Source: an uncultured cyanobacterium (GTDB lineage Bacteria; Cyanobacteriota; Cyanobacteriia; Cyanobacteriales; Nostocaceae). Taken from it: a stretch of 64,000 bases of DNA. The DNA lies in contig OY970166.1 in the NCBI GenBank assembly GCA_963706595.1, positions 4,800,001 to 4,864,000 of the forward strand, read 5' to 3'. Numbering within the stretch: position 1 is the stretch's first letter; the number at the start of each line of letters is the position of its first letter. Below, in pieces: positions 1 to 64,000 of the stretch. The position numbers were made by a program, and so were the translations under genes. Under the pieces are notes generated by a model. The model ran no database searches. It was not told where the DNA came from and saw nothing but the letters and a program-made list of their open reading frames with translations.

Positions 1-173
1 GGATAACTAATTCCTTTTTTATCGTTCGCGTAGCGTGCGCGCAGCGCATACCACAGAGGCGCAGAGTTCACAGAGATGAGAGAATATGGATTTGTTTCGC
101 GCAAAGGCGCAAAGGCGCAAAGGTACAAAGAAAAATAAAGTTAATTTTGGCATTTCATCTTCTGATTCAGCTT

Positions 174-2039
174 TTACTTCTTTGTCTCTCTGCGTTCTCT
201 GTGTCTCTGTGATTCGTTATCTAAATATTTTTCATAAATTGCAAAGCTTTGTTTGGGTAGGCTTAATTCTTGATATACTTTAGCTTTTTCTGGCAAATGT
301 GAACCTTTACCTAACCACTTTGTTTCAGCAGAGTCTAAGATTTTAACCCAATTTTTATCTGTGAATTCTTGGCTAAATGTAATATCGCAGTTATTGAAGT
401 TCATTGCACAAAATATTTGGTTTTCTTGGCTAGATTTAAACCATGTAATCAGCTTTTTGTCTTCATCACAGTCTATTTGTAAGTTTTCTCGTTCGCGTTT
501 CAATAAGGCGGGTTTTTGGCTGCGTATTTGAATCAGTTTTTTGTAGAAGTATAATAAAACTTGATGTTTGCCTGATTGGCGTTTGTCCCAATTCAGCTTA
601 CAATTTTTAAAGGTGTTAGGTGATTCTGGATCTGGTGGTTCTCCTTGAGTATGAAAAGCCAAAAACTCTTGTTTACGTCCTGCTCTCACTGCTTTAATTA
701 AATCTGGGTCTGAGTGACTGACAAAATATGTAAATGGTGATTCTTCACCATATTCTTCTCCCATAAATAACAGGGGAATGTAAGGAGAAAGTAATACTAC
801 GCCAGCAGCTAATTTTAAAGATTCAAAATCTACTAATTGTGATAATCTTTCGCCTAAAACTCTGTTACCTATTTGGTCATGATTTTGGTTGGCTACTATA
901 AATTGCGAGGGAGAGCGATCGCCTGCATAATTTCCGTGGTATCGTTGGCGATAATGGGAATATTTCCAGTCGTAAACAAAGCTGTCTTTGTAGGCTTTAG
1001 CTAAATGTTCACACTTGCCAAAGTCGGCGTAATAACCAGTGCGATCGCCTGTCAATAAACTATATAATGAATGATGAAAATCATCACTCCATTGAGCATC
1101 AATTCCATAACCGCCTAACTCAAAAGATCGAATTACTTTAGGGTCATTTAAATCACTTTCAGCAATTAAATAAAGTTTGCGTCCCAGTTGCTGAGAAAGT
1201 GTAGCCACATTTTCTGAAAGTTCCGCTAAAAAGTGTTTTGCACCCAAATCGTAAATCGCATGAATTGCATCTAAGCGTAAAGCATCAATATGAAATTTGT
1301 CTAGCCAATACAGTGCATTTTGAATAAAAAACTGGCGCACATCATAACTATAAGCATCATCAAAATTAATCGCACTTCCCCAAGGAGTATGATAGGTTTC
1401 TGTAAAATAAGGGGCGAAGCAACTGGTGTAATTACCTTCTGGTCCAAAGTGGTTATAAACCACATCTAAAATTACAGCTATTCCTTGTTGGTGACAAGCA
1501 TCAACTAATTGCTTTAACTGATTAGGTTCACCATAAGAATTCTGCACAGCAAAGGGATAAACCCCATCATAACCCCAATTCCGGTCGCCGGGAAATTGAG
1601 CCACTGGCATGATTTCAATAGCATTTATCCCTAAATCTCGTAAATCTGAAAGTCGGGGAATAATCGCAGCCAAGGTTCCTTCTAGGGTGAAAGTACCAAC
1701 GTGCAATTCATACATAATCATGGTTTCTAAAGCAATACCAGACCAATTTCTGTCACTCCAAACAAAGCTGTGATTTATGACTTGGGAGGGTCCATGTACA
1801 TCGAGAGGTTGAAAATTTGATGCGGGGTCAGGTCTAGATTCACTATTATTTAATTGATAGAAATAAAGTGTTCCTGGTTCAATATCTCTAGCGATAACTT
1901 GCCAATATCCCCCTTCTTGGCGCATAGGTAGTAAGCGCTGGTCAGGAGAAACAATTTCTAAGGCGACGCTTTCTAAATGCGGTCCCCAAACTGTAAATTC
2001 ACAAATACTTTCACCTAGATAATGAGCGCCAATTTTCAT
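174..2039 (-). CDS. treZ: Malto-oligosyltrehalose trehalohydrolase (GH13)
   Basis: GH13 motifs RNWGYDGV, DVVYNHFGPEG, LRLDAIHAI, QNHDQIGNR. Start moved to ATG at 2039 (MKIGAHY) to avoid overlap with glgX. Confidence 0.92.
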   Translation of the reverse strand: MKIGAHYLGESICEFTVWGPHLESVALEIVSPDQRLLPMRQEGGYWQVIARDIEPGTLYFYQLNNSESRPDPASNFQPLDVHGPSQVINHSFVWSDRNWSGIALETMIMYELHVGTFTLEGTLAAIIPRLSDLRDLGINAIEIMPVAQFPGDRNWGYDGVYPFAVQNSYGEPNQLKQLVDACHQQGIAVILDVVYNHFGPEGNYTSCFAPYFTETYHTPWGSAINFDDAYSYDVRQFFIQNALYWLDKFHIDALRLDAIHAIYDLGAKHFLAELSENVATLSQQLGRKLYLIAESDLNDPKVIRSFELGGYGIDAQWSDDFHHSLYSLLTGDRTGYYADFGKCEHLAKAYKDSFVYDWKYSHYRQRYHGNYAGDRSPSQFIVANQNHDQIGNRVLGERLSQLVDFESLKLAAGVVLLSPYIPLLFMGEEYGEESPFTYFVSHSDPDLIKAVRAGRKQEFLAFHTQGEPPDPESPNTFKNCKLNWDKRQSGKHQVLLYFYKKLIQIRSQKPALLKRERENLQIDCDEDKKLITWFKSSQENQIFCAMNFNNCDITFSQEFTDKNWVKILDSAETKWLGKGSHLPEKAKVYQELSLPKQSFAIYEKYLDNESQRHRERRETKK

Positions 2040-2085
2040 AATAAAAGAGAGGACTAAAGTCCTCACTACAAGCTTGTGCAAATTT

Positions 2086-4212
2086 TTAGGCGAGACGACG
2101 AAGCAAAACAAGCGATCGCTCCATTAATGCTACACTTTGATCACCTGTAAAAAACTTCCCTGGTAGGACGAAACGCGGTTGATTAGTGTCAATAATCATC
2201 TCCCATGCTCGTTCCTTAAAACCACTGGGTAGCGAAAAATCAATAAGTTCATAATGAGCGTTATAAAATAGTAAAAAACTCTCATCAATAATTCGCTCAC
2301 CATGAGGTCCTGGAGTCGCAATTCCTTCACCATTTAAGAAAATACCCATAACTTTGGCATAATTAACTAACCACTGCTCATCAGTCATTTCACTACCATC
2401 AGCATTAAACCAACTAATATCACCAATACCAAAACCATAAATGGGTTCACCTTGAAACCACTTGCGCCGTCGAAATACTGGATGCTGATGGCGGAAATAA
2501 ATTAATTCCCGCGTAAAATTTAATAAATCCGCATTTGATGCTTGCAAATCCCAATTTAGCCAGGAAATCTCATTATCTTGGCAATAAGGATTATTATTAC
2601 CTTTGTGACTAAAGCCTAGTTCATCTCCCCCCAGCAGCATCGGTACACCCTGAGACAACATCAAAGTTGCTAAAAAATTACGTCTTTGACGTTCCCGCAA
2701 ACGTAATATTTCTGGGTCATTAGTATCACCTTCTACACCACAATTCCAAGAATTGTTGTGATTTTCCCCATCTTGATTATCTTCTTTGTTCGCCTCGTTG
2801 TGCTTTTCGTTATAACTGACCAAATCATTCAGCGTAAAACCATCGTGGGCAGTGATAAAATTAATACTTGCACTCGGACTGCGCCCATTTGTTTGATACA
2901 AGTCAGGACTACCCGTAAAAGAGTAAGCAAACTGCCCCAGGCTGTTCTCTGCACCCCGCCAAAAAGCCCGCGCCGTATCCCTATATCTGCCATTCCACTC
3001 TGACCACCGCAGAGGGAAATTACCCACTTGATAACCGCCATCTCCCACATCCCAAGGTTCAGCAATTAGCTTCACATCTGCCAATACTGGGTCTTGATGA
3101 ATAATATCAAAGAACGCGGCTAGGCTATCTACTTCATATAATTCCCGCGCTAACGCCGAAGCCAAATCAAAGCGAAAGCCATCGACGTGCATTTCTGTTA
3201 CCCAATAGCGCAAGCTATCCATGATTAATTTCAAGACTTGGGCATGGCGTACATTCAAAGAGTTACCACAGCCTGTAAAATCCATGTAGTAACGGGGGTT
3301 ATCCTTAACTAGGCGGTAGTATACAGAATTATCAATACCTCGCAGGGACAACGTTGGTCCGAAATGATTACCTTCACCAGTGTGGTTATAAACGACATCC
3401 AAAATTACTTCAATTCCAGCAAAATGCAGATTTTTAACCATCTGCTTAAATTCAGTGACTTGCTCTCCTAATGTTCCACTAGAACTATAACTAGAATGGG
3501 GGGTGAAATAGTTGATAGAATCGTAACCCCAGTAATTACTTAATCCTTTTTCTACTAAATGTCCCGGAAAGCAGAAAAACTGATGCACTGGCATTAATTC
3601 CACGGCGGTAATTCCTAGTTGCTGGAGATGTTTAATTACAGCCGGATGTGCTAATCCTGCATAAGTCCCCCGCAGTTCTTCGGGAATATCTGGGTGTAGT
3701 TTAGTTAAGCCCTTAACGTGGGTTTCATAAATAATCGTTTCGTGCCACGGTCTATATAAAGGTTGGTCATCTTCCCAATCAAAAGACTCATCTACAACAA
3801 CACACTTTGGCATCATTTCGGCATTATCTAAATTGGAAAAAGCTAAATCTGGTTCAGGATCATCCCAAGCATAACCAAAAATAGCTCGACTATGCTTAAT
3901 TTCGCCATCAATTGCTTTAGCATAGGGGTCAATTAGCAGTTTATTGGGGTTAAAGCGATGACCAGTTTCTGGGGACCAAGGACCATGGACTCGAAAGCCA
4001 TATCTTTGTCCTGGGCTGATTCCTGGAACATAACCGTGCCAAACAAAATTATTTTTTTCACTCAGAGGTAAACGAATTTCATGATCTTTTTCATCAAATA
4101 AACACACGTCTACCCCTGTGGCATTTTCGGAAAATAAGGCAAAGTTTGTGCCTTTACCGTCCCAACTAGCGCCTAAAGGATATACGTTACCCGGCCATAG
4201 TGCTACATACAT
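2086..4212 (-). CDS. glgX: Glycogen debranching enzyme (isoamylase)
   Basis: YPLGA..DGKGTNFALFS N-terminus, NYWGY, DGFRFDLA, AEPWD, NFITAHDGFTL. Confidence 0.95.
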   Translation of the reverse strand: MYVALWPGNVYPLGASWDGKGTNFALFSENATGVDVCLFDEKDHEIRLPLSEKNNFVWHGYVPGISPGQRYGFRVHGPWSPETGHRFNPNKLLIDPYAKAIDGEIKHSRAIFGYAWDDPEPDLAFSNLDNAEMMPKCVVVDESFDWEDDQPLYRPWHETIIYETHVKGLTKLHPDIPEELRGTYAGLAHPAVIKHLQQLGITAVELMPVHQFFCFPGHLVEKGLSNYWGYDSINYFTPHSSYSSSGTLGEQVTEFKQMVKNLHFAGIEVILDVVYNHTGEGNHFGPTLSLRGIDNSVYYRLVKDNPRYYMDFTGCGNSLNVRHAQVLKLIMDSLRYWVTEMHVDGFRFDLASALARELYEVDSLAAFFDIIHQDPVLADVKLIAEPWDVGDGGYQVGNFPLRWSEWNGRYRDTARAFWRGAENSLGQFAYSFTGSPDLYQTNGRSPSASINFITAHDGFTLNDLVSYNEKHNEANKEDNQDGENHNNSWNCGVEGDTNDPEILRLRERQRRNFLATLMLSQGVPMLLGGDELGFSHKGNNNPYCQDNEISWLNWDLQASNADLLNFTRELIYFRHQHPVFRRRKWFQGEPIYGFGIGDISWFNADGSEMTDEQWLVNYAKVMGIFLNGEGIATPGPHGERIIDESFLLFYNAHYELIDFSLPSGFKERAWEMIIDTNQPRFVLPGKFFTGDQSVALMERSLVLLRRLA

Positions 4213-4276
4213 AGTTTTTAACTGTGAATAACCAAGTCTGGTGAAGATAATTTCACTTTTTTAGCAAGTCTTAAAG

Positions 4277-4313
4277 AACCTCACCCCAACCCTCTCCTTA
4301 GTAAGGAGAGGGA
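4277..4313. repeat. Short dispersed palindromic repeat (AACCTCACCCCAACCCTCTCCTTAGTAAGGAGAGGG)
   Basis: Inverted near-copy at 32582-32621 and a partial copy near 46932. Confidence 0.7.
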
Positions 4314-4540
4314 GTATGAAACTGAGCTACTCCCGTGTATTGATGAGTTTATGTAGGTGTAGTTGAAGAACAAACAGAATAATGCTAATTTGAATTTAAC
4401 TCGGAAATAATGCTTTTTATTCCATCAGTAGGAGGAACCATTATTTAATAATAAGGTGCTAGGAAGTAGATTTATGTAAATGCTTTTAGTATGCAAGATT
4501 ACAAAATAAATTAACTTAAAAACTTATACGATAAACTCAA

Positions 4541-4584
4541 AGATCCCCGACTTCTTCAAGAAGTCGGGGATCTGAACCTCGCGA
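4541..4584. repeat. 33-bp palindrome AGATCCCCGACTTCTT-N-AAGAAGTCGGGGATCT plus tail
   Basis: Near-identical copy at 43944-43987 and a degenerate copy at about 33955-33988. Confidence 0.8.
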
Positions 4585-4808
4585 GTTATCTGATTTTTAA
4601 TCTTGCGTCTCAAATAAACTGGTATTCACAAAAATTTTTCCGGGTTAAATCCTCTAAATAATTAGACATAAATCTTAAATATCTATCTTAAGATTGTCAT
4701 AAAAACGGGATCTAATTTTGTAATCTTAGTCAGAGTGTTTTTAATCTAAAAGCTGTAAAAAAATAGCTATAAAAAAAATAAAAGCTAATCGCTTAAGGAG
4801 AAAGGAAG

Positions 4809-5777
4809 ATGCCACGACCGATTAAAAATTCAGTCATCGTCATTACAGGTGCATCATCAGGTATTGGACGCGCCACAGCCCTGGAGTTTGCCAAAAAACG
4901 GGCAACACTAGTGTTAGCAGCACGGAATGAAAAAGCTTTAGAAGAGGTAGCCCAAGAATGTCAACACTTGGGTGCAATTGCTGTGGCTATACGAACCGAT
5001 GTCAGTAGAGAGTCAGCAGTTCAAGACTTAGTACATGGCGCAATTTCTAACTTTGGCAGAATTGATGTTTGGGTGAATAACGCCGCAGTCAGTTTATTTG
5101 CGCGCTTTGAAGAAGCACCCCCGGATCTTTTCCGTCAAGTCATTGAAACAAATTTATTTGGTTACATTTATGGTGCGCGTGCTGTTTTACCGCACTTCCG
5201 GGAACAAGGTAGCGGTAATTTAATTAATGTTTCTTCGGTGGTTGGCGCAACTGGTCAGGCATACACCAGCCCTTATACTATCAGTAAATATGCTATTCGT
5301 GGTCTTTCCGATTCTCTACGGATGGAGTTGTATTTAGATAATGCCAGAGATATTCATGTCTGCACAGTATTACCTGGTTCCATAGATACCCCAATTTTTC
5401 AACACGCAGCTAATTACACTGGTCGTCAAACTAAGGCAATGTCCCCTGTATACCCAGCCAAACAAGTAGCTGAGGCTATTGTGGGGTTAGTGGATAAACC
5501 AGAGCGAGAAATTGTCGTTGGTCAAGCTGTATACTTGATGCTTTTACAGAAAACCTTAGCGCCTGACCTTTTTGAACCGATGATGGCCAAGCAAGTTGAC
5601 CAAGATCACTTTCAGGATCACAAACCAGCACCTCTGAGTGATGGCAATGTCTTTGAGTCTACGCACGATTATACAGGCATTAGTGGCAATTGGATAGGTA
5701 CTGGCGGTATCACATCCCAAGATGTTTGGGATATGGCTAGAGAGACAGCACAAAAAATTGGTTTACCTCTTTCTTAA
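4809..5777 (+). CDS. SDR family oxidoreductase
   Basis: TGASSGIG Rossmann motif, NNA, YTISK (YxxxK). RBS AAGGAG upstream. Confidence 0.9.
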   Translation: MPRPIKNSVIVITGASSGIGRATALEFAKKRATLVLAARNEKALEEVAQECQHLGAIAVAIRTDVSRESAVQDLVHGAISNFGRIDVWVNNAAVSLFARFEEAPPDLFRQVIETNLFGYIYGARAVLPHFREQGSGNLINVSSVVGATGQAYTSPYTISKYAIRGLSDSLRMELYLDNARDIHVCTVLPGSIDTPIFQHAANYTGRQTKAMSPVYPAKQVAEAIVGLVDKPEREIVVGQAVYLMLLQKTLAPDLFEPMMAKQVDQDHFQDHKPAPLSDGNVFESTHDYTGISGNWIGTGGITSQDVWDMARETAQKIGLPLS

Positions 5778-5799
5778 AGCAGAGACTCCCCCAAAAAAT

Positions 5800-5988
5800 A
5801 TGAGCCTACATCAAGGGAGATTACAGAGTCAATATACCATCGTTGATGGTTTATCGATGCACGCGCGGGTATCAGCCGAACCAGTAGATGCGCCCGTAGT
5901 CATTTTGGTGCATGGACTTGTGGTTTCTAGTAGTTACATGATACCGACTGCGGAGTTACTAGCAACTGATTACCGAGTACCCCTGTAG
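5800..5988 (+). pseudogene. Truncated alpha/beta-hydrolase (N-terminal 62 aa only)
   Basis: PVVILVHGL...LATDYRV is a typical alpha/beta-hydrolase N-terminus. The ORF stops exactly at a palindromic repeat. Confidence 0.7.
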
Positions 5989-6016
5989 TAGGGGTTTAGC
6001 ATTGCTAAACCCCTAC
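5988..6016. repeat. REP-like GTAG...CTAC palindrome
   Basis: GTAGGGGTTTAGCA-T-TGCTAAACCCCTAC is a perfect inverted repeat. Confidence 0.8.
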
Positions 6017-6226
6017 GAAATATGTGCTTTTTAGTGTTATACATATTTGGGATTTATTTTCAATGTGTAAGTCCTAAAAGTATGAAATGCCAAAATTACC
6101 TTTCTTCTTCTTCGTACCTTTGCGCCTTTGCGCCTTTGCGCCTAACGTACTTCGTGCTTCGCTTCGCTAATGCGTGAAACAAATTCATATTTGAAATCAG
6201 CAACACCTGGAATAGTTATAAATTTA

Positions 6227-8458
6227 CTATTTACGGTAACAAATAAGCTGCTGCATAACTTGCTCACGCAGTTTTTTATCTTGAATCAATTGAGCAACAT
6301 GCACAGCTTGATTATAGTCACCAACTTGAGCTTTTAGCAAAGCGATTTTTTCTAAAGAACTAGCCCGGTCACTATCATCATCTACCACTGTAACATCTGG
6401 GGGAGTACGAAAAGTTAAAACCCGTGATTCTGGATCAGGAATAGTTTTCGCTGCGGCCAAAGCTAAATCCAAAATATACTTTGCTAATTTAACTTTTTCA
6501 GCGCGAATATAAGTTTCAGCTACCGTTATCAAGGCGCTAGTTTTAGTTTCTGGAACTTTCACATTTTGATTCATCTCTTTGACAATATCAATTGCTTCTC
6601 CACCATTTTCAATAGATATTTTCGCCAATTCTAGCAGCTTGTAACTTCTTGTTTCTGTAGGGATCGCTTTTACAATCTGCAACGCCGCCGAATATTGTTT
6701 AGCTGCAATCAAAGAGTCTGCTATTCTTAGTAATTGTTCTTCAGGCGGAGAAGAATTTTTCTCAGTGGTAATAGACTTAATAGCTTCACCAATAAATTGA
6801 TTTCCCTGTTGCTGATTTTGCAGTTTAAAAAAAGCCTGGGCAACACTTGCTAAACCCACAGCCCGTTGTGCAGGGGCTAATTTTCTGGCTTCGTTAACAG
6901 CCTGAGTTAATATTTTATCTGTTTGTGGAGTTTTTCCAGATCCACTAGCAATTAATGCTAAAGTATCCACTCGATAGGGTAAACTACCAGCGTTACTAAT
7001 TTGCTGAGTAATAGCTAGAGCTTTATCTATTTGTTTATTTTGGGCATAGCCATAAGCCACTTTTTGCAAAAGTTTATGACGTTGCTCAATCTCAGCTTGA
7101 TCTAAACTTTGAGCAGCTTGTAAAGTTACTTCCATTTTACCAGCTTTAATTGCTGCATCTGCAATTCGTAATAACCAGTTTTCTCTGCCTATAAATTCAT
7201 GTACTTTCGTATGATGCCATAAATCAAAAGCTAGTTTATATTGTTGGTCATTAATGGCGTTTGCCAATATATTCTGTACATATCCTATTGAGTCTAAACC
7301 CTCTGGTGTTTGAAGTAGGGGAATCATTTCCTTAATAATTTTATCGGCTGTTTGCACCTGTCCAGCTTTACTGTATTCGTTGGCAATAATACCCAGGGTA
7401 ACTGCTTGTTGTTCAGGAATTTGCAGTTGTTTGGCTGCTGCATAAGCTGCATCTCTCTGCCCTCTTCTAGCATAAAGTTGGATTAACGGTGCTTGAGCAT
7501 AATTAGCATTACCATCATTACCAGCTACTTGAAGTGCCGCATTAAAAGCTGATGCTGCTAGTTTGTCTTGTCGTTGATTACTAAAAGCTAGGGCAATTTC
7601 TACCAGACTTTGAGATTTAAACTCAGATGTTTGAATATTTTGAGCTTGCTTTTGTGCAGCTGCTAATTGATTTGTCTTAGCTAACTGCTTGACTACTTCA
7701 AATAATATCCGGGAACGGGAATAGGTTTGTGATATTCCTGGAACTATTTGTAAAGCACTTTCAGTTTTACCCAATTGTGCATAAGTAATAGCAATAGGTT
7801 CTAATACCCAAATTTGACGCAGAGGATTTTTAGTTTCAATTCGTCGGGCAAATTGTAGGGACTGATTTAAAATACTTTCAGCCTGGGCTGTTTGTTTAAA
7901 ACCCAGATATTCTTGGGCAATGGGAGTTAATGCTTTCGTTTTAAACTCGTTTCCTTGAATAAATTTACTGGTTGCTAATGCTTGGGGCAGCAATGATACA
8001 GACTGTGAGTAATTAGCAATTCTGGTTAAACTTTTGGTTTTAACAAAACTGTAACCACTATTTAAACTTTGTGTCAGGCGCGTCAGTGAAGTTAATAAAT
8101 TATTTACTTGGGCTTTTTGGCTAGGTTCTGCTTGTTGCACTAATTTTCCTAACAGTGAATCCTGAACTACTTGACTATCTAGCAGTAGGTTGAGAAAATT
8201 GCTTGTCAGTCTAGGATTATTGGCTGTGAGAGCAATTTGGATCGCTTGGCTAATTGACCCCACAGCTTGCTCATTTCTGCCACCACTAATCGCCTGTTCG
8301 GCATCCGATACCCGGCTGATAATTTGTAGCTCTATATTTTGCGGCTGACAATTGCTGGTTTGGGCTGATGTCGGTGCGGAAAAGGCTATATGAAAGGGAT
8401 CTAGTAATAATAAAAGTGATAGCGTCAGCAGCGAAAACTTGGCGTAATAATTGTTCAT
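6227..8458 (-). CDS. Secreted TPR-like helical-repeat protein
   Basis: N-terminal signal peptide (FSLLTLSLLLLL) and recurring ALxxIAxxY..G..A helical repeats. Confidence 0.75.
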   Translation of the reverse strand: MNNYYAKFSLLTLSLLLLLDPFHIAFSAPTSAQTSNCQPQNIELQIISRVSDAEQAISGGRNEQAVGSISQAIQIALTANNPRLTSNFLNLLLDSQVVQDSLLGKLVQQAEPSQKAQVNNLLTSLTRLTQSLNSGYSFVKTKSLTRIANYSQSVSLLPQALATSKFIQGNEFKTKALTPIAQEYLGFKQTAQAESILNQSLQFARRIETKNPLRQIWVLEPIAITYAQLGKTESALQIVPGISQTYSRSRILFEVVKQLAKTNQLAAAQKQAQNIQTSEFKSQSLVEIALAFSNQRQDKLAASAFNAALQVAGNDGNANYAQAPLIQLYARRGQRDAAYAAAKQLQIPEQQAVTLGIIANEYSKAGQVQTADKIIKEMIPLLQTPEGLDSIGYVQNILANAINDQQYKLAFDLWHHTKVHEFIGRENWLLRIADAAIKAGKMEVTLQAAQSLDQAEIEQRHKLLQKVAYGYAQNKQIDKALAITQQISNAGSLPYRVDTLALIASGSGKTPQTDKILTQAVNEARKLAPAQRAVGLASVAQAFFKLQNQQQGNQFIGEAIKSITTEKNSSPPEEQLLRIADSLIAAKQYSAALQIVKAIPTETRSYKLLELAKISIENGGEAIDIVKEMNQNVKVPETKTSALITVAETYIRAEKVKLAKYILDLALAAAKTIPDPESRVLTFRTPPDVTVVDDDSDRASSLEKIALLKAQVGDYNQAVHVAQLIQDKKLREQVMQQLICYRK

Positions 8459-8630
8459 ATTGAGGATTTTCAGGTTTTGCGGATTCCTATATCTTTATAT
8501 ACAGTCTATTCTGTTGTGATTACGCCCAAGGACTCTAAAAAAAATCAGTTTCAATTTCCGAAACCGAACTGACAAAAGCTGTATATAAAGGCTATGTTAG
8601 TGTTTTAACAACAGCCGTACTGTAGCAGCT

Positions 8631-9581
8631 ATGGTCAAAGAGTTAGCGATTCGTACCTGTGGATTAACGAAGCAATTTGAGCGACACGTTGCTGTCAATG
8701 ATGTTGATTTAGAAATCCCAGGGGGTGAAGTGTATGGATTAATTGGTCCGAATGGGGCTGGTAAAACAAGTCTGATCCGGATGTTGGCGGCTGCGGAAGA
8801 ACCAACTATGGGTGAGATTTATATTAACGGCGATCGCCTGCGTCTTGACAAGAGTAATTCTCACCTCAAACGTCGCCTGGGCTACTTACCTGATGACTAT
8901 CCCTTATATGAAGATTTAACCGTCTGGGATTACTTAGATTATTTTGCCCGATTGTATCGTTTGCGGGAACCACGGCGCACTCAACGCTTACATCAAGTTT
9001 TAGAACTTATCCAACTGGAAAATAAACGTCATAGTCTGATTTCTACCCTATCACGGGGGATGAAACAGCGTTTGAGTTTAGCGCGGACGATTATTCATGA
9101 ACCCATTTTACTACTTTTAGATGAGCCTGTTTCTGGGCTTGATCCGATTGCGAGGATGCAGTTTCGCCAAATTATCAAATCCTTGCAAGAAGCCGGGATG
9201 ACAATTTTAATTTCTTCTCATGTTCTCAGTGATTTAGCCGAATTGTGTACTTCTGTCGGAATTATGGAATTGGGTTTTTTAGTAGAAAGTGCTTCATTGC
9301 AAGAACTTTACAAACGGCTTTCTCGACAACAACTTATTTTATCAACTCTGGGGAGTTTAAAATCTCTGGAGAGTGAATTAAAAAATTGTCCCTGGGTGAA
9401 CGAATGGGAGCAAATACCGGATAAAAACAGCTTGCGAGTTAATTTTTCGGGTACACAAGAAGATGCTGCTGATTTATTGCGATCGCTTATTGTTTCCGGT
9501 ATTCCCATAACTGATTTTCACTGCACTCAAGAAGACTTAGAAAGTATATTCTTGAAACTGGGACACAAACAAGCCTCTTAA
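8631..9581 (+). CDS. ABC transporter ATP-binding protein (ABC-2/CcmA type)
   Basis: GPNGAGKT, LSRGMKQR, LLLDEP, SSH motifs. Confidence 0.93.
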   Translation: MVKELAIRTCGLTKQFERHVAVNDVDLEIPGGEVYGLIGPNGAGKTSLIRMLAAAEEPTMGEIYINGDRLRLDKSNSHLKRRLGYLPDDYPLYEDLTVWDYLDYFARLYRLREPRRTQRLHQVLELIQLENKRHSLISTLSRGMKQRLSLARTIIHEPILLLLDEPVSGLDPIARMQFRQIIKSLQEAGMTILISSHVLSDLAELCTSVGIMELGFLVESASLQELYKRLSRQQLILSTLGSLKSLESELKNCPWVNEWEQIPDKNSLRVNFSGTQEDAADLLRSLIVSGIPITDFHCTQEDLESIFLKLGHKQAS

Positions 9582-9623
9582 TTCATCAAAAATGATCACT
9601 GTTTATTTTTGGAGTTGCTAATT

Positions 9624-11138
9624 ATGCTCAATTTCAAGTACAAACTAGGCGAATTAAACCCTCAATTCTTCCGAGAGATTAAAGGACGGTTAAAAAAAGC
9701 TAACGTTTTGTTAGTAGTATTTATATCTTTTGTATTTCAGTTTGTATTTTTAGCATTTGCCCTAGATGGGGAATTACAACTTGTTTATAATTGGCTCGGT
9801 GTGATTCAAATAATAGCCATTATCGTCTGTGGAACCTATGCACTCATCAATGATTTAGCTACCGAGGAACGGCGAACGACACTAAATTTTATTCGTCTGA
9901 GTCCCCAATCACCTCAAAGTATTTTTGTGGGTAAAATGCTAGGGGTTCCCATCCTGGGGAATATGTTCATATTACTGGCAATTCCTTTCCATGTATGGTT
10001 AGGTGTAAATGCAAAATTGCCCTTGAATCAAATTTTGTTTTTTTATGTAATTTTATTCGCTGCTAGTATTTTCTACTATAGTAGCGCCTTACTATTTAGC
10101 TTAGTAGGTTCTTGGTTAGGTCGTTCTCAAGCTTGGTTAGGAAGTGGCTTCCTCTCACTGTTTTTCATCTTTACTCAGAAAGATTTGCATGGTAGCGTAA
10201 CGGAGATACCAGCAATATTCAGGCTAATTAATCCCCAATATTTTATTCCTGATTCTGCCAACTATTTGATCTTTGCTGATTTCCATTGGTTCGGTCTACC
10301 ATTAGGAAAAAGTTTTATCATTACAGCCGTCTTTAGTTTATTAGTTTATTCCATGGGAATTTACTTTATTTGGCAATCTATAGAACGTTGCTATCATGCG
10401 CCTCATGCTACTATGTTGAGTAAAAAACAGAGTTATTTACTCACTACTAGCTTTACAGCGATTACGTTAGGATGCTCAACTACTCTAGATGCAGAAGCTT
10501 TATTAAGTTTAATATTTTTGAACTTTGGGCTGTTTTTCTATTTGATTGCGGCACTTACGCCGAATCGCCAAACCCTACAAGATTGGGCGAGATATCAGCA
10601 CATTTATAGTGTGAAACATCCCGGTAAGCACAAGTTAGTTAAGGATTTAATTTGGGGTGAAAAAAGTCCGGCTTTACTAGCGATCGCCATCAATGCTTTA
10701 ATTGTTCTTACCAGTTTAATTGCATTTATTGCTATTGCATCGAGTCAGGAAGTTGACAAAATTAATGCTTTGGCATCTGTCATTTTTACCTTTAGTTTAG
10801 TGGTTATCTATGCAGCCATAGCTCAACTACTTTTATTCATGAAAAATCAACAGAGATTATTATATACTAATACCGCGCTGGCTGTTTTAATTATCTTGCC
10901 ACCGATATTTTTATCTCTTTGGTTTTCCCATCCTGGGAACTTAACTTTACTGTGGTTTTTCTCGATATTTGCACCAACGATTTTCTTCTTCCCAGCAAAT
11001 GCTTCTTTAGGTGCAATGGTTCCTATTCTCGCAATGCTGGGACACCTGAGCATTTTAAGTTTATTGCTGTTCCAAATCAAGCGCCAATTGCAAAAAGCCG
11101 GAGAGTCAGCAACAAAGGCACTATTAACAGCAAATTAG
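9624..11138 (+). CDS. ABC-2 type permease-like membrane protein, copy 1
   Basis: Multi-TM, NPQFFREIKGRLK and EERRTTLNFIRLSPQ motifs. Start set to ATG 9624 by alignment with copy 2. Confidence 0.75.
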   Translation: MLNFKYKLGELNPQFFREIKGRLKKANVLLVVFISFVFQFVFLAFALDGELQLVYNWLGVIQIIAIIVCGTYALINDLATEERRTTLNFIRLSPQSPQSIFVGKMLGVPILGNMFILLAIPFHVWLGVNAKLPLNQILFFYVILFAASIFYYSSALLFSLVGSWLGRSQAWLGSGFLSLFFIFTQKDLHGSVTEIPAIFRLINPQYFIPDSANYLIFADFHWFGLPLGKSFIITAVFSLLVYSMGIYFIWQSIERCYHAPHATMLSKKQSYLLTTSFTAITLGCSTTLDAEALLSLIFLNFGLFFYLIAALTPNRQTLQDWARYQHIYSVKHPGKHKLVKDLIWGEKSPALLAIAINALIVLTSLIAFIAIASSQEVDKINALASVIFTFSLVVIYAAIAQLLLFMKNQQRLLYTNTALAVLIILPPIFLSLWFSHPGNLTLLWFFSIFAPTIFFFPANASLGAMVPILAMLGHLSILSLLLFQIKRQLQKAGESATKALLTAN

Positions 11139-11144
11139 CTGTGG

Positions 11145-11212
11145 ACTGATTTTTAATGCAGTTCAAAAAGGCTGAGAAAGTATTTTTCTGAAGTTAGGAC
11201 ACAAACAAGCCT
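11145..11212 (+). pseudogene. Decayed duplicate of the 3' end of the ABC ATPase gene
   Basis: Aligns to about 9510-9577 (actgatttt...gaaagtat...ggacacaaacaagcc). Confidence 0.7.
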
Positions 11213-11258
11213 GTTCACCAGTCAATAATTATAAATAGCTATTTTTGGAGTTCCAATT

Positions 11259-12935
11259 ATGCTCAATCTCAAGTACAAACTAGGCGAATTAAACCCTCAA
11301 TTCTTACGAGAACTTAAAGGGCGTTTGAAAATTCGCAACGTTTTGTTAGCAATATCTACATCTTTACTTGGTCAGTTTATACTCTTCATGACTTTCCAAG
11401 CCCAACTGCCGGAAACCCTGATGGAATTGCCATATAGCAACAAGTATTGTACAGGTGAATCTAAATATAATCTACAAGAATGTATTGTCGATAATTACGG
11501 TAATCTCATTATCAACTGGCAATTATGGTATCAAGACATTTTTGATTGGCTCAGTTTGCTAGGAATTTTTGCCATTTTACTCGGTGGAACCTATTTACTC
11601 ATCAATGATTTAGCCACCGAAGAACGGCGAGATACGCTAAATTTTATTCGTCTTAGCCCCCAACCACCCCAAAGTATTCTCTTGGGTAAAATGCTGGGTG
11701 TTCCCATCGTTTTGTATCTGGTAATATTGCTGGCAATTCCTTTCCATTTTTGGTTAGGTTTGAATGCCAAATTACCCTGGGAGCAAATTTCAATTTTTTA
11801 TATAATTCTGCTCGCTTCTAGCTTTTTCTACTACAGTGGCGCATTACTATTTGGTTTAATAGGTTCTTGGTTAGTTGGTTTTCAATCTTGGTTAGGAAGC
11901 GTGTTTGTTTTGGGTTTGCTGCTATTTACTCAGGAAGCACTAAAGGATGGTAATTACTTAGCCGGTCCGTTGCAAGCACTGAGGCTGATTAGTCCACAGT
12001 ATTTTATTCCCCATTCTTCAGCCAGTTTTGGACTTGCTAGTTTTCACTGGTTTGGTCTCCCATTAGGAGATAGTTTTGTGATTATCAGCAGCTTTACTTT
12101 AGCAGTTTACTTAATCGGCAGTTACTTTATCTGGAAATCTCTACAACGTTGCTATCTTGATCCTAATGCCACAATGTTGAGTAAGCAACAGAGTTATTTA
12201 CTCACTATTAGCTTTACTGCTATTACTTTAGGATGTGCCACTTGGCCAAATGTAGTTGCTAAAAATTATTCCTTATCAGGACTAAAGGCAGATTTATCAA
12301 TGTTATTGTTTCTGTATCTGGTGCTGTTTTTATATCTGATTGCGGCGCTGATGCCGAATCGCCAAACACTACAAGATTGGGCTAGATATCGCCACATTTA
12401 TACTGCTAAAAATTCAGGTAAGGGCAAGTTAATCAAGGATTTAATTCAAGGTGAAAAAAGTCCGGGTGTACTAGCGATCGCGATCAATGCTTTAATTGCT
12501 ATTACTAGCATGAGTGTATTTATTTCCATCCAACCAATCGATGTATTTCACAAAATTACTGGTTTTGCCGCTTTAATTTTCGCCTTTAGTTTATTGATGA
12601 TCTATGCAGCCTTAGCTCAACTACTTTTATTCATGAAAAATGACATGAGATTATTATGGACTAATGGCATTATCGGGGCTGTAATTATTTTGCCACCGAT
12701 TGTTTTAGTCCTGTTGTTCTCCGAACCTGGAAATCAAACTTTTCTGTGGTTGTTTTCTATAGCTGCACCAGTTATATTTTTACACTTACAAAATCAGGCT
12801 TTGTTAAATGTCATGAGTTCTATTGTCGCCATTTTGGGACACGCAGGTATTTTAGGTTTATTGCTGTTCCAAACCCAGCGCCAATTGCAAAAAGCCGGAG
12901 AATCAGCTACAAAGGCACTATTAACACCAAATTAA
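11259..12935 (+). CDS. ABC-2 type permease-like membrane protein, copy 2
   Basis: Paralogue of 9624-11138 with near-identical N- and C-termini. Has an extra Cys-containing loop. Confidence 0.78.
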   Translation: MLNLKYKLGELNPQFLRELKGRLKIRNVLLAISTSLLGQFILFMTFQAQLPETLMELPYSNKYCTGESKYNLQECIVDNYGNLIINWQLWYQDIFDWLSLLGIFAILLGGTYLLINDLATEERRDTLNFIRLSPQPPQSILLGKMLGVPIVLYLVILLAIPFHFWLGLNAKLPWEQISIFYIILLASSFFYYSGALLFGLIGSWLVGFQSWLGSVFVLGLLLFTQEALKDGNYLAGPLQALRLISPQYFIPHSSASFGLASFHWFGLPLGDSFVIISSFTLAVYLIGSYFIWKSLQRCYLDPNATMLSKQQSYLLTISFTAITLGCATWPNVVAKNYSLSGLKADLSMLLFLYLVLFLYLIAALMPNRQTLQDWARYRHIYTAKNSGKGKLIKDLIQGEKSPGVLAIAINALIAITSMSVFISIQPIDVFHKITGFAALIFAFSLLMIYAALAQLLLFMKNDMRLLWTNGIIGAVIILPPIVLVLLFSEPGNQTFLWLFSIAAPVIFLHLQNQALLNVMSSIVAILGHAGILGLLLFQTQRQLQKAGESATKALLTPN

Positions 12936-12985
12936 ATCCCACATTTGATTGAGGGATGGGTGTTCTCACCTGTGCCATAATTCTC

Positions 12986-14094
12986 TTATTTACCAACTAA
13001 AACTTCTTTTCTGGCGACTGCTGTGGGGATATTGTAGTTCTTAGCTAATTCGTGGTAGACAGCCAGGGTTTCTTCATTCACTCGCGCCGCACTAAAACGT
13101 TGTAAATTTTCTTTGGCGCGACATCTCCACCTGCGTAATTGTACGGGGTCTCTGAGCAATTGTGTCAAAGCTGTGGCTAAGGTTTGACTATCTTGAGGTG
13201 GAACTAAAATACCAGCTTGTCGATTATCTAAAGTTTCGGGAATCCCGTCTACATCGCTGGCGATAATTGCACAACCTGCTTCCCGCGCCTCTGTCAGCAC
13301 TAAACCAAAGGATTCGCAGTGTGAAGCCAGAACAAAAATATCGGTTGCTAACATATAGCGTTGCGGTTCTGGCTGGAATCCTTCAAAATGAATGCGATCG
13401 CGATCAACTGTATTTTGCACCATTGTCTCAAAGGTGGCGCGGTCTGCCCATCTCCGACTAAATATAGATGGGCGTTGGGAAATTCTGCCGCAATTTTGCT
13501 AAAAGCTGTAATTAACTCCACAATTCCTTTGCGGGTATACATCCCGGCTACAGTGGTAATTGCTGGACGCTGTAGGGGTAGTGGTTGGTAATTTTGAATG
13601 CTACTATGCCGAGGACTGTTTAATGTCCCGTTGGATATTACCCGCAGCTTCTTTGGTGGTATACCTCGCTGTACCATTGAATCAGCTACTGCATGACTAA
13701 CAGCAATGACTCGATCGGCTAATCCCATCAGTACAGCACTACGCTGGAACTCATTGTGTACTGTAGAAACTAAACTGTACTTATAGCTGCTTTTGTACAT
13801 CCCTGCTAGTACAACCCCTGTCATCATGTGTGCATGGACAATATCAGGCTGAAACTCTTGCAAAATCTGTCGAAAACGCCAAGCAGCTTTGATAATATTT
13901 AGTGGTTCTCGATACTGATTTAATTGCCAGTGTTGGACATAATGAGATGCTAGTAATATATCATATTCGCCTCCATCTGAGACAACAGCCACAGTATGAC
14001 CATCTTGACTTTGTAAACAAGCTAAGTCTACTGCTACATTGACAATTCCATTACCAATTTTCTGAATGTGGTTGATAATATGTAATATCCGCAT
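12986..14094 (-). pseudogene. Glycosyltransferase family 4, split by a 1-nt deletion at about 13446 (pseudogene or sequencing error)
   Basis: N-half (HAH, IAVS, GMYTRKG, LVGDG) and C-half (ESFGLVLTEA, SDVDGIPE) are in different frames. Adding one base restores LVGDGPDRATFETMVQ. Confidence 0.8.
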
Positions 14095-14114
14095 ATAATT
14101 TTTATCCTCAGCAG

Positions 14115-14921
14115 TTAGTCAATCTTAAAAAAGATTTCATAAGAACCTAAAAAACGCTTAATAAAGCCACGAGGTAGGCTTTCAACTTGAGATACATAAG
14201 AGGCGATCGCTCTATTTTTCTTTTCTTGAACTGGTGTAATAGAAAAACAGTGCGCTGCGGCTATGTCCTGTAACTTGAGGAGAATAAAGAGCGGCGCTCT
14301 CCAAAATAACCAAATGGGATATTGTAGCAATTCTACTGTGATGTTATTTTGAGCGTAGATGCTAAGTAGCTTCTCATCAGATATGGCTGTTTTGACTAAT
14401 TGATACGTAGCTTCATGATCTCTATGACAATCTTTTTGGTGAGGTACATATACTTCTTCTGGTTGATAATATCGAATCAGTGCAGATACTTGAGAAATTG
14501 TCTGTTTTTTATCTTCAGGTTTTAAATTTTGCAAACTCCCATCTGGTTTAGCTAAAAAATGGATCTCTGATGCTTCTACTCCTAAAATCGCCAATGCTGT
14601 TACTGCCTCTTGTTGGCGAATTTGGACTAGAGTATTTTGAGAATCTCCAACTCCTAACCCCTGTCCATCTGTGAGAAATACAACTATGACTGGTATTCCC
14701 TGTTCACGCTTATGAGCAATCATTCCCCCACAGCCAAAGGTTTCATCATCTTGGTGAGGAGAAAACACCATCGCTGATTTTTGGGTAAATTCTAAAGGCT
14801 GACTGCTACGAAGTAAAATCCATTTGCACAGTAAGCTAGAGTGGATATATTGTAATTTCTCAAGCCAAGGATAAGGAAATATTGTTTGTAAGCGCTGCAA
14901 ATGAGTTTTGACTGTGATCAT
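14115..14921 (-). CDS. PIG-L/LmbE family deacetylase
   Basis: SPHQDDE, LTDG, RQQEA, HRDH motifs. Confidence 0.88.
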   Translation of the reverse strand: MITVKTHLQRLQTIFPYPWLEKLQYIHSSLLCKWILLRSSQPLEFTQKSAMVFSPHQDDETFGCGGMIAHKREQGIPVIVVFLTDGQGLGVGDSQNTLVQIRQQEAVTALAILGVEASEIHFLAKPDGSLQNLKPEDKKQTISQVSALIRYYQPEEVYVPHQKDCHRDHEATYQLVKTAISDEKLLSIYAQNNITVELLQYPIWLFWRAPLFILLKLQDIAAAHCFSITPVQEKKNRAIASYVSQVESLPRGFIKRFLGSYEIFFKID

Positions 14922-15028
14922 TACTTAATGTTCCCTAAAAAATTACTTATTCAATGGAGTCAGCAACTTGGTTATGAAAAACTACTTATGTGCAATTTTT
15001 TTAACTATTGAATCAGCTTTAACATTAA

Positions 15029-15171
15029 TAGGACTTACGCAAAAACCCTCTCAAACCCTTATTTCTCTATGTCCTCTGCGTCTGGTGTGGTATGCGCTAC
15101 GCGCACGCTACGCGTTAAGCGCAAGCTATGCCGAAGGCTGTACGTTTTTTCATAATTTTGCGTAAGTCCTG
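15029..15171. mobile_element. MITE with TIR AGGACTTACGCAAAA, containing nested short repeats
   Basis: AGGACTTACGCAAAA (15030) and TTTTGCGTAAGTCCT (to 15170), with ATTAA on both flanks. A solo right end lies at about 6064-6075. Confidence 0.75.
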
Positions 15172-15670
15172 ATTAAATTTTAGTGTTTTTTAATAATTTT
15201 AATTCTTCCTGGTTGCATCCCAATAAGTTCAATTATTACTTACTTCTATTTTATAAATTTATTTTTTATGTAAAGAAAGTCTGTAAATGTAAAATAATGT
15301 CTTTATTGATAGAATAATAATTCTATTTTTATGCCCAAAGGATATTGTTTTTTTGATGTATAGCTGGGGAGTAGGGAGAAGAATAATGGTTGTTAAGTAA
15401 CCGGAAGTTTAAAATAATTTCTTACTCCCCCTTACTCCGGTGCTTCCTGCTCCCCAGCTTCTTCTAGGGAGTGGGTTAAAATCCTTTTGGTGTCTAAGTT
15501 TGATTATCCGTTTATGTCTTAACCTCCTTGGCGGTTGCTATAATTATGTCGAGTGTTTTTTTATGTTCTACAAAATCAATAGAGAAACAACAAGACAAAG
15601 AAACAGAGTTACTGGACAACAGCCAGAAACTCTGTTATTAACAGCGTTTTCTCTATCTCTTGGCGAATGC

Positions 15671-17887
15671 TTATAATTTCAGGCGATACACAATCACTTT
15701 GGCTTTGGCGTTTTCTTCTACAAATACGAGATATTCACCATTAGAGCGGCGGGTAGCACGAATACCATAAGGGATATCAATCCAGCCACTTTCGTTTGCA
15801 ACTTCTTTCCCTGGTTTTAAATTTTTGACAAAAGCCCCTGTCTTGGCATTATATATATATACTTCTGCGGTTTTTACAGTGACGGCAAAAACATAGTCTC
15901 CGGCTACACTCATGGCTGCGGTGGAAACTTCGCGTTTACCAGTCGTATCGTGGGGAACTACTATGCGCCAACGAGGTGTGCTATTTCCCTGACTCCAATT
16001 ATCAAAGCGCACAATCTCAGAACCCAAAACTTTGGTATCATCACCAACTGCGGGATGATCGACTGTAAAGCCTGATAAATACATGGTATCGGTTTCTGGT
16101 AAATACTCAATCCGCCGCAAATCGCTAAATAAGCTGGGGGTTTTTTGCTTTTGCATGGAACTATAGGTGTAGATGGGGTTTCCATGCTCATCTAGTCCCT
16201 GTAAAGGATAACGGCGGATACCGTCTTTGGTTCGCAAGGTTTTCCAGACATCACCTTTAGTATCTACCCACCAGCCGCCGATGTAAGGATAATCTTCGCT
16301 GCGATCGTATTCACCTTGATCAAATTTACCGTTTTTGTTGCGATCGCGCCAAATCCATTCTCCTGATTCTGGTTGCTGTGGCGGCCAACTTTTCTCAATT
16401 GATTTTCCCCCACCACCACGAGTCCCCACAAACATTCCCGCCGGAATCGCAATTTTGCCATCTGTATTGGAATTGAAGCGATAAACTTGCAGAAAGCTTT
16501 CATACATATCAGTGAGGAAAACAAAGGGTTTCCCTTGGATGCGGCGCACCCAGGTAGCATCCGGCGATGTATGCAAACGTGGATCTTGGGGATATTTGAA
16601 AGGATTTAATGTGTAGGCTTTGTAAGTCCATTGCTTACCAGCCGGCTGACTATAATCCATCAAAAATTCTTCTTGTTTGCTAAATAAATTTACGCCATCA
16701 CTCTTGGGATCAGCATCAGCATTATCAACAAACTTCAATCCCAATAATTTCCATAACAACTTTCCCGATGATGAAAACTTGCGTAAATCTGTGCCTGAAT
16801 AATGAAAACCATTACTATTAACATAGACATTACCTGCGGAATCTGTACCAACTCCAGTCAAACCGTAAAGTTTCAAATCTTTGATTTCACCAGGAACACC
16901 ACCATAAACTCCCCCCTGGCTACCAAAAGTACCAACCTGGACTGGCTGATTTTTAATTTGGTAAATCAGCACTTGCTGACGAGGACCATTTTCCGCTACT
17001 AAAAGTCTATCTTGACGGTCAACTGCGATCGCAGTTGGTTCCACAATATTAGTAATCTCTTGGGGTAATTTCTTTCCTTCTGGGGAATAAAGCCGAATCT
17101 TCGCAGCATTACTGCCATTTTCACTTTGAATAATCCACAGATTACCTTGTTTATCAACAGCTATTCCCCCCGGTTTCGTAACACTAAAGCTGCGTAATTC
17201 CTTCATGGTCTCGGTGTTGTAGACACGCAGACGATTAGCAGCAGTATCACTGACATATAACTCATTTCCCCTCGTTGCTAATCCAGTCACACCACCTTGA
17301 TTACTGACAATAATCATACTCTGATCCCAACCACGTCCCTCAGTAAAAGGCGCAGATTTCCCAGATAAGTCATAGCGTCTGACGCAATACCAAGTTGTAC
17401 CTTTTGCAGGATAATCTTGATCTTTTCTGTTCACAAAACCTTGGCGCATGGCAATGTAAATATATTTACTGTTTGCCGTTACAGCTTGTCCTCCGAGACG
17501 ACTCCAGCCGTGGGTATCACTCAATTTACCGATGACATTGCCATCTTTATATATTCCGGCTTCTCTGCCGGCTTCATCCCAGGCACTATTAGTGTAAACT
17601 GTGCCATTTGGTGCAACATACATGGATTCAATATTATTTTGTACCCACTTTTCTCCACCACCAAATGTATTCCCAATCCAAGATGTTTGATATGTGGGTT
17701 GAGGTGTTTTACTGCTAACCCCATCGTTGGAAAACCCAATGGCAGTAAAAATTACGACTATAGATATAATCAGAACAAAATTAACAAATTTCAATCTCTG
17801 AAAAACTTTATTTCGAGATAGTGTCTTGATGTATTGGTTAAGCCTCTGGTAAATTTTACCAAACTGCTGTATTACTTTATTTCGCAT
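15671..17887 (-). CDS. Membrane-anchored or secreted NHL/beta-propeller protein
   Basis: N-terminal TM. Repeats such as LYVSDTAANRLRVY, PGGIAVDKQGNLWI, PTAIAVDRQDRLLVAE. Confidence 0.75.
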   Translation of the reverse strand: MRNKVIQQFGKIYQRLNQYIKTLSRNKVFQRLKFVNFVLIISIVVIFTAIGFSNDGVSSKTPQPTYQTSWIGNTFGGGEKWVQNNIESMYVAPNGTVYTNSAWDEAGREAGIYKDGNVIGKLSDTHGWSRLGGQAVTANSKYIYIAMRQGFVNRKDQDYPAKGTTWYCVRRYDLSGKSAPFTEGRGWDQSMIIVSNQGGVTGLATRGNELYVSDTAANRLRVYNTETMKELRSFSVTKPGGIAVDKQGNLWIIQSENGSNAAKIRLYSPEGKKLPQEITNIVEPTAIAVDRQDRLLVAENGPRQQVLIYQIKNQPVQVGTFGSQGGVYGGVPGEIKDLKLYGLTGVGTDSAGNVYVNSNGFHYSGTDLRKFSSSGKLLWKLLGLKFVDNADADPKSDGVNLFSKQEEFLMDYSQPAGKQWTYKAYTLNPFKYPQDPRLHTSPDATWVRRIQGKPFVFLTDMYESFLQVYRFNSNTDGKIAIPAGMFVGTRGGGGKSIEKSWPPQQPESGEWIWRDRNKNGKFDQGEYDRSEDYPYIGGWWVDTKGDVWKTLRTKDGIRRYPLQGLDEHGNPIYTYSSMQKQKTPSLFSDLRRIEYLPETDTMYLSGFTVDHPAVGDDTKVLGSEIVRFDNWSQGNSTPRWRIVVPHDTTGKREVSTAAMSVAGDYVFAVTVKTAEVYIYNAKTGAFVKNLKPGKEVANESGWIDIPYGIRATRRSNGEYLVFVEENAKAKVIVYRLKL

Positions 17888-18564
17888 ATTATTAGCCGTA
17901 ATGATTAATAAAATTCAGTGCCTGGGATGAAATACATAAAACTTAGGGGTGATTATCAAAACACTAGCTATATTTTTTACATAAACTTCAAATATAGATG
18001 AAAGGAAGTTTCAAGTAAGCGCTAATGGTCTAAGATTAACAATCCTGTGATGCTCCCCTGTAGAGATTCTAGACTCTAGCTTTTGTCAGAACTGTGACAT
18101 TTATTTGCACCCAGTGTCAGCTTTTATATTTATTAACCTTCCTGCAATCGTCAGATATATCTTTAATAACAAATAATTGTGAGGAAAGATTTCCTGTTTA
18201 CCAAAAATTCATCAAAAAAATACATTCTTTCAAACATAAAATCAACTTTATGTATTAATATTTACTTTTTATAAATCAAAACTTGTAAATATTAAGACAA
18301 ATACTCGAACTGGGTTGACTACCAACTAATTTAAATAACTCCACCAAGAAAAGACTGGTGTTGACAGCGTAATATAAATAGTTTAGGGGCTAATATTTTC
18401 TGAAAGTATCTACAGAGTAGGACGTGAAAATTACTGATTTTGTAGATAATGGCAGGATAGAAGTATTAGCACCATCAACTTATTTACGATTGACTTAAAA
18501 ACAGCGCTGGAACTTGGTATTAAAATAAACGTATACACCTCAATATATGATGGGAGTTAAGTAA

Positions 18565-19734
18565 GTGGAAGGTAGAAAAGAAAACTGTGATTCAACATCT
18601 GCATCTATTCTCACATTAGGAATAGGCTGGTTTCCTAACACTCCCGGCGGATTAGAAAGGTATATTTATGAACTAACTCATAGATTAGCCGCCAATCAAG
18701 ACCAAGTAGAATTATGTGGAGTTGGTCTACCAGAAACTGAGTTGAATTTGCCAATTAAGCTGACTAACTTGGCTGAACCAGATCAGACAGTTTGGAAACG
18801 TCTAGGATCTATTCGGAACAAATTTCAGAAAACAAGAGTCAATAAACCAGATGCAATTAATCTGCATTTTGCATTATATAGCTTTCCGATTTTAGACCTG
18901 TTACCCAAAGGTGTACCCATAACTTTTAACTTTCATGGCCCTTGGGCATCTGAAAGTCAGCAGGAAACACTTAGTAATCAACTCAATCTTTTTCTGAAGC
19001 GACGGCTAATAGAACAAAGCACTTATAATCGTTGCGATCGCTTCATTGTTCTCAGTCAAGCATTTGGTAACATTTTACATCAACAGTATCAAATACCTTG
19101 GAGCAAAATTCATATTATCCCTGGAGGAGTGAATGTTAATTACTTTCAAGCCAACTTATCACGCCAAGTTGCACGAGAAAAGCTAGGCTGGCCGGAAAAT
19201 CGCCGCATCCTATTTACATCCCGCCGTTTAGTACAGCGAGTTGGGATTGACAAGTTACTAGAAGCGCTGGTGATGATTAAGCCGCAAGTTCCTGATGTTT
19301 GGTTAGCGATCGCAGGTCGTGGTCATCTGCAAGCTACACTACAACAACAGGTGCAAGAATTAGGCTTAGAAGACAACGTGAAGTTTTTAGGTTTTCTACC
19401 TGAGACACAATTACCCCTAGCTTACCAAGCGGCTGAATTAACAATCATGCCTAGCCAATCTTTTGAAGGGTTTGGATTAGCACTTGTCGAATCTTTAGCT
19501 TGTGGGACTCCAGTTGTCTGTACTCCTGTTGGGGGAATGCCAGAAATTTTATCCCCATTTTCACCAGAGTTAATTACTGATTCTACCGCAGCCTCAGCTA
19601 TTGCGGAAAAATTAGTGCAGATACTTTTAGGCAATTTAGCAATTCCTTCCCGTTTAGCCTGTCGTGAGTATGCAGTGAATAATTTTGACTGGCAACATAT
19701 AACTCAGCAAGTGCGGCAGGTTCTCTTAAATTGA
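18565..19734 (+). CDS. Glycosyltransferase family 4
   Basis: GGLERY, FHGPW, EGFGLALVESLACGTPV. Confidence 0.9.
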   Translation: MEGRKENCDSTSASILTLGIGWFPNTPGGLERYIYELTHRLAANQDQVELCGVGLPETELNLPIKLTNLAEPDQTVWKRLGSIRNKFQKTRVNKPDAINLHFALYSFPILDLLPKGVPITFNFHGPWASESQQETLSNQLNLFLKRRLIEQSTYNRCDRFIVLSQAFGNILHQQYQIPWSKIHIIPGGVNVNYFQANLSRQVAREKLGWPENRRILFTSRRLVQRVGIDKLLEALVMIKPQVPDVWLAIAGRGHLQATLQQQVQELGLEDNVKFLGFLPETQLPLAYQAAELTIMPSQSFEGFGLALVESLACGTPVVCTPVGGMPEILSPFSPELITDSTAASAIAEKLVQILLGNLAIPSRLACREYAVNNFDWQHITQQVRQVLLN

Positions 19735-19784
19735 TGTCACTGCTAAACAATTGATTGTAGATTATACCACATACATTATAATAT

Positions 19785-20954
19785 ATGAAAATTCTGTTTT
19801 TAGACCAAAGTGGTAAACCCGGTGGTGCGGAACTTTGTTTAATAGATATTGCTAAACCATACCGCGATCGCGCTTTGGTCGGCTTGTTCGCAGATGGTGA
19901 TTTTAGAAAGTTACTACAGCAGCATCATATCCCAGTCAAAGTTTTAGCAACTCAACCCATTCAAGTTCGCAAACAAAGTAATTTGCTGCAATCTTTAGCC
20001 AGTGTAGGACAACTTGCCCCACTATTAGCCAAGGTGGTACAAACAGCTAAAGAATATGATCTGATCTACGCCAATACCCAAAAAGCCTTAGTTATTGGCG
20101 CATTGGCGAGTTTTTTCGCCCGTCGTCCTTTGGTTTATCATTTACATGACATTCTTTCTTCAGAACATTTTAGCCCCACTAATCTGCGGGTTGCTGTGAC
20201 TTTAGCAAATCGTTTTGCCTCATTAGTAATTGTTAATTCTCAAGCTAGTCGAACAGCTTTTATTCAAGCGGGAGGAAATGCCAAACTCACGGAAATTGTG
20301 TATAATGGTTTTGATTCGCAAAATTATCAAACTTCTGAATTTGAAGTTAAAGAATTACGGGAACAGTTAGGGCTAGAAGGAAAATTTGTAGTTGGACACT
20401 TCAGCCGACTTGCGCCGTGGAAAGGGCAACATATTTTAATTGATGCTTTATCTAAATGTCCGCCAGAAGTGACAGTAATTTTAGTTGGTGATGCCCTGTT
20501 TGGCGAACAAGATTATGTCCAACAATTGCATGAACAAGTTGCACAGTTGAAATTAGAAAACCGAGTGAAGTTTTTAGGATTTCGGGCAGATGTTCCCCAG
20601 TTAATGGCAGCTTGTGACTTGGTAGCACATACCTCAACTGCCCCAGAACCCTTTGGGAGAGTGATTGTGGAGGCGATGCTATGCAGTCGGCCTGTGGTAG
20701 CTGCTAAGGCTGGGGGCGCGATGGAATTAGTCGAACATGGTTTGAATGGTTTTCTGGTGACACCAGGAGAAAGTGGGGAATTAGCACAGGTGATCAATAC
20801 TTGTATTGCAGAAATAGAAATGACTGCAACTATCGCTAATCATGGTAGAGCGATCGCTTGTCAGCGTTTTGATATAGTAGCCATTAATCAGCAAATTGCT
20901 CAACTATTGTCCCACCAGTTGAAAAAACCAGCCCACCCCGCCGACGATGGTTAA
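19785..20954 (+). CDS. Glycosyltransferase family 4
   Basis: GGAELCL, RLAPWKGQ, EPFGRVIVEAM. Confidence 0.9.
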   Translation: MKILFLDQSGKPGGAELCLIDIAKPYRDRALVGLFADGDFRKLLQQHHIPVKVLATQPIQVRKQSNLLQSLASVGQLAPLLAKVVQTAKEYDLIYANTQKALVIGALASFFARRPLVYHLHDILSSEHFSPTNLRVAVTLANRFASLVIVNSQASRTAFIQAGGNAKLTEIVYNGFDSQNYQTSEFEVKELREQLGLEGKFVVGHFSRLAPWKGQHILIDALSKCPPEVTVILVGDALFGEQDYVQQLHEQVAQLKLENRVKFLGFRADVPQLMAACDLVAHTSTAPEPFGRVIVEAMLCSRPVVAAKAGGAMELVEHGLNGFLVTPGESGELAQVINTCIAEIEMTATIANHGRAIACQRFDIVAINQQIAQLLSHQLKKPAHPADDG

Positions 20955-20969
20955 ATGGGCTGGAAATGG

Positions 20970-21344
20970 CTACAAACCGACTAATTCACGAGATTCAAAA
21001 TCAGTGAGTTGATGAGCGATCGCTAATCTCGCGGCTAATTTAGCTACACTAAACTGGTTACGCAGATATTCTAACTGCGCGATCGCATTGGCTTTTTCCG
21101 TCGCTAACCGAATTTGAGTATCCATAGCTGTTTGATATTCTTGATTCACCAGCAAAACTTCAAAACGACGGGCTTTGCGTTGAGCATCATTTTTCAAATC
21201 CACGTCAAAAGCCGCAGCGCGATCAGCGTTACCTTCAAATCGGTCAATTTGCTGCTGTACCGCCATCAACTGAGAATCGATTTCATTCACTCTTTGGGCA
21301 GCTTGTGCGATCGCAGTGGGATAATGACTTAGTTCCACCATCAC
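20970..21344 (-). CDS. Hypothetical coiled-coil protein (gene 2 of putative SOS operon)
   Basis: 124-aa helical ORF with GAGGAAG upstream. Confidence 0.75.
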   Translation of the reverse strand: MMVELSHYPTAIAQAAQRVNEIDSQLMAVQQQIDRFEGNADRAAAFDVDLKNDAQRKARRFEVLLVNQEYQTAMDTQIRLATEKANAIAQLEYLRNQFSVAKLAARLAIAHQLTDFESRELVGL

Positions 21345-21371
21345 ATCATCTTCCTCATAAAAAAACTACTC

Positions 21372-21440
21372 CGGTTACTGAGCGCAGTCGAAGTAACTCC
21401 CTACTCCCTACTCCCTACTCCCCAATCCCCACTCCCCACT
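21372..21440. repeat. 24-bp small dispersed repeat (CGGTTACTGAGCGCAGTCGAAGTA) followed by heptamer CTCCCTA tandem repeats
   Basis: Core TACTGAGC-N4-CGAAGT shared with 47391-47413. STRR-like heptamers follow. Confidence 0.65.
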
Positions 21441-21441
21441 C

Positions 21442-21705
21442 TTACGCCACTTCTCGCAGTTGTGACGGCATATTTATTTCGGAAAATGGCAGTGAAAGTT
21501 GTTCACATTGAGGCGCAGCAGCTTGTTCTAAAACTTGTACTTCGATATTCACACTCAATAAATAATTACCAGTGTCAGTGCCAACAGCTTCAGCGATTAA
21601 TTGAGCAATGTCCGGGCGTTTCGCAGTCAGTGGATCACGTAAAATACACCGATCCCATTCATGTTTGGCAGTCGGATTGAGGTTGAGAATATAATGCTTC
21701 ATCAT
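21442..21705 (-). CDS. Hypothetical protein with C-terminal QLSLPF motif (gene 1 of putative SOS operon)
   Basis: ORF from ATG 21705 (MMKHYILN), downstream of a strong promoter. Confidence 0.7.
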   Translation of the reverse strand: MMKHYILNLNPTAKHEWDRCILRDPLTAKRPDIAQLIAEAVGTDTGNYLLSVNIEVQVLEQAAAPQCEQLSLPFSEINMPSQLREVA

Positions 21706-21788
21706 CGGACTAACCCTTAAATCCATCTTCTGTGAACTCTTTCGCAGAGCCGTTTTGCTCTTCACTAGGCTTTGTCAGCGCTATACCA

Positions 21789-21817
21789 ATTATAGTACAA
21801 ACGTTCTAATATGGCAA
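21789..21817 (-). promoter_or_regulatory. Sigma70 promoter TTGCCA-N17-TATAAT with LexA-type box TAGTAC-AAAC-GTTCTA (21793-21808)
   Basis: -35 at 21817-21812, -10 at 21794-21789, exact 17-nt spacer. AGTAC-N4-GTTCT resembles the cyanobacterial LexA box. Confidence 0.75.
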
Positions 21818-21839
21818 GATGCTATTTGCTGGTCATTGA

Positions 21840-21982
21840 ATAATTACTAATTCGTAATTCGTAATTCGTAATTCAGAGAGTAGAAGCCCGACCTAAATCG
21901 TAGATTTGGTGGTTTGAAATTAATGGCAGGTATAAATACTACTAATTGCAACTACGAATTACGAATGATCAATTACTAATTA
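21840..21982. repeat. TAATTCG-type heptamer tandem repeats in inverted arrangement
   Basis: taattcg x3 at about 21848-21870 and the inverse (tacgaat) at about 21952-21967. Confidence 0.65.
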
Positions 21983-23794
21983 CTATTCAGATTTACCATT
22001 AACTTCCGAGTGCAGCGATAGACCTTCATTCAACCAAATACCTTGTTGAGGTACAGGAATAGAGAATCCGGCGTGATCAAAGGTGACTTTTAAGCGACGG
22101 CGAAACTCTCGCCCCACATCCCATTGCTTGAGGGGTAATGTCTTAATCCAGACACGAATCATCAAACCGCGATCGCCAAAGTTATCTATTCCTAAAACTT
22201 CCGGTGGTGCTATGATCAGACGTTTCCAGTAGGGATCTTGATTCATCTCCATACCCACGTCGTTGAGCAGCTGCAAAGCATCATCAATGTTATTTTGGTA
22301 AGCCACTGGAATAGTTAAATCGGCTCGTGACCAACGGCTAGAAAGATTAGCCACAATTTTAATTTCACTATTGGGAATCGTAATCAAACGCCCTTCAGCA
22401 TCGCGCAGCTGAGTAATCCGCAAATTGAGATTTTCTACTAAGCCTCCCACATCTCCCACAGCAATCACATCACCTAAAGCATACTGGTCTTCAACGATGA
22501 CAAGAAAACCATTAATTGCATCTTTGATTAAACTTTGGGAAGCCAGAGATAAAGCCACACCAATTAAACCAGCACCTGCTAATAAGGGGACAATATCTAT
22601 ACCCAAAGAAACCAGGGATAGTAAAATGCCAACTCCCAACCAAATACCAGTAGTGATACTTTTTGTTACACCTGAAAATGTAGAAACTCGCAGTTCCATC
22701 CGTTTATTAGCTTCTGAGTTTAATAAAACACCACTGCTAATCAGAGTAGAAGTGAAGCGATCAATCAGAGCATAGGTGAAACGGATGGCTACATAAATTC
22801 CTAGTATGACAATACCCAGCCTTAAAGGAATTTGGGCAGCCGAAAGAATCCCTACCTGAAATGCTCGCGTATAAGGAAATAGACCCAAAATGAAAACAAT
22901 TCCACTTCCCCAAATACTAGTTTGAGTTAATTGAAACAAGATTTTTTTGACTTCTTTAATATCTTTATCTTGCCGTTGATTCAGTTGAGTAGTCAGTTGT
23001 TGAGCATTATCTGCTATGGGGAGAATGGGGTGTTTTGAATTCTCTTTGGAACGACGTTGAAAGTAATAGACTCCCCCACTCAGTGCAACTATTAACAGTC
23101 CAATACCACCAGCAACTTGAGCTTGTTTGATTAAAATTTCAGTTGTTCTCTCCCTGGTAGATCGTTCCAAAGCTGTTTTCAACTGTTCGGTGATTTGAAC
23201 TGCCGAGACAGGTGGCTCTTCTCTTCGCAGTCTGGCATCTTCAGTCGTAACGGTCATCAGGTATTGACCATTAACATAAATTACTGGTAGTCCATTTTGT
23301 GTTTGGGTTTCAATGTCAATTGCTCCTGAAGGCGAACTTAAGTAATCTTGGCGGATTTGATTTAAACTTTGTTGGATACTTCGGGAACGCTCCGACAAAT
23401 TGCTTTTTGTTGCTGCTATCTGAAATACTTGGTAGCCGTCCAAATAAATCCAATCAGAAACAATTCTGTTATCTGTATCGCTATTTGCACCAGTGGGAGA
23501 TTGTAGGAAAGGCAAAATGGGAATTTGAGCCGAAGCTTTTGGCATAGAAACAACAGCTATAGCCATTGAACTTGCCATTGTCACCATGAAACTTCTACCT
23601 AAAATTCCTTTGGGAGATATGCGCCTAATATGTGGGTGTGAGGCTGGATTGGATACCTCCCAACTTGGTTTATGCTTGGCAGTAATCTGAATATTACCAA
23701 GGCTATTTTTCGATAAAAATGCCTGTTTCTGCTGATTAGAAGCAAAATTGGACAACAGAATTTCCTTAGCGATCGCCAAAAATTGCAAGCGCAC
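21983..23794 (-). CDS. Mechanosensitive ion channel (MscS family)
   Basis: LLAGAGLIGVALSLASQSLIKD, GDVI..G.VE.LNLRIT.LRD.EG.LITIPN. GTG start with AAGGAGGT RBS. Confidence 0.88.
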   Translation of the reverse strand: MRLQFLAIAKEILLSNFASNQQKQAFLSKNSLGNIQITAKHKPSWEVSNPASHPHIRRISPKGILGRSFMVTMASSMAIAVVSMPKASAQIPILPFLQSPTGANSDTDNRIVSDWIYLDGYQVFQIAATKSNLSERSRSIQQSLNQIRQDYLSSPSGAIDIETQTQNGLPVIYVNGQYLMTVTTEDARLRREEPPVSAVQITEQLKTALERSTRERTTEILIKQAQVAGGIGLLIVALSGGVYYFQRRSKENSKHPILPIADNAQQLTTQLNQRQDKDIKEVKKILFQLTQTSIWGSGIVFILGLFPYTRAFQVGILSAAQIPLRLGIVILGIYVAIRFTYALIDRFTSTLISSGVLLNSEANKRMELRVSTFSGVTKSITTGIWLGVGILLSLVSLGIDIVPLLAGAGLIGVALSLASQSLIKDAINGFLVIVEDQYALGDVIAVGDVGGLVENLNLRITQLRDAEGRLITIPNSEIKIVANLSSRWSRADLTIPVAYQNNIDDALQLLNDVGMEMNQDPYWKRLIIAPPEVLGIDNFGDRGLMIRVWIKTLPLKQWDVGREFRRRLKVTFDHAGFSIPVPQQGIWLNEGLSLHSEVNGKSE

Positions 23795-24128
23795 TCAAAT
23801 ACCTCCTTAAACAAAATTTACCATCGGCTACTTCCAGAGCCATCCTCTTCGACTGGCTTGTATAAATGTACCTATCTAAAGTAGACTATTTAAATTGTGG
23901 AAATCTTTCTAACTTTTGATAGATGACAATTTACCTCATCTCCTTTGGGTAACAGATAGAGAGCCGTTGATATACTCTTAGCAAAAATTAAGTCAAAAAA
24001 GAAAAATTAGGGATCGAAGTTAACCGGAAATTCTGCCAGATCAAACTAGAACAGAGTACAATTAACAGGCTTATTGGTGAATACAAACCAAAATCACCAG
24101 TTGTACAATACCCTAGTAGGGTGCGTAA

Positions 24129-25445
<1,317 letters not shown>

Positions 25446-25469
25446 TCTTTGTTGATTAATTGATTTTTT

Positions 25470-25500
25470 GGGGATAGGCTTTTGGGCTTATCCCTTTTTT
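25470..25500 (+). terminator. Intrinsic terminator after ahcY
   Basis: GGGATAGGC...GCTTATCCC stem followed by a T-run. Confidence 0.7.
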
Positions 25501-25580
25501 ATTTAACGTTTGCGTAGCGTGCCGTAGGCATACCGCAGAGGGAGGATATAATAAAACAGAGGGTGTTATTGTAAGTTTGT

Positions 25581-25997
25581 ATGTCAGCAAAAGATTTTTT
25601 TCACAATGCCGTAAGGTTAGCTTTAGAGAAAGATGGTTGGTTAATTACTGATGATCCTTTAAGATTTATAATAGATACTATAGAATTCCGTCTTGATTTA
25701 GGAGCAGAAAGACTTTTAGCAGCAGAAAAAGAAGGAGAAAAAATAGCAGTTGAAATCAAATCTTTTTTGGGGAAATCAGCGATTAGTGAATTTCATACAG
25801 CTTTAGGACAAACACTTAATTACCGTTCTATTTTAAGAAAAGAAGCACCTGATCGTATTTTATATTTAGCAATTAGTTATGAAATCTATACAGCTTTTTT
25901 TCTGATACCTGTGATTCAAGAAATAATTGCTGAACATAAATTAAAATTATTGATATTTGAAAGTAGTAAGGAGGAGATTGTTTTATGGAAAGAATGA
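25581..25997 (+). CDS. xisH: XisH family protein
   Basis: MSAKDFFH..V..ALEKDGW.ITDDP, DLGAE, IAVEIKSF. Confidence 0.9.
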   Translation: MSAKDFFHNAVRLALEKDGWLITDDPLRFIIDTIEFRLDLGAERLLAAEKEGEKIAVEIKSFLGKSAISEFHTALGQTLNYRSILRKEAPDRILYLAISYEIYTAFFLIPVIQEIIAEHKLKLLIFESSKEEIVLWKE

Positions 25998-26314
25998 ATT
26001 ATCCTGAATTAGTACAAACAGTATTAGCAAGACATACAGAAAGTCATTTAGCCAAGGGGACAGAAATACAATTAATATTTGATAATCAAAAAAATCACTA
26101 TTTAGTAATTCATCTAGGTTGGGAAGGTGAAAAACGGACTTATGGTTCGGTGATTCATGTTGATATTAAGGATGGAAAAATCTGGATTCAGTCCGATTTT
26201 ACAGAAGAAGGAGTTGCGAATGAGTTGGTAGAGTTAGGTGTACCGAAAACAGATATTGTTTTAGGTTTTAGATCCCCTCATGTGAGACAATTTACTGGTT
26301 TTGCATCCGTTTAG
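25985..26314 (+). CDS. xisI: XisI family protein
   Basis: HYL...GW, HVDIKDGKIWIQ.D.TEEG.A.EL...GVPK.DIVLGF. Confidence 0.9.
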   Translation: MERMNYPELVQTVLARHTESHLAKGTEIQLIFDNQKNHYLVIHLGWEGEKRTYGSVIHVDIKDGKIWIQSDFTEEGVANELVELGVPKTDIVLGFRSPHVRQFTGFASV

Positions 26315-26482
26315 ACTTTTCATTCATTGTTTATATGTCAGGAAACCCTACATAAACTACGACGGTGTGAAACTTGCTAATACTAATAGAGTAGAAGCAA
26401 TATCAGCCTTTGTAGCGGAGGCGAGATTCGCTGTTATCTGTTGGGAAATGAGGTTGTGATGATATTTTTGCACCCCTATGTA

Positions 26483-27370
26483 TTACTGATAAAATTTTTG
26501 ATTAAAGTTATTAATTATTTCTGTCACCTGTATTGTGTGTAATTCGTTATCTAAATCTACTTTTAATTGTAATGCACTTTGATAACGCCATTCTACTCTT
26601 CTACGTAACATACAAGAAATTATATATGCTAAATTTCCAAATTTTTCAATTAATGATTCAGCTATTTTTCTTGGTTGCCCTTCATTTATCAGATGATCAA
26701 TTATTTGACGGTCTAAATGTTGAGGGATAGGTTCTTGTCCTGTTAGTAATGTAAGTAGAATTAAACCTAGCTGGTAGATATCTGATTGAAAATCGGAGTA
26801 GCCATGTTTTAAAAGTTCTGGAGGAACAGCATTAAAAAAACCAGTATTGGATACAATAGGAAAATATAAATTAGACTTCTTTTTAGATATTCCGAAATCA
26901 GCAATTTTTACATGATAGTCAGGAAATAATAAAATATTTCTTAAAGTTAAATCTCTATGTATGACTGTAGAATTATGAATTTCAACTAAAGCTTCGCATA
27001 ATTTATAGCCTATCCAACAAACATGACTTGGATGAAAAGGCTTATAGATTTGCAAATATCTATCTAAACTCATTAAAGCTTTTTCCATAACTATTACTAA
27101 GCTAGTAGTATTAGTAAAAGGATCTGTATGAATAAAAAAATCATAAATTTTAACTATGTTTTGATGATCAAAGCCTATTTGATTGGAAATTTCATTAAAC
27201 CAGGCTTGCTGACTTGTATCATCGGTAAAACGACAAATCTTAATAGCCACTGGAATTTGGTTGCTATCTATTCCTCCCCATACTTTTCCAAAACAACCTT
27301 CACCTAATTCTTCTTTTAAAAAATAGGTTATTTTTGTCTCAGGATTTATCAAAGTATATTTGTTTTGCAT
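26483..27370 (-). CDS. Stand-alone Hanks-type Ser/Thr protein kinase
   Basis: LGEGCFGKV, VAIK, IHRDL..N, DFG, PPE, SDIYQLG. Very AT-rich. ATG at 27370. Confidence 0.85.
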   Translation of the reverse strand: MQNKYTLINPETKITYFLKEELGEGCFGKVWGGIDSNQIPVAIKICRFTDDTSQQAWFNEISNQIGFDHQNIVKIYDFFIHTDPFTNTTSLVIVMEKALMSLDRYLQIYKPFHPSHVCWIGYKLCEALVEIHNSTVIHRDLTLRNILLFPDYHVKIADFGISKKKSNLYFPIVSNTGFFNAVPPELLKHGYSDFQSDIYQLGLILLTLLTGQEPIPQHLDRQIIDHLINEGQPRKIAESLIEKFGNLAYIISCMLRRRVEWRYQSALQLKVDLDNELHTIQVTEIINNFNQKFYQ

Positions 27371-27399
27371 AAATAACAACAATGTATAAAAACATCAAA

Positions 27400-27428
27400 A
27401 TCATAACAAAGTGGCTAGTATATGTCAA
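27400..27428 (-). promoter_or_regulatory. Sigma70 promoter of the kinase gene, TTGACA-N17-TATGAT
   Basis: -35 at 27428-27423 and -10 at 27405-27400. Confidence 0.65.
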
Positions 27429-27504
27429 TCACCATTTGTTCAATAACTCTATTCCTTTGCATCTTTGCGCCTTCGCGTGAGATAAATTCAAAAAATACAA
27501 ATGT

Positions 27505-27891
27505 TTATGGTATGGGAGCTTTTTTCGGATGTTTCCCAGCATAATAGACAACAACCTTTAATTGATCCTCATTAGGAACATAAAATACCCTATCACCGCC
27601 TGTAACTTCATACTCCCAAGCACCTTGATAAACTTTACCCTTTAAAGGAAAAACGCGCTTTGGTTGTCTAGTTGTTGGTGCATTACATAAATCGTCATAG
27701 CAACGAGAGCAATTTTCTGGATAACGTTGCATCAAAGCTTCCCAATCTCGATTAACCCTTCTATTCTTGGCGACTACCAACCAAGTGCTACTTGTACCAG
27801 ATAATGCAGAAGCCGTCAGTTTTACTTCTGGCGGTTCCACATTATCTATTAATTGATTTTCTGAAGGATTGTCTGACATAGAAAAATTCAC
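27505..27891 (-). CDS. Putative RelE-like toxin
   Basis: PLKG...AWEYEVTGGDRVFY..VVVYYAGKHPK. GTGA overlap with the upstream antitoxin-like gene. Confidence 0.6.
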   Translation of the reverse strand: MNFSMSDNPSENQLIDNVEPPEVKLTASALSGTSSTWLVVAKNRRVNRDWEALMQRYPENCSRCYDDLCNAPTTRQPKRVFPLKGKVYQGAWEYEVTGGDRVFYVPNEDQLKVVVYYAGKHPKKAPIP

Positions 27892-28382
27892 CCACCACCG
27901 CTAATAGATGGCTGTGTTAATGGGATTTCATCAGTCTGATCATTAAAAGCTGCTGCTAAATCAGGACTGGCGATCGCGATCGCACTTTCACGCCATTCAT
28001 GAATAATTGCATCAATCACATCCCAAGCCTCATTAGAAGTATCAGTTAAGCGAAAAGCCTCACTTACCTCTTTAATAAAATCTTGCAATTCATCTGCATC
28101 AAATATGCTCAACCATCCATAAGGATGCTCATAACCTATTTTTTGTCCTAACAATAACCGAAACGCCACCGATAACACCTCAAAAACAGCCTTACTTTGT
28201 GTTACCCCTTTCACAAGATAAGCCACATCCGCACGACGCAACAGCGCAAAAGATTGATCATTGCGAGTAATGGTGATTGGGCGTTCATAAGCTTTGTCTA
28301 AAATTCGCCCAGGTTGACGATTCAACTCAGTGGCTGTAATTAGCTCATCTGAGAACGCATTGCTAAAAATTGCAATTGACAT
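27888..28382 (-). CDS. Phd/YefM-domain antitoxin-like protein with extended C-terminal domain
   Basis: ITATELNRQPGRILDKA..RPITITRND is a Phd-type N-terminus. Confidence 0.7.
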   Translation of the reverse strand: MSIAIFSNAFSDELITATELNRQPGRILDKAYERPITITRNDQSFALLRRADVAYLVKGVTQSKAVFEVLSVAFRLLLGQKIGYEHPYGWLSIFDADELQDFIKEVSEAFRLTDTSNEAWDVIDAIIHEWRESAIAIASPDLAAAFNDQTDEIPLTQPSISGGG

Positions 28383-28427
28383 GATACCTGCGTTTTCCAG
28401 AAACGCTGATTTAATTTGAAGAGGTTA

Positions 28428-28465
28428 TTACGTACTATCATACGTAACCCCTTAACCTTTGTCAA
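28428..28465 (-). promoter_or_regulatory. Promoter TTGACA-N17-TATGAT with overlapping palindromic operator TTACGTA-N6-TACGTAA
   Basis: -35 at 28465-28460, -10 at 28442-28437, palindrome at 28428-28447. Confidence 0.7.
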
Positions 28466-28537
28466 TAGTTAAAATGACAAAAACCTTTTTTTCGCTCTTC
28501 CTTTGCGACTTTGCGGAAGATCCAAAATATTTAAATC

Positions 28538-28656
28538 CCCGGCGAATGGAATTCGCGGCTACACAGACAAAACCCGCCTGCGCGGGTTAAAAATCTGGTT
28601 TATTAGTCCACGCAGGTGGACTTCGTTTGTATAGCCGCGATTTCTAATCGCCAGGG
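28538..28656. mobile_element. GC-rich MITE-like inverted-repeat element
   Basis: CCCGGCGAATGGAATTCGCGGCTA ... TAGCCGCGATTTCTAATCGCCAGGG imperfect TIRs with internal hairpins. Confidence 0.65.
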
Positions 28657-28695
28657 CTTTTCGATATACTAGAAATATTCCTATACAATCATCTC

Positions 28696-28935
28696 ATGCT
28701 AACTGTAACCATTGATGAAATTCAGGAAAATCTAACCAGCTATCTTCACCAAGTAGCAGCAGGACAAAGCATTATTATCACCCAAGCTGGTAAACCTATT
28801 GCAGAAATTAAACCAGTTTCCCCTATTACTCAACAAATGAGGCCTTATGGCTTATGTGCTGGAGATTTCATTGTTCCAGATGACTTTGATAGTCCCTTAC
28901 CTGAAGATATTTTGAATATTTTTGAGGGGAAATGA
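28696..28935 (+). CDS. Phd/YefM family antitoxin (VapB-like)
   Basis: L..YL..V..G..IIIT..GKPIAEI, DDFDSPLPEDI. ATGA overlap with the PIN gene. Confidence 0.85.
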   Translation: MLTVTIDEIQENLTSYLHQVAAGQSIIITQAGKPIAEIKPVSPITQQMRPYGLCAGDFIVPDDFDSPLPEDILNIFEGK

Positions 28936-29318
28936 AACTATTGTTAGATACCCATATTTTTTTATGGTTTATTAGTGGCGATCAAAAATTACCAATTCAT
29001 TTACAAAATAGCATTCGTGATTTAAACAACGAGGTATATTTAAGTTGCATTTCCGTGTGGGAAGCAACCATTAAATATCAATTAGGTAAACTACCCCTAC
29101 CAGAATCTCCGGAAATATACCTTCCTAAACAGCGTCAGCAGCACCTTATATCTAGTCTCAATCTAGATGAAGAAAGTATTGCTCAACTCGTAAATCTGCC
29201 ATTATTACATCGTGATCCTTTTGATAGAATTTTAATCTGCCAAGCATTACAGCATGATATGACAATTGTAACCGTAGACTCGGCAATTCGTGCTTACTCA
29301 GTAAGTATTTTATATTAA
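28932..29318 (+). CDS. vapC: PIN-domain toxin (VapC family)
   Basis: LLLDTHIFLW, S..SVWE..IK...GKL, HRDPFDRILI.QA. Confidence 0.9.
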   Translation: MKLLLDTHIFLWFISGDQKLPIHLQNSIRDLNNEVYLSCISVWEATIKYQLGKLPLPESPEIYLPKQRQQHLISSLNLDEESIAQLVNLPLLHRDPFDRILICQALQHDMTIVTVDSAIRAYSVSILY

Positions 29319-29632
29319 TCTACTAATTGCTCAAAATCTGGCAGAGAATAGCCTTTCCACTGTAAAAGTGCATAAGCATAGGCTTTTTTTAACATTAAAT
29401 AATCAGCACTCACTCGCAGCGATTTCAATAACAACCTATCTGATTCATTTAATTGATTATTTTGATTTTTTTCTAAAAGCTGTAAATGTAATTCTTGTTG
29501 ACTTTCAGGAATTTTACTTTGAGCAATAGGTAATAATTCCTCAATCATTAATTGCTGCATAGCGATTAATTCCCCTTGCAATTCCAGAGGTGCATAATCA
29601 ACACCAGGAGGCGAATTAGTTTGGGTACTCAT
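29315..29632 (-). CDS. Hypothetical protein (antitoxin-like helical)
   Basis: 105-aa ORF ending LKKAYAYALLQWKG. Confidence 0.6.
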   Translation of the reverse strand: MSTQTNSPPGVDYAPLELQGELIAMQQLMIEELLPIAQSKIPESQQELHLQLLEKNQNNQLNESDRLLLKSLRVSADYLMLKKAYAYALLQWKGYSLPDFEQLVD

Positions 29633-29717
29633 AACTGTTGTAAGAATTACTTAATTTTTAGTATAACTGTAATTTTCCAAATTAATATACTATATATTGT
29701 AATATATACTTACCCCA

Positions 29718-30134
29718 ATGCCAGCTAAAGACATTTACCATAATGCCGTTAGAAATTCCCTAGAAAAAGATAATTGGCAAATCACCAAAGATCCATTTGT
29801 TCTCAAATGGGGTACAAGAGATTTATATATAGACTTAGGTGCAGAAAAACTCATAGCCGCCGAAAAAACCGGACAGAAAATAGCAGTCGAAATTAAAAGC
29901 TTTATAGGTGCTTCTCCAGTCACAGACCTAGAAAACGCTTTAGGGCAATATATCTTATATTACGACATTCTCACACGCTTAGAACCTGAACGCCGCTTAT
30001 ATCTGGCTATTCGTCAAGAAACCTATTCAGAACTATTTCAAGAACCAGTTGGTAAAATATTATTAGAAAATCAACGCCTTTGTTTACTTGTCTTTGACTC
30101 AAAAAAAGAAGTGGTGCTGCAATGGATACCTTAG
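29718..30134 (+). CDS. xisH: XisH family protein, copy 2
   Basis: MPAKDIYH, IDLGAE, IAVEIKSF, ALGQY. Confidence 0.9.
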   Translation: MPAKDIYHNAVRNSLEKDNWQITKDPFVLKWGTRDLYIDLGAEKLIAAEKTGQKIAVEIKSFIGASPVTDLENALGQYILYYDILTRLEPERRLYLAIRQETYSELFQEPVGKILLENQRLCLLVFDSKKEVVLQWIP

Positions 30135-30457
30135 ATAATTATCGCCAAATCATTCAAAAAATATTAACCGAATACGCCCAACTCCCCTACGCTTACGGGG
30201 AACTAGAAAGACAACTAATTATTGACCAAACCCTCAACCATTATCTACTACTAACGCTAGGCTGGGAAAATAATCAACGGGTACATGGTTGCTTAGTTCA
30301 TATTGACATTATCAACGACAAAATCTGGATTCAAAGAGACGGTACAGAATACGGAATAGCCAACGAACTGGTTAACGCTGGTATTCCTAAACATCATATT
30401 GTTCTCGCCTTTCAACCAGCAGATATCAGGCAACATACTGAATTTGCAATAACTTAA
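30122..30457 (+). CDS. xisI: XisI family protein, copy 2
   Basis: HYLL...GW..RVHGCLVHIDI..KIWIQRDGTEYGIA. Confidence 0.9.
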   Translation: MDTLDNYRQIIQKILTEYAQLPYAYGELERQLIIDQTLNHYLLLTLGWENNQRVHGCLVHIDIINDKIWIQRDGTEYGIANELVNAGIPKHHIVLAFQPADIRQHTEFAIT

Positions 30458-30482
30458 AACTATTTATCCCTATCAAACACCC

Positions 30483-30788
30483 TCAACCATCCATTGATTC
30501 TGTAAATAAAGATTCCAAATCTCGATACCCACTAACTACACGCACAATTTCAATCCCACTATTAATAACTCGATAAAGAATAACGTAACTATCTAAAGGA
30601 ATACCCCGCAAATCAACTTTAATATTTCCGTAGCTACGCCCCATATTGGGGAAATTAGCTAAATATTTACACTTTTTATCAAATTCATCAACAAAACGCT
30701 CTCCAGCATCAATATTTCTATTGGCAAAATAATCAATTATTGCTAATAAATCCTTACTTGCTTCTGGAGAGATACTGTGTCTTTTCAT
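30483..30788 (-). CDS. parE: ParE/RelE family toxin
   Basis: SPEASKDL..I..Y, LANFPNMG, YVILYR...IEIVRVVSG.RD. Confidence 0.85.
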   Translation of the reverse strand: MKRHSISPEASKDLLAIIDYFANRNIDAGERFVDEFDKKCKYLANFPNMGRSYGNIKVDLRGIPLDSYVILYRVINSGIEIVRVVSGYRDLESLFTESMDG

Positions 30789-31051
30789 CCTTGCATCTCT
30801 CTGGCTTGACGCAACTTATCCCGTAATTGTTCAATCACAACATTCGCATCAATACCTTCCCCTTTATCCAATTGTCCAATAGCAACATCAACCTTTTCCC
30901 GTGTTTCTTCCACCCACTGCTGATAACCCTTCTCCCACTCCAAAAGCAACTTTAAAGCCTTACTAATCACATCTTCAGGATTTGCATATCTACCCGTAGC
31001 AATTTGCGCTTGGATAATTTGCTCTAATTCAGGTTTAATTTGGATATTCAT
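30785..31051 (-). CDS. ParD-like RHH antitoxin
   Basis: LEQII..QIATGRY....DVI..AL.LL, G..QLD.GEG. ATGA overlap with parE. Confidence 0.82.
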   Translation of the reverse strand: MNIQIKPELEQIIQAQIATGRYANPEDVISKALKLLLEWEKGYQQWVEETREKVDVAIGQLDKGEGIDANVVIEQLRDKLRQAREMQG

Positions 31052-31175
31052 AATTTATTCTCTGATTGAGCTTAACTTTATAATAACTCTCAACCCTTTG
31101 CGACATTGCGCCTACGCTGGGGGAACCTTTTCAACGAATGCGTGAGATAAAAAAAACCTAATTTCGGCTTTAAAG

Positions 31176-31217
31176 CAGCAGATATCAGGCAACATACTGA
31201 ATTCGCAATAACTTAAA
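31176..31217 (+). repeat. 42-bp direct repeat of the xisI-2 3' end (30417-30458)
   Basis: CAGCAGATATCAGGCAACATACTGAATT(T/C)GCAATAACTTAAA, one mismatch. Confidence 0.85.
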
Positions 31218-31218
31218 T

Positions 31219-31587
31219 TTATAGCTTATGCTGCAAGCGGCTGAGACGTTCTGCATAACTCTTCATGACCTTAATAGCAAATACAGGCGTTTCCTGAACC
31301 GCAAACAGAAACCCAGACTCATCCAAATACGCCAACTTGCAGTCAGTCTTAGCGATCGCAGTATAAGTTCTCCCTTGTATTCCTAAAAGTATACCAGTCC
31401 CAAACACTTCACCTGACTGAATTATCTCTACAGTCTTATCATTGACTAATATTTCCACTTCTCCTTCTAAAATCCCGAACATACAATTCCCCGGCTGTCC
31501 TTCCTTAAAGATGACTTCACCGGTGGAAAATACTTGAGGAGAGGGTTGTTTTTGAAAGATGCTGAGTGTAACTACAGGACTTAACAT
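31219..31587 (-). CDS. Single-domain cyclic-nucleotide-binding protein
   Basis: GEVIFKEG..G..MF.I.EGEVEI, GEVFG, R..TAIA.TDC. ATG at 31587. Confidence 0.8.
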   Translation of the reverse strand: MLSPVVTLSIFQKQPSPQVFSTGEVIFKEGQPGNCMFGILEGEVEILVNDKTVEIIQSGEVFGTGILLGIQGRTYTAIAKTDCKLAYLDESGFLFAVQETPVFAIKVMKSYAERLSRLQHKL

Positions 31588-31930
31588 AGGACAGCCGCCA
31601 AATTTCTCGATTTTTAAAGATATTCTTGGTCTGGGCAATACAAGAACCGATAAAACTATACAACATTCTGTAGATAGATATCTAGTAGCATTGCCAACCA
31701 TTCTCCAAAAATCGGTTAATAAACTGAAATTTACAGCTTTAAATCAAATTCTTGCTCATAAACCAGCTTTTTTACCCAGAGGTTGACTCAGTAAACCATG
31801 GTTATTTGGCAATTTGGCAGACATACATTTTTTGTCAGTGGTATCTTTTAATTGTGCAAGGGGTGTAGTAGAAGTAGTCGAGATTAATTAATCTGGGCTA
31901 CTTCTGCAATTTTATTAACTTTCAAAAAAG

Positions 31931-32296
31931 TTAAGCACGAGTCAAAAGTTCTAAATTATGACCATCGAGGTCATAGAAATAAAAACCACGACCTCCCATT
32001 CTATGATTAATTTCACCTTTGTTTTGATGCATGGGGTCGCTACTATATTCCAGCCCTATTTCTTTGATGCGTGTAAAGATGGCATCAAACTCTTCATCAC
32101 TGACGTGAAAAGCATAATGATGAGAGTCAAATCCTTCTCTGTCAGCAAAATCTAAGGTTAACTTGTCATTGACACGCACAGCCGCAAAATGACCAACCGG
32201 AGTATCAAGTTTTAGTCCAAAAATATCTGCAAAAAAGCGTGCCGATTTTTCCTTATCGTATGCTGGGACTATAGTATGGTCTAAGGTAATTGTCAT
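31931..32296 (-). CDS. VOC/glyoxalase family protein
   Basis: LDHTIV, HYAFHV, GRGFYFYD.DGH.LE. ATG at 32296 with GGAAGG RBS. Confidence 0.85.
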   Translation of the reverse strand: MTITLDHTIVPAYDKEKSARFFADIFGLKLDTPVGHFAAVRVNDKLTLDFADREGFDSHHYAFHVSDEEFDAIFTRIKEIGLEYSSDPMHQNKGEINHRMGGRGFYFYDLDGHNLELLTRA

Positions 32297-32472
32297 ATCA
32301 CACCTTCCCTTTCTTTGGGTATTACTCTTGCTCAAATCTGTATAAATGGCAAAATCACCACAAATAAACAATCATATTGATAGCCATGAAATCTTAAAGT
32401 TTATTTATGCTTAAATTGCCAAAAAACTGATGAATCTTGGTGTAGTATCTCTATTTTAGATCAAAGTCTCCC

Positions 32473-32575
32473 CAATACTTTTCGGAGAAGCACTACCAGC
32501 TATCAAATATAGGGCTGAAACCCTTGAAACTTTATCAGTAAAAGTCACTCCAAAAACCTTAACCGAAAAGTATTG
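32473..32575. mobile_element. 103-bp MITE, TIR CAATACTTTTCGG, 10-bp TSD AAAGTCTCCC
   Basis: Perfect 13-bp TIRs and an identical 10-bp direct repeat at 32463-32472 and 32576-32585. Confidence 0.88.
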
Positions 32576-32643
32576 AAAGTCTCCCCTCTCCTTAGCAAGG
32601 AGAGGGGTTGGGGGTGAGGTTCTGTATTCTATTAATCAAAAAG

Positions 32644-33360
32644 TCATGGTACTAAAGCCAACACCCCCACAGGACAACCCGAACCATCCCGCAACCTCAA
32701 CACACCAATCATTAAAGTGCTACCCTTTGCTGGTAGCTGGTGCAAATTCGTGAGATTTTCCAAAATAATCCCTTGCTGTGCTAATACCAGATGGTTAATA
32801 CTAAAACTACTATCTTGTCCAGGGTCTACCCCATGAGTATCAATACCTAAACCAGCAATTTCTCTTTGTTCTAAAAGAAACTGAGTTACATCACAGCCAA
32901 AGCCGGGAAAGTGCATAATTCCTTCAGCATCTGGGTTAAAAAACGCAGTTTTATCTAACCATTTATCTTGCCAGCCAGTATGAAGTAGCACTAAACTGCC
33001 AGCAGTAATTTCACCGTGTTTTTTCTCCCAAGCGAGAACATCGGCAATAGTCAAGGCGTAATCAGCATTTGCCGTTGCGGCTTCGCAAATATCGATAACT
33101 ACCCCAGGTAATACCAGTGACTCAGCCGAGTATTGGTCAATACCTACCCCGTTTTCGTGAAAACTATTCGGTGCGTTGATATGAGTCGCACTGTGTTCTC
33201 CTAAACTGAAACGCCGCAGGTAATAGCCATCCTGTGGGATGTTAGCGACGGTGGTAAATTCCACTGGGGGATCATCAGGCCATTGGGGAATATCTCTGTC
33301 TATTATATGGCTGAGATGTATGACCCTGGAGTATTTTATGGTGTTTTGATTTGGTTTCAT
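32644..33360 (-). CDS. Cyclase family protein (kynurenine formamidase-like)
   Basis: GEHSATHINAP, LLHTGW, FPGF, GIDT, ILENL. Confidence 0.85.
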   Translation of the reverse strand: MKPNQNTIKYSRVIHLSHIIDRDIPQWPDDPPVEFTTVANIPQDGYYLRRFSLGEHSATHINAPNSFHENGVGIDQYSAESLVLPGVVIDICEAATANADYALTIADVLAWEKKHGEITAGSLVLLHTGWQDKWLDKTAFFNPDAEGIMHFPGFGCDVTQFLLEQREIAGLGIDTHGVDPGQDSSFSINHLVLAQQGIILENLTNLHQLPAKGSTLMIGVLRLRDGSGCPVGVLALVP

Positions 33361-33469
33361 ATATGAAAATATTTATCCAGAATTAGATGATGGGTTTCCG
33401 ATGCACAGAAAGGAGTATAGTTTTTAGAGTTGGCTTTTTACTGAAATTTTAGATTGGAGAATTACATTA

Positions 33470-33796
33470 ATGTCCACTGACACAGTTACTTATGTTGAAG
33501 AAAGTGAATTTGATGCTCTTTTAAGTAATGAAAAAGTTGTTGTTGTTGATTTTACTGCTACTTGGTGTGGTCCCTGTCGTCTTGTGAGTCCGTTAATGGA
33601 ACAACTGGCTGAGGACTACAAAGGTCGCGCTGCTGTGGTGAAGGTAGATATTGATAATAATAAACCGATTTTCAAAAGATTTGCTCTGCGTAGCATTCCG
33701 GCGGTTTTGATGTTCAAGGATGGTGAGTTAGTAGAAACCATTGTGGGAGTTTCTCCTTATGAACAGTTCAGTGGTGCTGTTGATAAGTTGGTGTAG
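33470..33796 (+). CDS. Thioredoxin
   Basis: WCGPC active site. Confidence 0.93.
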   Translation: MSTDTVTYVEESEFDALLSNEKVVVVDFTATWCGPCRLVSPLMEQLAEDYKGRAAVVKVDIDNNKPIFKRFALRSIPAVLMFKDGELVETIVGVSPYEQFSGAVDKLV

Positions 33797-34309
33797 CTGG
33801 TTTCTAATGGTGAAAAAATAGGATATATTCTTGAGGATTAGACGATTTAAAGTTAATTTATTGGAGATTTTGCGCCTTCATTACAACTAACTCTGAATTA
33901 TCTATAAAAGACTACTATGATTGTAGTTTAATTTTTTTGAAAATTACCAAGCTGAGATTCTCGACTTTTTGAACAGGTCGGGAATTTTCTTTAAAAATAC
34001 TTCCAGGATAATTTATATATCAAATATTACATTTTGCTGTGAATGGGAATTGAGGAAAATTTGACTACAATTAATTTAATAATATTCCTGTTATTAAGGG
34101 ACAGCAAGCGAAGAATTAATCCAGGAAATATTCTGTATTTCCTGGGTTTAAAATCCTAGAAACAAGTTAGTTTTTTTGTCCTCATGACCAGTGAACCTAA
34201 TCTAAAGGTGATAAATTTATTAATGATGACCTCATGCCGATATTGGCACATACGTAATTAAATTCGTTGACATCAGCTTATTAACCTGAAATCATAGTTT
34301 TTCGGCAAT

Positions 34310-35533
34310 ATGAAACTAAGTCTCTGCATGATTGTGAAAAATGAAGCCGCCACACTGCCTAAATGTTTGCACAGTGTTCAAGGTGTGGTAGATGAGATGA
34401 TCATACTAGATACCGGTTCAAGCGATCGCACTCCTCATATTGCCCAAGAATTCGGCGCAAAAGTCTATCACTTTCAATGGTGTGATGACTTCAGTGCTGC
34501 CCGGAATGCGGCGCTACAATATGTAACTGGTGATTGGATTTTGGTATTAGATGCTGACGAAACTCTTACGCCCAGTATTGTGCCACAAATGATGTCGGCA
34601 ATTGAAAGTGAAGAATATCTGCTAATTAATCTGGTGCGTCAAGAGGTTGGCGCGGAACAATCTCCCTATTCTCTGGTGTCTCGACTGTTTCGCCACCATC
34701 CCCAGATTCACTTTCAACGCCCCTACCATGCTTTAGTCGATGACAGTGTATTGGCAATTTTAACTCAAGAACCCCAGTGGCAAATTGGTTATTTACAAGG
34801 GTTGGCTATTCTACATAAAGGATATCAGAAAACTGCGATCGCTCAAAATAATAAATATGCCAAAGCCCAAACCACAATGGAAGCATTTCTGGCTACCCAT
34901 CCCAATGACCCATATCTTTGCAGTAAGTTAGGGGCTTTGTATGTGCAGATTGGCAAAATTGACCAAGGGATGAATTTACTGCTCAGAGGACTAAACCAAG
35001 CAAATGCTGTCCATCAAGCAATTACGGCAGCAGCAGAAAACTATGAAATTGTGTACGAATTACACTACCATTTAGGGATTGCTCACAGTCAATTACAAGA
35101 TTCTCAACAGGCTATATCTCATTATCAAGCTGCTATTAAGCTGCCAATTTACCCCATGCTGAAATTAGGAGCATACAACAATTTGGGTAACTTACTCAAA
35201 GCATCTGGCGATGTCAACGGGGCTAAAACTGCTTACGAAACAAGTTTAAAAATTGATCCTAACTTTGTGATGGGACACTATAACTTGGGAATGATCTTCA
35301 AAACTATGGGTTTATTTACCGATGCGATCGCCTGTTACCAAAAAGCCATCCGATGTAATCCCAGCTATGCACCAGCATATCAAAATTTAGGGGTAGTACA
35401 GCTAAAAGTTGGCAATGTTCAAGCAAGTTTAACAGCCTTTCAAAATGCCATCCTACTTTACAAACAACAAAACCCCGCAGAAGCAAACAGATTACGCCAA
35501 GGTTTACTCGACATGGGATTGATCAAATCCTGA
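34310..35533 (+). CDS. GT2 glycosyltransferase with C-terminal TPRs
   Basis: LSLCMIVKNE, DTGSSD, DFSAARN, LDADE, followed by AYNNLG/HYNLG TPRs. Confidence 0.88.
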   Translation: MKLSLCMIVKNEAATLPKCLHSVQGVVDEMIILDTGSSDRTPHIAQEFGAKVYHFQWCDDFSAARNAALQYVTGDWILVLDADETLTPSIVPQMMSAIESEEYLLINLVRQEVGAEQSPYSLVSRLFRHHPQIHFQRPYHALVDDSVLAILTQEPQWQIGYLQGLAILHKGYQKTAIAQNNKYAKAQTTMEAFLATHPNDPYLCSKLGALYVQIGKIDQGMNLLLRGLNQANAVHQAITAAAENYEIVYELHYHLGIAHSQLQDSQQAISHYQAAIKLPIYPMLKLGAYNNLGNLLKASGDVNGAKTAYETSLKIDPNFVMGHYNLGMIFKTMGLFTDAIACYQKAIRCNPSYAPAYQNLGVVQLKVGNVQASLTAFQNAILLYKQQNPAEANRLRQGLLDMGLIKS

Positions 35534-35768
35534 ATGCTGAAGGTTTGCCGGCAATTGCGGGGAAGTTTTTTGATTGTAATTGAAACAACAAACTTACTTC
35601 CTCAGTTTACCAGTGTTATGTATTATTGCGGCTTTTGCAACTCAAATAAAGCATTTCATAATAATTTAATTGCAGCTAACTTATGATTAAATTTACTAAT
35701 TTATTCCCTATTTTGTACCATTATCAGTGTTATGTAAGCAAAAGTAATCGGATTCCAGCATTCAAGTT

Positions 35769-37455
35769 ATGACACTTGTGAATAAAATTCATTTCAGGAA
35801 TCTACGGGGCGACCTGTTTGGCGGCTTAACTGCGGCAATTGTGGCATTACCCCTGGCATTAGCCTTTGGTGTTTCATCAGGTGCTGGAGCGATCGCGGGT
35901 CTCTACGGTGCTATTTTTGTCGGGTTTTTTGCAGCTCTTTTCGGTGGTACGCCCTCCCAAGTTTCTGGCCCGCACAGGCCCCATGACCGTAGTCATGACC
36001 ACAGTTTTTACAATGCTGATTGCTAGACACCCTGAGACTGGACTAGCCATGTCCTTTACAGTGGTGATCTTAGGGGGTCTGTTTCAGATTCTCTTTGGGG
36101 TGCTGCGACTAGGACAATACATCACCCTCATGCCCTACACCGTGATTTCCGGTTTCATGTCTGGCGTTGGGATAATTATTATCCTGTTGCAAATAGAACC
36201 TTTTCTCGGTTACGAAACCACAGGAGGGGTGTGGGGTGTACTGCGACAGTTACCTGTTGACTTGAGTGATCCCAAACCAGCAGCTTTAGGACTAGGTTTG
36301 CTGGCCTTGGTAATTGTATTTACTGCACCACCTCAGCTGAACCGCATTCTTCCAGCCCCATTACTGGCATTAATAGTCGGGACAGTTGTATCAGTAGTAT
36401 TTCTAGGGAATAATCCTGATATTAGTCGCATTGGCTCGTTTCCTACAGGATTACCCACCCCACGAGTTCCAGTGTTTGCCCTGAGTGATTTCAAGGATAT
36501 GATGTTTTATGGGCTGATGCTGGGGGTGTTGGGATCGATTGACTCACTGTTGACTTCCCTGGTAGCAGATAATATTACCCGCACCCAGCATAATTCTGAT
36601 CAAGAATTGATTGGTCAAGGTATTGGTAACTGCATCTCTGGGCTATTTGGGGGTTTACCCGGTGCTGGAGCCACCATGCGGACAGTGACTAATGTCCAAG
36701 CTGGAGGGCGTTCGGCTTTATCGGGGATATTTCATGCTTTGGTATTGCTGATTATTACCTTATGGGCGCGTCCTTTAACTACAGTCATTCCCCACGCAGT
36801 ACCTAGCAGGAATTTTACTCAAGGTGGGGATTGATATCATTGATTGGGGATTTATCAAACGAGCGCATCGAATTTCCCTAAAAACAACGGGTTTGATGTA
36901 TGCGGTGATGTTACTGACGGTATTTGTTGATTTAATTACCGCAGTTGCTGTGGGGGTGTTTGTGGCTAACTTGTTAACCGTTAAGAATTTAACAGATTTA
37001 CAAAGCGATCGCGTCAAGGCAAGTACAGAAGTCACAAATGAACTCAGACTGACTCCAGAAGAACAGGATCTGCTCACCAGAGCTAGAGGCGGATCTTATT
37101 GTTTCAGTTAGGCGGGCCAATGAGCTTTGGGGCGGCAAAAGTCATTTCCCAGCGCATGGCTATTGTGAAGGATTATACAGTGTTGCTTTTAGATATGAGT
37201 GATGTCTCATTATTAGGAGTCACAGCAGCGCTGGCTATTGAGACAATGGTAGAAGATGCTGTGGCTAAAAATCGTCATGTGTTTCTGGTTGGAGCCACAG
37301 GAACTGTAGAAAAGCGAATCAAAAAGTTACAGCTTTTGCAACGGTTTTCTCTGGTTTATCAAGTGGAAAATCGGTTTCAGGCTCTGGAATCTGCTTTAGA
37401 GTTAATTTTGTCAGCTACACCAGATCAACAATTTGTCAACCAGGATGTGGAGTAA
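35769..37455 (+). pseudogene. SulP/SLC26 anion (BicA-like bicarbonate) transporter with STAS domain, split by three single-base indels
   Basis: GDLFGGLTAAIVALPLALAFG, GPTGPM, GAGATMRT, STAS-like C-terminus. Frameshifts at about 35972, 36802 and 37089. Confidence 0.82.
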
Positions 37456-37556
37456 GAGCAACAAAGATTTTCTGGAGAGATCGCGATCGCCAGTCGAGAA
37501 AAGTTGGTATAACAGGGTGAATTAACAGATTGTTTAGCGATCGCTCAAACTGACTT

Positions 37557-38360
37557 ATGGATGCTTCTGAGTTATTAGAAACAATTACACACCTGATTTC
37601 CCAAGCCGAACAAGGCGACATTGATCCTTGGGATGTGCAAGTAATTGAGGTGATTGACCGTTACCTAGAACTCATGGCACCGGAGGCCAACGCTAGAAGC
37701 TATGAGTCAGACTTGTCGCAATCAGGACAAGCTTTTTTGTCAGCATCAATGCTGGTGTTATTCAAAGCCAACACTTTGATGCAATTATCTACAATCGGCG
37801 ACGCACAAGACGATTTAGCTGATGATGCCCTCTGTGCAAATGAAGATGGGTTATTACATCATGCTCATCGTCTGCAATTAGAGCGACACCTGCGCCGCCG
37901 TCCTTCAGCAATGCCACCGCCAAAGCGCCGTGTGACGCTGCAAGAGTTAATCAAGCAATTGCAGATTATGGCGAACCAGCTCCAACTTGTTCAAAGATCC
38001 AGCAAACCTATTCGCCCCAAGCGTCAGCCCAGCGCCCAAAATATGCGCCAGACCCTAGAGTTAGCTCACCAGGAGAATCTGACAGAAGTAGCTGGGGAAT
38101 TAGAGCAAGTGTTGCATTGTTCCGCAAAAGAGCTATTGCTAGCACAAAAAAATTGTGTGAATCTAGAACAACTGGTAGAATTGTGGACTCAAACAAAGCA
38201 ACCACATTCAAAGAATCCTCCCCATGAATCAGAAAATAGCCACATAATTAGTGTTTTTTGGGCGCTACTACTGCTTTCATCTCAATCTAAAGTCGAGTTA
38301 TTGCAAGACGAGTTTTACCAGGAAATTAAAATTCGGTTACTTACAGATTTAGCCAATTGA
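37557..38360 (+). CDS. scpA: Segregation and condensation protein A
   Basis: GDIDPWDV.V..VID.YL, A..L...K, F.ALL.L....KV.L.Q..FY kleisin motifs. Confidence 0.85.
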   Translation: MDASELLETITHLISQAEQGDIDPWDVQVIEVIDRYLELMAPEANARSYESDLSQSGQAFLSASMLVLFKANTLMQLSTIGDAQDDLADDALCANEDGLLHHAHRLQLERHLRRRPSAMPPPKRRVTLQELIKQLQIMANQLQLVQRSSKPIRPKRQPSAQNMRQTLELAHQENLTEVAGELEQVLHCSAKELLLAQKNCVNLEQLVELWTQTKQPHSKNPPHESENSHIISVFWALLLLSSQSKVELLQDEFYQEIKIRLLTDLAN

Positions 38361-38710
38361 CACTACCTTTGCTCAAATAGACATTAGCTGAAAATAAAAT
38401 ATGCGTGACCTTAAACCTTTGTAGATAAATTCTATAGAACGTCTCTACATTCTGTCCTCTTCTCCCCTGCACCCTGCCCCCTGCCCCCCTGCCTCTTTTG
38501 ACATCCCCGGCAGGTAGAAAACCGGGAAATTACACAAATTGGTTAAAATTATAATCGGTTACTTGTCATCTGGTCATCCTCAAGGGTTGCAATAAAGAGC
38601 AAATTCCTGTTATCCCTGTTTTTAGGCGTTACTTAGACCAGAAATTCAAACTGATGATTAAGTATCACTCAATAAAAGTAAACTGGCTTGTGTTTGAGGA
38701 ATAAAATTTT

Positions 38711-39880
38711 ATGAAAGCCATGATTCTCGCGGCGGGTAAGGGTACTCGTGTGCGTCCCATTACCTATACAATTCCCAAACCGATGATTCCTATCCTGCAA
38801 AAGCCAGTGATGGAATTCCTCCTGGAACTTTTGCGCCAACATGGATTTAACCAAATTATGGTCAATGTTAGCCATTTGGCGGAGGAAATAGAAAACTATT
38901 TTCGTGACGGTCAACGGTTTGGCGTAGAAATTGCTTATTCTTTTGAAGGCAAAATTGATGATGACGGTAAACTGGTGGGAGAAGCCATTGGTTCGGCTGG
39001 TGGAATGCGGCGTATCCAAGACTTTTCACCATTCTTTGATGATACTTTTGTAGTTTTGTGTGGTGATGCGCTCATTGACTTAGATTTATCTGCGGCTGTG
39101 AAGTGGCATAAATCTAAAGGGTCAATTGCCACCATCATTACTAAATCTGTCCCTCTGGAAGAGGTTTCCAGTTATGGTGTGGTAGTCACTGACGAAGATA
39201 GTCGCGTTATAGATTTCCAAGAAAAACCCTCGCAAGAGGAAGCTATTAGTACCAACATCAACACTGGTATTTATATTTTTGAGCCAGAAGTGTTTGAGTA
39301 CATACCTGCTGAGGTTGAATATGACATTGGTAGCCAGTTATTTCCCAAATTGGTAGAGGTTGGCGCGCCTTTCTACGCCATTGCCATGGACTTTGAATGG
39401 GTAGATATTGGTAAAGTCCCAGACTACTGGCGGGCAATTAAAGGCGTACTGCGAGGCGATATTAAAAATGTGCAAATTCCCGGTAACGAAGTCGCCCCTG
39501 GTATCTACACTGGCTTAAATGTGGCGGTGAATTGGGACAAGGTGGATATCACCGGACCAGTATACATTGGTGGCATGACGAGGATTGAAGACGGTGCTAA
39601 AATTGTTGGTCCGGCGATGATTGGCCCTAATTGCTGGATCTGCAATGGCGCAACAGTGGAGAACAGTGTAATTTTTGAATGGTCGCGATTAGGACCAGGA
39701 GTCAGACTGGTTGATAAGTTAGTATTTGGTCGTTATTGCGTAGATAAAACGGGTGATGCCATAGACGTTCAAGCTGCTGCTTTAGATTGGCTGATTACTG
39801 ATGCGCGTCAGACTCCGCCATCTGAAACACCTTTTGAACGGCAAGCGATTGAGGATTTGCTGGGGACGAATGTAATTTAG
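38711..39880 (+). CDS. cugP: NDP-sugar pyrophosphorylase (cyanobacterial UDP-glucose pyrophosphorylase type)
   Basis: MKAMILAAGKGTRVRPIT..IPKP, EKP, C-terminal hexapeptide beta-helix. Confidence 0.8.
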   Translation: MKAMILAAGKGTRVRPITYTIPKPMIPILQKPVMEFLLELLRQHGFNQIMVNVSHLAEEIENYFRDGQRFGVEIAYSFEGKIDDDGKLVGEAIGSAGGMRRIQDFSPFFDDTFVVLCGDALIDLDLSAAVKWHKSKGSIATIITKSVPLEEVSSYGVVVTDEDSRVIDFQEKPSQEEAISTNINTGIYIFEPEVFEYIPAEVEYDIGSQLFPKLVEVGAPFYAIAMDFEWVDIGKVPDYWRAIKGVLRGDIKNVQIPGNEVAPGIYTGLNVAVNWDKVDITGPVYIGGMTRIEDGAKIVGPAMIGPNCWICNGATVENSVIFEWSRLGPGVRLVDKLVFGRYCVDKTGDAIDVQAAALDWLITDARQTPPSETPFERQAIEDLLGTNVI

Positions 39881-40160
39881 GGGAATAGGGAGTGGGGAGT
39901 GGGGAGTGGGGAGTGGGGAGTAGATAAGAGGAACGGGGGCAGGGGGCAGGGTGCAGGGGAGAAGAGGAACGGGGGCAGGGGGTAGGGTGCAGGGGAACGG
40001 TTGTAGGGAGTAGGGTGCAGGGGATAAGAAGAACGGTTGTTAAGTCGCAAAAGTGTAAAGTAATTTCCAACTCCCCCTTGCTCCCTGCTCCCTGCACCCC
40101 TGCCTCTTTATTCCCCCCTGCACCCTGCCCCCTGCCTCTTCTATCCCTGCCTCTTCTCCC
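39878..40160. repeat. Heptamer tandem repeats (GGGGAGT, GGGGCAG/GGGTGCAG) in inverted arrangement between convergent genes
   Basis: Seen directly. Related tracts at about 38460-38495, 48275-48322, 53470-53495 and 55700-55730. Confidence 0.8.
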
Positions 40161-42176
40161 TTAGCTATTTAGATACGTATATCTTCCTAGACTCTGCTCG
40201 TAGGTTTGTAGCAGGCGCTGAGATTCAGCTAGGGTGATGTGTTTTTCTTCTAAGGCTTTCTCACAACGCTGACGGATATTTTCTACCATATCTTCAGAGT
40301 CATACTGCACATAGCTGACAACTTCGCTCATGGTGTCACCTTTGACGATGTGTTGAATTTGGTAGCCTTTGGGTGTCAATTGGATATGAACTGCGTTGGT
40401 ATTACCAAACAAGTTGTGCAAATTGCCCATGATTTCTTGATACGCTCCATTCAGGAACATCCCCAGATAATAGGGTGCTTCTGGCTTGAAGGTGTGCAGT
40501 TCTAAAACTGATTTGACATCGCGCAGGTCAATAAAGCGGTCGATTTTGCCATCACTATCACAGGTGAGGTCTGCTAAAATTCCTCTGCGTATGGGTTCTT
40601 CGTCTAGGCGATGTATAGGCATGATGGGGAATAGTTGGTCTATTGCCCAACAATCTGGTGCTGATTGAAACACGGAAAGGTTAATGTAATAAATGGAAGC
40701 CATAATCTTTTCTAGGTCTTCCAATTCATCAGGTACGTATTCCTGCTGTCTAGTGATATTGAGGATTTTTTGACAGCAAGCCCAGTAAAGTCGCTCGGCT
40801 TTGGCTCGTTCTTCGAGGCGTAGGATTCCTAGATTGAATCGGCTGATGGCTTCTTCTTTAAATTGGGCTGCGTCGTGGTAAAATTCTTGGTAATTATCTT
40901 GGTTGATGGATTGGTACGTTTCCCACAAGTATTTGATCACTGGGGATTCTTCTTCTTGTGGGGGTTCTGGTAATTCTAGCGGCACATCGCTAGTACTGAG
41001 AACATCGAAAATGAGTACAGACTGGTGGGAGGCGATCGCTCTTCCACTTTCGCTAATCAGTGTTGGTACGGTAATCTGTTTCTCTGCACAGGTATCTTTT
41101 AACTCGGCTACGATGTCGTTAGCATAGTTTTGCATATTGTAGTTTTTCGAGGCGTAGAAGTTGGTTTGGGAACCGTCGTAATCTACACCCAAGCCACCGC
41201 CAACATCCAGGTATTTCATATCCGCCCCCAGTAGGGCTAATTCTACGTAGATGCGGCTGGCTTCTTGAATGGCATCTTTAATCACATTGATGGCTGAGAT
41301 TTGGGAGCCAATATGGAAGTGCATCAACTGCAAACAATCGAGTAAATTAGCTTCGCGGAGTTTGTTCACAGCCCCCATGATTTCGGGAATTGTCAAACCA
41401 AACTTAGCGCGATCGCCTGTGGATGTTCCCCAGCGTCCCATCCCTTGGGTACTTAATTTGGCGCGAACTCCGACAATGGGTTTAATGCCTAACTGACGGT
41501 GTGCCGCAATCACCAAATCGACTTCCTCAACCTGTTCTATCACGATGATTGAGGTTTGCCCTAGTCTTTGGGCTAACATTGCCGTTTCGATGTATTCCCG
41601 GTCTTTGTAGCCGTTGCAAATCAGCAATGCGCCTGGTGTATCCAACAAGGCTAGAGCAATCATTAATTCCGGCTTAGAACCGGCTTCTAAGCCAAATTGA
41701 TGCGGTTTGCCAAATTTGACTAAATCTTCGATTAAATGGCGTTCTTGGTTGCACTTGACAGGAAACACGCCACGATACACGCCTGGGTAGTTATAGCGGG
41801 CGATCGCTTTGTTAAAACAAGCATTCAACCGCTCAATCCGGTCTTCCAAAATATCGGAGAAGCGAATTAACATCGGTAGTCCCAAGTTACGCTGCTTCAA
41901 GGCGTTGACTAATTCAAACAAGTCTAGCGAACCACCGCGATCGCCCTTGGGAGAAACGGTAATATGACCAGCAGCGTTAATGGAGAAATATGGCTCTCCC
42001 CAGCCTTCTATCCGGTATAAGGCTTCGCTATCCTCAATTTTCCAAGACCCAGGCAAACCTCCTGTAATATTACTAGGTGGTAGCAGCTTTTTTTGCTTGT
42101 GATTTTTCAATTCCGATTTATGTCCATTGGAAGGCATGACTACCTCTTCAGATGTAGCAGTTGATTCAGCACCCAT
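40161..42176 (-). CDS. speA: Biosynthetic arginine decarboxylase
   Basis: VFPVKCNQ, GLEAGSKPEL, HFHIGSQ, DVGGGLGVDY, DLTCDSDG. ATG at 42176. Confidence 0.96.
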   Translation of the reverse strand: MGAESTATSEEVVMPSNGHKSELKNHKQKKLLPPSNITGGLPGSWKIEDSEALYRIEGWGEPYFSINAAGHITVSPKGDRGGSLDLFELVNALKQRNLGLPMLIRFSDILEDRIERLNACFNKAIARYNYPGVYRGVFPVKCNQERHLIEDLVKFGKPHQFGLEAGSKPELMIALALLDTPGALLICNGYKDREYIETAMLAQRLGQTSIIVIEQVEEVDLVIAAHRQLGIKPIVGVRAKLSTQGMGRWGTSTGDRAKFGLTIPEIMGAVNKLREANLLDCLQLMHFHIGSQISAINVIKDAIQEASRIYVELALLGADMKYLDVGGGLGVDYDGSQTNFYASKNYNMQNYANDIVAELKDTCAEKQITVPTLISESGRAIASHQSVLIFDVLSTSDVPLELPEPPQEEESPVIKYLWETYQSINQDNYQEFYHDAAQFKEEAISRFNLGILRLEERAKAERLYWACCQKILNITRQQEYVPDELEDLEKIMASIYYINLSVFQSAPDCWAIDQLFPIMPIHRLDEEPIRRGILADLTCDSDGKIDRFIDLRDVKSVLELHTFKPEAPYYLGMFLNGAYQEIMGNLHNLFGNTNAVHIQLTPKGYQIQHIVKGDTMSEVVSYVQYDSEDMVENIRQRCEKALEEKHITLAESQRLLQTYEQSLGRYTYLNS

Positions 42177-42391
42177 TTGTCGTGACCTCTGTATTGCACC
42201 CACGAATTAACAATTTAACGCATTCGACTTGCAACGGATCTACACTCAAACAGAATTTCTGAGATAAACTCTGATTGGTCAGTAGTCATTGGTCATTTGT
42301 CATTTGTCAATGGTGTGAAATCTCCAAAACAAGAGGCAAAGGATCACAACTATGACCAGATAAAAAACGTATTAAGTTTTGGGAGATAGCT

Positions 42392-42841
42392 TTGGAACGC
42401 ACATTTTTAGCAATTAAACCTGATGGTGTACAGCGTGGACTGGTAGCGGAAATCATCCGTCGCTATGAAACTAAAGGTTTTACCCTCGTGGGCTTGAAAT
42501 TCATGAAAGTCAGCCGCGAGTTGGCTGAACAGCATTATGATGTTCACAAGGAACGACCATTTTTTCCCAGTTTAGTGGACTTTATCACCTCTGGTCCCGT
42601 AGTCGCGATGGTTTGGGAAGGTGACGGCGTTGTGGCTTCTGCGAGAAAAATTATTGGTGCTACTAACCCTTTAACGGCAGAACCTGGAACCATTCGGGGC
42701 GATTTTGGCATTAATATTGGCCGCAATCTGATCCACGGGTCTGATGGTTTGGAAACTGCACACAGAGAAATAGCTTTGTGGTTTAAAGAGGAAGAATTGG
42801 TCAATTGGGAACCAAATTTAAAACCTTGGTTGCAAGAATAA
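42392..42841 (+). CDS. ndk: Nucleoside diphosphate kinase
   Basis: [32 protein letters not shown] start. Confidence 0.97.
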
Positions 42842-42854
42842 TTTAAGCGATGGA

Positions 42855-42994
42855 TTTAAGACGCGATGAATTTAAGACGCGATGAATTTAAGACGCGATG
42901 AATTCAAGACGCGATGAATTCAAGACGCGATGAATTCAAGACGCGATGAATTCAAGACGCGATGAATTCAAGACGCGATGAATCGCGTCTCTAC
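42855..42994. repeat. 8 x 16-bp tandem repeat TT(T/C)AAGACGCGATGAA ending in a REP-like right arm
   Basis: Three TTT units, five TTC units, then TCGCGTCTCTAC. Confidence 0.9.
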
Positions 42995-43029
42995 AAGGGG
43001 GTGGGGTACTTCACGTCCCTCACCTTACC

Positions 43030-43755
43030 TTATTTGGATACCTCACTTTTTTCTGGTTCTACTGCGGGTACTTCTTCCATGTCATTACGCACAGAGAATC
43101 CCCAAACTAGAATGATCGCGATCGCCGAAATTACGACCCATTCTGGTGGAACTAAGTTATCGTTGATGACTCTCATTAACAGGCGCAAACCGACAAACGC
43201 CACGGTGATATAACCGGCATCTTCGAGGTTTTTAAATTCGTCTAACCACCGGATAAACAACCCGGTCATAAATCGCAGGGTAATGATACCAATGGTTGCA
43301 CCAGTCAAAACTAGCCACTTTTCTTGAGAAACCGCGATCGCAGTGGTTACACTATCCAAGGAAAAGGCTAAATCTGTAAAGGCAATTACCGGGATGGCTT
43401 GTAACAATGAGTTAAACCGGGGACCGTGATGATGGTTGTCTTCGTCTTCTTTGGAGGTGAAGTGTTGAAACACCAACCACAGCAGATAAGCAGCACCTAA
43501 TAATTCAAATTGCCAGTATTTTTGTATCCAAGTGGCAGTGAGAATCAGGCTAATTCGCAGCACATAAGCAACGACTAAACCGAAGTTGAGGGCTTTGCGT
43601 TCGAGTTCCTTGTCTTCTAATCCTTGGGCGATCGCAGCGAGGGCGATCGCGTTATCAGCAGATAGCACAGCCTCTAATAGAACCAGGATTAGCAGCACTA
43701 TCGGGGCTTCAACGCTGAAATGAAAGTTAAGATAATCAAAAATTTGGTCTAGCAT
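43030..43755 (-). CDS. TerC family integral membrane protein
   Basis: LEAVLSADNA and DLAFSLDSV motifs. Confidence 0.88.
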   Translation of the reverse strand: MLDQIFDYLNFHFSVEAPIVLLILVLLEAVLSADNAIALAAIAQGLEDKELERKALNFGLVVAYVLRISLILTATWIQKYWQFELLGAAYLLWLVFQHFTSKEDEDNHHHGPRFNSLLQAIPVIAFTDLAFSLDSVTTAIAVSQEKWLVLTGATIGIITLRFMTGLFIRWLDEFKNLEDAGYITVAFVGLRLLMRVINDNLVPPEWVVISAIAIILVWGFSVRNDMEEVPAVEPEKSEVSK

Positions 43756-43997
43756 TCCGGGTTTCTCAAGCAGGAAAAATAAAAATTATCTGAAAAGTGC
43801 AACAAAATGCTACTCTTATCCAGCTTAACGTGTTGCTGCCTCATTCTCATGGGGAGGATATCCAGGCGATCGCTTTACGGTTAAGGATTTCTCAGTATTA
43901 TTCAATACACGAATAGTTTTAACATTTACTTTGCGGTGTAAAAAGATCCCCGACTTCTTGAAGAAGTCGGGGATCTGAGCCTCGCGATGTTGCCAAA

Positions 43998-45542
43998 TCA
44001 AACATGATTACTATCAAAGTTTTCAGCTTTAGGGCTATCACTCAAATTAGCCCGAAAATCTGATAAATTCTTGTGAACAGTTACCGTCTTTGGATGCTCA
44101 ACTCCTAAGACCTGCTGACAAATCTCTAAAGCTTGAATAAAAAGGAGTTCGGCTTGATCGTAGAGTCCCTGGGAATTGTAGAGTAATGCCAAGTTGTTAA
44201 GGCTGGTGGCGACATCGGGATGATTGTCCCCCCGCAGACGTTTTAAAATTTCTAAACCTTGAAGATACAGTGTTTCGGCTTGGTCGTAGCGTCCCTGGGA
44301 ATCGTATAGTCCTGCTAGGTTGTTGAGGCTAGCGGCGACATGGGGGTGATTGTCTCCCAGCAGGCGTTTTGAAAGTTCTAAACCTTGGATAAACAGGAGT
44401 TCGGCTTGGTCGTAGCGTCCTTGGGAATAGTAAAGTTCTGCCAAGTTATTGAGGCTGGTGGCGACATGGGGGTGATTGTCTCCCAACAGGCGTTTTGAAA
44501 GTTCTAAGCCTTGGATAAACAGGGGTTCAGCTTGGTCGTAGCGTCCTTGGGAATAGTAAAGTTCTGCCAGGTTGTTGAGGCTAGCGGCGACTAAGAGATG
44601 ATTGTCTCCTCGTAGGCGTGTTAAAAGTTCTAACGCTTGGAGAAACAAGGGTTCGGCTTTGTCGTAGCGTCCTTGGGAAGTGTAGAGATTTGCCAGATAA
44701 TTAAGACTAGTAGCTAAGTCGATTTTTAAACCTAAATCTGTTTGCAAATTAATCGCTTGTAAATAATATTTAATTGCTAGATTTTGTTCTTGTTGATAAT
44801 TTTGTGCTTCTCCTTTATCCAGTCGTCTTTGATAAATGCTTCCTAACTGCGAATATAAACTAATGAGTAATTTTGGATCTTGGTGATTATCTTGCTGTTC
44901 TAGCTGCTCAACTAACCTTTCTAAATCGGCAATTGGTAATCCCGAATATTTGCTATCATTTAAATTTGATAATTCACCATTTTCTAATATATTTCTGATT
45001 GGTTCAAACTCTTGAATATTAACAACATTTTTTGGTCTGCTGATAAAATGAAATACACCATTGCGCCAACTCCAAAAATCCGGGGCTTTTTTAATTAAGT
45101 TAACTAAAACCTGATTCGTTACCCATAGCACAATTGCAAAGGGAAATTCTCGCAGTGCTTCCCTTGTCCATTGCAAATAACCAAAAAACTTTTCTTGTTC
45201 AGATTGTGACTCGCCTAGCCTCAAAAAATAAAGTTGCTCCACACCCGTAACCGTAATTACTGCGGGTTGATGTTGCTGTAAATATTCTTCGCTTTCAACT
45301 AATTGCTGAATTGCAGCTTTTAAACTGGGTTCATTTCGTGCTAACATCACATGATAGCAACGGATATCTGGTTGTAACTCCGTTTGATAACGAGAAATAA
45401 TTTCTTGACGATAATTTTCATAATCGCAAACTGCAATTAACAAATTTAACCGTCCCACACCAGCTTCAATGGATACAATTAAATCATCATAAGCATCTTG
45501 ATTTTGCTCATCCAGATTATTTGAGGCTAGATTTGTCATCAT
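43998..45542 (-). CDS. TPR protein (five 42-aa repeats) with uncharacterised N-terminal domain
   Basis: (D/H)VA(T/A)SLNNLA.LY.SQGRYDQAE repeats. N-terminal domain contains APDFWSWR. Confidence 0.85.
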   Translation of the reverse strand: MMTNLASNNLDEQNQDAYDDLIVSIEAGVGRLNLLIAVCDYENYRQEIISRYQTELQPDIRCYHVMLARNEPSLKAAIQQLVESEEYLQQHQPAVITVTGVEQLYFLRLGESQSEQEKFFGYLQWTREALREFPFAIVLWVTNQVLVNLIKKAPDFWSWRNGVFHFISRPKNVVNIQEFEPIRNILENGELSNLNDSKYSGLPIADLERLVEQLEQQDNHQDPKLLISLYSQLGSIYQRRLDKGEAQNYQQEQNLAIKYYLQAINLQTDLGLKIDLATSLNYLANLYTSQGRYDKAEPLFLQALELLTRLRGDNHLLVAASLNNLAELYYSQGRYDQAEPLFIQGLELSKRLLGDNHPHVATSLNNLAELYYSQGRYDQAELLFIQGLELSKRLLGDNHPHVAASLNNLAGLYDSQGRYDQAETLYLQGLEILKRLRGDNHPDVATSLNNLALLYNSQGLYDQAELLFIQALEICQQVLGVEHPKTVTVHKNLSDFRANLSDSPKAENFDSNHV

Positions 45543-46822
45543 ATCAAACCCTCATCGCGCAACAATTCCACCACTATCGGATGTACGTCATACCAATTTT
45601 TACTATTGCGATATTCCAGAACGTACAAACCATGTAATAAATCGAGAAATGCTTGTTCTTTGGGATCTTCGGGTTTAGACTTTTGATAAGTATCTTGCAA
45701 TATTTTATATTCTGCACTACCCAATGGTAAAGAAAAGTCATTGCGAATTTTATTAATGGCTTGGTCTAAAATATCTGCATTAATTATAACAGTTCCGTCT
45801 GGTTGGCGACGAATTAACCGCAAACAAATTCGGCAACATTCGTTAGCAATCCGAATTAATTCCCGCAGAACCCCACCACTATTTAAAGCGATATTTTTGG
45901 CTATTTCCGGTTCAATTAAATCTGGTTGAATGCGTTTTTGGAGAATTTTACAGAGAATATCAAATGTTTCTTGACGTGGTTGTGCATCTGGCTGGCGACT
46001 ATCACCTTTAGCAAATAACTTTAAAACAGGCATAACCACAACTTGATCATTCGTTTCATTTTCAATAATTGGCTTGAGTGCAGTTTCTCTCAGTGCCGCA
46101 ATCGGAATTGTGTAAATAATCCGAAATCCTGGTAAACACAGGGCTTTAATGTTATCTTTATAAATATGATTAACAACACTCAAGTCAAGTTTATCTAAAT
46201 CATCAATAATTACTAAGATATCTTTTTTATATGCTGCTTGAATCGATGCCGCAATAATATTTAGCTGGGCAACTAATTCAGATATTTTGCGTTCAAATTC
46301 CTGTTTTATTTCGTAGCGAATTGTCGAATCTACTTTTAATTTAGTGCTAAGAACTTTTAATATACTGTTGTTGTTAGTTGCTTCAGCTTGAATGCTATTT
46401 TCTTCAGTGCGGGTGCGGGTAGTAAACCAGTTTTCTAAAGCATCTTTTGTAGATTGAGGAATATTTACTTGACGTGCTTCTGCCTCTAGCATTAAATTAA
46501 GGCCAATAGCAAACAAAATATTGATGTGATTCACATCAGACATTTCGATAGTGTCAGCAATGGAGAAAAACACCACAAAATACCTATCGTGAATATTGCG
46601 GCTAAATTCTGCCAGCAAAGTTGACTTACCACAACCACGATGTCCCGTAAAAATAATTTTGCCATCACTGCTAGGGCTATCTTCCACTAACTGTTCTAAT
46701 TCATCAATAGTATTCCCGCCATAATCAACCCGGAAATCTCTCAAATCTTTTTCCTGGGACAAAGGAAGCAATTCTAAGTTGCGGTAGGCTTCTTGAAAGG
46801 ACTTTAATAAATCTTTAGACAT
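45539..46822 (-). CDS. P-loop AAA/STAND-like ATPase
   Basis: Walker A GHRGCGKST, Walker B VIIDDLDK, SGGVLR, C-terminal VHP. ATGA overlap with the TPR gene. Confidence 0.85.
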   Translation of the reverse strand: MSKDLLKSFQEAYRNLELLPLSQEKDLRDFRVDYGGNTIDELEQLVEDSPSSDGKIIFTGHRGCGKSTLLAEFSRNIHDRYFVVFFSIADTIEMSDVNHINILFAIGLNLMLEAEARQVNIPQSTKDALENWFTTRTRTEENSIQAEATNNNSILKVLSTKLKVDSTIRYEIKQEFERKISELVAQLNIIAASIQAAYKKDILVIIDDLDKLDLSVVNHIYKDNIKALCLPGFRIIYTIPIAALRETALKPIIENETNDQVVVMPVLKLFAKGDSRQPDAQPRQETFDILCKILQKRIQPDLIEPEIAKNIALNSGGVLRELIRIANECCRICLRLIRRQPDGTVIINADILDQAINKIRNDFSLPLGSAEYKILQDTYQKSKPEDPKEQAFLDLLHGLYVLEYRNSKNWYDVHPIVVELLRDEGLI

Positions 46823-46995
46823 TGATATACAGCTTCTAAAATGGCTATCTATTCATATCATGGCGGCAAATGTCCTTAAAATAGTAATTTAATAAATTTA
46901 TTGTAGAACTCATATATATTCCTATTCCTGCTCCCTCTCCTTACTAAAGATAAGGTGTATACACAAATGATAGAAATTAATCCAAATCTTTTTAG

Positions 46996-47075
46996 GTAGG
47001 GTGTGTTGTCGCGTAGCGCAACGCACCATCCTATATCTTCGGTGCGTTAGGACTAACGTCCAGAACACACCCTAC
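46996..47075. repeat. REPIN-like pair of GTAG/CTAC palindromes
   Basis: GTAGGGTGTGTT...AACGCACC / GGTGCGTT...AACACACCCTAC. Confidence 0.7.
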
Positions 47076-47179
47076 TGGTGTGGCAAGCTTAAAATGTTGC
47101 ATTAGATTTTTGAGAAAATTGAGATAAATCAATGTTTTCTGCTTTTTACGTAATGCACTATTTTAAGCTTGCCACTCCA
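47076..47179. mobile_element. 104-bp MITE with about 29-bp imperfect TIRs and CTAC on both flanks
   Basis: TGGTGTGGCAAGCTTAAAATGTTGCATTA ... TAATGCACTATTTTAAGCTTGCCACTCCA. Confidence 0.78.
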
Positions 47180-47214
47180 CTACATTACTATCTATAAATA
47201 ACCTGTGCCTACCT

Positions 47215-47358
47215 ACTGAATTAGCGGTGAGAGGTTGACATACCTCCTCTTCCTGAAGGAGAGAGGATTCCTTAACGCTTCATTGGGTTGTGCTATCGAA
47301 ATAGTCTTACCATCCCTCGACGTTCGTTTAAAGTCTCCCAATGCCCTGTGGCGACTAT
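47215..47358 (-). ncRNA. Putative TnpB omegaRNA (reRNA) scaffold plus flank-derived guide
   Basis: Extended -10 TGgTAAAAT (47373-47365). Pairings CAUUGGG/CCCAAUG, CUAU-UUCG-AUAG, terminal RE hairpin, then GUCAA. Confidence 0.55.
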
Positions 47359-47440
47359 ATTCAAATTTTACCAGAAAGCCGTCCTAAAAGGCTTGTACTG
47401 AGCTTGCCGAAGTGACGGGGCTTGTATCCTATTATTCTCG
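47235..47440 (-). mobile_element. Non-autonomous IS200/IS605-derived element (left end + omegaRNA-like right end, no ORF)
   Basis: On the minus strand it starts after TTGAC, has LE hairpin GCCCCGTC..CTTTTAGGACGGC, and ends GAATCCTCTCTCCTTCAGGAAGAGGAGGTATGTCAA as in tnpB right ends. Confidence 0.72.
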
Positions 47441-47441
47441 G

Positions 47442-48005
47442 TCAATTCCTAGAGCAAGTTGAACCTGGAACATTTGCAGTTCTGAATTTATTACATTCTT
47501 TGGTAGTTGCACGCTCTAAAGACCAGTCATAGGGCTTATCAGAAGTGACAAGACCATTAGCCAGAGTTGTGAGTCGGAAGTGCGCCCCCCGAAAATTTGT
47601 CAACTGTAAATTGGCACCCTTCAAGTTAGCTGCTTCTAAATTGGCACTGATCAAACCAGCAAAAGACAAGTTAGCATTGGTCAATGATGCTGATTTTAAA
47701 TTTGTGCCTGTCAAAGAAGCCCCTGTTAAGTTGGCAGAATCTAGAACCGCAGCTTCTAAATTTGCGGATGTTAGGTCGGCACTGGTAAGATTCACTTGAG
47801 ATAAATTGGCACCCTTCAAGTTCGCACCTCGCAAATTTGCTCTCACCAGACTCATTTGAGTTAAATCAGCGCCACTCAAATCGCATCTAGGACAAGAGCC
47901 TGCTGTCTTCAACTGTTCCAAGTCTTGCTGGTTAACTGCAAAGGCTTGCTCTGTCAAACCCATACAAACTAACAGGGCGACACTAGCTACAATCTTGAGC
48001 TTCAT
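47442..48005 (-). CDS. Secreted pentapeptide repeat protein
   Basis: Signal peptide, CPRCDL, A(N/D)Lxx repeats. Confidence 0.9.
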   Translation of the reverse strand: MKLKIVASVALLVCMGLTEQAFAVNQQDLEQLKTAGSCPRCDLSGADLTQMSLVRANLRGANLKGANLSQVNLTSADLTSANLEAAVLDSANLTGASLTGTNLKSASLTNANLSFAGLISANLEAANLKGANLQLTNFRGAHFRLTTLANGLVTSDKPYDWSLERATTKECNKFRTANVPGSTCSRN

Positions 48006-48224
48006 AGTTTTACGGTGATTAACAAGGATGAAAAGTTATGCAATACTTAATACCACACTTAAACATATCCGAATTTTTCAGTAAATAACAAACATAAAGT
48101 GGTGGTGAAGAAACTATAAAAATCTGATAAATTCTAGTTATGGGACTACACAAAATTAGATTTAGGGTTTACAATAATTTTCGTAAGCAACTATACTGAA
48201 CCATTTATAGACTACCACATATGT

Positions 48225-48261
48225 GATCCCCCTAGCTTTTGTACCTTGAGCTAGGGGGATC
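48225..48261. terminator. Strong hairpin, likely terminator of the kinase gene
   Basis: GATCCCCCTAGCT...AGCTAGGGGGATC. Confidence 0.55.
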
Positions 48262-48370
48262 TTGTTTTGGGCATGGGGAGCAGGGTGCAGGGGAGCAGGG
48301 TGCAGGGAGCAGGGTGCAGGGTGAGTTGCAAATTAGTTTATCGGCTGCGTAACAACCTTTCCTTCCCAAA

Positions 48371-50131
48371 TCAACGCCAGCCTAAAAAGCGCAACCCAGG
48401 AACAATCAGGTAATAACTCACCCCTAACCAAAAACTCATCAAGAGACTCACCAAAGTGAAAAAAGCGATGGGTAAGGATAATGCCGACCAGAGGGGCTGT
48501 TCAGAAAATTGAAAAACAGTAGTTGGAAAGCCAAAAATAATTAACATTGCGAAGATAATTGCTGTCCCAAATGCGGCAACGACAGCATGAACTATGTGAT
48601 GGCTGCGAAAACCTATACTCAACGTGAACAGAAAAACTGCCACTAAAATTACTCCCAATAGTCCTTCGCCGCTATCTTTGGTGGTGATTAATTGCAAAAC
48701 TAACCAGCTCAACCCATAGCTGATCATACCCATGAGGGATGCTACTAAAAACCGTCGTCGTTGACCAAAACACCCCGATATTGTCAGTCCCCATGCAGTT
48801 CCTAAGCCCGCGCCGATGAATACTATAATTTCTGTTGCCATCACAGCTTGGCTATTACTCACTAATTCGGGTAGTTGACTAAAAATATATTCGGAGACTT
48901 GCTTTCCTAAAAAAGTTCGATAAGCTACGACAAACCCGATAATTGTACCTATACTAGCGCCCAAACCAGTTAGTAGCATTGCCCAAATTGTAGCTAAACA
49001 AGCTTGTAAGACTTGTAAAATTGCCTGAGCTATAAAAAGAACTGTTTTACCGATAGCTTTGGTGAGATTACCTAATGCTTGCTTAAGGGTTTGGATTAGG
49101 AGTGTAAATTTAGTGGAAATCTGTGTTGCTGTTTGCTGAACAGAGTCTTTGATTTGAGAAAATAACCCAGTCTGGGAAGTTGTGCCGATAATCTTAGTCA
49201 AGCGTTTCTGAATAATTTCTGCATTTACCGGACGCGATCGCACATCTTCGAGTATCATCTCATCTAGTAAATCTGCTAGTTTCGGGTTAACATTGACCCG
49301 ATTTCGCCAATGCAGAATCCCAGTTTGGGGGTCTTCCAACTCCGGCGGATATTTACCCGTAAGTAATTCAATCATTGTCCGACCGAGGGCATAAAAATCG
49401 GTCGCCGGGACTACATTACTACCTGTCATCTGTTCGGGGGGACTGTAACCAGAAGAATATAACTTAGTTGAACTAGACTCTCGACGCAGTTTAGCGGTGT
49501 TAAATTGTTTGACTCCACCAAAATCAATCAATACCAGTTCTTCTTTGTTTTCTCCTGGAGTCAGGGCTACAGGTGAGGAGGTTCGCAACATCAGATTAGA
49601 AGGTTTGATGTCTCGGTGAATAATCTGGCGTTTATGCAATTCCTGTAAAATTTTGACAGCCTGAGAAAACCAATTTAACACCAAATCCTCTGGACATCCT
49701 TGAGGATAATTTTGGACTCTGTGTTCTAGAGTCTGCCCATTAATTTTCTCCATCACCAGACAGGCTAGTAGATGTGGTTTAGGATTATTAGGTAAATTTA
49801 CCTGAAAATAACCATCAGATTCTACCCTGGGAACACCCGGATGGCGTAACTTAATTAAAACCTCTGCCTCTTGTGTAAATAATTCCAGTGCTTTTGGTGA
49901 ATTTTCCACCAAAACTTTGAGGACTTTCTCCTCTTGAGTTTTTTCATCCCAAACTGTGTAAATTTGGGCAAATCCTCCCGAACCCAAGGGTTGGAGAGGG
50001 ACATAACGATCTAGCAGCTGTAGCAGTGCGCCACAGCTGTTACAAAATTTGTTTCCCCAAGGTTGAGGATAAGGACGTTGACAATTAGGATTTATGCAGT
50101 GAACCGCACTCTTAGTGATGTGTGGACACAT
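48371..50131 (-). CDS. Ser/Thr protein kinase with N-terminal 4-Cys motif and C-terminal TM helices
   Basis: CINPNC..CNSCG, LGSGGFA, HRDIKPSN, DFG, multi-TM tail. Confidence 0.9.
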   Translation of the reverse strand: MCPHITKSAVHCINPNCQRPYPQPWGNKFCNSCGALLQLLDRYVPLQPLGSGGFAQIYTVWDEKTQEEKVLKVLVENSPKALELFTQEAEVLIKLRHPGVPRVESDGYFQVNLPNNPKPHLLACLVMEKINGQTLEHRVQNYPQGCPEDLVLNWFSQAVKILQELHKRQIIHRDIKPSNLMLRTSSPVALTPGENKEELVLIDFGGVKQFNTAKLRRESSSTKLYSSGYSPPEQMTGSNVVPATDFYALGRTMIELLTGKYPPELEDPQTGILHWRNRVNVNPKLADLLDEMILEDVRSRPVNAEIIQKRLTKIIGTTSQTGLFSQIKDSVQQTATQISTKFTLLIQTLKQALGNLTKAIGKTVLFIAQAILQVLQACLATIWAMLLTGLGASIGTIIGFVVAYRTFLGKQVSEYIFSQLPELVSNSQAVMATEIIVFIGAGLGTAWGLTISGCFGQRRRFLVASLMGMISYGLSWLVLQLITTKDSGEGLLGVILVAVFLFTLSIGFRSHHIVHAVVAAFGTAIIFAMLIIFGFPTTVFQFSEQPLWSALSLPIAFFTLVSLLMSFWLGVSYYLIVPGLRFLGWR

Positions 50132-50352
50132 TCCCTACAATACAAAGGCTGAACTGATTTTAACCTTTACCCTTGCCTTTGCGGCTTGAGATGGAAATTT
50201 TCCGCTAAATTCTAAAGTTTTGCTTTAGTTGTGAGATTACCGAAAGTCAGGTTAAAGTCTATAACTGGCAGTGATCACAGATGCGATCGCCTGTCTAAGA
50301 TGCAAGCTATTATAAATTGGAAAAATATGCAGCATACAGCCTGAGATTTAAA

Positions 50353-51378
50353 ATGAAAATAGCAGTTTTCAGTACCAAGGCCTATGATCGACAGTTTTTA
50401 GAGGCTGCAAATTCTCCCGCCCAACATGAGTTGGTTTTTTTTGAACCCCGCTTAAGTCGGAGTACCGCCATCTTAGCTGCTGGGTTTCCGGCTGTTTGCG
50501 TATTTGTGCATGATTTGGTTGATGCGCCCACTTTAAAAATTCTCGCTTCTGGGGGAACTCGCCTAATTGTTCTCCGGTGTGCCGGATTTAATAATGTCGA
50601 TTTACAAGCCGCAGGCGATTTGGGGATCAAAGTTGTGCGTGTTCCTGCTTATTCACCCTATGGAGTAGCAGAACACGCTGTAGGATTAATTTTAAGCCTC
50701 AATCGCAAAATTCCTCGTGCTTATAACCGCGTCCGGGAAGGTAATTTTTCGCTCACAGGACTGTTGGGATTTAACTTGAATGGTCGCACAGTCGGGATTA
50801 TTGGTACGGGTAAAATCGGTCTGATTTTGGGACAGATTATGAAGGGTTTTGGCTGCAATATACTTGCTTATGATGTATATCGCAACGCCGAATTAGAGAA
50901 ACTGGGCGGAAAGTATGTAGAGTTGCCTGAGTTATTTGCTAACTCTGATATTATTTCTTTACATTGTCCCCTGATGCCTGAAACTCATCATTTAATCAAT
51001 GCTGAGTCTATAGCCCAAATGAAGCAGAGAGTGATGTTAATTAACACCAGTCGAGGAGCGTTGATTGATACTCAAGCTGTGATTGAAGGTTTGAAGTCAG
51101 GCAAAATAGGCTTTTTGGGCGTGGATGTCTACGAACAAGAATCAGATTTATTCTTTGAGGATTTGTCTGCTGAAATTATCCAGGATGATGTTTTTCAACG
51201 CTTGACAACATTTCCCAACGTATTGATCACTGGGCATCAAGCCTTTTTTACAGAAGAAGCTCTCTATAATATTGCTGAAACAACTTTTGCTAATATTGCC
51301 GATATTGAACAGGGTCGTGCTTGTCCCAATGAGTTGATTTATCAACCAGAAGTTGCTGCTAAGGCGCTAGTTAGTTAA
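50353..51378 (+). CDS. ldhA: D-lactate dehydrogenase (2-hydroxyacid dehydrogenase)
   Basis: LRCAGFNNVD, RVPAYSP, GTGKIG, NTSRG, TGHQAF. ATG at 50353. Confidence 0.9.
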   Translation: MKIAVFSTKAYDRQFLEAANSPAQHELVFFEPRLSRSTAILAAGFPAVCVFVHDLVDAPTLKILASGGTRLIVLRCAGFNNVDLQAAGDLGIKVVRVPAYSPYGVAEHAVGLILSLNRKIPRAYNRVREGNFSLTGLLGFNLNGRTVGIIGTGKIGLILGQIMKGFGCNILAYDVYRNAELEKLGGKYVELPELFANSDIISLHCPLMPETHHLINAESIAQMKQRVMLINTSRGALIDTQAVIEGLKSGKIGFLGVDVYEQESDLFFEDLSAEIIQDDVFQRLTTFPNVLITGHQAFFTEEALYNIAETTFANIADIEQGRACPNELIYQPEVAAKALVS

Positions 51379-51605
51379 CTTCAAGCTTGATCTAGCAGAA
51401 CGAGTTAACACCAAATCTACAATAAAAGCCGCTCTCCCAAAAGTAGGGCGCTTTTTAGTATGAAAAACTTTTTCAATCTACAGTAGGAGTGCAACTTTTT
51501 ATTCAGCGCATAATATTAATACCATCAACATTTCATCCTGATCAAAAGGCAACCGTAGGACTTGGTGACAAAGTTCTTAAACGGTATTTAAGGGAAGAAA
51601 ATTAT

Positions 51606-52043
51606 ATGGCTAAAAATGATTACGAAGATAAATATACTGACCCTGACCTACGTAGTCAACTCAAGGAAGAAATTAAACACTCCGATAAAGGGGGTAAGCC
51701 TGGTCAGTGGTCTGCACGCAAAAGTCAGCTGCTGGTAAGGGAATATGAAAAACATGGTGGCGGCTACAAGCAGGCTGAAAAAGACGAAGCGGCGGAATCA
51801 CTAGAACAATGGTCTGACCAAGACTGGCAAACTGAAGCAGAAGAAGATCGCGCTCGTGAAGGCGAAGTCACTAAGCGCTATTTGCCGAAAGCAGTTTGGG
51901 ATCGACTTAGTGACGAGGAGAAACGAGAAGCTGAACAAACCAAGGAAGAAGCTTCGAGAGAAGGTCAGCAGCACGTCGAATGGACTCCCGCAATTAAAAG
52001 GGCTATGGACGAGGTTGAGGAAGCGTCAAAACATCAGCATTAG
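51606..52043 (+). CDS. Hydrophilic conserved hypothetical protein (DUF5872-like)
   Basis: KGGKPGQWSARKSQ....YEK.GGGY and RYLP...W motifs. ATG at 51606. Confidence 0.7.
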   Translation: MAKNDYEDKYTDPDLRSQLKEEIKHSDKGGKPGQWSARKSQLLVREYEKHGGGYKQAEKDEAAESLEQWSDQDWQTEAEEDRAREGEVTKRYLPKAVWDRLSDEEKREAEQTKEEASREGQQHVEWTPAIKRAMDEVEEASKHQH

Positions 52044-52047
52044 TTGA

Positions 52048-52305
52048 TTAGTCATGATCCGGCAACTGTTCCATCTCTTCGGCAATTAGGGTCTGAAAAT
52101 CCTCATCACAGTGAGTATGCAGATGAACGGCAGTCGCTAGCAGTTCCCCTAGTATTTCAGCTCGTTGATTAGGAGTTAAATGATGTAACTGTAGTTGATT
52201 AATTAAAGTTTGGACTCTACTACATTCTTTACCTAGTTCCGCAATGAAATTACTCAGAGTCGAATTCGTAACTGCAAGAGAGCGATCGCTAATCTGCATA
52301 TTCAT
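52048..52305 (-). CDS. Hypothetical acidic helical protein
   Basis: 85-aa ORF with an ATGA overlap with the upstream small gene. Confidence 0.6.
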   Translation of the reverse strand: MNMQISDRSLAVTNSTLSNFIAELGKECSRVQTLINQLQLHHLTPNQRAEILGELLATAVHLHTHCDEDFQTLIAEEMEQLPDHD

Positions 52306-52487
52306 TGTCCCAATCGTTTACGCGCTTGTTGTCTTGCCTTGTTAAAAGCACGAATTTCTTTTTCCCAATGCTTAATTAAATTGTAGTCAGAAAAATCTTT
52401 ATCTGATTCCAGTCTAATCTTTTCTTGGTGTTCAGTAATTCTCTGAGTTAAGGAATCAATAGCTTTTTTATGATGTTTTTTACCCAC
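52302..52487 (-). CDS. Small basic hypothetical protein
   Basis: GTG start at 52487 overlaps the peptidase stop (TAGTG). MGKKHHKKAIDSL..RI.EH..KI..HWEKEI. Confidence 0.6.
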   Translation of the reverse strand: MGKKHHKKAIDSLTQRITEHQEKIRLESDKDFSDYNLIKHWEKEIRAFNKARQQARKRLGQ

Positions 52488-53230
52488 TAATCGGCACGAT
52501 AGGCGATGCGGAGACTTTGGACTAAAATTACCAGAGATGCGATCGCCATCAATCCGCCCCAAAACCAGTAAGGTAAAAGTAAATACTTTTGCATTTGCCC
52601 AGTATCAGACAGTCCTAAAGGTCCAGCATTGTAACTAAATAAATAATTCAGTTGGTGGTAGGTACTCACACAGGCTTGTACACCTAGAAATTGAATGGCA
52701 AACTCCTGCATCCACCGGGGAGCTTTGAGGGAAGCACCCAAAATAATTATCCCTAGTATGGGAACTGCTAACAATCCAAACCAGGAACGTACCCAAAGTA
52801 AAGTTGAAAGTAATAAAACACCACCCAGTATTTTTAAACTCAGGGAAGTTACGGAAAAACGACGGGAAGCCAGAATTAAACCCGCACCAGCCAGAGGTGG
52901 CCCCATTGGACCGGCGGCGGCGACTAAAGCTGGGCCAATTGGCCATAGCGCTTGCGAAATGCTATAGCTAGCAACGCCAGAACCATTACTAAAAATTTGT
53001 AATTGATGAAACCTTCCCCCTAATAGCACAGCCATCAAGCCGTGACCCATTTCATGGAACCAAGTGGCCAGGATGCTAAAAGGGTATAAAATATAATCTC
53101 CGCCGGGAATTTGCCACAACACAATAGTGGCGATCGCTGCTGTAATTAACCAAGTTAGCCCCATACGTTCAACGGCTGGCGGAGCTTCATTAGTCAGCCG
53201 TGGTTGAAAATCTTTTCCTGGTTCCCTCAT
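52487..53230 (-). CDS. M50B-like intramembrane metallopeptidase
   Basis: HEMGH zinc motif, AAGP, SD motif, multi-TM. Confidence 0.85.
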   Translation of the reverse strand: MREPGKDFQPRLTNEAPPAVERMGLTWLITAAIATIVLWQIPGGDYILYPFSILATWFHEMGHGLMAVLLGGRFHQLQIFSNGSGVASYSISQALWPIGPALVAAAGPMGPPLAGAGLILASRRFSVTSLSLKILGGVLLLSTLLWVRSWFGLLAVPILGIIILGASLKAPRWMQEFAIQFLGVQACVSTYHQLNYLFSYNAGPLGLSDTGQMQKYLLLPYWFWGGLMAIASLVILVQSLRIAYRAD

Positions 53231-53581
53231 AGGTTACATTCCTGAACGTAATTACTCCAAATACTGGAGTGTACTTTCATCTATCCTAGTGTACTTCAGG
53301 AAGTAGTACCATTACTAGCTAATACAGCCGTTTGCACCCTGATAGCAAGGCGGTTAAATAAAGCGCTACAAAGAATGATCTAGTTATCCCTCGCCGGTCT
53401 GATGTGGATCATTTGTTCATCCTCCAAAATAGATGATAGAGGCTGCTGGAGGATGGTTGAAGAAGCACCAGGTGCAGGGTGCAGGGGGCAGGGGGATTGG
53501 AACTCCCCTACCAAAGGGGTTCTGAGCAACTAAATTTATTTCTGCTCAAAGGAACAATATTTATGTCGCTCACCCGATCAA

Positions 53582-54574
53582 TTAAGCAAGTTGAAAGATA
53601 AATGTTACCAAATCTCCCTTACCTAGACTGATGCGATCGCCTGGTCTCAGGCGGTGTCGATTCCCTGGCAATAACGGCGAGTTATTAATGTAAGTGCCAT
53701 TAGAACTGCCCACATCTTCTACGTAATGAAAATCTCCCTCAACCCGAATATCTGCGTGTATTCGTGAGACAATTTCTGAATTGGAAAATCCTGAAACATC
53801 CACATCTGGAGGAATCCGGTCATTGGGTTTGCCGATGTGAATTACAGACAGACTTTGCGGTAATTCAATTTCCAGATCGCTTTGAACGTGAAACAAGCTT
53901 GCCGTTACCTGCTGCAATTGTGTCATGGAAGCAGATGGGACGGGCGTTGGTGCCGCCGCAACAGGTTCTGGTTCTGGTTCTGGTTCTGGTTGCGGTTCTG
54001 GTTCTAGTTCTGGGGTTTCCACTACGACTGGAGCGGGTTCTGGTTGCGGTTCCGGTTCCGGTTCTGGGGTTTCCACTACGACTGGAGCGGGTTCTGGTTC
54101 CGGTTCTGGTGCTGGGGCTTCCGCTTCTGCTGGTGCTGGGGCTGGGGCTTCCACTGCGACTGGAGCGGGTTCTGGTTCCGGTGCTGGTGCTGGGGCTTCC
54201 ACTGCGGCTGGCGCTTCTGCTGGTGTCACTGACATTGCTGTTGGTGGTAGGACTGAAGCCGCCGACTGATTGGCGTTGGGATCTGGGTTAATTCCCAAAG
54301 GATCTGGTTGTAAAAGTTCTAACAGTGGATCAGGTTCAACTAACTGTGGTACTTCTACGGGGATATCAGGAGCAACTGTGGCTACTGATGTGGCAGCAGC
54401 AGGTGCAAGATTTGAGTGGAGGTTATAACCACATTGACCGCAGAAAGCAGCATCGGCTTGGACAGTTGCGCCGCAGTTGGGGCAGTTACTAGTTGTTGGT
54501 AACGGCGTATAACAAGCTTCACACTGCACAGCGCCGTCTGGATTGGGGTGATTGCAATTAGGACAGACGATCAT
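53582..54574 (-). CDS. fraH: Double zinc-ribbon / Pro-Glu linker / FHA protein (FraH-like)
   Basis: CxxC x4, PE/PA-rich linker, FHA motifs IGK, VSRIHA, SSNGT. Adjacent to pgl. Confidence 0.75.
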
Positions 54575-54808
54575 CAATTTAAGCCTTTCTTCAGGATCAT
54601 AGTAAAAGAATATTGGCCAGCAAAGAAAACTTTGTAGACGCTTCTGCGGTGAGAAAACCCCACAAAGAAAAGTTGCAACGAAATTTAGCCAGTCCTAGAC
54701 GAAGGCATGAGCGACGGCTAGGAACAAGCTGAAATCTCCCGCCGATCAGAAGTTCGCTCAGGGGACAACTTTAGCTTTCGATTTTAACAACTACTCCTGA
54801 TCGGAAAG

Positions 54809-55531
54809 TTAAGCTGGAAGTTCCGAACCTGCTGCTGCATCCAATAACCACCAAAGTTCGCCTTGGGGTTGAATCAAGCGGGATGGATAAGCGAAGTCAT
54901 CTGCCACAGGCGCGAAGACTTGAGCTAAAGCTGGTCGTTTATTAGCACCAGCAACCACAAAAATAACACTACGAGCCGCATTGATAAATGGGTATGTGAA
55001 GGTTATGCGAGGGTTGCCATCTTTGTTTCCCACAGTAATCAGCCGATCATGCACTTTTAAAGCTGCTGTGTGAGGAAACAAGGATGCGGTATGTGCATCA
55101 TCACCCATTCCTAGCAATACTACATCCAAAGCCGGAAACTCGTCGGGGTCAGAGTTAAAAAACTCTCGCAGATGCTGTTCGTGTTTGGCGGCTGATGCTG
55201 CTGGATCTCCGTCTAAAGTTGGTACAGAGTGAATGTTAGTTGCTGGGATATCAACGTGATTTAACCACGCACGCCGAGCCATCAGTTCATTGCTATCGGG
55301 ATGATCTGGTGGTACATAACGTTCATCTCCCCAAAAGATATGAATTTTATCCCAAGGCAGTTTTTGATTAGCGATCGCCTCGTACAATGGTTTAGGCGTA
55401 CTACCACCAGCTAAGGCGATAGTAAACTGTCCCCGTTGTGCAATGGCTGTTGACACCTTGGACAAAATTAAATTTAGCGATCGCTCAACTAGGGCTGAAA
55501 TATCTGGGAGAACTTCCACCTTTTTATTCAT
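54809..55531 (-). CDS. pgl: 6-phosphogluconolactonase
   Basis: ALAGGSTP, WGDERYV, LLGMGDDAHTASLFP, RIT. Confidence 0.95.
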   Translation of the reverse strand: MNKKVEVLPDISALVERSLNLILSKVSTAIAQRGQFTIALAGGSTPKPLYEAIANQKLPWDKIHIFWGDERYVPPDHPDSNELMARRAWLNHVDIPATNIHSVPTLDGDPAASAAKHEQHLREFFNSDPDEFPALDVVLLGMGDDAHTASLFPHTAALKVHDRLITVGNKDGNPRITFTYPFINAARSVIFVVAGANKRPALAQVFAPVADDFAYPSRLIQPQGELWWLLDAAAGSELPA

Positions 55532-55768
55532 GGTTTCATGATCATATTACCGACTTCCAGCAATACCATACCGAACTTATGACTATTCCCCGTTTTAACT
55601 TTTGAAACTTTTAACATGATGCCTGAATTAGACACAAGCAGACAAGACCGAGGAATTCTTTCTTGTACAGACGCGATTTATCGCGTCTCCCTCTAAGTAG
55701 GCAGGGGAGCAGGGAGCAGGGAGCAGGGGGGATAAAAGAACAAATATAATCTGATGAAATGGGGCAAT

Positions 55769-56518
55769 TTATTTTCTGGAAATCCCTAACAACTGATCCC
55801 AATCGGCGATCGCCTCTCTCTGAGCGATTAACAATTGCTGGATGCCTTTTTCGGCAAAATCCAGTAGCTGATTTAACTGAGTCCGGCTATAACTGCCTTC
55901 TTCTGCTGTCCCCTGGACTTCAATTATACCCAGATGTTGATTCATCACCACGTTGAAATCTACAGTTGCAGCCACATCCTCAAGATAGTTTAAATCTAAA
56001 TATGGCTGCCCTTGCAATAAACCCACAGATATTGCTGCTACTTGCCCACATAAAGGCGATCGCTCTAATACACCCGAATGCAATAATTGAGAAACTGCAT
56101 GAGCTAAGGCCACAAACCCGCCTGTAATCGCTGCTGTTCTAGTCCCCGCATCTGCTTGCAACACATCAGCATCTACAGTCAATGTGCGTTCTCCCAACAC
56201 CTCAAAATCAATTGCTGCTCTTAAACTCCGCCCAATTAAACGTTGAATTTCTTGAGTGCGTCCAGACAACTTCAACAATTCCCGTGCTTGCCGTTCTTGT
56301 GTCGCTGAAGGTAACATTCGATACTCAGATGTCAACCAACCTTTGCCAGTTCCTGCTAAAAATTTCGGGACTCCCTCACTCACACTGACAGTACAAAGTA
56401 CCTGAGTGTCTCCAAATTTTGTCAGAACCGAACCAGGAGCAAAGCGGGTAAAACCGGCATGAAAGCTGATGGGACGGAGTTCTTCTGGTTGCCGACCATC
56501 AGGACGCTGCCAAACCAT
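55769..56518 (-). CDS. rph: Ribonuclease PH
   Basis: [34 protein letters not shown]. Confidence 0.96.
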
Positions 56519-56633
56519 GAGAGTTGCCTCGGAAATTTTATATACAATTAGACTGCTTTCAGGTTAGCATTTCCTCCAAAATTAATATCGGATTTGTAGT
56601 AGGAGCCGATTTGAGGTAACAGGGGCTTTAATT

Positions 56634-57194
56634 TCAGGAAACAGAAAGCAGAGTCGAAATGTTTTGCTGTACTAACTCTGGTAATTGATCACCATTGATA
56701 GTCAACAGGCGGCGGCGACGGTCGTAATATTCTAGAATAGGAATAGTGCGATCATAGAATAGTTCTACTCGGCGCTGGACAATTTCGGGTTGATCATCGG
56801 CAAGAGAACGCTCCAAGGAGCGACGCACCATAATAGCTTCTGGTACTTGTAGATAAATAGCCCAATCTAACTTTTGTCCTAAATCATCCAACAAAAAATC
56901 CAATTCCTCAGCCTGAAACGCAGTCCGGGGATAACCCTCTAATACCCAACCCTGATCAACTTCAGGCTTTTTGAGTTGCAAACGGATAAATTCAATCATG
57001 ATTTCATCCGGGACTAGCTCGCCCTTTGTGACATAAGGCTGTGCATAGCAACCGAGATCACTCATACTAGCGATCGCTTCCCTTAACATCTCACCTGTAG
57101 AAATTTGCGGTATGTCAAAATTTCTGCAAAGCTTTTGCGCTTGGGTGCTTTTCCCCGATCCTGAACCTCCCAAAATCAATAATCTCACGACCAA
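56634..57194 (-). CDS. adk: Adenylate kinase family protein
   Basis: GGSGSGKSTQA, STGEMLR, GELVPD, EGYPRT. Confidence 0.85.
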   Translation of the reverse strand: MVVRLLILGGSGSGKSTQAQKLCRNFDIPQISTGEMLREAIASMSDLGCYAQPYVTKGELVPDEIMIEFIRLQLKKPEVDQGWVLEGYPRTAFQAEELDFLLDDLGQKLDWAIYLQVPEAIMVRRSLERSLADDQPEIVQRRVELFYDRTIPILEYYDRRRRLLTINGDQLPELVQQNISTLLSVS

Positions 57195-57490
57195 TCACTC
57201 CTCTATAAGTAAAATTAATTACAATGTAAATCTGTTTTGCTCAAATCAAGATGATAGCTAAGACTGGGATTTCCCCATTTCCTGCTCCCAGGATTGGCAA
57301 TTATTTTTAACGGACAATTATGTATAATCATTAGTCTCATGCAAAAAACAAAAATGTCAATTGCTTGACTTCAAGCAAAAATTAGTGTCAAAAACTACAC
57401 TTACCCGCAAACAGCACTAATTATCTCAGTAGAGTTGTAACTACTTTCTGCAAAATTCTCTAATTATTTGCTACTTTTTGAACTTTCCCT

Positions 57491-58027
57491 ATGGTTGCCC
57501 AATTAGAAACTCCCAGCGTCAATTCATCCCTCAGCTTACCCTATCCAGTCGAAGGACTAGTACAAGTTTTTACTAGTACACAACGTAATTTTTTTACCGA
57601 TGTGATCGCCCAATCGTTAAGAATCGCGGGTCAAGGGACACCAGTATTAGTAGTCCAATTTCTCAAAGGTGGTATTCGTCAAGGTCAAGAGCGACCCATG
57701 CAATTAGGGCAATATTTAGATTGGATTCGCTGTGATTTACCTCGTTGCATCGACACACCCCATCTAGATGAAGCCGAAAACCAAGCATTACAAAAGCTGT
57801 GGCAATATACACAAAAAGTCGTCAGTGAAAGCAAGTATGATCTCGTAGTTTTAGATGAATTAAGTTTAGCGATTAGCTTTGGCTTAATTCCTGAAACCGA
57901 AGTTTTAGAATTTCTCGCACAACGCCCCCCTCATATCGATATCATTCTCACAGGAACCCAGATGCCGAAATCTCTCTTAGATGTGGCTGACCAAATTACT
58001 GAAATCCGTCGCAGTCATCGACCTTAA
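57491..58027 (+). CDS. CobO/BtuR-like P-loop protein (corrinoid adenosyltransferase family)
   Basis: GLVQVFT, VVQFLKGG, YDLVVLDEL, ILTG, ADQITE. P-loop is degenerate. Confidence 0.75.
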   Translation: MVAQLETPSVNSSLSLPYPVEGLVQVFTSTQRNFFTDVIAQSLRIAGQGTPVLVVQFLKGGIRQGQERPMQLGQYLDWIRCDLPRCIDTPHLDEAENQALQKLWQYTQKVVSESKYDLVVLDELSLAISFGLIPETEVLEFLAQRPPHIDIILTGTQMPKSLLDVADQITEIRRSHRP

Positions 58028-58082
58028 CCTGATTAAGAGCGGGAATTGATAGTTTGTAGATTTATGGAACAAGAGGTTAAAC

Positions 58083-58664
58083 GTGCTAAAAAATGATAAA
58101 TGGATTATTGAACAAGCCAAACTAGGGATGATTTCTCCATTTGAAACCTCTTTAGTGCGCCAGATTGAAGACAGGCGAGTAATTAGTTACGGTTTGTCTA
58201 GCTATGGCTATGATTTGAGATTATCTCCCACAGATTTTCGGATTTTTAAACATATTCCCGGTACAGTTGTCAATCCCAAGCGGTTTAATCCGGACAATTT
58301 AGAATCCATTGCACTGCAAACCGATGAAGATGGCTCATTTTTCATTATTCCAGCCAATTCTTATGCTTTGGGTGTCTCGCTGGAAAGATTGCGGATTCCC
58401 GACAACATTACAGTTATTTGTATTGGAAAATCAACAATGGCGCGTTGTGGGATTATTGCTAACATAACTCCTGCTGAAGCTTCATGGGAAGGTTTTTTGA
58501 CTCTGGAATTCAGCAATGCTTCTAGTGCAGACTGTCGTATTTACGCGAATGAGGGTGTGTTGCAGCTGCTCTTTTTAGAAGGAGAACCATGTCAAACAAC
58601 TTACGCGGAGCGCTTTGGCAAGTATCAAAATCAACCACAAAATGTCACCATTGCCAAGGTTTAA
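58083..58664 (+). CDS. dcd: dCTP deaminase
   Basis: ISYGLSSYGYD.RL, GKST.ARCG, TPAE..W.G.LTLE, GKYQ.Q. Confidence 0.92.
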   Translation: MLKNDKWIIEQAKLGMISPFETSLVRQIEDRRVISYGLSSYGYDLRLSPTDFRIFKHIPGTVVNPKRFNPDNLESIALQTDEDGSFFIIPANSYALGVSLERLRIPDNITVICIGKSTMARCGIIANITPAEASWEGFLTLEFSNASSADCRIYANEGVLQLLFLEGEPCQTTYAERFGKYQNQPQNVTIAKV

Positions 58665-58679
58665 AATTGAAAAATGAGC

Positions 58680-58709
58680 AATTGCTGCTGATCAGTTTCA
58701 GCAGCAATT
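58680..58709. terminator. Hairpin between convergent dcd and pentapeptide genes
   Basis: AATTGCTGCTGA...TCAGCAGCAATT. Confidence 0.6.
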
Positions 58710-58791
58710 TGGTGTGAATATTTAACAAAGTTTGGGTGAAAAGATATAGATAAATCTGGCTTTTTAACACACCGTTAATGATATCTAATGT

Positions 58792-59151
58792 CTAATCTGA
58801 AACTGTACCATCGGGGAGAGTAGCGTTGCGAAAATTTGCTCCTTCCAGGTTGGCATTAGTCAAATTTGCTGCTCGTAAATTGGCACGATCCAAATCAGCT
58901 TTATGCAGGTTAGCGCCTGACAAGTTAGCACCTTCTAGATTGGCAGATGTCAGATAGGTTGTACTTAAATCTGCATTACTCAGATTTGCATCTTCGAGGT
59001 GTGCTTTATTCAGGTTGGCTTGACTGAGGTTTGCACCACTCAGATTGACTTTATGTAGAATCGCTCCGCCTAGATTAGCTCTACTTAAATCAACCTGATC
59101 AAAATTTCGTTCTCCAGAAGCATAACGTTGTAGAAAATTATTGACATCCAT
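58792..59151 (-). CDS. Pentapeptide repeat protein
   Basis: RYASGERNF then ANLxx repeats, ending LPDG. Confidence 0.9.
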   Translation of the reverse strand: MDVNNFLQRYASGERNFDQVDLSRANLGGAILHKVNLSGANLSQANLNKAHLEDANLSNADLSTTYLTSANLEGANLSGANLHKADLDRANLRAANLTNANLEGANFRNATLPDGTVSD

Positions 59152-59211
59152 ATTTACCTCATGTAAATAAAGACTGATTGAATGGCTAAATAATGACAGC
59201 AGTTTAACTAA

Positions 59212-59484
59212 TTATGTAGCGCTGCGAGAAGTTAGCAAGTTCCACAAGAAAATAGCCACGATTGCGCCAAGTACGGCTAAGATGATACCCGTAATACTGA
59301 GAGTTGGAGCCGTGAGAGCAAAGGTTCCTGTACTAAAAAGTACCCCCAAGCTACCGCCAACAAAAGCGCCGATGATCCCCAGCAAGATTGTTCCTAAAAT
59401 CCCACCACCTTGATGTCCGGGGTAAATAGCCTTGGCGATCGCACCAGCAATTAGTCCTAAAACAATCCAAGCTAGAATGTTCAT
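59212..59484 (-). CDS. GlsB/YeaQ/YmgE family (transglycosylase-associated) membrane protein
   Basis: WIVLGLIAGAIAK..PG..GG....LGIIGAFVGG. Confidence 0.88.
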   Translation of the reverse strand: MNILAWIVLGLIAGAIAKAIYPGHQGGGILGTILLGIIGAFVGGSLGVLFSTGTFALTAPTLSITGIILAVLGAIVAIFLWNLLTSRSAT

Positions 59485-59682
59485 GATTTTTAATTTAGTA
59501 AATATTTTTACTGTTCAGACATAGATTAACAGTTCCAAGCTTGGCATTAAATCTGTCATCGGAACTAATTGTTGAGAGTTTCAACAGACTATTTACCTGA
59601 CTAACACTTCTTTTGGTATATACCCCTATGGAATCTTCAGAGTTCTGCACATATCTATTAGCAGTGATCATGTCAAAACCCC

Positions 59683-59712
59683 TGTAGAGACTTTCCATGG
59701 AACGTCTCTACA
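59683..59712. repeat. REP-like GTAGAGAC...GTCTCTAC palindrome
   Basis: Related copies at 38420-38449, 42971-42994 and 55665-55689. Confidence 0.7.
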
Positions 59713-59813
59713 TTTAAATTCATACTTAATTTGAGCAGCGCCAAAGATTTTGGCACAGCTTGAGAAAAAACGGATAAGCTGTTTTATCTAAACTGTTTTT
59801 TTTGAATTCGACT

Positions 59814-61049
59814 ATGGCCACGATTAACGACAACTACCTGAAGCTGAAAGCCGGTTATCTATTTCCCGAAATTGCGCGCCGGGTGAATGCCTTTGTTGAA
59901 GCAAATCCTGACGCTAAAGTTATCCGCTTGGGTATTGGCGATGTCACAGAACCTCTGCCAGAAGCTTGCCGCACAGCGATGATTCAGGCTGTGGAAGAAA
60001 TGGGTGATCGCGCCACATTTAAAGGCTATGGTCCAGAACAAGGTTATGCTTGGTTAAGGGAAAAAATCGCCGCCCAAGATTTTCAAGCCAGAGGCGCTGA
60101 TATAGATGCCTCCGAAATCTTTATCTCCGATGGTTCTAAGTGCGATTCCGGCAACATTCTCGACATTTTCGGCAACAATAACATAATTGCAGTTACTGAC
60201 CCTGTATACCCCGTCTATGTAGACACTAACGTGATGGCTGGTAATACCGGGGATGCCAACGACAAAGGCGAATTTGGCGGTTTAGTATATTTGCCAATAT
60301 CGGCTGATAATAACTTCAAAGCTGAGATTCCCTCCCAGAAAGTCGATTTAATTTATCTGTGTTTCCCCAATAACCCCACTGGTGCAACTGCTACCAAGGA
60401 ATATCTGAAAGCGTGGGTAGATTACGCCAAGGCGAATAACTCGATTATTTTCTTTGATGCTGCTTATGAAGCTTACATCACCGACCCCGCAATTCCTCAC
60501 TCCATATATGAGATTGAAGGCGCAAGAGAATGTGCCATTGAGTTTCGTTCCTTCTCCAAGAATGCAGGTTTTACCGGCACCCGTTGCGCGTTAACTGTTG
60601 TACCCAAGACACTGACAGCAAAAGCGGCGGATGGTTCCGACGTAGAACTGTGGAAGCTGTGGAATCGTCGCCAATCGACTAAGTTTAATGGCGTTTCCTA
60701 CATCATCCAACGGGGTGCTGAAGCGGTTTACTCCGAAGCAGGACAAGCGCAAATTCAGGCCTTGGTGAGTTTTTACCTAGAAAATGCCAAAATTATTCGT
60801 GAACAACTCTCAGCAGCCGGATTAGCTGTATATGGTGGAATAAATGCACCTTATGTATGGGTAAAAACTCCGAATAACTTATCTAGTTGGGACTTTTTCG
60901 ATAAGCTGCTGCAAACTGTGAATGTAGTGGGTACACCTGGTTCTGGTTTTGGTGCTGCGGGTGAAGGTTACTTCCGCATTTCGGCTTTTAATAGTCGGGA
61001 AAACGTCGAAGAAGCCATGAAGCGGATTACCGAAAAGTTTAAGGTGTAA
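59814..61049 (+). CDS. dapL: LL-diaminopimelate aminotransferase
   Basis: [38 protein letters not shown] at 59814. Confidence 0.96.
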
Positions 61050-61404
61050 AAATCTGTGGTGGGCATTGCCCACCATCAAACCTCTTCCGTACACCAATGG
61101 CGGGCAAGAGTCCCGCCCCACAAGAGTTTTATGATTTGTATCTGTATGCCATTTACCTGCAATCTGCCCTACAGATGAAAGCTATGATAGAAGAGGGACA
61201 AGCAGAAAACTATATTGCATAATAGCCGGAAGCGCTGTAAAGCAAGTTTGGGTGAAAAAATCTGTATTTTATTGCATAAATTCGGTTAATTTATCAACTA
61301 AATCATAACTGTTTGGGTGTTGCTTCACCACTTACCACTATGCAAAAACCTGATTTTTCCAAACCCTGATTTCTGGGTTATCAAAAACATAGGCGAAGCC
61401 CTAG

Positions 61405-64000
61405 TTACTGATTTTTCACCTTTATCTTTGGCAATCGAATTGTAAACATCGTACCTTCCTCCCAAGTCGAATCAAAAAATAACTCTCCTTGATGATTGTT
61501 CGTGACAATTTGATAGCTATTGGGCAATCCCATACCTGTACCTTTACCGACAGGTTTAGTAGTAAAAAAAGGATCGAAAATCCTCGCTTTAACCTCTGGA
61601 GCCATACCTATGCCGTTATCTTTCACCAAAATTGAAACCGCCTCCGATGGCTCTACAATTGTAGTGATAGTAATTATGCCCTGATAGGTTGGGTCAACCT
61701 CCATGATTTGCCGTTCTTCAATGGATTGAATAGCATTCATCAGCAGATTCATAAACACCTGATTTAGCAAGCCAATATAGCATTCAAATTCAGGCAGGTT
61801 GCCATAGTTCTTAATCACAGCAATCTTTGGCTTGCCAATTTTACCGTTTAAATGACTTTGTAAAATCATCAAGGTACTATCAATATTTTCATGTAGGTCT
61901 ACTGGCTTCAAGTCAGCTTCATCTAGGCGTGAAAAGGTGCGTAGAGATTTGACAATATTCTTAATCCGTGATGCCCCTGTCTTCATTGATTGAAGAGTTT
62001 TAGGTAAGTCTTTGATGATAAACTCTAAATCAAGTTCTTCTACCCCCTCCATGATTTCTATCGAGGGAGTGGGATAAGAATCTTGGTAAAGTCGAATAAT
62101 TTTTAATAAACTTTCAGCATATTCCTCCACAGGTTCTAAGTTGCCATAAATAAAGCTAATGGGATTGTTAATTTCATGGGCAATACCTGCTACCAGTTGA
62201 CCCAAGCTGGACATCTTTTCCGATTGGATCAGTTGCATTTGAGTTTGTTGTAATTCCTGATAGGCTCTTTCTAGTTCTTTGGTTTTGGCTTGGGAACTTT
62301 GATAAAGGTCGGCTTGTTGAATGGCGATCGCCACCTGAGTCGCTAGGTTTTGTAATAGCTCAATTTCATCAGGTTGCCAAGCTACACTCCCATCAATTCG
62401 TCCCATCTCAAACGCACCTATTTTACCCTCGCTGTGAATTGGTAAAGCCAGATAAAGATTAATCTCCATCGATTCACAAAATGACCTTAGCTCTGGGTCT
62501 TGACTATCCTGTGAATTTTCGATATCAAGGGTATAAATTTTTTCTGCAAAGATATTCCGAAATAGCACAGGAAACTCCTCAAGATCATAAGAGCCTAACC
62601 AGCTGCAAAGTTTGGGGTTTCGCGTTTCTTGCACCACTTCCCATTGGGACGTTTTAGCATCTGCATGATACCAACCAAATGTACAAATATCCAGATTTAG
62701 TTGCTCAAAGATGGCATTGACCGAACTTTCTAGGATACTGTTTAAAGCCAGGGAGTTGCGAATTTCTGTACTGAGGTGATTCAGCAGTTGGGTGCGATTT
62801 AGGAGAGCTTTGAGTTGAGTCTGGGTATTTATCCGTTCGGTAATATCTCGCGCAGCAGCATAAATCAAATCTCCTTGAGGACTCGAAAGCCATTCAATAT
62901 GACGATAACTACCGTCTTTCGTACGATAGCGATTGACGAATTTTATAATGGTGCGGCCATCATTCAAATCTGAAATGGCGGCTAATGTGGAATCTACATC
63001 GTCAGGATGTACAAAATCTAGGAAGACTTTGCCTTGTAACTCTGAGATAGAATAGCCTAATATATTTTGCCAAGCTTGATTCAGTCGGCGAAAATGCCCT
63101 CCGGTGTCGGCAATGCAAAGCAAATCGAGGGAAATGGTGAAAAAGCGTTCCAGTTCTAATTCTGCCATGCGGCGATCAGTAATATCGATCACGATCCCAA
63201 ACATTTTTACCAATTTTTCGTCCTGAAATTCCAATTCAATGCGGCTATTAATGTAGCGGATTTGATCATGAAGTAGAATCCGACAATCGAAGTCCTGGGA
63301 TTTGCCTTCTCTGGCGGCAGTAACTCGTTCTAAAAAGAAGGTGCGATCTTCTGGGTGAAATTGCTGGACATGCTGATCGAAAGTGGGTTCACCTTGGTCT
63401 GGGGTCATGTCAAAGATGCGGAATACTTCTTCTGACCAGGTCATTTTTTGGGTAGCGAGGTCAAATGACCAGTGGCCTAAATGGGCAATTTCTTGGGATT
63501 TTTTCAGTTTTTCGCTGAGTTCTGTGAGGGCGATTTCGGAGCTTTTAAGATCGCTAATATCAGTGTGAATGCCAATAAACCGGACTGGTTTGCCGTCTTG
63601 ATCTCGTTCTACGAGTTTCCCTTGAACTAAATTCCATTTATAGGTGCCATCTTTGCACCGGATACGATGGATATTTTCATAGGTTTCCGTTTCCCCTTGC
63701 AGATGTTTTGTCATATCCGCATACAATTGGGGTTTATCTTCGGGATGGATGCGGCTTTCCCATTCAGCAAGGTTATTCTCAAGGGTTTCTGTTAAATCAT
63801 AGCCGAGAAATTCTTTCCACTGTTTTTCTGCAAAGCTGACCTCATTGGTTTGCATATTCCAATCCCAAAGTCCTGTATTAGAGGATTCGAGAGCCAGCTG
63901 TAACTGAATCTGGACTTGTCTTAGTTCAGTCAATGTATCTTCTAAGTCGCTGGCTTGCAGCCGATAAGATGCTTCAGACTCTTGCAATTCTTGATATTGC
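61405..64000 (-). CDS. PAS/GAF sensor histidine kinase (5' end outside the window)
   Basis: Three PAS domains, a GAF domain, H-box AGIAHEINNP, N/G boxes DNGIG and FFTTKPVGKGTGMGL. Frame is open to the window edge. Confidence 0.92.
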   Translation of the reverse strand, partial: QYQELQESEASYRLQASDLEDTLTELRQVQIQLQLALESSNTGLWDWNMQTNEVSFAEKQWKEFLGYDLTETLENNLAEWESRIHPEDKPQLYADMTKHLQGETETYENIHRIRCKDGTYKWNLVQGKLVERDQDGKPVRFIGIHTDISDLKSSEIALTELSEKLKKSQEIAHLGHWSFDLATQKMTWSEEVFRIFDMTPDQGEPTFDQHVQQFHPEDRTFFLERVTAAREGKSQDFDCRILLHDQIRYINSRIELEFQDEKLVKMFGIVIDITDRRMAELELERFFTISLDLLCIADTGGHFRRLNQAWQNILGYSISELQGKVFLDFVHPDDVDSTLAAISDLNDGRTIIKFVNRYRTKDGSYRHIEWLSSPQGDLIYAAARDITERINTQTQLKALLNRTQLLNHLSTEIRNSLALNSILESSVNAIFEQLNLDICTFGWYHADAKTSQWEVVQETRNPKLCSWLGSYDLEEFPVLFRNIFAEKIYTLDIENSQDSQDPELRSFCESMEINLYLALPIHSEGKIGAFEMGRIDGSVAWQPDEIELLQNLATQVAIAIQQADLYQSSQAKTKELERAYQELQQTQMQLIQSEKMSSLGQLVAGIAHEINNPISFIYGNLEPVEEYAESLLKIIRLYQDSYPTPSIEIMEGVEELDLEFIIKDLPKTLQSMKTGASRIKNIVKSLRTFSRLDEADLKPVDLHENIDSTLMILQSHLNGKIGKPKIAVIKNYGNLPEFECYIGLLNQVFMNLLMNAIQSIEERQIMEVDPTYQGIITITTIVEPSEAVSILVKDNGIGMAPEVKARIFDPFFTTKPVGKGTGMGLPNSYQIVTNNHQGELFFDSTWEEGTMFTIRLPKIKVKNQ

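Follow-up and report, generated by a model that had tools for sequence, protein, structure and literature searches.

Several described systems come close to the locus reported here, and are introduced below from the accessible parts of their reports. PATEs related to ISGst1 and ISGst5 in Geobacillus stearothermophilus combine IS605-family ends with the lack of any protein gene, and often encode omegaRNAs with which TnpB would act in trans (bioRxiv 10.1101/2023.03.14.532601). For tnpB-bearing elements, a homing cycle has been described in which the scar left by excision is cut by TnpB and the element returns through recombination (bioRxiv 10.1101/2023.03.14.532601; PMC8612924), and a PATE with IStron ends is also in print (bioRxiv 10.1101/2023.11.20.567912). 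OMEGA systems include standalone omegaRNAs, mobilised loci for a guide RNA that have neither effector nor transposase; these work in trans, their role being stated as unknown (PMC10691335). The omegaRNA, or reRNA, of ISDra2 has 116 nt, four stems, a pseudoknot with the bases before the guide, and a 16-nt guide taken from the flank (PMC8612924, PMC10097598). In IS608, a 4-nt target is read by a DNA guide in the left end (PMC5934647). Lastly, TldR RNA-guided repressors use a guide RNA of TnpB type.

We analysed a 64,000-nucleotide stretch of DNA (the window) from an uncultured cyanobacterium of the Nostocaceae (assembly GCA_963706595.1, contig OY970166.1, positions 4,800,001 to 4,864,000). It carries an ORF-less element that resembles all of these systems in part. 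Like the Geobacillus PATEs, the element has IS605-family ends and no protein gene; whereas the accessible text on those PATEs reports no promoter, covariation or expression, a positioned -10 and a fold are conserved here across many cyanobacterial families. It shares with standalone omegaRNAs the absence of effector and transposase but is of TnpB type, with the guide 3' of the scaffold. The standalone omegaRNAs that have been tested are reportedly of IscB type. The four-stem layout of the ISDra2 RNA, with a possible pseudoknot, recurs in a scaffold of 121 nt; that RNA, as far as its accessible description goes, differs in overlapping tnpB and in its target, TTGAT rather than TGAC.

Standalone omegaRNAs and omegaRNA-bearing PATEs are already in print. 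A literature search did not find a description of a promoter-bearing family in cyanobacteria, nor of the positioned promoter, the breadth or the sister class with an extra RNA domain reported below; most subscription journals, ISfinder and bioRxiv supplements lay outside that search, which is not proof of absence. We consider it probable, at roughly 65%, that this is a non-autonomous IS605 element with its own promoter and omegaRNA, whose excision scar is cut by TnpB acting in trans, recombination then restoring the element. If true, it would be about the smallest transposon parasite that exploits both enzymes of its host transposon in trans. The family makes the role of standalone omegaRNAs testable, offering a 206-bp unit, a predicted promoter, a defined target and a natural empty allele, with candidate TnpA and TnpB in the same genome, and its natural alignment sketches the minimal scaffold of a TnpB clade that targets TGAC.

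The element, its copies and its parents

The minus-strand features that a sequence-only reading of the window had proposed were all found where it had placed them (Table 1), and an ORF check confirmed that the element holds neither tnpA nor tnpB. GAATCC occupies 47270-47265 and the terminal TCAA 47238-47235. The stop codon TGA of the pentapeptide gene (47444-47442) falls within the TTGAC motif, and no intrinsic terminator was found in 46900-47700. With subterminal hairpins, DNA guides and cleavage motifs at both ends, no protein-coding gene and a related autonomous element in existence, the element has the hallmarks of a PATE. Just downstream, 46930-47190 holds other multicopy palindromic repeats, and 46700-47234 matches the genome 118 times.

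Table 1. Features of the element and its surroundings (window coordinates).
Feature	Position	Strand	Remarks
ORF-less IS605-group element (PATE)	47440-47235	minus	206 bp; inserted after TGAC, without target duplication
Target motif TTGAC	47441..47445	minus	core TGAC 47444-47441, not part of the element; site of TnpA cleavage, presumed TAM of TnpB
Pentapeptide-repeat gene, 187 aa	47442..48005	minus	bystander; read-through could also supply RNA
Left end	47378..47424	minus	DNA guide CAAG 47424-47421; subterminal hairpin, arms 47420-47414 and 47383-47378
23-nt small repeat	47391..47413	minus	in left-end hairpin loop; present in 5 of 9 complete copies
Extended -10 (TG-G-TAAAAT), TGGTAAAAT	47365..47373	minus	no -35; predicted start near 47358
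tnpB 3'-end vestige	47293..47361	minus	frame reads NIVATGHWETLNERRGMVRLFR-stop
omegaRNA scaffold, 121 nt	47235..47355	minus	layout compared with ISDra2 omegaRNA
Stem 1	47355-47333	minus	C-G/G-C swaps in alignment A2
Pseudoknot	47345-47341 with 47241-47237	minus	loop GGCAU with AUGUC; pairing possible
Stem 2	47324-47320 with 47278-47274	minus	
Stem 3a	47316-47311 with 47290-47285	minus	
Stem 3b	47304-47293	minus	
Right end	47235..47270	minus	DNA guide GAAT; hairpin 47267-47245 (stem 4); cleavage site TCAA
Guide-forming flank CCTCTCACCGCTAATTCAGT	47234-47215	minus	first 16 nt 47234-47219; belonged to the host site before insertion

The earlier picture of a stand-alone gene gave way to that of one copy in a mobile multicopy family. 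A whole-genome BLAST search recovered the sibling copies that had been envisaged, with nine further loci of the source genome (G000) matching at E≤1e-40, well outside what chance would give; the inventory comprises nine complete copies and one fragment of the right end, together with two intact tnpA+tnpB elements whose ends match. The complete copies have both ends in common and lie in unrelated flanks; copies are at 96-99% identity. All nine stand behind TGAC (TTGAC 5, CTGAC 3, ATGAC 1), and the fifth target base among 68 parsed relatives is T in 42, C in 13, G in 8 and A in 5; of the proposed TTGAC target, the TGAC core stands, while the fifth base is preferred yet variable. TGAC is also listed as the TAM of ISAba30. 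The 3' terminus is TCAA in eight copies and TCAC in one, the copy at 320861, which also has a damaged -10. The left-end hairpin is present as claimed, apart from a 23-nt loop insert (47413-47391) that has no counterpart in four of the nine complete copies.

The right end is identical to that of IS608 (GAAT/TCAA), and in both elements the left-end guide reads a 4-nt target, TTAC with guide AAAG in IS608 and TGAC with guide CAAG here; IS608 further differs in carrying tnpA and tnpB (PMC5934647, accessible part). Target and left-end guide co-vary among 84 parsed loci out of at least 115 listed, with TGAC/CAAG in 55, TTAT/AAAA in 12 and TTAC/AAAG in one. This likeness and the near-identity of the copies suggest that the element was moved by TnpA in trans.

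Two minor features of the copies deserve mention. The motif of the 23-nt repeat has 12 matches in the genome, six of them inside another palindromic repeat. A 21-23 nt form sits in the loops of hairpins, those of IS605 left ends as well as those of another palindromic repeat (G000 223576, 2084934, 2611017, 3651431, 4394400, 4484931 and 5373031), is present or absent at the same site (window versus L177; G000:4362202 versus L008) and is nested in itself in L003 and L005. In addition, G000:3728605-3728722 and 3115807-3115918 are right-end-only fragments, one of ORF-less and one of parent type, that start inside the scaffold directly after TTGAC and may have arisen when an internal site was cleaved.

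The pentapeptide gene was found in four of ten genomes of the genus at E≤1e-87. One of these, G001 (locus L178), supplied the empty site that had been sought in relatives, TTGAA being joined directly to GTTCTCACCGCTAATT. The predicted guide equals this empty-site flank, as had been proposed. At the same site, G006 has a complete element next to a different flank, G008 a remnant of the left end and G007 nothing; given these differences, the site is polymorphic and the guide is host sequence of the pre-insertion site. The nine copies and the empty site agree in showing that insertion takes place 3' of a 4-5 nt motif and duplicates no target sequence, as for PATEs, and show that the element is mobile. 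The empty allele of G001 differs from the window in the final base of the target and in guide bases 1 and 2, positions that would permit escape from cutting, in this one case. In the relatives, the pentapeptide gene is followed by what we take, from its sequence, to be an amidohydrolase-like gene; in G000 this gene lies about 63 kb away (G000:4783647), and an ATPase and TPR pair (window 45539-47200) stands in its place.

Relatives of the element are widespread. DNA matches, partial ones included, occur in 37 of 61 genomes, and scaffold-model matches at E≤1e-12 in 28 of the 61. A search with a scaffold 5'-end pattern returned at least 115 loci, 35 of them with 300-nt flanks only; 80 named rows among those listed are cyanobacteria of many families, except for one bin labelled Acidobacteria. 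Among the at least 115 listed loci, just two, L090 and L122, have a tnpB immediately upstream, and the other 113 are ORF-less; sampling by scaffold pattern is blind to elements without a scaffold, and one such deleted copy was seen (L026). L023, L024, L028 and L183 show the same left end and -10 followed by other non-coding sequences without a scaffold-model match. Seven viral contigs carry ORF-less copies.

The two tnpA+tnpB elements, at G000:449015 and 675526, lie behind TTGAC, and their left end matches that of the window at 92% over 37 nt. Their tnpA (132 aa, NF033573) and tnpB (NF040570) score above cut-off, and among 39 TnpB zinc-finger matches in the genome they are the best match at both ends. 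The IS605-type origin with loss of tnpB that had been proposed is borne out, as is a tnpB-bearing relative with both ends in common, which had itself been sought as a parent. The scaffold derives from the tnpB 3' end plus the right end, as seen from the vestigial frame and from homologous scaffolds behind tnpB. In the family model, the parents score 90 and 89 bits, the ten ORF-less loci 93-143 and four other tnpB loci 31-42. A closer parent type exists elsewhere in L090, whose TnpB C-terminus KVATGHWETINERREIVSLVY is matched by the window vestige: the protein ends KVATGHWETINERR, and the vestigial frame reads IVATGHWETLNERR. A plasmid collection yielded one record, tnpB-borne (NC_019699, annotated tnpA+tnpB).

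Scaffold fold and promoter-like motif

No Rfam match was found in window 44000-51000 (best E 1.6), and the single RNA folded alone is no better than shuffles (z -0.51), so that the case rests on comparison, by which alone the structure is visible. Alignment A1 joins the window to 66 of 92 distinct scaffolds (110-128 nt), thinned by hand to 65 ORF-less and 2 tnpB-borne rows. It has 95.8% paired cells and double changes in 17 of 28 pairs; none of 500 shuffles scored as high, bearing in mind that related sequences can beat shuffles without structure, and slid controls reached 29-47% paired. The hand-chosen alignment A2 (21 ORF-less and 15 tnpB-borne rows) is 97.0% paired, with covariation in 19 of 32 pairs. 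It resolves the 5' end, where stem 1 swaps C-G for G-C in 13 and 7 of 36 rows, and with the tnpB-borne scaffolds added, stem 1 plus pseudoknot fits with compensatory changes. The pseudoknot next to the guide consists of five pairs, 100% pairable, with no double change in the 36 rows. The comparative check returned a covarying four-stem scaffold of the kind found in TnpB omegaRNAs, in line with the omegaRNA-type scaffold that the sequence-only reading had proposed. ORF-less elements retain some 85 nt of scaffold in addition to the right-end hairpin, and this part covaries; the scaffold tree, with 18 of 77 branches starred, has too little support to place the covariation after tnpB loss.

One of the helices drawn in that reading, GGGCAUUGGGAG/CCCAAUG, was ruled out as a conserved fold. 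It is 84.6% paired with no double change, and all 500 shuffles scored as high; double changes could not appear because its 5' side is fixed by the search pattern, but the strand with which its 3' side does covary is a different one. RNAalifold suggested long-range GAC/GUC and GCC/GGC helices, and these, which never showed a double change, were also discarded.

The extended -10 fared better and proved to be conserved and positioned just upstream of the scaffold. We compared 71 distinct upstream 30-mers from 89 listed loci, with tnpB-borne loci and the long class described below set aside. TAnnnT ends 5-13 nt before the scaffold in 61 of the 71, counts to which kin contribute non-independently, and at 7-9 nt in 58 of these 61; TGnTAnnnT occurs in 40. 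In 2000 letter shuffles, the corresponding counts averaged 20.1 (maximum 34) and 1.6 (maximum 7). Fourteen different hexamers occur, in which positions 3-5 vary and positions 1, 2 and 6 are kept. This is the positional pattern expected for a selected -10 with a start at the first bases of the scaffold, here about 47358. A -35 search found no -35/-10 pair. In the parents, the corresponding place holds a similar TGATATATT, there the antisense of the tnpA codons EYI, and the tnpB-only L090 has TAGTATAAT; the promoter would appear to have originated on the antisense strand of the tnpA tail.

Conservation of fold and -10 among the relatives bears on a rival account, in which the element is a plain mobile PATE whose DNA ends alone matter, promoter and scaffold being inherited passengers renewed by repeated deletion. 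Under that account, the TAnnnT already present in the parents at the -10 position, the youth of many copies, their persistence in genomes where the cognate TnpB was not found and the unremarkable single-sequence fold would all be natural. It fits poorly with the predominance of ORF-less loci within the scaffold subtype (113 of at least 115 listed) and with the retention of -10 positions 1, 2 and 6 after release from coding. Moreover, relative to the local tnpB elements, stem 1 differs by the compensatory changes counted above, so the ORF-less elements are not fresh deletions of local parents. We judge a purely passenger scaffold improbable, and continue with an element that would make its own guide RNA.

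RNA libraries were also consulted: 20 runs were listed, none with half of the words, and four were examined as contigs. Two metatranscriptomes gave five contigs on the element; the RNA-library contigs contain copies from relatives and are silent on start, strand and level. Three of the contigs stop in the 5' part of the scaffold, at 47335, 47338 and 47354, and one of these runs into a flank identical to that of copy G000:5027496; another metatranscriptome contig spans the whole element and both flanks. Since contigs break at repeats, we counted none of this as evidence of expression. Two culture transcriptomes cover only the left end and neighbouring repeats.

Guides, resident TnpB and proposed homing

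Guides of the family are variable and flank-derived, as in TnpB omegaRNAs, with 126 distinct guides among 141 matches, some loci having been fetched twice. We compared 12 guides from the source genome (10 ORF-less, 2 from parents) with 39,069 genomic TGAC sites. No guide had another match above 12/16, the best second site being 12/16 for all 12, whereas 76 of 299 random 20-mers reached at least 13. Diversity without other genomic matches is what one would expect of self-homing guides.

The TnpB genes of the clade in the source genome (G000:449500-450714 and 676011-677225) were the 2 of 39 zinc-finger matches whose RuvC residues were examined; in both, D, E and D align with those of ISDra2 TnpB, an alignment by which the resident TnpB is judged catalytically intact. 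Their own scaffold is identical to that of the window at only 81 of 121 positions, so loading of the window RNA is not certain. Across genomes, ORF-less-type scaffolds (best scaffold at least 110 bits) occur in 21 of 61. An uninterrupted clade TnpB at 70% identity or more is found in 10 of these 21 and in 2 of the other 40, kin among the genomes not being independent. In 3 of the 21 it is broken or partial, and in 8, including the single-contig G003, none was found at E≤1e-60.

The probable mechanism is a cycle built from two modules. In the first, the DNA ends would be used by a Y1 TnpA from elsewhere, with peel-and-paste transfer to TGAC sites. In the second, the extended -10 would start an RNA of about 140 nt at the 5' end of the scaffold, ending in about 16 nt of flank, which the clade's TnpB, catalytically intact and encoded elsewhere, would take up in trans. 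TnpB would then cut TGAC plus guide, the scar left by excision, and recombination would copy the element back. As to history, we speculate that the -10 arose antisense in the tnpA tail and drove tnpB in tnpB-only elements, until deletion of tnpB brought it to the scaffold.

The guide comparison speaks equally to a host-domesticated RNA serving defence, or else a nuclease-dead TldR as the sequence-only reading had entertained. In favour of this, a few copies whose left ends are lost or damaged retain -10 and scaffold, and their flank recurs unchanged in several records (L039/L145; copy 4362202, L008 and L143; the viral contigs L228-230 and L232). At the window locus, by comparison, the site is empty, flanked differently, reduced to a remnant or absent in the four genus relatives with the pentapeptide gene; none of the 12 guides matches another genomic site above 12/16, and the catalytic triad is intact in the two cognate TnpBs. 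Neither a nuclease-dead TnpB of the clade nor a conserved guide with a second genomic target, features that would liken the element to the accessible descriptions of TldR systems, was found in the source genome. A TldR-type role is therefore unlikely, and we regard domestication for either purpose as very improbable indeed. Of the sequence-level findings that the sequence-only reading had named as speaking against itself, a lack of tnpB-bearing relatives with these ends and a lack of omegaRNA-type covariation, neither was encountered.

The viral contigs L228, L229, L230 and L232 share one common insertion that lacks the 5' arm of the left end and keeps -10 and scaffold; this insertion is a candidate immobilised guide.

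A longer class with an additional RNA domain

In 24 of the at least 115 listed loci, 110-190 extra nt lie between -10 and scaffold. By eye, this long class (L034, L041, L058, L060, L108, L138 and L235-L285) falls into at least three subtypes, some with an extra hairpin in the scaffold. A pattern for the extra domain of one subtype, drawn without the scaffold, found 51 loci in metagenomes. Among the 45 of these with 300 nt downstream, the domain is followed by the scaffold in 42 and by the right end in 43, and in none by a cognate tnpB; two extra-domain loci have a cognate tnpB upstream. No Rfam match for the domain was found in ten related loci, which gave only a tRNA, or in six more, which gave none. 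Covariation within it is modest (3 of 13 pairs, the 5' half being fixed by the search pattern), and it was not found in G000. The sister class points to an RNA domain absent from Rfam 15.

The weak scaffold tree does not separate the short from the long forms, which interleave. One reading, speculative and rather unlikely, is that ORF-less elements are old, phylum-wide mobile RNA genes with a long evolution separate from tnpB, whose short form was repeatedly trimmed from a two-domain RNA. Its 5' domain of 110-190 nt, with conserved unpaired motifs, no Rfam match and occurrence only inside ORF-less IS605 ends, would have its own activity beyond self-homing, such as guide-RNA processing, recruitment of another protein or regulation of TnpB.

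In a related rival account, the RNA would be made and bind TnpB or another factor, its chief role being to regulate the parent element or serve as a decoy, or it would have some further activity, the short form being trimmed. The ten ORF-less scaffolds facing two cognate tnpB genes in the source genome would suit a decoy, and the conserved extra domain, with its regular scaffold and right end, no cognate tnpB and no Rfam match, would suit a further activity. That domain is, however, missing from G000 and its covariation is thin, while homing alone accounts for the short form. We hold this rival account to be quite improbable and retain homing as the preferred reading for the element in the window.

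One long-class locus, L237, joins a tnpB element and an ORF-less unit end to end, the 3' scaffold halves of the two being nearly identical. At L237:1430-1500, the right end of the tnpB element is joined directly to the left end of the ORF-less unit, like the junction of a transposon circle.
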